A stretch of 62,636 bases of DNA, filler included, from Rhabdomonas costata (Eukaryota): the NCBI GenBank assembly GCA_019059605.1. It is 20 parts of 20 records of this genome, joined end to end, with 100 filler letters (N's around TTAATTAATTAA, not from the genome) between each part and the next. Parts side by side here need not be neighbours in the genome. Positions count along the whole stretch, not along the records: positions 1 to 3,028 come from JAHMHO010001517.1; 19 more parts are not named here. One strand, 5' to 3'. The translations under genes and the position numbers were made by a program. How positions within the stretch are numbered: position 1 is the stretch's first letter; each line of letters starts with the position of its first letter. Under the pieces are notes generated by a model. It saw only the letters and a program-made list of their open reading frames with translations, had not been told where the DNA came from and did not search any database. This document shows, piece after piece, positions 1-62,636 of the stretch.

Positions 1-2
1 AA

Positions 3-3000
3 GAATAATCCAATATTTGCATTGTAAGTACATAATGTCATAATTGTTACTCCACTTATTGTTACTGCACTAAAAGTAGTTCCATTATCAAAACTTCTAT
101 AAGCACCATATGATCCACGACAGAATAACAATGTATTGCCGTTACAACAACAATTTTGAAAAGGAGAACCGTCTCCAACAAAACCAGCATTAGACCATGT
201 AATACCGTCAGAACTTTTTATAACTGCACTTGATCCTCCACCATAAAATGTAGTTCCATTGTACATGGCCCACATGACTCCACCAGTTGCATTTGTTCCT
301 ACAGTCCATGTAATACCATCATAACTGTATAACATTCCTCTTGGTGTTGGTGATAAGAATTTATCTTTTAGATAAACAATATTATCATATGCTATTGAAT
401 CAGATATTGGTACAATCGATGTGTAATTAGACGTTGTAGCTTTATTAAATATATATCCATCAGCACTGGTATAAACACTATCTGTAGTAAGAGCAACATA
501 CACATTATTACCATATGCTATTCTACTAAAGGCAACAGAACTATATAATAATGTCTTACTGGCTGGATTTGATGAGAAATAATAAAGACCACCGGTTGAA
601 CATAAACAGATGACCATCGTTTTATTTGCTTTAAGTACATCATTTGTACTTATATTTGATAAACTAACGTCTATCAAAGAACTGTGAACAAGATTTGTAT
701 TTGTCCATTTAGATGTTGTTGTATTATACATTAAAGTATTTGTAGATTGCAAGTTACTTGTAGATATATCACTGAGATAACTTGTACTTAATTGAGTCCA
801 AGATGGACTAGTTCCATTTGAAGTAAGAGCATAACCAGAAGTTTGAGAATTACTAGATGCTACAATAGTGCCACTATAATCAGGAGCAGTTAATGTTCTT
901 GTTTGACCACTTGATATTCCAGATAGTTGAAATTGTAATTTCTTAGTTCCATCAACATCATCTTTAATAAAGAAAATATTATCAGGAATTGTATCACTAT
1001 TAACCCATTTAGAAGCAGATGAAGAATAAACAAGTAAATTACCATCAGCAATAGAAGATAATGAAACATCCGAACATGAAGATACATTTGTTACTGGTGT
1101 TGAATTAATCCATTTTGTGCCAACATATTGTAATATTTGACCAGATGATGGAGAAGATAGAACAACATCATTTACAGAATATTGTAAAGAGATATTTGGT
1201 TTTGTTGTATTTAATAATAAAGTTGTATTTGCAATAATTCTAGTTACAATACTATTTGAATAAGGAATCATATATAGATATTTACCATCATAACCACCAG
1301 TTAAAAATCCTTTACTTAACGTATTAACAGTACTTGTATCAAAAGAAGAATATGAAGCTGGATTTGTGAATGGTAAAGTTGTATCATATTTACAGATAAA
1401 ACCGAAATCATATGTTCCATTACCTCGTGTATCAGGTTGACTTGTAATTAAATAGATATATCTTCCATCAAAAACAATATTGGCCCAGCCCATTACACCA
1501 ACACCAAAGTTTCCATATGTACTATAAACTGTATATGAACTTGATGATATAAAAGATAAAGTTGTATCATAACGAATGATTGTTCCATAATTAACTGAAG
1601 AAGCAAAATAAAGATATTTACCGTCAAATACACCATTTGAATAAGGACAAGATCCTCCATCAACTGTAAATGTTGTATATGAACTTGATGATGTAAATGA
1701 TAAAGTTGTATCATATCGAACAATATTATTATATGCATTGACTGAGAAATAAAGATATCGACCATCAAATACACCACCACAGAACTGTTTGTTACTTGCA
1801 TTTAAAGTTGTCATATCAAAGAAAGAATATGAACTTGAAGAAGTGAATGATAAACTTGTATCATAACGAGTGACTTGACCATTAGCATAAGGTATATAAT
1901 AGATATATTTTCCATCAAATAATGCACCACGGAAAGATGTACAATTTGTATTTACAGTTGTTGCATCAAAGATTTCATATGAACTTGCAGAAGTAAATGA
2001 TAAAGTTGTATTATATCTTGTCATATATCCATTGCTATTAGGTGCTACATATATGTATTTACCATCAAATACACCACCATAATAATTTTTACTATATGCA
2101 CTTAAAGTTGTAAGATCAAAACCGGAATATGAATTTGAATCAGAGAATGAAGAAGTTGTGTCATGTCTTACAAGTTGTTTACCATTATATGGAACAAAAT
2201 AGATATATCGTCCATCAAAAATACTGCCAGTAAAACCATTGCCATTTGTAGTTATACTTGATACAGTAGAAATATCAAATGATGATGTATTATCACTAGA
2301 AAGTGCAATATATGGTAAAGTAACGGATTGCCAAGTAGCAGATGATGAACTTGTTGCCATTAGAACTTGACCATTAGTTGGTGCCAAAGCAGATGAAATA
2401 TCAATATTTGATGTCGCAGATTTAAGAGAATTTGCCATTACATCATTTGATGAATCAACTAATTTTTTGTTAGTTAAAGTTTGAACATTAGTATCTCCAA
2501 CAAGGACACAAGAGGCATCAGGAACAGTTAAAATTCTTGTTTGACCACTTGTAATTTCTGATAATGACAGTTGTACTTTCTTAGTTTTATCTGTACTATT
2601 TTCTAAAGTAAATACAGTATCTAATAATGCACTTGAATTTATCCATTTACTAGAAGCAGAATCATAAATAAGTAATTGATTATTTGATACAGACGTGATA
2701 TTCACGTCACTTAAAGAAACACTTAACAATCCAGTTGTATTTTTCCATTTGCTCGTTGCATTATCATAAACGAGTAATTGATGATCTTGTGGAGACGTGA
2801 TTTTCACGTCTCCTAAAGAAACACTTAATAATCCGGATGTATTGATCCATTTATTAGATATAGAATCATAAATAAGTAATTGATGATTTAGCGGCGATGT
2901 AATCGCTACATCACCGATAGATACACTTAATAATCCTGTTGAATTAATCCATTTACTAGATGAATAATCATATACTAATAATTGTCGATCAGTTGGCGAA

Positions 3001-3026
3001 GTAATATTTACATCAGACAACAAAAC
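3..3026 (-). CDS. Large repeat-rich fibre/structural protein, probably viral (partial at both ends, 1008 codons, no introns)
   Basis: Hand translation of the minus frame gives no stop from 3026 to 3. It contains ~34-aa repeats (LSDVNITS..NQLLIYD...SKWIN), two TKK[VL]Q.LS.I.SGQTR.LT.PD motifs, seven [FY]DG[RK]Y[IL]Y repeats of ~50 aa, and Asp-box motifs (YSYDGITW, KSSDGITW, RSFDNGTTF). The contig is strongly AT-rich, unlike all others. Confidence 0.8.
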
Positions 3027-3028
3027 AC

Positions 3029-3128
3029 NNNNNNNNNNNNNNNNNNNNNNNNNNNNNNNNNNNNNNNNNNNNTTAATTAATTAANNNNNNNNNNNNNNNN
3101 NNNNNNNNNNNNNNNNNNNNNNNNNNNN
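3029..3128. other. Artificial contig spacer N44-TTAATTAATTAA-N44 (first of 19; others start at 6159, 9286, 12413, 15540, 18680, 21807, 24934, 28058, 31183, 34305, 37425, 40548, 43676, 46978, 50099, 53211, 56398, 59517)
   Basis: The same 100-nt block, with stop codons in all six frames, recurs about every 3.1 kb. Confidence 0.99.
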
Positions 3129-3438
3129 GACATTGCTGGCGAATCTGAGACGTGGAGAACTCATAACAACACATGTAGGTGGCCTTCAGCACTGCGTAGC
3201 TGTAGTTAAATCCATTCAGAAAGCAGTCGTCGGTCACCACCGCCACAGTCTTGCAGCAAGTTCGAGAAGTGCAACGCCAGTGCCAGGGCTTGGAGGCACA
3301 TATCATCATCGAAGAACCGTGGCAAGAATGGGGCCCATGCAGAAGACCAGCATCAACCAGATCGCGGACAATGGCCAATTCGTTGCCCTTGTAGCGAGCT
3401 CCGAGGTCGTCAAGAGTGAGATCAAGAAACCGTTCCAT
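3129..3438 (-). mobile_element. N-terminal Zn-ribbon region of a Merlin/IS1595 (ISXO2-like) DDE transposase, cut by the contig end
   Basis: LVDAGLL...SC.G..M......WRC..RTC.K.V....DCFL....AVLKATYM..YEFS.SQI matches the remembered pattern upstream of the DDE domain of eukaryotic ISXO2-like transposases. It is intronless. The catalytic domain is outside the contig. Confidence 0.6.
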
Positions 3439-5867
3439 TTTTAGCGTAGAGAAACGTGAACTTTACAGCGGGAAGATTTACCTGACCCACTTGTTTTTCG
3501 AGGCTTAACGCTTTTTGTGTGGATCATTTATTGCCTGATTTTTCTTCCGCGGAATCTGCACCAAATGCGCTGAAATGAATTCGTACACTTCAACTGCTAC
3601 CAGGTGTCACACTCCAACTAAACCGCTGGAATAACTAAGCGGATCTTACTTTTTTGGTGTCGTGCCTCTGAGTCCCGTTCAAGCTGGACTGTTCCATGAC
3701 ACTGTTGTTGTGACACTTAGAAAGTGGCTGATGTCTCTTGTTTTTTCTTGGGGACTCTTGGGTGGTGCTTTTGCGCCTTTGTGCTGGTGTAGCATTCCTG
3801 GTGGCGGGAGATGCCAATCACTTTTCGTTTTATCAAGCCACTTTCTGTGTACAAAGCTGTTGGTCATGGTGGTATTCGATACACTTGTGGCTTGCAAAGG
3901 CTGCTCTGGACACCGTGGGGTCTTGGTCGGCGATACATTTACTGCAAAGCAGAATCAAAGGCGAAGCGCTACCAAAAATGAATTAAAAAGCAACTCTTTT
4001 GATGAAATTCAGCACGAAACAGAATGACAAAAACCTAACAAAGTGACCGGTTGTTTTTCTCGTAGTTTTTGGCGTTGAAGTGCACTAAAGTATTTAGGAC
4101 AAAATACCCTTGCAAATACGCCTGACCAGTGAAAACTCTGGAGTAAGTTGGGAGTGCTGTTGATGTTTTTGCCAGCGTCACATTCCCTCACCGCATATTC
4201 CTTACTGTTTGTGCACCTGCTTTTCCACTCCGCGTTACATGCTTTCCGTGCAAACCTGTTTCCTTTGCATGTTATGCTTCGTAACGGCACATTGCCACTG
4301 TGTGGCCACAATGAGATGGAGTGAGACAGCTTTTATCAACTCAACAGTTACACAGAACATGTCCTTTTCGGTGAAGAACTTGCTGTTGTAAATTTCCAAT
4401 GATGGGCAGTCGCTTTTGGCGTGTGCATTTCTCAAAGGATGAGTGATCTATCTAACAAACAATGAATGGACCCTAACCGAAGTTTGCGCCTGACAAACCT
4501 TCACCTGACAGTACCGTACTCCACCTATCCCTTCTTATCGCTATTCTTTAGCCGCAAACGCCAAGGAAAAACTTTCTCAAAATTCTCCAGCGCGCTTGCT
4601 TTTTCAGTGGCCCGGACATCTGCGCTCGTGGCTTTACCAACACCATACTTTGCAGAAGAAGTGTGCTTTTAAACACACCTCAACGATGTTCGGCCGTGAG
4701 CGTATTGCGTTCAAAGAGGGTCTTAGTGTTAGGGTCGTTTGGGTCGCCATGCTTCTGGAGCACGCTTGGGTGTGGGCTGTGGCTTCTGACCGCGATTGCC
4801 GTGGCGGTCAACTGGGGCTTGGTTACTCGTGTTCGGAACCCTTTTGTCAACTGGGGCTCTGGTGTTGCCCGGTCTGGTTTATTTGCGGCGGTGGAAAAAG
4901 AATAACAGATAAGAATCCTTCTGGTGACGCTTTGCCGTTCGCCAATACCATGTTCAGCGGGAACGGGTTAGCCAGTGTTAATAGGGAGGGGGGAGGGTCT
5001 GCGCCATGCTCCTTTGCATTTTTCTCGTTTCTCTTTTACCCCCGCGGTATTTCAGGGTGGTTTTCTCACTGTGAGGACTGTGTTCAATTTGACCTGAAGG
5101 CTGGCGTAAATTGCCACGGAAGGCTGCAGTTCTTGACATCGTGGTGTTGAGGTTTGGATGATGGGCACAATGGGAAACAGCACCATATATGATGCAATGG
5201 GCGGAAAGAGTTTGCTTACCACACGGATACCTTTCCAAAGGGCCAATAGAGCCGAATTCCCGTCTAAATTATTGTCGGTACTTTGCGCTCCAATTTCTGG
5301 AATAAGGGCTTTTTCATTCAAAAAAAAGTTCCAACGGACCCTTCCAACTCCAACGCCCCCTCTCTTTCGTTCCATCTCTGCTACCGAATGTCCCTGCACC
5401 AATGAAACTGGAGGCGTAAAAAATGTCATTTTCGGGGAAAGTTCCTGAAACCTGTGTGATTCCAGTCTTTCTGACGCAGTGTGCCAAAAACTCAACAGAA
5501 GTCTTCGTCGGGGAAGAAAAAAGCCGGCACCAAACCAAACTTCAAGTGCAGAGTGATTTAAATTGTTTGGTTTTCTGGGTTTTGTCCGCATCGATGAAAT
5601 GAATACAGTCATACCTCAACCCCATTGCGGAACATGTGCCCTGTAAGGCTACGGACATCGCAGTCTGCAGTCGATTCACCATTGTATTGGCCTACCTTCC
5701 CCTGATCAGCAACTTCGCAAGCAAAGTCTAGAACGCAAAAATCAGGAATCACTCCCAACATTGGTCAGTACATGTGCCCTGGAAGGCCAAGGGCATGGCA
5801 GTCGGGGGCCTTTCCCGCTGTGTTGGTATACATTGCAGGACCACTCACATCAAAACAAAAATGGTAG

Positions 5868-6057
5868 GGTGTACTCGCGCTCCCTGGTGGCATCGCTGAC
5901 CCGCCAGAACCACACCGTGATGGTGGTGTGCGGGACGGTGGCCAGCAGCGAGGTCTCTGGCGGGACGACCCCTGAGCCGCCCAAGCAGGGCGACCAGGAA
6001 GGCAAGGAGGACGAGGAGGCAACCAACAAACCTCGCAACCCGGGCAACGCTCACCAG
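5868..6057 (+). CDS. Internal exon, possibly the N-terminal part of a GT-B (GT4-like) glycosyltransferase
   Basis: AG/GT-bounded, GC3-rich exon reading VYSRSLVASLTRQNHTVMVVCG, which resembles the first helix and 'GH.V.VV' strand of GT4 enzymes, followed by an acidic linker. Confidence 0.4.
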
Positions 6058-7148
6058 GTGATCGTGCGGGCGGGGGATGAGCGAAGTAGTTCGGGTGGTT
6101 GGTTTGTGTGTGTCGGTCCTGCAATGTATACCAACACAGCGGGAAAGGCCCCCAACCCNNNNNNNNNNNNNNNNNNNNNNNNNNNNNNNNNNNNNNNNNN
6201 NNTTAATTAATTAANNNNNNNNNNNNNNNNNNNNNNNNNNNNNNNNNNNNNNNNNNNNTGTGTTTTTTCTTCACGGGGCTAAAGGAAATTGCGTAATGTA
6301 AAGCGTGGTCTCATCCGGTATCTCAGAAGCACTCCGGTTCGCAATGTTATAATCTCGATCCGGTCAATTTGCTCGGGAACACGCAGGTAGGAACTCCTCT
6401 CTTCCATTGATGGATGAACATAAGCGGTGCGCTCCAACCCAGCATGGCCGACTTTCTTCTCCGTGCGGAACCCTGAATTGAGCTGCATCGGTATCGCAGC
6501 CATTGGACAGCGTGCGCCTGGGAATGACATCCTCTCATCACGTTTCCTGACCAGTTGACTTCTTTGGTGCCATTTTTTGGTACCATGCTTGAGTACGTAG
6601 CCCGGGCAGCCAGACCTCTTTCGCGCTGCATGCTGCATGCAAGGGCTGAAGGAAGAGGATTTTTCAAAAACGGCTCTTCTTAGCACGCGTGGAGGCTGGT
6701 GGGTTTCCTTTGCAAGCGATCTGATTGCTATTACTTAAGCGTCATTTCCCCCTTCTGCAAGGAAAAATCATTTGCAAACGTCACCTTTTCCGTGGCACCT
6801 TTGTGTCCTTCTCAAAGTTTATATTTTTTATTTGTTCTTTGCGTCGGCTTAACTTCCGAACCACCAAACAGAAAATCGGCCTGGGACGGGATGCTCACAT
6901 TTCATCGTCTCCCCGCCTCTTTTTCGCAAATGTGCTTGGGGATATTCGGGATAACCAGTGGTCAGACTATAGTAACCGCAGTCCCACTGACTGCTGTTGT
7001 GGCAACTGGTATGAAGGTATTGCAAGGCGAGGTGCTGCGCTCTATGGAGTTGAACATATTTGGAGGGTAGGCAATCTCTTTCACCCAGCAGTTTTCGGTG
7101 CTTTTTTGTTTTTATGCTTCTAGCTCGGTCTAGCTTGCAGCGACTACA

Positions 7149-8711
7149 ATGCAAATACCTTCTTCCTTGGCGTCTGAAGCCGCAATCGTCCCGTTTGGTG
7201 CCACCTTGTCGAGGGCCTCCTTCTCTTCCTTTGGGGAGCCGCCTCTGAGTGAGCCTACGGTGCGGTGCTGCCAAACCCTTAGGCGCGTGGTGTCGATCCG
7301 AGTGCTTCTGTTTGTGGCCTTTCTGCTGCTGATGACGGTCAGTGGGTTCCTGGGGTACTACCTGACGTACCTCCAGGGTCAGAAGTCGTTGCAAGACATG
7401 GCGCAGCTGAGCATGTCGGAGGCCGCGGGGCGGGTGAACATTCTGGTGCGGAGCAAGGTCGACCTGGGGCACCAGCTGAACCTCATGGGTGGGCATGTTT
7501 TTCCTCTTTAATCTCACCTGGCTCAGGGGCGTTACGCACCTAAACTGTCCGACTATACTACCGTCAGGATTATTCTTTGACTTAGGGACAGTTGTGTCTG
7601 TTTGTGTATGTTCGTGTTTGTGTATGTTTTAGAGTGCACCGTCCTAATACGGTTTTTAAATTCCGGGGGGCCACAATCCGCCGTATCATACTACCCTGTG
7701 CCTACACTGAGTTCACAAGTCCCCTTGGGTCGTTGTTAGAGATTGGCTGACTAACGTCTGCTTCCACAGGAGCTCTCTCGGACATCCCTTCTTACTCTCA
7801 CAGAGAGCAATACCTTCTTCCACAAGAAGGTTCTCATGAATAACTTCCTTGTTGCCTACTTCGAGTGGCTTCCGTTTACCACGGAGGCTCTACTGAGCGT
7901 TCGTGACACGTTCGCAGCTTCTTTGCTGGCTTGGATGCCAGATCAAGGACTGGCGATAAGTCCTCTTGGGTCTTGGTTGACCGCGTCCAACTTCAACAAA
8001 ACCGTCTGCAATGACACTGTCCACTTTCCCGGAAGTAATTGCTCCGTTTTCGGCAAAGAGAGTTACCCTTTGGACAGCAACTGCAAGCCGATGTGGAGGT
8101 ATCCGATTTTCGTCAATCGGCCAGACAGCCAGAACATAACCTTCTGGAGGACCGGCGCGATGGCCCGCAGCAAAGGCTGGCGCTCCTCTGCCGCAAACCG
8201 GTTCAATCCAGGATACGCTGACATCTTCCCCACTCCTACGCTGCCCGCTTTCCTCATCCTGCAATGCAATGTGGCGGTGATCGATGAAAATGGGCAGTGT
8301 GTGGGGCAGCTGGGGAAGGACCTGCCCCTGGACTTCCTGAACAAGTTCCTGCTTCAGCTGGTGAGCACGGACGCGATGCTTGGGGATGGGGGGCGAGCCT
8401 TCGTGTTCGAGTCTCGGGGCGGACTTTTGGTGGGGGCCTCGCACGGTGAGGTGTACTTGGAGCAGCCCTGCAGCAGCTGCAGCTTGGGAGTCTCAGTGAT
8501 TCGGTACCGGGCAGACCAGAGCCCCGACGCCGTGGTGGCTGCCGCGGGGCAGTCGCTGCTGGGCTCCTCCATCAATGGTCAGTTCACTGCACCGAACTTC
8601 CACTTCAGGCAGGGTGACTCGAGCTACTTCCACTTCGGGCAAGCCCTGTCGGACAACCTTGGGCTTTCCTGGCAGACCAGCGTTGTAATGTCGGAGACGA
8701 CTTTGTTTCGG
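7149..8711 (+). CDS. Receptor-type membrane protein with N-terminal TM helix and extracellular dCache-like domain (2 exons, 3' partial)
   Basis: Exon 1 from ATG 7149 has SIRVLLFVAFLLLMTVSGFLGYYLTY. Exon 2 (starts 7770 or 7804, ends 8711 at CGG|gt) has GQLGKDLPLDFLNKFL..GRAFVFESRGGLLVGAS..GLSWQTSVVM, typical of Cache domains of receptor cyclases or kinases. The exact first junction is ambiguous. Confidence 0.65.
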
Positions 8712-10599
8712 GTTTGTTTCTTTCCTGCCATATTTATTCTTTCTCTCTCACCAATTGGGGTCGATGACTGTAATGCCCCATTATTGGCATGATACACGGT
8801 GGTGAAGGAATATTTTCTCTCGTAATTACCTTGGGACCTTGGGCCGCGTAGCGCATCGGAGAGAGACATCACCGAAAAACTTCAGAGGACACGTGCATCG
8901 CCGCCTAATCCCCTGCATAATATTGCCCGCGCCACCTTAAAAGAGAAAATTTTTTTGAGATGTAATCTGAAGGAGAGTTTTTACCTTGCAAGCGATATTT
9001 CCTGGGGAAAGTCTGCTGTGGAATTTGTTGAAATGTTGCACTTGAACCTCTTTGTTGGTGGGAATAGGGTCATTCGCAAACGGCGCACTGAAAAGACTAT
9101 CTAGTGACATGACACGCGACTTATCGGCTTTTCGGACAAAAAAATGATCTTACTGAGTATCATTTCTTCTCATCTTTGGGTTCCGTAGTCAGTTTTTGCA
9201 GAGTTATCGTTTCAGCTATAAGTTTCACTTTTGACATGACCCGCCCATATCAGATATCTTTGATCATTTTTTAGGACACCAACCCNNNNNNNNNNNNNNN
9301 NNNNNNNNNNNNNNNNNNNNNNNNNNNNNTTAATTAATTAANNNNNNNNNNNNNNNNNNNNNNNNNNNNNNNNNNNNNNNNNNNNGGGGTTTGGTTTCGG
9401 TTCACTTCGATTTTAGGGTTTGGGGGACCTCCGTGTGGGATTAATGCAACTCGTGTGCGTGTGCGTGTGCGTGTGTGTGTGTGACAAAGTTTGCCCTTTT
9501 TGTTGTGATTTTCCGTGGTCTTTTCCTCGCGGAAAAGAGCAGAACAGTGTGTGTGTGTGCGTGCGTGTGTGGGTTGATGCATTGGGATGGGATCTGCTCA
9601 TCAGCTCGTTGTGCGGTGTACTCCTTTTCCGGAGGGGGGGGGACTGAGACTGTACCCCTCATCAGGGGAGTGGTGAACCCGCACAGCTTTCACGCCGACA
9701 CTGGCCTCGCGGCCACCCGCGACACCTCCATTAATACGGTCCACTGTTACTCTCCCGGGCGGGTCACCTCCTTCTTGACGACTTGGAAGACCTCCGGGAT
9801 CCTCGTTCTCTCCTGCGGCGGTTGTCTAGCGTGGGGCAATGGGCAGGTTCTGCGCTTGGTTCTCGCTTCCACTTCCGTCCAGAATGAAATCGGGGAAATG
9901 CTTCATCTGCCCGAAGGCCGACTCCGGGGTCTGCGCCGGTGGGGATATTTCTTCTTGATCTCGTGTGGTCTACCACATATCTGTAAATTGACCGTCACCG
10001 CGCCTTTCTCGGTACTTCGTGATTGCGCTTGAAACGCTGGCACTGACCACCGACAATTCAAACCATGGCTTGCATCGTGAGTCAGGCCCCGCGTGCACGA
10101 AATCCGGGTTCAACTCCCATCTTTTCTGTTCTCCTGTTTCCAAAGCTTGAGAATCCAAAAGAACCTGAACCTTATGCTGTGCACAGCGAGAGAACTGAGA
10201 AATGCTATATCAGTCAGCGGGATGCAGCACCAGCGCTTTTTTGTGTGGGTCGGGCTGCTTTCAGCGCTTTTGAAGTACAGTGCTGTGGTTTGGCACGACA
10301 ACCGCTCTGTAGGTCCTCTGATTAACTAAAGAAGCAACTACCGCTGTATGCACTTCCCTCTCGCCGAGGCTGCAGCCACAGCGTCTGCAACAGGATTCGG
10401 AAGAACAGAAGCACCGAAAGGCGACATGTCCTTGTTAACCCATGCGGTTAAGCACGCGCAACACCAACAGGCCAGAAAGCTCCCTTCAGAGTTTCCATTC
10501 TGCCGCGCTGATGTATTAAGCGTGGCTAGAGGTGGCTCTGTCAAGGGTGGGTGGAGCCCAGCACATGGGTAAAAATGGTCATTGGGACCGAGAGCAGCG

Positions 10600-12266
10600 C
10601 TATCGGTTGAAGCCGATACCTCGAGTTTCCAGAAGCTGTGTGGCATGCTGCCGCACCGCAGCGTCCACCACCTTGAAAATTAAATTGCAGCCCTGCAGCG
10701 CCGCGTCGAACACCTGCGGAAAAGGAGAAAGGGCCAGACCCACACAGATCGCCAACAGGCCAACAGGCGACGGCCATAACGCTGCTTCTGAATCCAGAAA
10801 TCAAGAAGGGTCCAAACAAAAAGCAGACTACGCACATGGAAGCTTCATGAATATAGAGGCGTGACGGTTCTTTGGAGCTAGTTGTCATCAAAAATCTCGG
10901 CGATATGCTAAGACAGCATGCAGATCTTCAACAAATGCAATTCCGGCCGGCAGCTGGAAGTAACCTGATCAAACAGAGTAAGGCCAATTTTGGAGTCCAT
11001 GTGCAGCAGGGCGACGCTCTGTGTCCGCGCACAGATCGCCACGGGAAGCTCCGGTCCTGTGCGAGCAGCAGAAATAGCACTGGTATTCCGCTGCAGTAAA
11101 ACGCTGGCAGAGGTGTGTTATCGAAATCGAACAGGTTGCTAAAACAGGTGCCAACAACCTCTATTCCGGAATTCAAGAAAACACTGGTTCTTTATAGGTC
11201 ACCCGCACGCAAAATGCCGCATAAACCACTGCCTCCTTAGAGCAAAATACAAAAACACCAACCAAAACAACAAGCAAGACAAGTTGCAAACCTCCAGCCT
11301 CGCTTTCGATTTGACACAGATCTATGAAGAAAACGAATAAAGTCGGAGGCATCCTCCACATCCTCCACGATTCACTCGCAGGACAGGACAGGACACGACC
11401 GTTTGGTGCACATTTTTCATTTGATCTCGTGCCCAAAGCCGGGCAGCGGAGCACACAACACCGATCGGGGCTGTACCCGAAAATGCAAGGGAAGTCCTAA
11501 ATATCTCGAAAACTGAGGTGGTACACCGTGAAAGTGAAGGACACATTTGCGTGCTTCTGCTTCTCTTACTGCTTGCTTGCTTCACACGAGAATCCCAGCC
11601 TCCCGAGGCTCAAACAAAGAATCCGAGAAACGAGAGCAGTTCCTCAACAGCCACTTTGGTGCACAAAAAGACGTACTTTGTTGGCAGCCTTCCAGGCGGC
11701 TGGCCAGATTGACCCCATCCCCAGCACGGATGCTTTCGACCCTTTCTGCAGCACATTGTTTAGTTTAACTTTTTGTTTGGCGCCCGCCCCCCGCCCCAAT
11801 TCGTTGCCTGCGATGTGCGAAAACCTTAGTCACTATGAACGCTGGATTGACGCCTTCTGTTTTGCCGTGGACGTGCTTTCTGTGCTGCTCTCTCTTGTGC
11901 TAGCGGGAAGAAAACAAAAGGAAGCCCCAGTCTCCAAAAATTCGGAACCTTCGCTGAAAACGAGCGTCGAATTTTCGACCCTAAGTAAGTAAGGACTGAC
12001 TGTCGCTTCGACAATCGTTGCATCGGCCAAAAATTCTGTTATTTTGCATTTAATTTATTACTTTAATTCAATTTATTATTACTTATTCAGAGACAAAGCA
12101 GCGCGGCACATCACAGAAGAGGCAAGGAAGGGAAGCAGGCGCAAACCCACGAGGGCGGTGCCATCAATGAAGCCCGCGGTGGAGGCCACGAGGTAGTCCC
12201 GCATCGGAATCCCCGCGTCGACCAGCGCCAGAGTGGTAGCATTGATGCAGGCGGGAAAGGTGCTCC
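10600..12266 (-). CDS. RRP41: Exosome complex component RRP41 (3' part; exons 12266-12147, 11321-11292, 11056-10965, 10713-10600)
   Basis: Spliced protein GSTFPACINATTLALVDAGIPMRDYLVASTAGFIDGTALVDLCQIESEAGGPELPVAICARTQSVALLHMDSKIGLTLFDQVFDAALQGCNLIFKVVDAAVRQH...; RNase PH C-terminal motifs; all GT-AG phases are consistent. Confidence 0.92.
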
Positions 12267-23525: not shown

Positions 23526-26120
23526 CTGAAGAAAAAATGGAGGAGGGCAACATCTACGTAAAAAATTTCATTGAACTTAATCTGGTCCATGCTCCAAGCC
23601 AGAATGTGCAAATGAATTAGAGGCAAAAGCGAGGAACGGAAATCTATTCAGCGGTAGGTAATTCGAACGGAACCAATTCTCAAACTTTCCCATGTCAAAA
23701 GAGCTGCAAAAACATTGAACAGGCGTTGCGGACTTTCACGTTTGAGCTGTCATCAAGCATGAAAAAAAGGCCAACTTGCAACGTGTAAAAAAACGTGGTG
23801 TTTTAGGACATTTTTTTTGAGGGGTAAAAAAAGAAACAGCAAAAAAGGCAGGGTGCATTTATTCCCAGCCCTGCCACCAGGGTGTTGGATTAAACTAAAT
23901 TTGGACGAAAAAACTTTGAACTTCAACAAAAACGAAAAAGACTGAACTTCAACACCCTTGACCGGACGGCAATGCTGCAGGCGATTGCGGAGCGCTGCCC
24001 TCACTTTCTTCCGTACGCCGCGTTTTGCAACGGTCATTCAACCCCTTTTTTCGGGCCTAGCAGCTGCGTTTATAACCAGAGCAGAACACAGCAGGGCTCT
24101 GTTCTTTGCAGTCACTGCGGTCTCCGCTCTACAGGCATAAATCACTGCGAGCAGGGTTAAAGCACCAACGAGCAAGGGGAACCCGAACGCTCCCTCCCAG
24201 TCGTTGGTCGCCAGAACTACCCCCCCTACGACATCTCCTCGGAAGGCAATGGTCCAATCGGTGTTATCAAGCCACTCTTTCAACCGGTTATCCCCCCTCT
24301 ACTTGGTTGCTTTGTGCTTGATGGTTGCTGTTTGCTGCAACAACGATAATCCCTGTCTGGTTTTCCATCCTGATGTTCATCCTTGCTGCTCGGCGGGCAG
24401 CGCCGGACGGCGGCACTACTAGAGGTGGTCTGCCGATAAGCTTGCTGGCCACTTGGCAGGCAGCGGTGCCGTTAACACACTCTAGGGTTCCTGTCAACCG
24501 AACAGGGAATTGGTGCCCATGGCATGAATGCTCCTGGCGTTGCGACCTCGCAACCTCCGAATATTCCACAAGTCCGGCGTCGATGAGACGGCAAGTCGGG
24601 CAAACGCAGAAGCAGACGTCCTCCCTCATTCATTCACAGGACCCAGGGTGCTATTGTTCAGTGGACCAAGGGTCGGTGTTCGTAGAATTATTTAGTTGGA
24701 GAAGTAGTGTTATTGGTTACGGACAGCCCCAACAGCACCGGGTGAACAGCAAAGAAGGCAAAAGTGTCACAGAAACGGAACCACTAATGGTAAGGATACA
24801 AATTTTTGCTACTAACCAACACTGTATATTTAACCTTTGCCTTCTTTTCTTGCAAGATGGAATCAAGAACAGAGAATTCGTCGGTCATTGGTAGGCTGTT
24901 AAAAAAAACGTGACACGTAATTTTGTTACAACTNNNNNNNNNNNNNNNNNNNNNNNNNNNNNNNNNNNNNNNNNNNNTTAATTAATTAANNNNNNNNNNN
25001 NNNNNNNNNNNNNNNNNNNNNNNNNNNNNNNNNTGTGGTTTTGTAGATTCAGATTTGGTGTCCTGGCAAAGGAAAAGAAACCCCGAAAACCTCGTCCCAC
25101 CTCCTGTCCCTGGAACGCCTGAGAATTTTTCCGAGATATATACGCAAAAAATATTATCGTCGGCAGTCCGGTGGACGTACAACCAAACAGTAATGGGGGT
25201 TATGATGAAGGTGCACGTTTAACGGCGTCAAGGAATTTCATCGAACTCGTCCCTATACTTCCGCGAGCCCTGTACAATTGCTCCAGAAGAATTTTTTTTG
25301 CAACAGGAACACACAGTGAGCCCAGTGATCAGGTGGGAAGGCAAGCAGTCAAGCTGTGTGTGTGTGGTTTTTTGTTTGTGTGTGTGGTTGCCTTGCTGGG
25401 GTTCTGGGTACGGTCTGTGCCCAGGGCTCTCGCCGCGACTTGCCAGGTCACCGCTTTGGCGGTCCACTGCTGCCTCCGGTGCGTCACTGTCTCCAGAATT
25501 GGCACCGCCGCCTTCATCGCCTCCTCACTGCAGCACCGATTTGAGGAGAAACAATGCGGTAATTTACACCAGGCCACTGGCTCACATTCACTTTAAAAGG
25601 TTCACCTTACTGGTCTTCGTCAGTGCAAAGGCAGCCCTGACCTCCAGCCACCCCTCCCCAACCTGAGACTTCGCCCCACTCACGATTATCGCCAATTACC
25701 CGTCCAGGGTGGATCTCCTCCTCCCTGTACCTTCATAAAGCAACCGAAGCATCTCGAGGACTCGGAAAAAGTGATTGATGAAAACGGGTTCGCCATTTTA
25801 TTTTCGCTTTCATTTTTCTTGGATGTGTTCCTGTTCAGGACTTCAGGACTCGCATTTTATGGGCCATATACAGAGTAGGGGGTGGAAAGACGGACGCTCT
25901 GACTTACCCAGCCCCAGCAGACATGAGCCCAGGCCTCTCCGTGCCAGCACCAATAAGCTTCGAAATCGTTTCAGTTTACCATTTTTCATTTGTTGCCCGT
26001 CGGCACATCTCTCATCTTTCATGTCTGCCTCTCTTCAGCCCGAAATCAAAAAGCAGGGGCAAGACAAAGGCGCACACCTCTCGAAATAGATGAAGAGGGT
26101 AGATTTCGCCGGGTTCTTGC

Positions 26121-26232
26121 CCATCTTCCGCAACCCCGGCAGGGCCCCAAGGGCGAGGGTTCCCCCGGTGGCCGTGGGGAGGGTGCGCTTGCGCAGCTGG
26201 CTGGAGGTGGAGTTGTAGTCATTGGTCTCGAC
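26121..26232 (-). CDS. Exon of an unidentified gene (a further probable exon lies at about 25410-25528)
   Basis: Pyrimidine tract plus CAG acceptor, GC3-rich codons (VETNDYNSTSSQLRKRTLP...), and a putative G|GCAAG donor. No family recognised. Confidence 0.4.
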
Positions 26233-28841
26233 CTGAACCCAGAGAGAAAACACCAATTTCGAAGTACCTGCAAAAACATGCATCCTTCAAGCCATGAGAA
26301 CTCCAGGGCTCAGCATGCAGCCCCAAAGTGCCAAAAAGGCCCATGGAAATGTGACCATGTCAAAAAAAAAGGCAACAAAAAAGCTCACAATACTACATTC
26401 AAGATGTTCTGACTAGACGCAGAGATGCAGTCAGAGGCTGAGAAGCTTCGAATAAACTCAACTCAGGTATATTGCCATCCCACCATGAACGGTCCCCAAG
26501 CTAATCCAGCTCGAGTTGTAATGAAACACGTTCCAGGTCCTCCGGTCCTGGTCCGGTCCGGTCCCGGTTCCGGTTCCAGACACTAGTGGAAAGTCATACA
26601 GGGAACAAGATGAGACCTTGAGCCGTAGAAAGCGGGTCAAAGTCAAGGCGGCTCTTTTAGTCCCCCTTCAACTCTCCATTTCCAGGGTTATCCTTACAAG
26701 GATGCGGCTTCAGTTCTGTGCGGTGCTCCAGTGCAAGGTCCTCCCGCACAAAATTTAGCCGAATAAGGCACCACCCCGCCCCGAAATTTCGCAATTCAGG
26801 TCAGGCACCCGCCCGGCAAAAAATCCAGGACTTCCGAATAACAGAAAGAAAATGTTCACCACTGAACAGCACAGAAATGAAATGCAGGCCATACCTTAAG
26901 CACGTACGGCGACTGGTTGAACGGCAACGGCTGGGAAGCTGAAAGACGGTGGGGGAACAATCATAGCAAAAAAAAAAGGCAAGACCAAACGAGGTGTTCA
27001 GAACGTTAACATCGTGACCTCGTCTTTTTCGGATTTGGGGGACAGTCGCCCCATCAATTCAATCAATTGAAAGGCACACCTGGAGAATCCCACACAGAAC
27101 CGATGTTGTCTCTTTTTGCAGGTCTCTCCATATACAAGTCGCTCCATATGTTTCGCATGGCCCGAGTCGGTCGTCACTCCGCTCTTCGCAGGGTACCCCA
27201 CCCAAACCCTTCACATACCCTTTGCCGGGATTCTCCACGACGCCATTTGAATTAATTCCACGTGAAAGCAGAATCAGCAAACAGCCTTAGCCCGATTCGC
27301 CTCCCGATGACTACTTCGCGCCCACCCCTTCTGATCGCTCGTGGGTTCACGACCCACCCCTTCCCAATTCCAACACTGACGGATCAACAACCTTTACAAA
27401 AAAGAAAGCAAGCGGGCGTCGTGAACAGACACGACGGGAGAACACTTGCACACACAGGAAGTGAAATGAAGAGGAATCATACCACGCGCAAGGATGTTGG
27501 GGGCGGAAAAAGACCGAGGGAGGCGGCAAAGGACAGAGCGTTTGGAAACAGGGGCCAAGCAAAGCAAAACAGAAGACCGCTGTGCAGGCACAACCCCTCG
27601 ACTTCACACTACTCCACACGTGCGTGCAATGTGATCAAGGAAATCGGTGCGCATGGCATGAGCAGCCCTTGCTTCGAGTGCACTAAACCACAAGCCACCA
27701 TTTGGAGGTTCATGAGGACGCAACCCCATTACGGTCGGACTATCAATCGCCATCAATGCACTGTTGAAATCTGGTCAGCCGAAAACGGAACACTCTTTTG
27801 AGATTCCCTGCCCACCCATTTCCGCTTCCCCACCTTCGGGCCGAAAACGGAGAAGAGCATTTTGCACACCAGGGGAGAGGTTGTGCCTACACAGCGTTCA
27901 AGTTCCAGCCACGAAGCAGCTCGCCCCCCAAACGCTCTCCAAAGCACCCTCGGAATGAATTTTGGGAAAGTGAAATCCCAATAGAGGGGGAGAGATGCCA
28001 GAACATCACGCCCCACAGAATTCTTATTCTCGCAAGCCGAGTATCAAAAACCACACANNNNNNNNNNNNNNNNNNNNNNNNNNNNNNNNNNNNNNNNNNN
28101 NTTAATTAATTAANNNNNNNNNNNNNNNNNNNNNNNNNNNNNNNNNNNNNNNNNNNNTTGAAGCACAGCGAAATCGCCTTATCACCAGTGCATAGCAAAT
28201 CTTCTTTCTATATTCCGTGGAATCCATGGGACCCCTGCCCCTACCCCACACCTCAAAGTGTTTTTTTTTGGGGGGGCAATTGAACAGAAGTGTGAGTGTG
28301 TATGTGGGCAAGAATCAATATAAAGGTACGTTAGAATGCAAAACCGTACAACGTTTAAAGCCCCCCTCCCCCCATGAAAAGTGTTCCAGACCGCAGCCTT
28401 TCTTATGATTCTTTAGATCGGATCGGAATTGACTCAGATCCTCAACGTTTGACTCTAAACACCGAACAAAAAACGAAGAGAGCAGAGCCTCCTGTATGCT
28501 GCCAGAGAGCAAGGGTTAGCCTAAAATCCCACCGCAAGGGGAGAGGGGAACAAAAAAGATCGACAGGTTCCGGCTGGAAGACTTGATGGGAAGATCTGAT
28601 GGGATTATCTTCCACCAGTACTACACCATGCCGACATTACCTTTATCACCTCAACAGAGGATTTCCTTATTTTTTCTTCGCCACACAACAACCGAAAATT
28701 ACCTCAACAGCAACCAGAAAAAAAGTCACCTGCGCAACCCCTCAGGGGCGAGGTTGTGTTGGATTCCTCACGGAGAGAAAAGGAGTCATTCCCCTGGTCG
28801 TCTGTGTGGATCTGGACTCCAGGGATGCGAGTGAGATGTAC

Positions 28842-29456
28842 CCTCCACCACTGCGGGTGGCCCCGGTAGTGGCTGGTCTCTTCCAGAAACTTGGAGTTCC
28901 CCAGGCCTGCAATGAGGTGAAGCACGACCAGGCCAGCAGGGAGACCCAAGAGCCTGTCTTTCAGTAAAGAAAGGACGAGCCCTCTGGCCTCGGAGGACGG
29001 GGCCACCTCAAGTAAAGCTGTTCCCAAAGGGGCCGCGGAAGCGGCTTTCGAAACCTCCTCCCTTGAATTGGGTCCAGCCTCAGCCTCCGGGGCCATCGAC
29101 CCAGAAGCATCTGTCGGCTCCGAAGGGGGTCTTGGAATGTCGCCAGCACCCTCCTCATGAGCGGGAACAAGGCTGGAGCACAGGCCCGGCCAGCCTTTCG
29201 GCAGCTCCAGCGAATCATCGTCCAGGAAGTCCACAGCCTGCCCTACATCCGAAGAACCAAAGGCATCCTCAGGGAGCGACCCCTGCCCAAGGCACGGCTG
29301 AGGAAGCAGGTCCAGCTGAAACTCTAGGGCTTCCACCCGGGAGGCAATATCGGTGAGCTGGTCCCGCACTTCCGCGACCAGCTGAAAGTGCTTCTCCATC
29401 CGTTTTAGCTGGCGGAACACCTTGCGGAGTTGCAGCTCACTACCCCGTGCGGCCAT
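28842..29456 (-). CDS. First exon of a hypothetical protein with an N-terminal coiled coil
   Basis: ATG 29456 to AGG|gtacat, 205 codons, with heptad-like LRKVFRQLKRMEKHFQLVAEVRDQLTDIASRVEALEFQL. Confidence 0.55.
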
Positions 29457-29920
29457 TTCTGCTGGTACTAATTGTTCTCAACGCGGAGAAGAAAACTCGC
29501 TCTCACTTGTCACTCGTGCCTTCCGCAGCTACGGGACTGCGCACAACTACAGAGGAAAAATTGTTTCAGATGAGAAGCAGAGACAAAAAAACAGCTTCAA
29601 ACCAACAGGAATCGCATACAGATGAAAAATTGTAAGCAGCCGACGAGTTGCTCGGTGCCACACTTCGCATGAAAGGCAGGGTTGGCTGCTCCAAGAATCG
29701 CAAGGGAACTGAGCAGCGGATAATTCATTAACGGGCGAGTGATTTGGTCATTAAAAGGTTAGTGTTGCTTCTGGTGTTAAGAGAATCGACTGTTGGTTTC
29801 CTCGTGCATTTGTCATTTGCATTTCATTTCGCTCATAAGTCTCACAAGACACCTAGGGATGGGACTACGCTGAGGAGTCGTTAAATCCAACACTTTGGGC
29901 ATTGTCGGAGCATAAATCGA

Positions 29921-29966
29921 ACTGCACTGCACTGCACTGCACTGCACTGGAGCTGAGCTGAGCTGA
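29921..29966. repeat. (ACTGC)5 followed by (GAGCT)3 pentanucleotide repeats
   Basis: Seen directly. Confidence 0.9.
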
Positions 29967-30262
29967 ACCGAATTAAACATTGAAAGCCCCCCCCCCAATC
30001 ATCGTCCCAGATGGTCTGGTTCACGAAGACCTCAATTGTGACCATGACACCAGTCTGTCAGTGCATGTGCATATACACCCCATGCATCCCGCAGCACACA
30101 GATCCTTCGAAAATCCTAAATCCGGCTTTACCGTGAAAGGTGACGGGGACAACCAAATCGAATCATCACCGGAACCCATGTGTAAGTCGCTCAGAAAAGA
30201 GAAGAATCGCATCTTCGTGCACTTCGTACTCGAGAATGGAAAGGCGAGGTTTCCCAAAAGAC

Positions 30263-30720
30263 TCAATGCAGGGGAGCCGTGGCAAAGTGCGACGAGAGCT
30301 CGCCATGCAGCCGGACTTGTAGCTGTACAAATGCCCGCAAGACCTGCCCCAGGTCTTCCTGAGAATGCCACACGGAAAGATGGTGCACGCAACACGCTGG
30401 GATGAGAGCTTTGTGGTGTCTTTTCCCGCATTTCATAATCGGTGTGGATTTAAGGTGGCCCGATACTTGGAACGAATGTGAGCTTGGATGGAGTGCAGTG
30501 CCAAATGTTTGGCTGTGGGTGGGTCGGAGTGGGCTAGCATTTGTTTGTCCCCCTCCCCCTCCCCACATTGTCCCCGTCAGTGTCCGCCACAAGATCCTGT
30601 CCCCATGCATGTCCCCGTGCAAAACACCTGCTGCTCCCTGCGAAGCCTCCGCAGCTCTGCTCGAAGGGCGGCATCCGCCTCGGAGATCTCACCGCTCAGC
30701 GCGTGAAGCTCCCCAGATAT
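30263..30720 (-). CDS. C-terminal exons of a BAR-like coiled-coil protein, sorting-nexin-like (30720-30628, 30358-30263)
   Basis: Spliced ISEADAALRAELRRLRREQQ|EDLGQVLRAFVQLQVRLHGELSSHF* resembles the 'EL.RF..E...D....L..F...Q' end of SNX-BAR proteins. Confidence 0.55.
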
Positions 30721-31422
30721 CTACAAATATCAGCATAGACCCAATGCTGAGTTATAATGGTCATGTGAGAGACAATAATAAAAGACAGCTTTGTTTAAAA
30801 CTTTGGCAACAGAAGACAGTTGGACGAGCACAAGTGTGGCAACCGAGCTGTTTACTGCCCAGTGAGCGAAAATGCGGTAGAGACGTGTTGTAGAGACCTG
30901 TTGTAGAGAGCGGCAGAGACCTGTAGAGACCCTGCCGCCTTGCTCGCAAACTATTCACTTCTATTCACTGCTCTCCCGTGTACAGCCACACCACGGATTT
31001 ATGCCCAGAAAAGGGATCCTCCACAACAAAGTGATTTCGGCACCACTAACACGCTCCGTCACTGCACTGTGCTTCCCTTCCACTTCTGTACTGAATTTTT
31101 CCGGTCACAGCAGTACCTTTTGCCATTCACTCGCACTCTCCTCCCGACCTCACCAGATGGCCCTATCAGCTGCGGCAACAAANNNNNNNNNNNNNNNNNN
31201 NNNNNNNNNNNNNNNNNNNNNNNNNNTTAATTAATTAANNNNNNNNNNNNNNNNNNNNNNNNNNNNNNNNNNNNNNNNNNNNGTTGTGTTTTTTTGGTTG
31301 GTTTATTCCCGTCTTTCAGAAAGCTGCTTGCGCCTCAAGGACCTTTATTGTTATACTGTCTGCTTGTGTGAGGTTCGCACATGTTCGTAGTGTAGGCACG
31401 CCCCCCTTTTTTGCGGCGCACA

Positions 31423-34297
31423 ATGGCTGAAACACTGGAGGCCGAGTCGGGCAGTGCTTCTAGTGTGGTGGGGCATGCTCAGACAACAGCTTCTCATGCG
31501 GTCTTTACCACGCTGTGCGCCGACTCGCACGTGCATGTGGAGTGGGCTCACCTGGACCTGCCAAAGTTCGTGTGCGCCAGCGTGGCGGTGTACCTCGTGG
31601 ACAACTGGCTTGCTTTTCCGCTGTGGGTGGTGAAGGTCCGGCAGCAGGTTCTTGCTTTGAGAGGGCCATTGTTTCCAGTTGTTTTTTTATAGCAGGCGCC
31701 ATCCTACCTTGCTCTCTGTCTTGGTATCGCTGGGGTGGCCACTTTTTAAGTGCTGATTTTTTACTGATTTTTTTGCTCTCCTTTTCTCACGCATTGTCAC
31801 TCCATCCTCCATATCTCTCCTATCCCTCTACCCCCTGTTCACCAGTCATCCCGTCACCCCACACCTCGCACATCCCATCTCAGAACTCATAAAACCCGAT
31901 CCATTCTCCAATTCCAGATGCGAAGGATCCCACGTAAAGTCGAACTCAACTCGGCATTGAACTGGACTTTCACTTTCCTTCCCTTCACTCGTGAAGAAGA
32001 GCAATGAACTCCACGAAGAGCGTCCAAGGCAGAGGCGGAGATCGTGCCTTGATGATGATGACCCAAGCACTCAGCCGGGGGTCGAATCGCCAGTCTTTCC
32101 AGTACGGCATGAGATCATTTAGCTGCTCAGCTCCGAGTCACTTTATAGCTGTCCACTTATTTGGGGGGTGGGCTGGCGCTGCACCCCTTTTGGACGTTCT
32201 TTTTTCTGTCGCCTGGACAGTGCTACCGCGGGGAGTTCCCGTCCGCTCGAACAGTGGTGCAGCGGCTCTACCGTGAGCTTGGGCTGCGCGGCTTCTACCG
32301 GGGCTACTTCGTGGCGTGCGGTGGGGCTGTCCCAGGGGTAATGATTTACGGGGTACACTCTGGAACCCTCCTGCTCACATCCTTGTGCACCCTCTATGAC
32401 TTATAATGCTGACGACATCTGATAGCTGTAGAAATGCTATGCTCCGTCGTAGAATGACGCCAAAACCAGTACGAAAATCGAAAATCCCGAAGCGATGCCG
32501 GAAATACGAGAAGATACGAAAAATAGGAAGGAAAGCAGATGCAAATGAAACATTTGAAACAAACACCTGGCAGCCTGCAGCCTGGGAACCTGCGAAAACC
32601 TGGAACCTGATGTTCTATGACAGGGGACTTGGGCTGGATTGGAGGTTGGGTGTGGAGCACATCTCTCACCCGCGCTATCCACAAGCGTATGTCGCACACC
32701 AGGCAGCAGGCTACCAGCAGATTCACAGGGCACACCACAAGGCAAAGCATCAGAGGACCGAGAGGTCTGCCCACAGTCGACGGTTTGCGAAAGGAATTCT
32801 AGAGAGTTAGCGACTGTATTACTACTCTCACGCTTTGCACGCACGCCCTACCAACACACGAGCTCGCGTGCGCAAATTGAGAGCTCGATTTCTTCGTGCT
32901 TGTGCAGTTTGGTGCACTTCTCTGACGGCCTAACCTTCGTCAATGAGCCTATGCCACGAGCAAGCACGGCTGTCACACTGGGACGTCATCCACAGAAACC
33001 AGCAACCAGCCCATGTCGCGGTCATTTTGGATACGTTGGGAGTACGTCCCCCCCTCAGGAGGTCCCACTTTCATTCCGCGACGGGTTGTTCGGGTGGAGG
33101 GGTTCCTCTTAGATGACCTACCAGTCAACGAAGCACGCGATCTCTGGGAACCCCGACCTCCCGTATATTATTCAGTATATTGGTGTGCACCTGCCGCGTG
33201 TGTGTGGCTCAAGCATGTCCTGGGTCATCATGTCCCTTTTAAAAAAGGTTTGACTCCGTGAAGGTTGACTGAAGTTTGACTCCCTGGAAACTTAGCTTCC
33301 AGTTCTGAAGACATTCCCTTTTGACCTTTATAGGATGCACTGATGAAACTCACTGTCACGCAGCAGATATTGGAGGCCCTTGATAAGACCGAAGTCCCTG
33401 TCGCCGTGTAGCTCCTTACACATTAGGAAGCGGTGGCGTATCGCGGCCCGCTCATGTCGCTTCCGATCACGAGTTCGCATCTTCTTCAGGTCCCTTGGTC
33501 GCCAGCTCCGTGGCAGATCTCTTATACTTGGGTCTTGGAGTTGTCCCCGATGTGGTCTCTCAGAAGATGCAGGATCCCCATCGCCCGCCTCAGGACTGCA
33601 CCTTCCGGGCCGTTGTGCGGGAGATCTGGCGCACCGATGGCCCGCGTGGGTTCTTCAAGGTGCGCTGGAATGACTCCACCTAGGATGAAAACAGGTGAAA
33701 GGAAGCTGCACAACGAACGACTTATCTATCAAAGTGTTGACATCCACGTGGCGTGCCAGTTCACTCCAGTGGAACAGAAGCTTCGATGTTAATATCATGC
33801 CACAAAACTCTCGGGATGGTGAAGCAGCAAATTATGGGTGTGGCTAGAAAGAAAAAAAATGGGTTTGATAGCTGCATCTGGAAGGACAGGAGCTGCCTTT
33901 TCGGAGGTTCAGTGAGGTTCAAAAGACGCGGCATGTACAATTCCATCGCCACAACCAAATGTTGCCCACGATCGATATGTTGCATGGAAATACCATTGCC
34001 TCTGCGTACTCAAAGCGAAGTGGGACTGCTTTTGGAACTTTATTTCGCCTCCCGTATTGCGCACCTCAGACATCTGCATGTTGTTTCCAGATCACAACAA
34101 TACATACATTGCAATGCATGCATACCATAATTGCAATGACATCGAATTCGTCAGCTTTTTCTTGGGAATCGCCCTTAAATATCTCGCGAGATTGGTGGAA
34201 GCTGCTTCGGTGCTCTCAGGGTGTGACTGTGACTGCGCTGATGAACGCGATATACTCTGGAGTGGGGTGGTTGTGCTACGAGCACTTCAAGACGGCC
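31423..34297 (+). CDS. Mitochondrial carrier, SLC25A44-like (exons 31423-31647, 32221-~32352, one uncertain exon near 33176-33222, 33427-33659, 34220-~34297; 3' partial)
   Basis: VEWAHLDLPKF N-terminal motif, PLWVVKVRQQ, LYRELGLRGFYRGY, PDVVSQKMQ, IWRTDGPRGFFKG and W..YEHFK. Confidence 0.85.
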
Positions 34298-34404
34298 CCC
34301 CCCCNNNNNNNNNNNNNNNNNNNNNNNNNNNNNNNNNNNNNNNNNNNNTTAATTAATTAANNNNNNNNNNNNNNNNNNNNNNNNNNNNNNNNNNNNNNNN
34401 NNNN

Positions 34405-37251
34405 GTGTTGGGGGAGGCCCCCGGCAGGGACCACGGCCAGGACCTCAGCGAGTGGGCATGTGTGCTGCAGGAGCTGGCATCCTTCCTCAGGGTAAAGCCA
34501 TTCCCCCCTCCTTCCACATGCACCACACATTGACTCAACTGTTGAGGTTTGCGTCTGTCCAGCTCATTGACGTCATCTGAAAATTTCAGGGCTTCCAATC
34601 CTCGACGTTTTTTTTGCGTTCAACAGTAGAACCGGCACAGTCATAAATTCACAAAGCGGTTTTGTTACTTCCTTCGCCAGGAGGACTTCTGAAGTGGAAT
34701 AGCGATACTGGGTCCAATGCTCTGTTGTAGTCTTTGTCTTCGTTCGAGTCGGAATAGCAACGGAAAAGTGGGCTGGGGTGCAAGCGATAGAGAAAGCTCT
34801 TTCCAATGGAAACCGGTTCACCCTCACCCCACCCGCCACCTCAACGGCAAGAGCATTGTTGAAGTGGCTCACCAACCACAACTCTAAAAATGGCTAGGCT
34901 GACCGGTTGGCGTGCCTGGACGGGTACACCTCCCCAACGCTCAGCTCGAGGGGGGCTCGGGGGCACCCCCCGGGCTCTGCTGGCCCATCGTCCCCAGACT
35001 CCTCCGAGGCCGCCCAAGGGCTGCACGCAGCGGGATGCTCCTACCGGTGCAGCTGTGTCCGTGTGTTTGTATCAGTGACTGTGCGAGAGAAGGCCATTAA
35101 TTCTGATTTCGTCTCAGAACGAGGCTTCGACAATGGTCCGACAATGATGGTGATGAGGTAACCCGGGGCACCAGCAGCCCCCCACCCCCCAAGTGAGAAA
35201 GGGAAAGCTCCTCGTTTGCGTGGGACATAGAGTTGCCTTCACTATCATCCGTTTTTACTGAGCGAGGGAAGCGTGGAAGACCGCAACAAGCCAATTTCGG
35301 TGGCTTAAAATATCCGCAACAGTGTCTACCCTTCCTAGTGTGTAACTGCGTGAGTGCTGTTGTGCGAGAGACTGAGGACACCCCCCTGCCTTCTCCCAGC
35401 CAAGCACACGAGATGTGCCCGAGTCTGTCTGCTCATGTCACTTTCTCGGGTCCCAGAGGTTGGGCTGCGTAAAGATGTGGTTTGAATTTCGGGTGTTGTC
35501 TTTTATCATTTGTTCGGTTCATCTTTTGGCCGTTTTTCTTCTGTCTCCCTGTGCAGCTTGCACCCCGGGCGGTGCTATTCGGAGGCGTACTCCCGCTACT
35601 GCTGCCTGCCCTGCAGAAACAGCTGCCCACAGATTCGGCTCTCGGACGCCATCATCATCGCCAGCAAGCGGCTGCAGGTGTGATAGAGCGGTCCGATACT
35701 TTTGGGAGGGGCTGTTGAACAGTTTAACAACGTAAAACCTTAAATGTCGTTAAACCGCATAGGGGGTCACATTATTTCGGGTTTCCTCCTCTCAGTCAGT
35801 TAGTCAGGACTCTCAAGGTGTGCCTTGTGTTCGCAACTTTTGCTCGCCCTAGTGGTGTTGGTGGAAGTTCCTCCGGTATGGTTCCCATGGGAGAAGCCAA
35901 TAATGTAATAAGATCTACCGCCAGAGATTACACTGTAGCACTTTGGTCTCCGAAAATTTCTACCGAATACGATATGTATGCCTCTGATCTCGCATGTTGT
36001 CTTTGAGTTGAGATGCATTATCGCTAGTTTCCAGCTTTGCTTGCGCCAAATGCGTGGGGATTTTTTCGAGATATAATCTATTTGCCGGAAGTCATATCCT
36101 GTGTTATTGCAAGTCTTGTCCAAGTCCAAAACTGAATCCCCATCAACAAGCCTTGAAGGTTCTGAGACCATTCTACCTAACAAAAAAACTGCAGTTTGCT
36201 CCCCTCCCATTGCACACACCAGATTTTTGCGTTTGCCACGGACTTTTGTTTGCATTGGAGCCTGGTAGAAGTAATTTCCCACTGTTGTAAATATTCTGAG
36301 CCTGGCTCACTCCCTTCTCAGGTGAAGTTCAGCGAGGTTTCCTTGGACATGCTGCGGATCATGCAGAGCCTGGAGTGGGAGCCCGGCAGTCATTCCAAGA
36401 GTGTGTCACCCCCCTTCCCTTTCTTCCTCTTTTGGGTTCCGGGGAAGTGAACGACTTTCTTTCTGTAAAACTCACCTCGTCAGCTTCATAGTTTTTTGTG
36501 CAATTCGCAATCTGCAAGCTCTTAAATTCAGACTACACTTGTTCTACTTTACTTTTTCTGGGATATTGCAGATGTCTTCATGATTTTTCTTGTGACCTAG
36601 TTTTTCGCTTCTCATTCTGCCATCGCGGGCATTGATATCGCTGATGAGCTCCTTCCTCTTTGTCAGTTGTCTCGCTTATCGAGTGTTGCTGTGGTACCTC
36701 GATAGGTCAGCGCGGGCAAAGCTCCGCCTCGTCTACTCCCTCCTGGGCTGCTGCAGAGGTATCTCCCGCTAATGGTGATAATGGTGTTGGTGGCGGGGTG
36801 GGGGAAGGGGGACGATTTTGCAGATCAGCAACCTATGGGTTTTTGTTCAGAACCTCGTGGAAGTGACAGGATGTCCCTCTCGGTGTGGTATGTCCCCTCC
36901 TGACGATCTGGCCCATGGCAAAAGACCCATTGTAGTTCAGTGTCGAGGGCCAGTGTTGGGGTAGGCCCAGTTTCCCATTATCGTCTTTTCTTGGGCCACC
37001 TTCGGCCAATACGAAACAACTCAGCCGAGAAGCGGTCCAACTCCGGAAGTTTCGGAGATCGACGCCAAAAATGCGCGATCGAAAAATTTAGCCATAACCA
37101 AGGGAGCGTGGGCGCTCGCTTTGCGTTGCAGCTAATCCCTTTTTTGGCATTTCCTTTTCTCGAACTTTTTCTCTTGGCGTGTTTCAACTTTGCAGGTAAA
37201 GGCCTCCGGGGAAGGCACGAGCGGAACGTCCTCCTCCTCATCCTCCTTCAG
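34405..37251 (+). CDS. SCAI: Protein SCAI homologue (exons <34405-34491, 34898-35046, 35557-35677, 36322-36400, ~36707-36759, 37196-37251; partial)
   Basis: EWACVLQELASFLRAD...LSDAIIIASKRLQVKFSEVSLDMLRIMQSLEWEP matches the conserved SCAI motifs; exon phases fit. Confidence 0.85.
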
Positions 37252-37971
37252 GTAATCACCCCAATGCCCACTGCCCCTTCGAGCTGCGTCAGTCCCACTC
37301 TTGAGCCCTTAATGGAGCTCTGAACACATTTGTTCCTTGAACTCGAAGATGTGTGACTGTGTTACCTTTCATAAAAAAAAAAGTGCTGCGATCTACGGTA
37401 GTTCCCACCTTGCAAAAAAAAAAANNNNNNNNNNNNNNNNNNNNNNNNNNNNNNNNNNNNNNNNNNNNTTAATTAATTAANNNNNNNNNNNNNNNNNNNN
37501 NNNNNNNNNNNNNNNNNNNNNNNNGGGGTGGTGTTAAAGCGCGTGGTGAAAAAACTGGGCGGTCGCGCTTCTTTTCAAGCTGATTTTCACCCGCCTACTG
37601 TCACCTCTTACTATTGAGGTGACGCGGACCATATCTCTGCTCAAGACAATCGTTATTACAGACATCCTATGACACATCACGCATAGAAGCAAGGCTCTTC
37701 AATGTCAACGGTTGTAGAAGGAATCCCAGCTTAAAATCGAGATCAGCCATTTCTTTCCGGACCCCTTCCCCCATAGAATTGGTGCGAGTGCAGTCCCCTT
37801 TCTGGTACAGCTCACGTGAATGCACTGTGTGATGTGAACCTCACCCCAACAACAGCAACAGGGAAGCTTATAGCCCTCCTTCTTACACCGAATGCAGGGA
37901 CAACCCCCCCCCCAAAAAAAAACTACGCAGTTGGTACTCACTCCTCGAAGAACTCTGGTAAATAACATCGT

Positions 37972-38268
37972 ACCTGAACTGATGGCGAAGGGGATCAGGA
38001 AGTGGCGCACATGGCTTCGGTTCCGTTCGGCATGCACAGAAATGGTTCTCAGCTGCCAGGCCTTTGAATGGAGCGCGTCCTTCGCCTCCGAACCCATAGT
38101 GACCCAGAACACACGGGACAGAAACCTTCGCTTGAGCTCCGCCCCTGCAGCGCATGCACACAGAATCCTTTAATGCACTCACCGTCCCTGGCGTATTTCG
38201 TCAGGGCACGGACACGGGATTTCAGGACTTTTTTTATCCTAATCTGCTGATGGCCTTGGCAGATCTCA
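37972..38268 (-). CDS. Two probable exons of an unidentified gene separated by a ~38-nt GT-AG intron
   Basis: ..KSRVRALTKYARD G|gtgagt...tgcag|GG AELKRRFLSRVFW..; the phase-1 join is in frame. No family recognised; outer boundaries approximate. Confidence 0.35.
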
Positions 38269-38958
38269 TGGCGCAATGGAAGTTGGAGTGGTGACCGTTA
38301 CCACTGGCAACCGTTACCGTAGGTAACCGTTACGGATGGTGCCCGCTACCAGTTGAAAAGAAAACTGTCTTCAAACATTCGCTAAATTAACTCGGTCCGT
38401 AAATCATGCGAGCGCTCTCGAAATGAGTTATTATTGTGTAAGGGGTTTGGGTGAACTCTGCCGCGTAGATGTTTTTTTGCAGCTGAAAACTACTGTTGTC
38501 AGAGGACTCGTCAATGGCTTGGCTTGGCCGGACAAGTAGGGCAGCATTAGCTTAGGGGTGGGAACGTGACCTTGGGAGTCCTTTAACAGCTGCGCGGTTC
38601 CACAGAAAATTGTTACCACAACCCTGCCTCTAACGTCCGATCTCGGCAGTGGCCACTTAAGGAAAGTCCACGCAATGAAAGATGAGGCACACCAAAGAGA
38701 GTGCTCATAGGAGCGAGATGTGACCGGTCCGCAACGTTCAGGATAGTCCTGGGATCCACAGGACAAGGCCCATCCCCTTCTATCGGGGCAACCTCCGTGC
38801 TGCTTCCGTGCAGCAGGAAAAGAAGAAGGGAAGCCATCGTCCAGCGAAGCATTCCGGAAAAGCCAGCAAAAGAAAGCCAACAAAAGAAACAAGGCTCGCA
38901 ATCTGTTGGGAATAAGAATGACGAAGGTATTCACCATTCAGTATTCACTCACTTTCAT

Positions 38959-38985
38959 TAACCCCAACCCAAACCCTAACCCTAA
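38959..38985 (-). repeat. Degenerate interstitial telomeric (CCCTAA)n tract
   Basis: taaccccaacccaaaccctaaccctaa seen directly. Confidence 0.6.
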
Positions 38986-41900
38986 GGGGGTCCGACCGAG
39001 CCATCTCAAAGATCCACCATAACAATCCCCCAAGTCCATCACACATCTGGGCCTAATCTGCTTTGTTCCCCACACACCCTCATGCGACACAGCAATAGCG
39101 CTCTGTACTCGGAATAATTTTCCTAAATTCCTAAAACATTAATTTTTTCGAGGGCATCCTCTTAGAGACAAAAAACAATCTACTCCGGCATGTTTACCAT
39201 TATTTTCCACTCTAAAAATACTGGTGCGGTTACCATTGCCCCGCCCCCATGCGTCAGTTAATCCATGACATGACAGAGCTTCCTCATTTCCGTTCAGTCA
39301 TCGACTGACAAAAAGTACAAAAAGGACACAAAATATTCGCGGGCCATAGCTCCTGTAATGGAACCGTGATTGCGAACCATGATTGCACGATACTGACGTT
39401 CAACGCGAGACACGTGAACTGATTAGAGTTAATGGAGCATACTTTCTTGGTCTTTATCCCAACTCCTCGCGAAAGTCTTCCACAACTCACTCCGGTACCA
39501 AAGTACAGCACAGCAATAGCAGCTACAGGCACTTTGTACACAAAAAAGAAAGAAAGGCAAACAAACACGCAATCTGCGGGGGGGGGGAAGAACAGAATCC
39601 CCCAAACGGCACAATTAGCTTTTTTCTGTTGCGAACGTACACACGCACAGAGTTCGAGAACGCTGTAAACAAAAACAACGTCTGAAGGGAAAAGCAAAAT
39701 TCTGGGTGGAGGGGGGCCATCCTGCGACCTCACGAACAGTGGAAAGAAGAATAAAGGTCCGTGTGTCCGTGTAATTTGTAGTAGCACTGCGCGGTCATGG
39801 GTATAGTGCAGTTCTTTACGCCGTCCCCGTGCGTCCGACGCGACGGAGAAAGCTCGCCGTAGGCTTCATCGCCCGAGCGGACAGCGATTCTGGACGCTCC
39901 CCTCGAGGTGAGTCTGCCACACAGACCGGAGAAAAGTAGAGGCGGAGAGTGAAGTCCAAAATCAGAACCCAGAAGAGGATTTCAGGACGAGGGGCGGATG
40001 TTATGAGGAGAACGGGTCTGCTGCCAACGGAAAACGGGCATTTTTGTTTTGCACGGTGTAGCATTCTTTCTCGAAGGAGTCATGAGAGGGCAATTCATCA
40101 CACAGTGGATGGTGGATGACCCGTGACAGGCAGGGAAAGTTTCGGCCCAAGGCTTAATGGACCCCCGGAAGAAACTTGTGTGATATTGGATTTATATCGC
40201 ATAACATTCCTCTTTTTGGGTAGCTTTTAGTGGAGAGAAGAATTCAAAGCCTTCTAACTGGTCAAGCACTCTGAGCTGGAACCGGAGTGCAGAATCCATC
40301 AGAGAATGGAAGAAGTGCCTCCCCCTCTCACTTTTCCTGTTTTCCTGCATTTTTTGTGAATGCAAAAAACTGTACGCCCTTCCTTAACTCCATGCACACT
40401 TCCCCAGACATCCTTGAAAAAGAAGGGGAGTAGCTGCAAAAGGTGCAGCACAGGGGATTGGGCAAACTGAGAGGTTGGAATTGATACCTCGAGCGGAAGA
40501 CGATCCCATCGCAGCAGAGGCCACCGCGGAGGCGGGGACCCACAAAANNNNNNNNNNNNNNNNNNNNNNNNNNNNNNNNNNNNNNNNNNNNTTAATTAAT
40601 TAANNNNNNNNNNNNNNNNNNNNNNNNNNNNNNNNNNNNNNNNNNNNACCCCAGCATCAACACACCAACACCAAAGTATAAAACACACAAAAATGCCAAC
40701 ATCTTACATAACTCTTTTAACAAAAGTACACACCTGCAAGACAACACGCAATGCCAACAACCCGACATCCTCTACGCAAAACACGCCAAAAACAACATCA
40801 GACACACAGCGCCGCTAAAAACTTTACGCAAACATCATTACGCATTTCAGCCCTAATGACCAATAAATCAACTTTCCACAATCATCACAGAAACAGAGAA
40901 ATTACTCCACATGAAACAGGCTACAAACCACTCAAAAACACTCGGAGCCACTGCAAACCACTCGGAATTCCAACCAAAACCAGTCGTAATCAAACACTCC
41001 ATAACATACCGACCGAACCTAAAGCAGACACCGCTGCAAATTAACACAAACACCCAAAGAAACCAAAAACCAGCGCAAGAAATCCACTGAAATCTAGACT
41101 TCGGAAATGCACTTAGAACATTGAATGCCAACAGTAAGCAAAGAAACCAACACAGAAAACAAAAAAGGAGCCTGGGGGAGATATCAGCCAAACCCACGTG
41201 CTCAAAAACCCAATATGCCATGAAATAGCACAGATGAGAAATAACAACGCCCGAAAACCTCAATGGAGGACTACGCAGGATCAGCTCAAAGCAAAAACGT
41301 AGTAGATCAATAATGCAGCGGGAAAATGCAAAAAAAAAAAGGAGAAAGATGAAAATACAGAACAGAACCCATGAATCCAACACCCCGGAGACGTACTTAC
41401 CCTTGGTTTTGACGGAGATGGCGTCGGCTGCAGTGGACCTGCGCGTCGTCCACCATCTTCAGCTTATCATCCTATCCTTCATTAGGAACTGCGGGCTGGT
41501 AGTCGAGCGGCACGAAGCGATCAAGCCAGTTTTTGCCGAATCCCATACGCAGAACCCGCCGCACGGTTCGGGGTGCCTCGTGCCCACTTCCTCCATACTT
41601 TACACCTCTGACCGACATTTTTGCCTAACGTTACCGGGTTCCTACCGATGAGAAGAGGACGCACTTGCCGCCAACCATGGGCATTTGGGACGCAGTAGCC
41701 CAAAAGGCGCAACCTTTTTTGCGGGCCGCCCAAAGCCTACCGGGTCTTATCAACCTATCACAAATTACTTACAACTTATTACAAAGTCTTATCAAATATA
41801 ATGCCAAAACGCCGATGAGCGGACAAGCGCCGACGGACAAGGAAAACAAACAAGAAGGACTCGGCGTTTTGAGCCCCAAATTCGGATAACATGGCGGCCC

Positions 41901-44099
41901 ACCGGCGGGGGTAGGGACCACCCAATGCGAAGAACTGTCGGAAGGGGACCAATATTTCCAAATCTTCGGGCGTGTTTTTGGAGCTTCATAGCTCGGTGTC
42001 CGCGTTCATCCGGGGGGCTCCGAAAGACTTCGTGTGAGCGGCCTGGGGCCGGTATGATAGAATTACGGTGGTAGAGAAAGATCGGGGCCGAGGTATGGCG
42101 CGGCAATTAAATGCAATGGTCTTTTTGCTTCCAAAACAAGTCTCTTTGCAGAGTAATGGAAAAAAGCAGCACCAGTCCCTAAGTCAAAGAAGAAAAGCTA
42201 GGGCTGAGGCACACCGACCACCCAGGGCGCCACACAGGGCCTGCCCGGAAAAAATTCCAGACTATGAATTAGGCATTAATAAATCCAGGGTGGGGGCAGA
42301 CAGATCGCGATCACAAAAATACGCGGTCGTGCTAAATGATGCAGGAGAAATGCAAAGACTTCAACGTCGAGCAACCAGCAGTGCCGGACTCTGGCAAAAA
42401 ACATGTTTTCAGAGAAAAGTCCATTAAAGTTGTACACATGGTTGTCTTCAGCGAATTGGGGGGATTGGGAAGGCAAACACATTGATAAATGCAGTGCGAG
42501 TCAGGATCCTAGCGCTGAGTTTCCAAACTGGGTGACGGAGAGACAGAAGAGGACGATGAAGACGAGGTTCCTGGTGCAGCGGCGCGGGCTGTCCGCAAAG
42601 CCGCAGCTTTGGCCAGGCTGCACGAAAACTCGCGGCATGCTTGAGCCATCACTGCGCGCGGGGGGGTGTCGGCGTTGCTACTGGAACCACCAAATATACT
42701 CCCAAAACGAGGACACCTGGTTGCCAACCTGGTTGCTTCAGCAAGACGGTATGATATTGCAACAATATGCCAAATTTCAACACCGATAATTTTTGTAAAG
42801 CAAGCATATCAGCAACGCAACACGTTGTTCAAGCGTTGTTCGAGTAGCCGCCCAATTCCCCCGGTTCCTGGTAACATCAGCTGTACTCAGCCCCTGCTTG
42901 CAGCTTACACTGTGAGGCACAGAAACACGTGCAGGCGAAGATATTCCAATGAAAAAAGAACACACATGTGTGGTACTCTGCAAGTTGGTCTTGGTACTTC
43001 ACGAAGGCCTGAAAAAGAACAGTAGAAAAATACCGAGGGAAAAGCCCCAGCGACAAAGTTTTTTCCAGGCATCAGATGTGCTAGCACAATTACGCTGTTG
43101 AGAGGGGAATGCGTAGAGACAAAAAAGGTTTCCGAGAGCTAGCGAAACCGAGGAAACTCGGTGCACTCCCACCATTCTCACCTTCGCCTTTCAGGCACAC
43201 CTCAAGCGTCTCCGCATCCCATGGAACAGGCATCGAGGTGGGTGTGGGCAACACCACAGATGTGGGCTCTGCGAACGCGCCGCAAAATAAAGAGCCAGGA
43301 GAGCCTCAGCAGCAGCAAACCACCCTTAACATCACCACCACCACCACCACCACCCTTACCACCCTTAACATGTCTGAGCGGCCACGTGCCAGGCCGTTGC
43401 CGAGTCCAAAATGCGCTACGGCATTCTCCAAAATCCGTATTTTTTCCATTCTCCACACCATTCACTCCGTTCACAAAATGCAACTCTTGAGTTCCTGCGA
43501 ACGTATACCGGAGACCTTGCAACTGATGCGTTGCGAAGCTGCAAACCCCATGCGCTCGTATATCTCCAAATTGCGCCTGGTTCCATCACACGTCTCATAC
43601 ACAAAGCGAGAGTTATAAAAGACCGACACACCAACCCGCGGGAGCGCAGGGCGCGGTGGGTAAGGGCGCCCTGGCNNNNNNNNNNNNNNNNNNNNNNNNN
43701 NNNNNNNNNNNNNNNNNNNTTAATTAATTAANNNNNNNNNNNNNNNNNNNNNNNNNNNNNNNNNNNNNNNNNNNNGTGAATACTTGATTCTGCCAGTTTT
43801 CTGCTTGAGCTATTTGCCAGCACCGTGAAGCCCTATCCTTTGAAATCGTGGAAGTTACCGACCTCTGGGCGGGATCTTGCTAGCGAACTGCCGTTACCGT
43901 TAATTGTTTCCGTGCTGATTTATGAAATGCAAGCAGCACCACTCCTCAACAAAACAAAAGCTGGTCAACAGAGGCCTCTTAATCACGAGCCAGGCCAAAG
44001 ATTCACGCAAAACCTCTTGTTTTTTTGTCCCTTCTTCCCCTATACACTTTTCTCTTCCTAGTCATCTGATCTTGTACCGGTGCTTCCATTTCCCCACAG

Positions 44100-45569
44100 G
44101 CACCCTGTGGGGTACACGGGGCCTATGGGCGGCACGGTGGACCAGGAGCTGCTGGGTGAGGGCCGCAGCCTTCCCTTTGAAGACCTGAAGGCGATGCTGT
44201 TCGATCTGCTTCTCAGCAACCCCCTGAAGAATTGTATGGATATCAAAAGAATGCTGGAGCAGCAGGGCGCCGTGTACGAGAGAAAGGTCTCCTTGCGGCT
44301 ACCATCTTCGAAAGAGATCAACTTTATCCCTAAATCAACTTTAACCCTTCTACATTGATCCAGTTTTGGGACTTATTGATCACCAATGCTTTCACGCAAA
44401 TAAAAACTCCGGGTATCGATCTGAGGATCGATTTCATCGGTGCTGAAAATCATTTTGGTCGGGAGCGGTGTCGATCGGTGCCAAAGCTGTGGCAAACCTT
44501 TTGTACCAACTTCCGCACCCAACTTCCCAGTGTGGTTGTTACGTCCGCCCTATTCAAATAGTCCAGCTTAAAGTTGGCGCGTTTCTGTCACCGAAAACCT
44601 TGCGGTACAAGTCGGTCGGGATCCCAGTGTCCACGATGACAAACAGTGGAATGCACTAGCTGCTTCAGGGACCCAAGGACCAAAGCTCAGAGCTCAGAGG
44701 CAAAGCAAAGGCAGAGCACGTCTGGCAGCCATATGGAGGTGTTTAATGGTTGCCCAAGGTTACTACTCGTGACCACCGATGTTTGTCTCACCCACCACCA
44801 AAAAAATGGCACCCACACACTCTGGTTGAAACGCTCTGACAGTCAGTTGAACTGTCACCGTGGACGCTCGGGGCTTTTTTTTCTGTGGAGGAAATTTGGC
44901 CAGCTGGGAATATACCGGCTACGGGCAAGTTGTCCTAACCCTGGCTCTTTGAATATTAGAATCCCATACCCTGCTTACCACACCCGGGGCACAAAGTGCC
45001 CTTGCTCAACAGGAACTTCACCAAATCCAATCCTTTCAATCGCTGCACAGCTTCCAAGTCCATTTTGTCATTTTGCAAATCGCAAAATATCTCCAAAGCG
45101 TAAAAGATCTGCAGATCCAAAAATGTACCCGTCATATTCCCAGCTAGCCGAAATTTTTATCTCTGCTTGGTAAAGATCTCCCACCTAATCAACAGGCACG
45201 TATCATTGGATTCATCTGGTCTTCGAACAACGACATAGGTTCGCAGCTTTGGCAGGCGGCTGGTGCCTTTTATTCTGATCTCCCCTGTGAACTTCCGAAT
45301 CGCTCTTTTCCTTCAATGCAATGTGTTAGTCCGGACGAATGTGATCTAGTTTGAAATAAGTTGTAACTTGTGTGACGAACTGTTACACACACACACGCTC
45401 GCATGTAAAGGACATCGTCTGGTGTGTGGTTGTGCTGTGTGCTGTGCAGATGATCCAGGCAGCGCTTTACCAGATGGAGAAGGACGGCCATGCTCGAAAG
45501 ACTCTGGTGAGCAATCCCGGGCCAGGCCCAAAGTGGCCCCTGTGGGAGGTTATTGCTTCCGAAAGCTAA
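44100..45569 (+). CDS. Protein with a C-terminal Z-alpha-like winged-helix domain (exons 44100-44286 and 45450-45569; 5' partial)
   Basis: Phase-0 GT-AG join gives EDLKAMLFDLLLSNPLKNCMDIKRMLEQQGAVYERK|MIQAALYQMEKDGHARKTLVSNPGPGPKWPLWEVIASES*, which aligns with the Z-alpha pattern KKEINRVLYSL.KKG...PPLW. Confidence 0.7.
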
Positions 45570-45924
45570 GCGGTCTGCTTTGGGCTGACTCTAGCTGAGG
45601 GTCTACGAAGCCTGGGGTCAGGCGGAGGCAGGCTGTCGCTGTAAACCGGTGGTGTGCAACCAACCCTCCGTTTAGCTTGACTGGTGCGTACGGTGCTGTC
45701 TGGCGGATGATGCCAGTCGTTTGGACGCATGCGGGAACGGCAACACTGTACTCCTTTTTTATCGTTCCTTTGCCCGCCATTGTTTGATTGGGCGGTAGAG
45801 AAGCTTTTACGTGCTGCAGTTTTGGTCACATCGCCACATCAATCTTTCCGAAGGTTCCACGTTCTTTGGGGGGGGGGGGTGGCGGGGAAAGTGCAACCTG
45901 CAAAATTTGCATCCTTTTTGTCTG

Positions 45925-45948
45925 TTAGGGTTAGGGTTAGGGTTAGGG
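45925..45948 (+). repeat. Interstitial telomeric repeat (TTAGGG)4
   Basis: Seen directly, in the middle of a contig. Confidence 0.9.
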
Positions 45949-46782
45949 TTGGTGTTGATGGCTGTTCCTCCTGTGTCCCAAGCCCGGAGTCGAAAGAAGG
46001 GCGTCCCCAGAATGCACCTCAGACACCAGGACGCCGGGCAGAAAGATCCTCCGACGCTCTATTTGTTAGGCGCACCTGGAATTCCCACACAAACCCCCGC
46101 CGGGGGCTACCGCCCGAAAATGGAGCACTCATATAGCCCGGGGGGTTCCGTTGGTATGCAGAGTCGTTTCCCGGAGCGCTCACGCGTGACTGTTGCACGC
46201 ACTTTCTTCGAAACCGGTCCTCCAACAGTATGATCTTCAATCGGACAGCGTCTTCTATAGTTTCGAACAAAGCGTTATACTCGATATTATTATGTGTTCG
46301 GATAGTTTCATATCATTTCTGTTTTAATTGGAAATTTGAAAAAGCAGCAAACGCAAAACAGAAAGGAAAAGAAAGTGCCAGAAAAAAACTAAATCGAAAA
46401 TGGGGGTTTTCGGGCGTTGAAGGTCATGTGCCGGAAAGGGGGGGAAAAGGGAGGTAGCAGGGTGTGGCGTTTAAAAGGCAGAATTGCGCTAGAGGCGGGT
46501 GAATAATGGGAATAGAGGAAGGAATTATACAAATTGGAAGAGAAGAAAATTTGAAACGGACCTGCCCTCGAGTGGCGGCTCTCCTGTGTGTCTTGACGCC
46601 TCTGACCGTGGGCGCTGTCGCGTCTGACCTTGGTATTTACCGAGTGCGCAACCTGACGGGGGTCTCCGGGTTTATCGCTCGCTTTGCCCTTTCGTTTTGC
46701 TTCGCTGGGCTCCGCTCATGCCTTCCCCAATCTTCCGCCCAAAAAGATGGCTGTGGAAGCAGCAAACGACACACGCGCGCGT

Positions 46783-46867
<85 letters not shown>
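46783..46867. repeat. (CA)~42 microsatellite preceded by CGCGCGTG
   Basis: Seen directly. Confidence 0.97.
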
Positions 46868-46868
<1 letters not shown>

Positions 46869-48222
46869 CGCGCCTTGGCGCGGTGTGCTGGGGCGTGTCC
46901 TTGTGCTGCTTGTTCTGCACACCTGTTGGTTTTTTGGCGCGTTCACGGTGCTGCTGTTCGTGCTGGACGACACAAACNNNNNNNNNNNNNNNNNNNNNNN
47001 NNNNNNNNNNNNNNNNNNNNNTTAATTAATTAANNNNNNNNNNNNNNNNNNNNNNNNNNNNNNNNNNNNNNNNNNNNTGTTTTTGGGACCAGATGCGGCG
47101 CCCCTAGGTAGGTAAGCGCGCAGTACTGGTAGATTTAGGACGCTTGATCGAGACCATTTGGGGCGGGATCGCACTTGTGCGCGTTGATGTCCAGCCCAAA
47201 AGTGGGGAGCAGGTCCTTGAGGTAGAGAAAACCGGGTTCTAGTCCTTTGGGTTCGGCGTTGAGGAAAGGAGGTTGGAATGATGATTCTGAGGCTGCTGTT
47301 GAACCTACGGTGGACGGTTTCCTTTCGGGAACGAACGGAGCATCATGCGGGCCACTTCCCCCCAGCGAAGTTAGGCACCTTCATTGTCCTTGTTGGGCTT
47401 GCGCGCTTAGGTTTCAAAAAGACCGCGCGACGCGACACAGAAATTTTGAGGAATGGACCCGAACTCAGCAATTCTTCCAGGGAAAAGGGGAAGATGTCCG
47501 GAGTAACAATCCGTACTATATCGGACTATCACCACCACTGAAAGACTTTTCGGCGGGTGAAAGTCTCCTCCAAGAAATAACCAGTTAAACACTGCGGTAA
47601 ACGATTTGGCACTCAAAATCACCCGAGCGTTGATTTCCTGGCACGTGATTGCTGGGGGCGCCGCTGGGACAGCCGCAAGGGGCGCTAGCCGAAGCAGCTT
47701 CCACGGGGGATTGGGGACGCGGTGGGCGTGCGGAAAAATGGTAAGGGCAGCCCTCTCCAACCTCCCATACCCGTCTAGGGTTGTCTTCACCAGCGATGTC
47801 GCACCGAACAACGTCCTCCGCAGTTAGGCTTCCATCAGTTACCGTTGAAATCGGCTTTTTTTTGCGCAACTCTAGACTGCTCTAGAAATTAACTGGGCAA
47901 AACTCTTCTATGTGGGCAAAACTCCATGGCCCATGATCATTTCTGTACATAAATGGATGGCGTTGATTCTGATGAGCACTTCATAACATGACCGATACAA
48001 GCGTTTAGAATGGAACCAAGTGTTGCTCATCAGAGGGACAATGCGGTCACTCAGTGTACAAAACCGACCGGCATTGTTGTCTCCCCTGACCACAAATACT
48101 GCATTCTCGCTATTCTCTCGACGGATTCGCACGGCTTCATTCCCCTCCGAAAGTCAAAGACCACTTTCTGAAGGAGAAGAAGGAGGAAGAAGAGGTAGAT
48201 AATAAGGAGCAGGTCCGGTGGA

Positions 48223-49952
48223 CTAACGGGGGGGCTTGTGCTGGGACCCTGGAGGGGCCATCCGGCGCCCCGGAAGCACCCGATACTTGCTCTTTGTTTT
48301 CCGAGTGGCAAAGAGGAGGATCGAGATTGCCACAGCCAGGGTACCAAAGGCGATGTTGCGACCCAGGCGCAAAGTATCCCGCTGGCTTCGAAGGGTGCGC
48401 ATCTCATCCTCCGCGGTGCCATAGAACTCGTCGAAGTTCTGCACGTCCATGATCTTACCGGAGGGACCAACAGACGGCGGTGCCCTCGGGACCTCCGCAG
48501 AGGGCATGATCAGCAGTAGGGTGAATTAAAAGGAAAGGGCTGATGGAAAAGACCTATCACTTTGACTCACTCAGTGTAGCAGAGACATATTACATATGGC
48601 CCGCAACATCTCAAAAGTGGGAAGTAGGGGTATACACACAATGAAGAGGCCGAAAAGAGGCGAATATACCTCCAGGTCAAAACCAGTCTTTTCACCATCC
48701 CTTCCAAGTCCGAAAATGCGTGATTTAGAGTGCACTTCTTTTTCTGTTATGACTTTTTGATGTGACGCGGGCAAAAGGTGCAACAGGTGGGCCACCTCGC
48801 CCTTGAGGCTGAGCTAACCTTCCACCCAAATTCATCTGCACCCCCGCTTCAAGTCTGTCCTATATACAGAGTCCCGGCGAACTCACACCCCATTCCACAC
48901 GAGATGACGTTCAAAAGTCTCTTTTAAGCGCTTTGGCCCTTCAAGTCCTTCAAGCCACCACGTGGCAATCAACAAATCATCGCAATCTCAGCGAGACAAC
49001 AGGCCAGAGGTGGGGGGACGTATTTTGTAATATAGCTCCCCTTTCCCCCCACAACTCATGTGCTGGTTGTGGTTCATGTCGTTACAGTAAGCTGCACAGA
49101 AGTGAAAGATTAGGAGATGTGTCCACGCTGAACCTTGCTGGCCGGGGATCAAAATCTGAGGTATCCCTGTCGAAAACAAAGTCCGCAGACAGTGCCTTCT
49201 TTGTCCACCCGAGCAACCAGTGGACCACGGGCGCAAAAAAACTCTCTGGAGCAAGAGGCTTCGCCCGCAAGAAAAGGTACAAATAAAGGGAAGGTCATAC
49301 ATCATGAGCATGTGGTTTGGACCGTCACCTCTCTCTCTCTCTCTCTCCATCACCAAAATCATCGCACACAAGCAGCGCGTGCACCATCGGACACCCTTCT
49401 AATGGGCGCAGCAAAGCAGGCGCACTACTTCGAAAATGCACAAAGCCCGAAGGCATACCAGATGCAACGAAAGCAAAGGTGCCACAAAGTGCAGCAAAAT
49501 GCACATCACAGAGCCCAGACACAAACAGAAACTTTCCAGTAACTATACAGAGAGGCTGACCCCAAGCAGCGGTCACTTCCCCATTCCACCCGCTCCAACC
49601 ATTCCAACCAAACCAAGCGCAATGCATCATCGTTCCATTTCTACCCACGACTCTCCTCGCAACACCCCTACTCTGACGGACCCTCTTTATCCTCTGTAGT
49701 TGGGCCGATACAGGGTGGTGCCGACCGAGAGCGATGCGGGTGTGGGCTGTGGGTCCCTGGGTGGTCCACAAAGACCCACTCCTCGGCGTCGCCGATTTCG
49801 CTCTCCGTGAAGTCCACGTACACCTCAAAGTTCAAGTCCCCCTCTTCACCGTCGTCTTTGCAGTCGTTGACCTCGGGCTTGCAGATGGGCTGCCCCGTGG
49901 CAGGATCCAGCTCAACGACGGACCAATTTCCCGCGGTCGGCAAAAGCAGCTC
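48223..49952 (-). CDS. Probable tail-anchored membrane protein (exons about 49952-49712 and 48490-48280; boundaries approximate)
   Basis: An acidic exon has GNWSVVE and DAEEWVFVD. A downstream exon has a short coiled coil, the TM helix IAFGTLAVAISILLFAT and a basic tail RKTKSK. Joining the two exons is inferred. Confidence 0.5.
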
Positions 49953-50774
49953 CTGTCCACGGCCATGGGCAGTTGTGTTGCGACCCTGCAAAAGCCTTGA
50001 TAACTTAAACAGCTTGAGGATAAACCCATAGACGGTAAAATAACGCACTCGAGTTTGGGTAACGTGGACCGAGCCGAAGTCCACGAACATCATTACGGNN
50101 NNNNNNNNNNNNNNNNNNNNNNNNNNNNNNNNNNNNNNNNNNTTAATTAATTAANNNNNNNNNNNNNNNNNNNNNNNNNNNNNNNNNNNNNNNNNNNNGG
50201 GTGGTGGTGGATGGCACGTTCTTCTCATGGTATGGCAGCCGAATGCAAAATGCCCCGTCCTACCTGGCGCAGTTGCTGCTGCAGCTGAACGCATAGACAA
50301 TAGGTTCCGGGTGCGGTCAACACGGCTTAACCAGTGTACAGTATGTGGCTCATGATATTGTGAGCCTGTTTTTAAATGTTGAAAAATTTCCTTTCCCAAG
50401 GACCAGAACTGGGGTGGTGGAAATGCTCAGGCTACTTGGGTTACTCAGGTTACTCGGGCACACGCTGAAGCTTGTTTTTCCCTTTTCTTTAGCATCTTCT
50501 TTATGTCCTGCAGTATTTTTTCTCAACTGAACGGCTTTTGTTTGACTTTTGTGAACCCGAGAGCGGCCTCAACCGTTCATCAGTCAGTTTCTTATGAAGA
50601 AGAGCTTGAGTCAAAACTGTCAATAAAGTGTCGACCACGTAGAAGCAAATCCCAAGCTAACCGAGCGAAGAAACGGCCGAGAAGCTCTGGTAAGTGCATT
50701 TCGCGTATTTGGGCTCTAGCCTTCTTTCAGGTGATTTCTCTGGTTTTCTCCTTGTGTGTCATTTTTTCTTCCAA

Positions 50775-52684
50775 ATGCTCGGCTTTCCATTACTGGCGGC
50801 TCTGCTGCTCGCGTTGATTCCGCAAGTCCTTATGCAACTCATAGAACCGGGGGCAGTTGTGGAACCCACCACCCTGTCTTCGGGAGAGCTCCCGGGTAGG
50901 GGGGAATCTTGTCTGGGGAGGAAGGCAATGCCCCTCTTCTCGATGAGAAAAGCAAAGGTGTTGTGAGAGCGTTGCAGCGGTGCTTCTGAAGTCATTCAAA
51001 GTGATGATAACCGTCCCCCGTAGCGGAATCTCTGTTCTTAATGCAGAGCGATTGATCTGGAGCCGTTCTCTTCCTAGCCGTGGCTGTTTGCACCTGTTTG
51101 CTCTGTTGTGTCACTGCCTACACTTGAAACCCATCTGTGCGGGCATGCCTTCTGTAAATTGAATTTCCTATTTTTTAAACATTGTTTTTTCACACAATTG
51201 GCGTGAACGGCACCCACAATAGATCTGAATGCGTTCGGTTCCAAAAAAAAATTGAAACCAGGAAAATTTCTGACCTTTTCTAAAGTTTGCAAGTTCTACA
51301 ATTTTGTGATCGTGCCCACCTCCTCGCTTTTCACATGGATTGATCCCCTGAATCCTCTTTGCTTGCGTCGGCAACCTGTTGCTTATTCTTGCCCTTCCGT
51401 GAGTGAATATGACGGTTAGTTCCATGACAAGCAACCCATGAGGAGTGAAAAGCAAATCAATCGGCCCACCAATACTCTTAAAAAAAGCTGAGGAGAGAAT
51501 AGCTCTGCGGAGATTTGCCCTGGGCACGAAGGATTGTATCCATCCCTTGCTGTGGGCGGGTGTATTGCACTGCACCTGGGAGGCGTGCGGTGCTCCCCTG
51601 AAGGCCACGTCGTGGAGGTCGACCTCGCCGGCCTTCGTTGCCGGGGCTGGATCAACTTTTCCGTCATTTCAAAGGCTCCATCCAAAGGCTCTCCGTGGCA
51701 AACAACCGCTTCACTGGTGCCCTGGATCTCGCCGGAGTTCCACCGCGCCTGCAGGAGCTTGTGGCCAGCGGCAACCGGTTCAACAGAATTGTGCTCACTG
51801 AGATTTCCGCGGAAGGCCTCAACGAGACTGGGGCGGTGCCACGGCTTCCAGCGGGGCTGGACCGGCTCAAGCTGCACAACAATGCTTGGGAGTGCCCATT
51901 GCCTTCTGCCCCTTCGGAGCTGCCGGGGTTGTTGGGCAAGTGCACAAGTACTAGCCTACTCTCTATCTCTCTGTTTGTTTCGGTTTAGAGTTATCTTGTG
52001 CAGGAAGAGCTGTTCGGGAGTTTTGGATTCCCCCATTTTTCTCCGCAGACACTCCGAACATTGACTGTCTGATGAGCGGATGGACAACGAGCTCTACGTG
52101 GAGGAGGTGTGCCATCACCACAGTCTCTCAACTCTTTAGCTAATCATCTTGACGGATGCTTTGCAAGCGTGTACACACTGATTAACTCTAATTGATTCGT
52201 TGTACCGACACCACAATAAGATTTCATGGCGAGGTGAAAAACCGAAGAATTCGACCACCAAAAACACATTTTTTCTGGAACGTGCCCTCCACAAGTACCT
52301 TTTTTCTTCACATTTTCTCAAAAATCTTCCATTCGAAGTACACAAACGGGCTAGCGAATCTCTTGGGCTTTATTTTGTGCACAGATGTGGGATAGACTTT
52401 AGCTGTTCCAGACGTGGGCTTCCGCTGTTGAAGGCCTATTGAGGACTCACCCCTTGAACACCACCTTTGGAATGGTTTTGGCTGGCGCGGTGTATGTCGG
52501 AGTAATGGTGCTGAATGGCCGGCCCTCTCTGCAAGTGATTTTAGCCTTAGAGGTGGTCTTGCTGAGCCTGGCCATGGCTGTCCTTTGCCTCGTGGTTTCT
52601 CTGAACATCGCCGTGCTGATGGTGCGGGTTTTTCTGATCCTGACAATGGAAGTTGTGGAAAGGCTTCCGCTGCAGTGTCGGTGA
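50775..52684 (+). pseudogene. Signal peptide + LRR + C-terminal TM protein with internal frameshifts (exons 50775-50895, 51488-51935, 52049-52106, 52412-52684)
   Basis: MLGFPLLAALLLALIP signal peptide, LRRNT cap EERIAL..F...W....HCTW.GVRC...GHVVEVDL, and LRRs L.V.NNRFTG.LDL and L.L.NN.W.CP. The homology runs through three successive reading frames. Confidence 0.65.
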
Positions 52685-53480
52685 TCCACCTCTGACATGC
52701 ATTAAAGTTATCTCTCCATTTTTTCATCTCTTTCTCTCTGTTTCATTATGCATGGATCGAGGGGCCCATAGTTTTTCTTCCCTCCTTCGTGTTAGAGTCT
52801 TGCACGAACGAACGTGTTGCGAAATATGTGCGGTTGTTGTGTAACTTCGTCGAAGGTTTCCGCTTGATCTGGAATTTCGGATGCTTGCACGGACACGACG
52901 TATCGCAACGTGCATCATACTGGTGCTTCACTGAACGAAACGTGAGGTCGCGTATGAAACGTTGTTGAATATTGAAGCGTTGATGAAAGAGGCTCAGCAG
53001 TGATAGTTTTTTATTCGCAAATGAATTGACGTGTGCTTGAGTCATATTCTTGCCAGTAAAGCCAGCTTGAGACCCCCCGCGATCATACGATAGTATCTAA
53101 CTTGAAAAGGAACTCTCACACACCTGCACACGAATTTGCTCCCCTGTGTGCCCGACGTGGGCGCAAGGACTGACGTCGACGAAGGTCCCGAAATTCTCGC
53201 AAAAAAAAAANNNNNNNNNNNNNNNNNNNNNNNNNNNNNNNNNNNNNNNNNNNNTTAATTAATTAANNNNNNNNNNNNNNNNNNNNNNNNNNNNNNNNNN
53301 NNNNNNNNNNGGTGGGGTTGAAGGTGATCCACAATTTGATGATGCATTATCTCGCGCCACCAAAAGAGACTACCGTCATGTTTGAGTGACGCGAGATAAT
53401 GCATCATCAAATTGTGGATCACCTTCGACCCCATCCAAGATCCGCGATCCACATTTTTTGCCCTGATCATCCATCATTGA

Positions 53481-55204
<1,724 letters not shown>

Positions 55205-56506
55205 GTCATCCCTAATTTTGCCCCTCCTCCCCCCGCGTGCGCGCGCAGAAGATAAGATAGAAATGTCAAAAAAATACCCAGGGCCTGAAAGTGGATGCGG
55301 ACCGCTTCTGTTTGTTTGTTTTTGTTGTTGGTGCTTTTCTGTTCGGTTGTGCTCTTTTTGTTCGCTCGATGTGTGTTGTTTGCTTGTTTGTGCTGTGTTG
55401 CCTCCGTTTTGTAAATACCTGTCTGCAGGGCTAATAAAGACAAGACAAAATGGTTTTGGCTGCTGCTCTCAAGCTTCCTTTGTGCCACACCCCAGGACGT
55501 GTTTCTTCAGACACGTTTTCGTGACGCCTGCCCTTTTTTGAATTCCCCTCCATCCCAGGGGCTTTGTTGTTTTTGTTTGCTGCGTTGCTGCCTCGTTATG
55601 TGACCGTTGCCCGTATTTTTGTCTTTGCTTCTTTTTGACTTTTTTCCCTTCCTGTTGGGCTCCGCCCCCCGCGCTTCGGTCCATTCCCCCCGTGTGATCT
55701 TCCGAAAGGTGGTCTCGGGGGGGGGGCCTCCGCCTGAAAGACAAACTCACACCCCTTGACCCTTGACGCTTGACATACGTACGGAAGGGATGCAAAAAGG
55801 GGGCCCTTGGAAGAGGACGATGGCCTATTCGTTGGTTTCCCTCCTTTCCCAATTTTTCGTTCTGGTTTTTTCGCTCCGCATTTGTCCGTCTGAAACACCA
55901 CAAAGACTTTTCTTGAGGGAAGTTCTCACTTCCCGCGGGGTGAAAACCTGTCCTGTTTGTTTGTGCTGCCGTGTTTCCTTAACTGATTTCAGGAAGAGAC
56001 TACGTTGCCCTGCAGAAGCTCGGTGTTGGTGCAATGCAAAGAAATCGCAAGTCAAGTTTCCAAGCATTTCACTATTTTTCTGTTTGGGGGGAAGGATCCC
56101 TCAAGCTCAACCACTTAGCTCTCACCTCCGGGGCTAAATGACCTCCAGGAGTCCGGGCCTCCCTCAAGAATGGGGAGGTAATTTATTGAATTTATTGGGG
56201 CTCGAACCTCATGCGCTTAGGCTGGGTGACCTCATCCATGTGACTCCCTGGACCGGGACTGGAAAGCTAACATGAGTGAGCATTGCTTGAGTCAGAGTCA
56301 GAGTGGCGGGTTGGGGCAGCATTTTGGGCCCCGACCCCGAGCCCATCCCCATTGCCCCACTTGATTGATGATCGCCTGCCACACCCCCTTTCGGGTCNNN
56401 NNNNNNNNNNNNNNNNNNNNNNNNNNNNNNNNNNNNNNNNNTTAATTAATTAANNNNNNNNNNNNNNNNNNNNNNNNNNNNNNNNNNNNNNNNNNNNGTT
56501 GGGTGT

Positions 56507-56693
56507 TGATGCACGTGCTCCCTGGGATTCTAATATAGTGATTTGCAGGGGATTAGGTGGCGATGCACCGTTCCCGCCTTCCCCAAACGCTTCTATTTTA
56601 ATCCCGGGAACCGTGCATCGCCACCTAATCCCCTGCAAATCCCTATACTAGAATCCCAGGGAACACGTGCATCACCTCCTAACCCCCTGCAAA
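56507..56693. repeat. Fold-back (MITE-like) element with 70-bp imperfect inverted arms 56507-56576 and 56605-56674
   Basis: The arms differ at 4 of 70 positions. The core motif repeats with a 54-bp period and recurs at 8889-8917 on another contig. Confidence 0.7.
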
Positions 56694-57150
56694 CTCAGAA
56701 AGGGGACCAAAAAAACAAAACTTCACAGCTCACCCTACCGGGGGGGGGGCCATAAATGCACTAGCTCCCAAAATACAAATTACCGAAATATAGTGACAAA
56801 TCGGATCAAAACGGCAAAATGGTATGTCGAAATGGATACAGCACCTATTCAAAAAAGTGGTCAGATTAAAAACACGTGGGAATCGTGGGAATCGTGCATG
56901 TGTTCCATTTTTCCACAATACGACTCAGCGACAGTGGGAAATTTGACTGACTGGTTTGACAAGAGAATTAAGCGATGGCGGAATAGCCATTGCAGACACA
57001 CCGCCTGAGCCAGTCTTGCATCATCCCCACACAGGGCTTTTTCCGCTGTGACGCACAAAAGCTAACCGTCAAGCAGCAAAAGGGAAGGAGTAGATGAGAA
57101 TAGTGTCGATGCTGCCTTGCTTCTCAACCTTCTCGTGTGCCGTTGTGCAG

Positions 57151-59234
57151 GTGGAGCAGAAGAATGGCATTCACGTGGACCTGTTGCTCTGCTGCGGTGA
57201 CTTTGAAGTTTGTTCTTGCAGTACTCCTCGCTGTTCTTGGAAACCAATTGTGAGGGAGGGTATCGGACACTCTCCTCCTGGTCCCGCAGTGTATCGCAGT
57301 TATGTCTTCATTTTCGCAGGCCATTCGGAATGGCCATGACATGAGCTGTCTGAATGTCCCCCCGAAGTACCTGCACATGGGAGACTTCCAGAAGTACTAC
57401 ACAGGTGCGAGATTGGTCTTTGGGGTCAAGGGGGACTGGTGATTACCCGCGGCAAAGAGTCAAAGTTACCAAAGACCGTACATTACAGAACGTGCTTCCG
57501 GAGAGGTCGGTCGGATGACTTAGCAGTAATGTAACATGTAGCGTGATTTTTCCCGTTGCATCTCTGAGGAAGGCGAGCATTTTAAGCATGGTGGGGACCG
57601 CAGTGTCCGCTTGGCGCCGTAAAGGTAATCCCGTGACCTCTTGTAGATAAAAAGATGGGCGTGAATGTATAGTAGGCTACACCGTAAATCGAGTGTCTGC
57701 AACGTTGTATATTAAAAAAGGACATCATATGCTACCAATGCCCAGCGGCATTCGCAACAGGCCATAAAGGCTTCACTACGAAACGTTGCGGACAAAAGTT
57801 CTCGATTTTTTTTTTTGCTGTTGCCGTAAAACAGCTGAGGTGCCAGAAGATTACGTGCAACGCACCATCCTCTTCACCATATTGTGGTGTATTAACATTG
57901 GCTCTGTGTGGCTCATGTGTTTGACCCAAGGTAAACCAGCACATTACTCTCCCCCATATGGGTAAGTGTTCTGCCCCCCTCCCCCCACCGATTTTTGGAG
58001 GTTGTTGCCGATAAGTTCTTGCCGGACGGCGGGCGGTGAGTGAGTGCTTCTTGCTTCCAGGGCAGGCACAAGCTCCCTGCCTGACAATTTTCATTGGGGG
58101 CAACCACGAGGCCTCGAACCACCTCTGGGAGCTGTATGTTTTTCCTTCCTCCTACTGAGCATAATCCTTTGTGTTGCATTGACTAAGCTATGCAGCTGTC
58201 CGGCTTATGCTTGAGTGGTGTCTTGAATGCTGTCTGAGAAAAAGAAAAAATGTCTCTTAATGCATGTTTATTTTTGAATTTGCCGAGATTCTTCTCCCGG
58301 CATGAGATGAATGGCTGTGCATTGTACCGTGCTTGTGTGTGTGTGTGATTGTGCGGGCTTCAGGTACTTCGGTGGCTGGGTCGCCCCGAATATCTACTTT
58401 CTGGGCTTCTCAGGCATTATTTTTATTTTGGGTTTGCTGGCTTTCTCGTTTTATGTGCATACTTGGTGGCTTCTGGCTTGTTTCGCTCAGTGCACATAGG
58501 CCTTTTTCTTATTTGCCATTATGGCTTCAGGGGTGGTCAACGTGGGTGGCCTGCGGATTGCCGGCCTGTCAGGCATCTACAACGGGCGCCACTATCACCT
58601 CTGTGTGCCCCCTCCCCTGTAGTCATCCTGCGTTTGTTTTGTATTCATCTGGCACTGTCTCTGGCATTTTTTTAAGCTGAAGCCCCGTCCATATTTCCTT
58701 TGATGGTGATGAAAATTCTCACAGGGGTTCAATGGACCTTAATGGCCAATACGCTTTGTTTATTGGGTTTTTCTCTGAAGTTTTCTTAAGCTGCCTTTTA
58801 TTTTGGAAAATATTACGATCCACAACAGATCACTGCGCAAGGAGGGCAATCATCTGGAGTGAAATTTTGTCATAAACGGATTTTGGTAGTTCTCGTGTTT
58901 CGCCTTTCCCATCGTGGTTTTCGGTTCTAATGACTTTTTACATCTCAATTGCTCCTGGTTACATACCTACATACCACTTCCCCAGGACCGCCTGCGCACT
59001 GCTGTATTTGCTTTCTTGTATAGCTTACTACGAGAGACCACCTTTCACCATGGATAACAAAATTAGCATCTACCACGTGCGGCACTTCGAGGTGATGAAG
59101 CTCGGCCTGGTACTGCTCTTTGTCCCAGAGACCTTCCTGCGCTCGTTTTTCTTCCAGTTTTTCCCTGCTTGTCTCTTTGTGTGCTCAGATTCAAGAGCCG
59201 GTGACTATCGTGATGTCCCACGACTGGCCTGCCG
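57151..59234 (+). CDS. DBR1: RNA lariat debranching enzyme (exons 57151-57207, 57320-57404, 58061-58133, 58364-58413, 58531-58602, 59024-59109, 59189-59234; partial)
   Basis: [15 protein letters not shown]...L.VPPKY..MGDF.KYY.G...[50 protein letters not shown]...YERPP......SIYHVR...MSHDWP; all phases are consistent. Confidence 0.96.
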
Positions 59235-60261
59235 GTAAAGAAAGCGAGACAGATTCCCCCCTCCCAACTTCATTTCTCCAAATCTGTCTGGATTCGACTG
59301 CGCGCACTGGTGAGTACCCCTTGTTAGGTAGAGCACTTGAGGAATGTGTGTACTTTCGCCCTCCTTATGCGTGTCATTCTTTCTGCGACGCATAGCCTGG
59401 TTTTCTGCCTCTTCAAACAGGGATCGCCCATCACGGTGACAAGGCTGGGCTTTACCGTAGGAAGCCTGACTTTCAAGCTGAGGTATGCTTGCGCGAGGGC
59501 GAAAGTACACACACACNNNNNNNNNNNNNNNNNNNNNNNNNNNNNNNNNNNNNNNNNNNNTTAATTAATTAANNNNNNNNNNNNNNNNNNNNNNNNNNNN
59601 NNNNNNNNNNNNNNNNCCAATCCCGCAACTGCAGATGCCGCACCACACTGCTGGGGGATATCCCTTCACGTGTAATGATCTCATAGGGGTTCATGGTGCC
59701 CCAAACCCGGAACCCTTCTTGTTTACAGTTCCTTCCAGGTGAAACTGTGCTTCATCCATCATCAGCAAGAAACGAACCGGCGAATGCTCGTATAAATAGC
59801 TCCCAGACAGTAGCTGATGCCCTGACTCAACTCAGTTGCTGTTTACCACGTCTTTTCGGGCAGAATATATATCCGACGGGGTGAATGTTTCATGTTTCCT
59901 TGTCGTTGTTCGTCGTTATGTCCGCCAAGTTGTCAAGAATCAGTTTTGTATCAGATGTGTATGTAAACGACTTGCTTTTGAAGAGCCACACTTCCGCTAA
60001 AACCCGGGAAATCTAACGCCTATCTTCATTGCTTTGCTTCCATTTTTTTGGTGTCTAGTTCTGGCTGTCAACTTAACCGTAACCTGAAGTGAAAATGCTT
60101 GGCTCCACCACCACCACCACCACCATCCGTTTCTCTTTGTGTATGTGTGTGTGGGGGGCTGAGCAGTTCCCTTCCCATCGTTCCATTTCCCTTTTGTGCG
60201 AACTTTTTTAACACGTGTTGCTTCCACTTCCAGGTTTTCCCCATAAACTTTTTATGCACAG

Positions 60262-61535
60262 GTGGGCATCCCGCCCTCCATCTCTGCCGTGAACCTCGCG
60301 ATCCGTGCGCACTGCCACATGGGCCGCGCCGACTCTGCGGTGCTGCTGCTGCAGGAACTTGTGCAGCTCTCTCAGCCCCCCGAACTTCGTGGCGCCCCAG
60401 TGGTTGAGCTCGTCACCTGCGCCGCTCTGGCCCGCCTGGCCGGGCGAAGGTATATCCACGGAGAGTCTGGGGAGCTCCGGCGTCACCTTCGGCAGGACAC
60501 CCTTCCCCCTCTACTGGAGGGTGTGCTGGTCTCGCTGCTCACACATGGTCACCGGGTAGCTGCGAATCGAGTCTTGGCCCATGTGGGTGTGCGCGGGAGG
60601 GTGGGAGGTCAGCTTCATTGCTTGCCATTCCCTGTTTTTTTGTGGGAACAGTTTAGCGCAGAGCGGAGGATGTGACATGGCGTTGCCAAGCCAACGTCAA
60701 AAGTGGTGATGAATGCACGGCACTCTGAACACAACGGCAGCGGTTCTGGATCAGGGGACTAATGTAAACGTAAGGTCAGGAAATTTAGAAGAGGGTGAGA
60801 CCAAAGAGCAACCACCACAGAAAGAGGCATAATGATGGCTGGGAATAGAAGTGGCGACAATGACACAAGAACTGGGGGTGGGCGCTCGGAATTGGAGAAA
60901 ACAATGAGGCTGCTGGTGGTGGGTGGTGGTGTGGTGCGAGCGGGCGGGTACCCAAATGATATTTAATGGAAAGGTCAAATTAATGCCTTTTTGGCGTTCA
61001 AGCAAAACCCGAACAATATGAAACATAAATGAAAAAACCGAAAGAAACGTACGCTGAAGGAAAATGTCCAACCACCCTAACACCACCACCAAATCGAGCT
61101 GTCTAGCGCTCACATGAACATTAGCAAAGGAAGGTGCCTACCTTTCCACCAAAGGGTATGCTCCCACACGAAAATGTTAAATAGAGTAAGTATGGGACGA
61201 AATGGGCTTTGTTCCGCCTTCCTTGGCCTCTCTCTATCTCAGAACATGTCCAGGGAAGCACCATTCTGCGTCGGGTGAAGCGTATCCTGAAGAAGGTGAT
61301 TGCGGAGCACCCAGTGGCCGCGCTTCCTGTGAGGGATGGACAGCCCAAGGAGGTGTTTCAGGAGGTCGGTGAGAGCGGCACCCCGCTGCCCACGCCGCGG
61401 GGTGGGGTGGCCCACCCCCCGGCGCTGCGCTTGGTCAAGGCGAAGGCCATGGCGCTAAAGCGAGGGCGCGTGCAAAGCCAAGGGAAGAGCCAGGGTGGGC
61501 AGAAAAAGATTGTTGTGAAGGGCTTTCGGCGGTGA
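60262..61535 (+). CDS. Pentatricopeptide-repeat-like protein, 3' exons (60262-60586, 61243-61535)
   Basis: GIPPSISAVNLAIRAHCHMGRADSAVLLLQEL fits the PPR consensus; phase-1 join to a basic terminal exon. Confidence 0.65.
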
Positions 61536-61973
61536 GTCGCGGAGGGGAGGGGTGCCAAAACTGTCCCATTGTGACTTGTAGAGGTGATTGTATCAGCAGT
61601 GCGGGTGGAGGAGGGCAATTTCGGAATGGGGAACACAGAATGGGCATCTCTCTTTTCAAGTCAAATGGCGCCCCAACGAGTGGTGGGAAACTTCTGTCGG
61701 CCTTTGTCGGTAGGTGTGTGTTCAGTTTTGCTGCTGACAGAAGGAGTGATGCAAAACCCTCACGGTGTTCTCACGAAGCCGAACACCCGGGGCTATCAAG
61801 AGCGGGACGACTTTTGCCTGATGCCTTCTTTTATTGAGAGGAGAAATGTGATGGATATTGGTGAAATGCAGAAGGTTGAAAACGTCTCAAAAAGATGTAA
61901 AATGTGATCATCCCTGGTGGGTGGTGTTTTCGTGACTGAGCCAGTTTTTCCTCCCTTTTTTCCGTTTGCGTTG

Positions 61974-62516
61974 ATGCCGACACCTTCCATCCCTGTCTTG
62001 CAACCTGTGCTGGAACTCAGCCCCCTTCGCTCACACCGCCACTTGACCAGCCTGCAGTCCCAAGAGCGACCCCCAAGGCTCCTCTCCCTTCGACTGTGTA
62101 TCATCCTTTGCTTCGCCTCGGTCGTCGTTGTGACCGCGGTAACCGTAGCTGCCGTGGTGATTACTTCCACCTTCGGGGTGGTCCGTGAACTTCAGGCCAC
62201 GATGACTCAGACTATGCAGCAGGTGCAGGTCGGCTCAGAGGCAGTCGTATCTGAGCTCTCCGCGGCCACACTGCAGATGTTGGACAACTTAGCGAACCGC
62301 TCTCTTACGGATCAGAATGAGCTCTCTGAATTCGCCCAGCTTCAGGTCAGCGAGTTAGCTTCACAGCTGATGAGCCATGACCTTGACCTAATGGAGCAGC
62401 AGCTGGAGGCGCAGCTGGTCACGGTGGTGACCGCCTCGAAGGTGACGCTGAAGTACATCTCGGACCGAGGCCTAAACGTCTCCGTGTTTTCTGACATGCT
62501 GGATATCGGCAGACAG
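61974..62516 (+). CDS. First exon of a second receptor-type membrane protein (TM helix plus long amphipathic helix); absent from the ORF track because the frame runs off the window
   Basis: ATG 61974 ... LSLRLCIILCFASVVVVTAVTVAAVVITS ... CAG|gttgtc; same 'S[IL]R + TM + helix' layout as the gene at 7149. Confidence 0.6.
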
Positions 62517-62636
62517 GTTGTCGATTTCTGTTCCTGTAGGGATGGTGTCGTGTGGCATGCCTTCGCCCTACCGTGTTTTGCTGGTACGATGCTGAGAGCA
62601 GCGCGCAACTGTAATAAAAAACCCAAATCCAAAAAC

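Follow-up and report, generated by a model that had tools for sequence, protein, structure and literature searches.

A stop-free 1008-codon frame on an AT-rich contig of the Rhabdomonas costata assembly as a probable gene fragment encoding a modular fibre of virions or an adhesin

The window, by which we mean the whole stretch of 62,636 nucleotides analysed here, consists of 20 contigs of about 3 kb each from the Rhabdomonas costata assembly GCA_019059605.1, joined by spacers (N44 + TTAATTAATTAA + N44). Contig 1 (positions 1-3028) is filled by a single uninterrupted frame on the minus strand (3..3026), referred to below as P0001. An earlier note on this DNA had reported a stop-free frame of 1008 codons, and this is confirmed, with the correction that the frame lies on the minus strand. 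The other five frames of the contig hold 50-125 stops, and from base composition the probability of zero stops over 1008 codons is about 1e-35. The frame extends past both contig ends, and the fragment therefore lacks the start and stop codons as well as the N- and C-terminus of the protein. It is the sole content of the contig, which carries no hallmark gene. The GC content of contig 1 is 30.5%, with a GC3 of 12%. The remaining 19 contigs range from 48.8 to 54.8% GC, so that contig 1 is the only AT-rich one of the 20 and its composition is as unlike the others as the earlier note had claimed. The label of host contigs given to these others fits as well, as one of them encodes a YTH domain and just 6 ORFs of at least 220 aa are present in their 59.5 kb. 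A search of the window against Rfam returned no matches. That P0001 is a eukaryotic host gene was considered and rejected because of the gap of about 20 points in GC, the low GC3 and the finding of zero eukaryotic relatives among the matches. Contig 1 is not ordinary host DNA, and it needs either a viral flag in the assembly or a check for being an endogenous viral element.

The modules of P0001 occur in the order that had been claimed (shaft, hinge, seven repeats, shaft, second hinge, Asp-box-like motifs), with the following limits.

3..3026, minus strand: single frame P0001, 1008 codons, open at both contig ends
2613..3026, minus strand: shaft 1 (aa 1-138), a 34-residue repeat in four copies, of the type L.DV.ITSP...QLL.YD...SKW.N
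2307..2612, minus strand: hinge module 1 (aa 139-240), with D.TKK..SGQTR.LT.PD, TLTNKK and a shaft-like strand, in that order
1191..2306, minus strand: seven-bladed beta-propeller (aa 241-612), seven repeats of about 50 residues, AlphaFold2 model
1017..1190, minus strand: shaft 2 (aa 613-670), a pair of shaft repeats that follows the linker R-I-I-A-N
657..1016, minus strand: hinge module 2 (aa 671-790), with one or two degenerate copies of the shaft repeat behind it
3..656, minus strand: all-beta region at the C-terminus (aa 791-1008), bearing four Asp-box-like S.DG..W motifs

The shaft repeats, four plus two in number and each of 34 residues, are visible in the DNA of shaft 1 as a tandem array (TRF period 102 bp, 3.6 copies, 75% matches), and one end of the contig falls within this array. 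Since the contig starts inside the gene, within the shaft repeats, an N-terminal anchor is absent from the fragment. The hinge motif D.TKK..SGQTR.LT.PD is found at aa 146-170 and again at aa 692-716, and the second hinge is 46% identical to the first over 71 aa. The propeller repeats follow the consensus [FY]DG[RK]Y.Y..P.....RYDT..SF...SY..FD, with [FY]DG[RK]Y at aa 270, 320, 370, 420, 467, 519 and 579. The count of seven FDG[RK]Y repeats thus stands, although the seventh reads YDGKY. With the entire P0001 as query, Pfam gave only a sub-threshold match to Hepsin-SRCR, NCBIfam gave nothing and a sequence search of the PDB gave no meaningful match.

The AlphaFold2 model of aa 241-612 (pLDDT 88.9) contains 28 strands arranged in 7 blades of four. 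Its best match among solved structures is the Vgb lyase 2z2n (Z 32.4, rmsd 2.0 Å, 287 residues aligned), and 3vgz is matched with a Z of 29.0. The fold is therefore that of the YVTN/NHL-type propellers (Vgb lyase 2z2n, YncE 3vgz, Lp49 3bws), but the identity to these proteins is only 11-15% and the Atlas lead to Vgb_lyase (PF24684) scored just 0.80. Nothing points to lyase chemistry for this propeller, as a common fold shows no function. The FDGRY propeller represents a very large family: with full-length P0001 as query, 5167 clusters (50% identity) were matched, mostly via this module, and it is matched by 151 of the 173 relatives that were retrieved. The family has no model in Pfam or NCBIfam, both of which were searched, and the published literature yielded no relevant mention of it under its FDGRY-type motif strings.

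The C-terminal region is more divergent. The canonical Asp-box consensus is S-x-D-x-G-x-T-W, and three of the four motifs in P0001 (aa 854, 901, 938 and 978) are one residue shorter. As in BNR/Asp-box propellers (sialidase-type, Ycf48, DUF6242_C), in which S.DG.TW motifs are likewise some 40-50 residues apart, these motifs alternate with a strand of the YGN.. type. P0001 differs from them in its shorter motif, its truncation and the failure of Pfam to match BNR (PF02012) or DUF6242_C (PF25852) at E values up to 1. When aa 791-1008 was used as its own query, 7 weak homologues were found, of which 3 carry PF25852. In the size range of 554-1764 aa, 0 of 2509 candidate proteins scored for the C-terminal domain. 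The Atlas feature score for BNR/DUF6242_C clusters was 0.92, and the all-beta model of the region, with a pLDDT of only 57, matched propellers exclusively, including GH74 and Ycf48. We conclude that the C-terminus is probably a divergent BNR/DUF6242-type propeller, truncated by the contig end. The description of this region as Asp-box repeats accordingly holds at the level of motif and feature, but not for the Pfam BNR model.

Five PHROG families match the shaft repeats and hinge of P0001, among them 9627, 24501 and 29752 with shaft 1 and phrog_13925 with hinge module 2, and similar shaft repeats are present in a phage tail-fibre ORF (L006). Hinge module 1 is 57-59% identical to the fibres of two metagenomic loci, L034 and L036, and hinge module 2 is 54.6% identical to the fibre of a third, L035, over 163 aa and 60.6% identical to the protein P0012 over 109 aa. 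When three copies of aa 100-245 were modelled together, the predicted homotrimer score was 0.94, compared with 0.01 for the best of 3 controls. In the calibration, which refers to two copies, not three, 21 of 30 proteins solved as same-chain pairs reached the mark used for this score, as against 0 of 23 single-chain structures, and a pass may reflect memory of solved fibres. The partner pLDDT in the trimer model was 91-92, with about 560 contacts, and the runs agreed in at least 97% of contacts. The model thus predicts that shaft and hinge module form an intertwined homotrimer. The tail-fibre chaperones Peptidase_S74 and Peptidase_G2 occur as partner domains in relatives (P0005, P0011). A Pfam search of the available 1008 aa found neither of these C-terminal chaperones, but the fragment stops short of the gene's 3' end.

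That contig 1 holds part of a single gene, and that the product is a modular fibre of virions or an adhesin, as the earlier note had proposed, is well supported by the predicted trimer, by the virion-gene context of the relatives and by published PLV (Polinton-like virus) fibres. We suggest that it would be an internal gene fragment of a homotrimeric virion fibre, a receptor-binding protein, of an AT-rich dsDNA virus that was co-sequenced with the eukaryote, the fibre gene itself not being eukaryotic. In such a fibre the 34-residue shaft repeats and the TKK/SGQTR/TLTNK hinges are predicted to wind three chains into a thin fibre, a seven-bladed FDGRY propeller would loop out of each chain in mid-fibre, and each chain would end in a second, BNR-like propeller. 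The propellers may serve as lectin-like heads that bind glycans of the host-cell surface, and the missing N-terminus would anchor the fibre to a tail or capsid. We assign this mechanism a probability of roughly 0.8, whatever the class of virus.

Relatives of the modules sit in virion gene clusters of tailed phages, with phage hallmarks in 11 records. Among viral and metagenome loci whose neighbours were scanned, tailed-phage hallmarks were found in 7 of 9, a tally that is biased because IMG/VR is rich in phages. In L034 a 1778-aa fibre, the hinge of which is 56.9% identical to P0001 over 167 aa, is encoded directly downstream of a Phage_capsid_2 gene (1.4e-44), and an 896-aa tail protein matches phrog_376 (3e-75). 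L036 is a podovirus-like sibling of this locus, with a capsid that is 89% identical. Close to the L001 propeller (45% identical) lie head/protease and tail-spike families, and the T4-like L017 encodes head, sheath and long tail-fibre proteins. Other hallmarks are a terminase (L002), portals (L004, and L023 together with a protease) and a head protein (L005), and Terminase_6N is present in three of five further hinge-bearing records. The contexts of L050-L066 are classed by two Pfam families only, because 18 marker proteins found no match there. The tail fibres of the uncultured tailed phages L001 and L017 are like P0001 in that a complete seven-bladed propeller is placed between shaft modules, and their genes adjoin head and tail genes; P0001 differs from such fibres with plugged-in propellers in having its own propeller family, hinge and shaft repeat. 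None of the phage loci that were fetched combines the FDGRY propeller with a shaft and hinge of the P0001 type, and among the retrieved relatives this combination occurs only in P0007 and P0032. When P0001 was compared by tblastn with 50,697 phage records, only the hinge motif of 50-60 residues was found, in 19 records. In one of these, Rhodobacter phage RcWhiteOak, the motif lies in a hypothetical protein among replication genes, a setting that is uninformative.

P0007 is the only retrieved protein collinear with the whole of P0001 (33% over 683 aa, 1e-79), and its N- and C-termini are shared with the fibre of L035 (36% over 472 aa, 1.5e-61). L035 is a 19-kb contig with a GC content of 30.8%, nearer to that of contig 1 than are L034 (35.9%) and L036 (39.2%). 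No phage hallmark was detected among its ORFs (10 searched against PHROGs, 11 against Pfam). A 241-aa ORF matches Phospholip_A2_4 (2.1e-8, above the cut-off) and, weakly, Adeno_PX at its C-terminus (0.16); a PLA2 plus pX architecture is described, in a passage of PMC8502044, for polinton/adintovirus virion modules. A 223-aa ORF has Walker A and B motifs, read by eye, and is a candidate ATPase; neither it nor a 550-aa ORF has a match in phages, PHROGs, Pfam or the PDB. The capsid candidate of L035 has no relative in IMG/VR, the PDB or the phage records, the candidate ATPase and a 149-aa candidate protease gave nothing useful in the PDB, and none of 13 L035 proteins matched any of the other 47 loci by tblastn. 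L035 also encodes an HNH_3 endonuclease and a peptidase that matches a PHROG, and fibre modules as well as a C-terminal domain are common to it and the podovirus-like pair L034 and L036. From the PLA2 and pX-like protein and the Walker motifs, L035 looks Polinton-like. Neither codon usage (RSCU r of contig 1 0.93 to L034 and 0.89 to L035) nor tetranucleotide frequencies (0.39 and 0.42, respectively) discriminate between the two. According to passages of PMC12220804 on PLV fibres, these proteins are modular in the manner of phage fibres and exceed 1000 aa, repeated binding domains being joined to phage-fibre modules, as in P0001, and to the partner domains Laminin_G_3, Peptidase_S74 and YadA-head. 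All three domains are present among the relatives of P0001, but none in its available 1008 aa, and those same passages make no mention of the FDGRY propeller or the TKK/SGQTR hinge.

The class of virus is not settled by 3 kb, because the closest shaft and hinge modules (55-60%) are found both in podovirus-like phage and in L035. Of the giant virus, virophage/PLV and phage proposed in the earlier note, phage and PLV are about equally open and a giant virus is the least likely. The leading reading, which we hold at a little short of even odds, is that the gene belongs to a tailed phage or a prophage whose host, a bacterium of low GC, was associated with the sample. The contexts of L034, L036, L001 and L017, the Peptidase_S74/G2 partners and the tailspike-type neighbour described below argue for it; the lack of a hallmark on contig 1, the collinearity with P0007 and its L035-type termini, the GC match of L035 and the restriction of the tblastn result to the hinge motif argue against it. 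The less likely alternative that P0001 is a fibre of the eukaryote's own Polinton-like or virophage-type (MELD) virus, integrated or episomal, is consistent with the presence of contig 1 in a eukaryotic assembly (as judged from the YTH domain), with its GC and GC3, with P0007 as sole collinear relative, with the PLA2 and pX-like ORF (PMC8502044) and the matchless Walker-motif and 550-aa ORFs of L035, and with the recurrence among P0001 matches of partner domains from the PLV fibres in the cited passages of PMC12220804. The fibre would then stand at capsid vertices and bind a eukaryotic cell or a giant-virus particle, the mechanism being otherwise unchanged. However, L035, the capsid of which is putative, may instead represent a tailless virus that infects bacteria; it carries the same metagenome prefix as L036 and the hinges of the two are 60% identical, which is easier to explain by one bacterial host; and the propeller of P0001 is nearer to phage and MAG (metagenome-assembled genome) proteins (43-54% identity) than to P0007 (33%). 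Should L035-type elements infect prokaryotes, P0001 might be a fibre of a non-tailed double-jelly-roll virus of bacteria. We consider this improbable. It would account for a locus that lacks tailed-phage hallmarks and yet shares fibre modules and a C-terminal domain with L034 and L036, and the HNH_3 endonuclease and PHROG-matching peptidase would fit. Against it, the candidate proteins of L035 have no match in the 50,697 phage records, which we take to include tectiviruses and corticoviruses, and a PLA2 of parvovirus type that ends in a pX-like tail is, according to a passage of PMC8502044, a feature of polinton/adintovirus modules of eukaryotes.

A virus-free origin, in which P0001 would be an adhesin on the surface of an AT-rich bacterial cell, be it a symbiont or a contaminant, is very unlikely. 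The earlier note had taken best matches and co-binned contigs of a cellular bacterium, lacking viral hallmark genes, to speak against a virus, and here the results are divided: some strong propeller matches are labelled as MAG proteins of Verrucomicrobia and Parachlamydiales, but in the single MAG context examined a K1-lyase_C gene, of phage tailspike type, adjoins the relative. Twelve GTDB genomes of many phyla hold relatives, and there are proteins of some 430 aa, with a signal or lipobox-like sequence at the N-terminus, that contain nothing but the FDGRY propeller. However, 11 of the 12 were recognized via the propeller, and the GTDB scan gave no hinge match and a sole, weak shaft match of 21 residues (L048, 3e-4). 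Further, the shaft and hinge relatives of known context are all viral, and just one of the 20 contigs in the window is AT-rich. Least probable is an origin in a giant virus (Nucleocytoviricota), as a protein of its fibres or fibrils. Many giant viruses are AT-rich, and the composition would suit them; Capsid_NCLDV (PF04451) genes are present in 2 of the 18 IMG/VR records tested that hold relatives, both with FDGRY-type repeats inside an MCP-like ORF of about 1010 aa; and the best BFVD fold matches are collagen-repeat proteins of Klosneuvirus and Hokovirus (E 2.5e-17, TM 0.68, 17% identity). Yet the sequence matches on these NCLDV-type contigs are distant (28-33% identity, E 1e-9 to 6e-8) and confined to the propeller, fold matches of a propeller are generic, none of the 10 hinge-bearing records has an NCLDV-type capsid and no shaft or hinge relative lies on an NCLDV-type contig.

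Whether a tailed phage, our leading reading, or another virus is the source, fibre modules of 55-60% identity are common to a podovirus-like contig and to one with polinton-type virion genes. It is rather doubtful, more so than a PLV origin as such, that a PLV of this eukaryote combines an unnamed, very abundant FDGRY propeller with shaft and hinge modules that tailed phages occurring alongside it share at 55-60% identity; if it does, receptor-binding modules would have been exchanged recently between bacterial and eukaryotic viruses. The FDGRY propeller itself occurs in fibres of phages, as a protein presumably secreted by bacteria and as an insert in the capsid protein of NCLDV-type viruses. 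Because of its size, the sharing of modules and the NCLDV-type inserts, the family offers a good handle on cross-realm trade in host-binding parts. Among the Atlas neighbours of both propellers of P0001, which serve as leads only, the commonest taxon is Uroviricota.

Contig 1 (positions 1-3028) has a GC content of 30.5%, as against 48.8%-54.8% in the remaining 19 contigs of the window, each of about 3 kb and separated by artificial spacers. The features of contig 1 and its product P0001, together with one ORF from another contig, are as follows.

3..3026, minus strand: P0001 frame, open across the whole of contig 1, 1008 codons
aa 1-138: shaft 1, four 34-residue repeats
aa 146-170: hinge 1, D.TKK..SGQTR.LT.PD, followed by TLTNKK
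aa 270, 320, 370, 420, 467, 519, 579: [FY]DG[RK]Y motifs of seven repeats, about 50 residues each
between propeller and hinge 2: shaft 2, two further shaft repeats
aa 692-716: hinge 2, 46% identical to hinge 1 across 71 residues
aa 854, 901, 938, 978: four S.DG..W-type motifs of the all-beta C-terminal region
window 21907-22528, minus strand: ORF with a YTH (m6A-reader) domain, E 2.2e-16

The remaining five frames of contig 1 contain 50 to 125 stops each, and from base composition a stop-free run of 1008 codons has a probability of about 1e-35. The long open frame of deviant composition described in the earlier note was thus borne out. Because the frame passes both contig ends, the gene must be longer than the contig, one end of which falls within the 102-bp tandem array (3.6 copies) encoding shaft 1. 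The remaining contigs look eukaryotic. Only six ORFs of at least 220 aa are present in the 59.5 kb outside contig 1, and the YTH ORF, which lies on a 50%-GC contig, marks the contigs around it as eukaryotic. In P0001, Ser, Thr and Asn are abundant. The module order proposed earlier stands, but the strand (minus) and minor details required correction; for example, the seventh propeller repeat (aa 579) reads YDGKY.

The FDGRY region, folded from an alignment of 54 single-domain relatives, was modelled as a seven-bladed propeller with four-stranded blades (pLDDT 88.9, pTM 0.89). Its best solved match is virginiamycin B lyase (Z 32.4, rmsd 2.0, 287 aligned residues, 11% identity), followed by hydrazine synthase, Lp49, YncE and WD40 proteins, all of which are generic seven-bladed propellers. 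The propeller matched no Pfam or NCBIfam model, and a text search of the literature with its motif strings found no relevant mention. The C-terminal model, built from only seven weak homologues, is all-beta with a pLDDT of 57, and its structure matches are solely propellers, including GH74 and Ycf48. An Atlas feature score of 0.92, together with PF25852 on three of the seven homologues, points to a region of BNR/DUF6242 type. For the Asp-box repeats of the earlier note, support is confined to the S.DG..W-type motifs and these features; the Pfam BNR model did not match P0001.

When aa 100-245, spanning one shaft repeat and hinge 1, was folded as three copies, the trimer score was 0.94 and the best of the three controls reached 0.01, although a passing score may reflect memory of solved fibres. 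In the calibration, which used two copies, 21 of 30 solved homomers and none of 23 solved monomers passed the mark. With a pLDDT of 91-92 and contacts that agree by at least 97% between runs, this segment is predicted to form an intertwined trimer. We consider the fibre mechanism well supported, at a probability of about 0.8; contig 1 belongs to a kind already known, viral fibres of modular build with propellers plugged in. The predicted trimer and the virion-gene contexts of relatives support the earlier fibre reading, which was right in kind; giant virus, virophage or Polinton-like virus (PLV), and phage were the classes it offered.

A word-based search with P0001 returned 30 proteins, and an exhaustive search 5167 clusters at E <=0.001 (836 at E <=1e-30). 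When the six modules were mapped by BLAST onto 173 retrieved proteins, the propeller matched 151, hinge 1 16, hinge 2 14, shaft 1 11, shaft 2 10 and the C-terminal region none. Of the retrieved proteins, P0007 alone runs collinear with the query from shaft 1 to hinge 2 (33% over 683 aa, 1e-79). In P0032 (3606 aa), seven propellers occur together with shaft repeats, and others terminate in Peptidase_S74 or Peptidase_G2, domains that serve as chaperones in phage tail fibres and spikes. The main interest lies in the unnamed, abundant FDGRY propeller and in fibre modules common to very different viruses.

The nearest shaft and hinge modules occur both in a podovirus-like phage and in L035, a 19-kb metagenome contig. 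In the phage locus L034, a Phage_capsid_2 gene (1.4e-44) precedes that of a 1778-aa fibre, whose hinge is 56.9% identical to the query across 167 aa, and an 896-aa tail protein (phrog_376, 3e-75) is encoded close by; its sibling L036 is 89% identical in the capsid and 75% in the fibre. L001 encodes a 1311-aa protein, 45% identical to the query propeller, among head/protease and tail-spike families, and T4-like L017 carries a major head protein, sheath and long tail fibres. Hallmarks were also found in L002 (terminase), L004 (portal), L005 (head protein) and L023 (portal and protease), and Terminase_6N in three of five additional hinge-bearing IMG/VR records. Among nine viral or metagenome loci with neighbours scanned, seven had tailed-phage hallmarks, a tally to be read with the skew of IMG/VR to phages in mind; there were none in the two ORFs scanned at L029 or among the scanned neighbours of L035. 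We favour a tailed phage as the virus class, at somewhat less than even odds.

L035 is probably a Polinton-like virus. Its GC content (30.8%) is the closest to that of contig 1; codon usage and tetranucleotides do not tell it from L034. Both strands carry genes (L035:1-13806), including a 1264-aa fibre 54.6% identical to query hinge 2 across 163 aa, and P0007 shares the N- and C-termini of this fibre. A 241-aa ORF matches Phospholip_A2_4 (2.1e-8, above cut-off) and, weakly at its C-terminus, Adeno_PX (0.16), and a passage of PMC8502044 describes PLA2 and pX combined in this way in the virion modules of polintons/adintoviruses. Walker A and B motifs were read by eye in a 223-aa ORF; a 550-aa ORF had no match in IMG/VR, PDB, Pfam, PHROGs or phage records. 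A papain-type peptidase and an HNH_3 endonuclease are also encoded. Passages of PMC12220804 credit PLVs with bacteriophage-like modular fibres of >1000 aa, and in part of a Tetraselmis preprint the conserved structural genes of PLVs include one for a tail-fibre protein. A Polinton-like origin of contig 1 comes second in probability to a tailed phage. L035 and L036 share fibre modules (up to 60% identity) and a metagenome prefix, and the host of L035 might be bacterial; some other prokaryotic virus is an unlikely source.

For a giant virus, collagen-repeat proteins of Klosneuvirus and Hokovirus head the BFVD fold matches, and Capsid_NCLDV (PF04451) was found in two of 18 IMG/VR records tested, which contain these ORFs of about 1010 aa:

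L009:8357-11386: major capsid protein (MCP)-like ORF with FDGRY-type repeats
L015:8315-11347: MCP-like ORF with FDGRY-type repeats

Each matches Capsid_NCLDV at its ends, carries about four repeats in the middle (for example STFDGRYIYF and CGFDGKYIYY) and adjoins MCP paralogues of the ordinary kind, about 350 aa long; the arrangement resembles a propeller-like insertion within a major capsid protein of giant-virus type. These repeats are remote from the query (28-33% identity), and a giant-virus origin is the most improbable of those considered. A cellular adhesin is scarcely more credible. Many relatives of about 430 aa have nothing but a propeller after an N-terminus that is signal- or lipobox-like; some giant propeller proteins bear Verrucomicrobia or Parachlamydiales MAG labels. 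Eleven of the 12 loci matched in GTDB (one genome per species) were found via the propeller, and the remaining one, L048, matched weakly over 21 residues of shaft.

Among these 430-aa relatives, P0073, P0080, P0084, P0085 and similar proteins are bacterial-looking, with one propeller and a G-S-F-L end, and appear to form a secreted, cellular arm of the FDGRY family. On a Verrucomicrobia MAG contig (L037:876-12028), the single MAG context scanned, a gene for a 3104-aa multi-propeller FDGRY protein is followed by one whose 608-aa product carries the tailspike domain K1-lyase_C, and then by glycosyltransferases, Fic and HipA; the region may represent the end of a prophage or an island of phage origin. 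The hinge motif is also matched over 50-60 residues (49-54% identity) by gp12 of Rhodobacter phage RcWhiteOak (L049:5665-6810), a hypothetical protein sited among replication genes; the match recurs across 18 phages of Rhodobacter and one of Rhodococcus.
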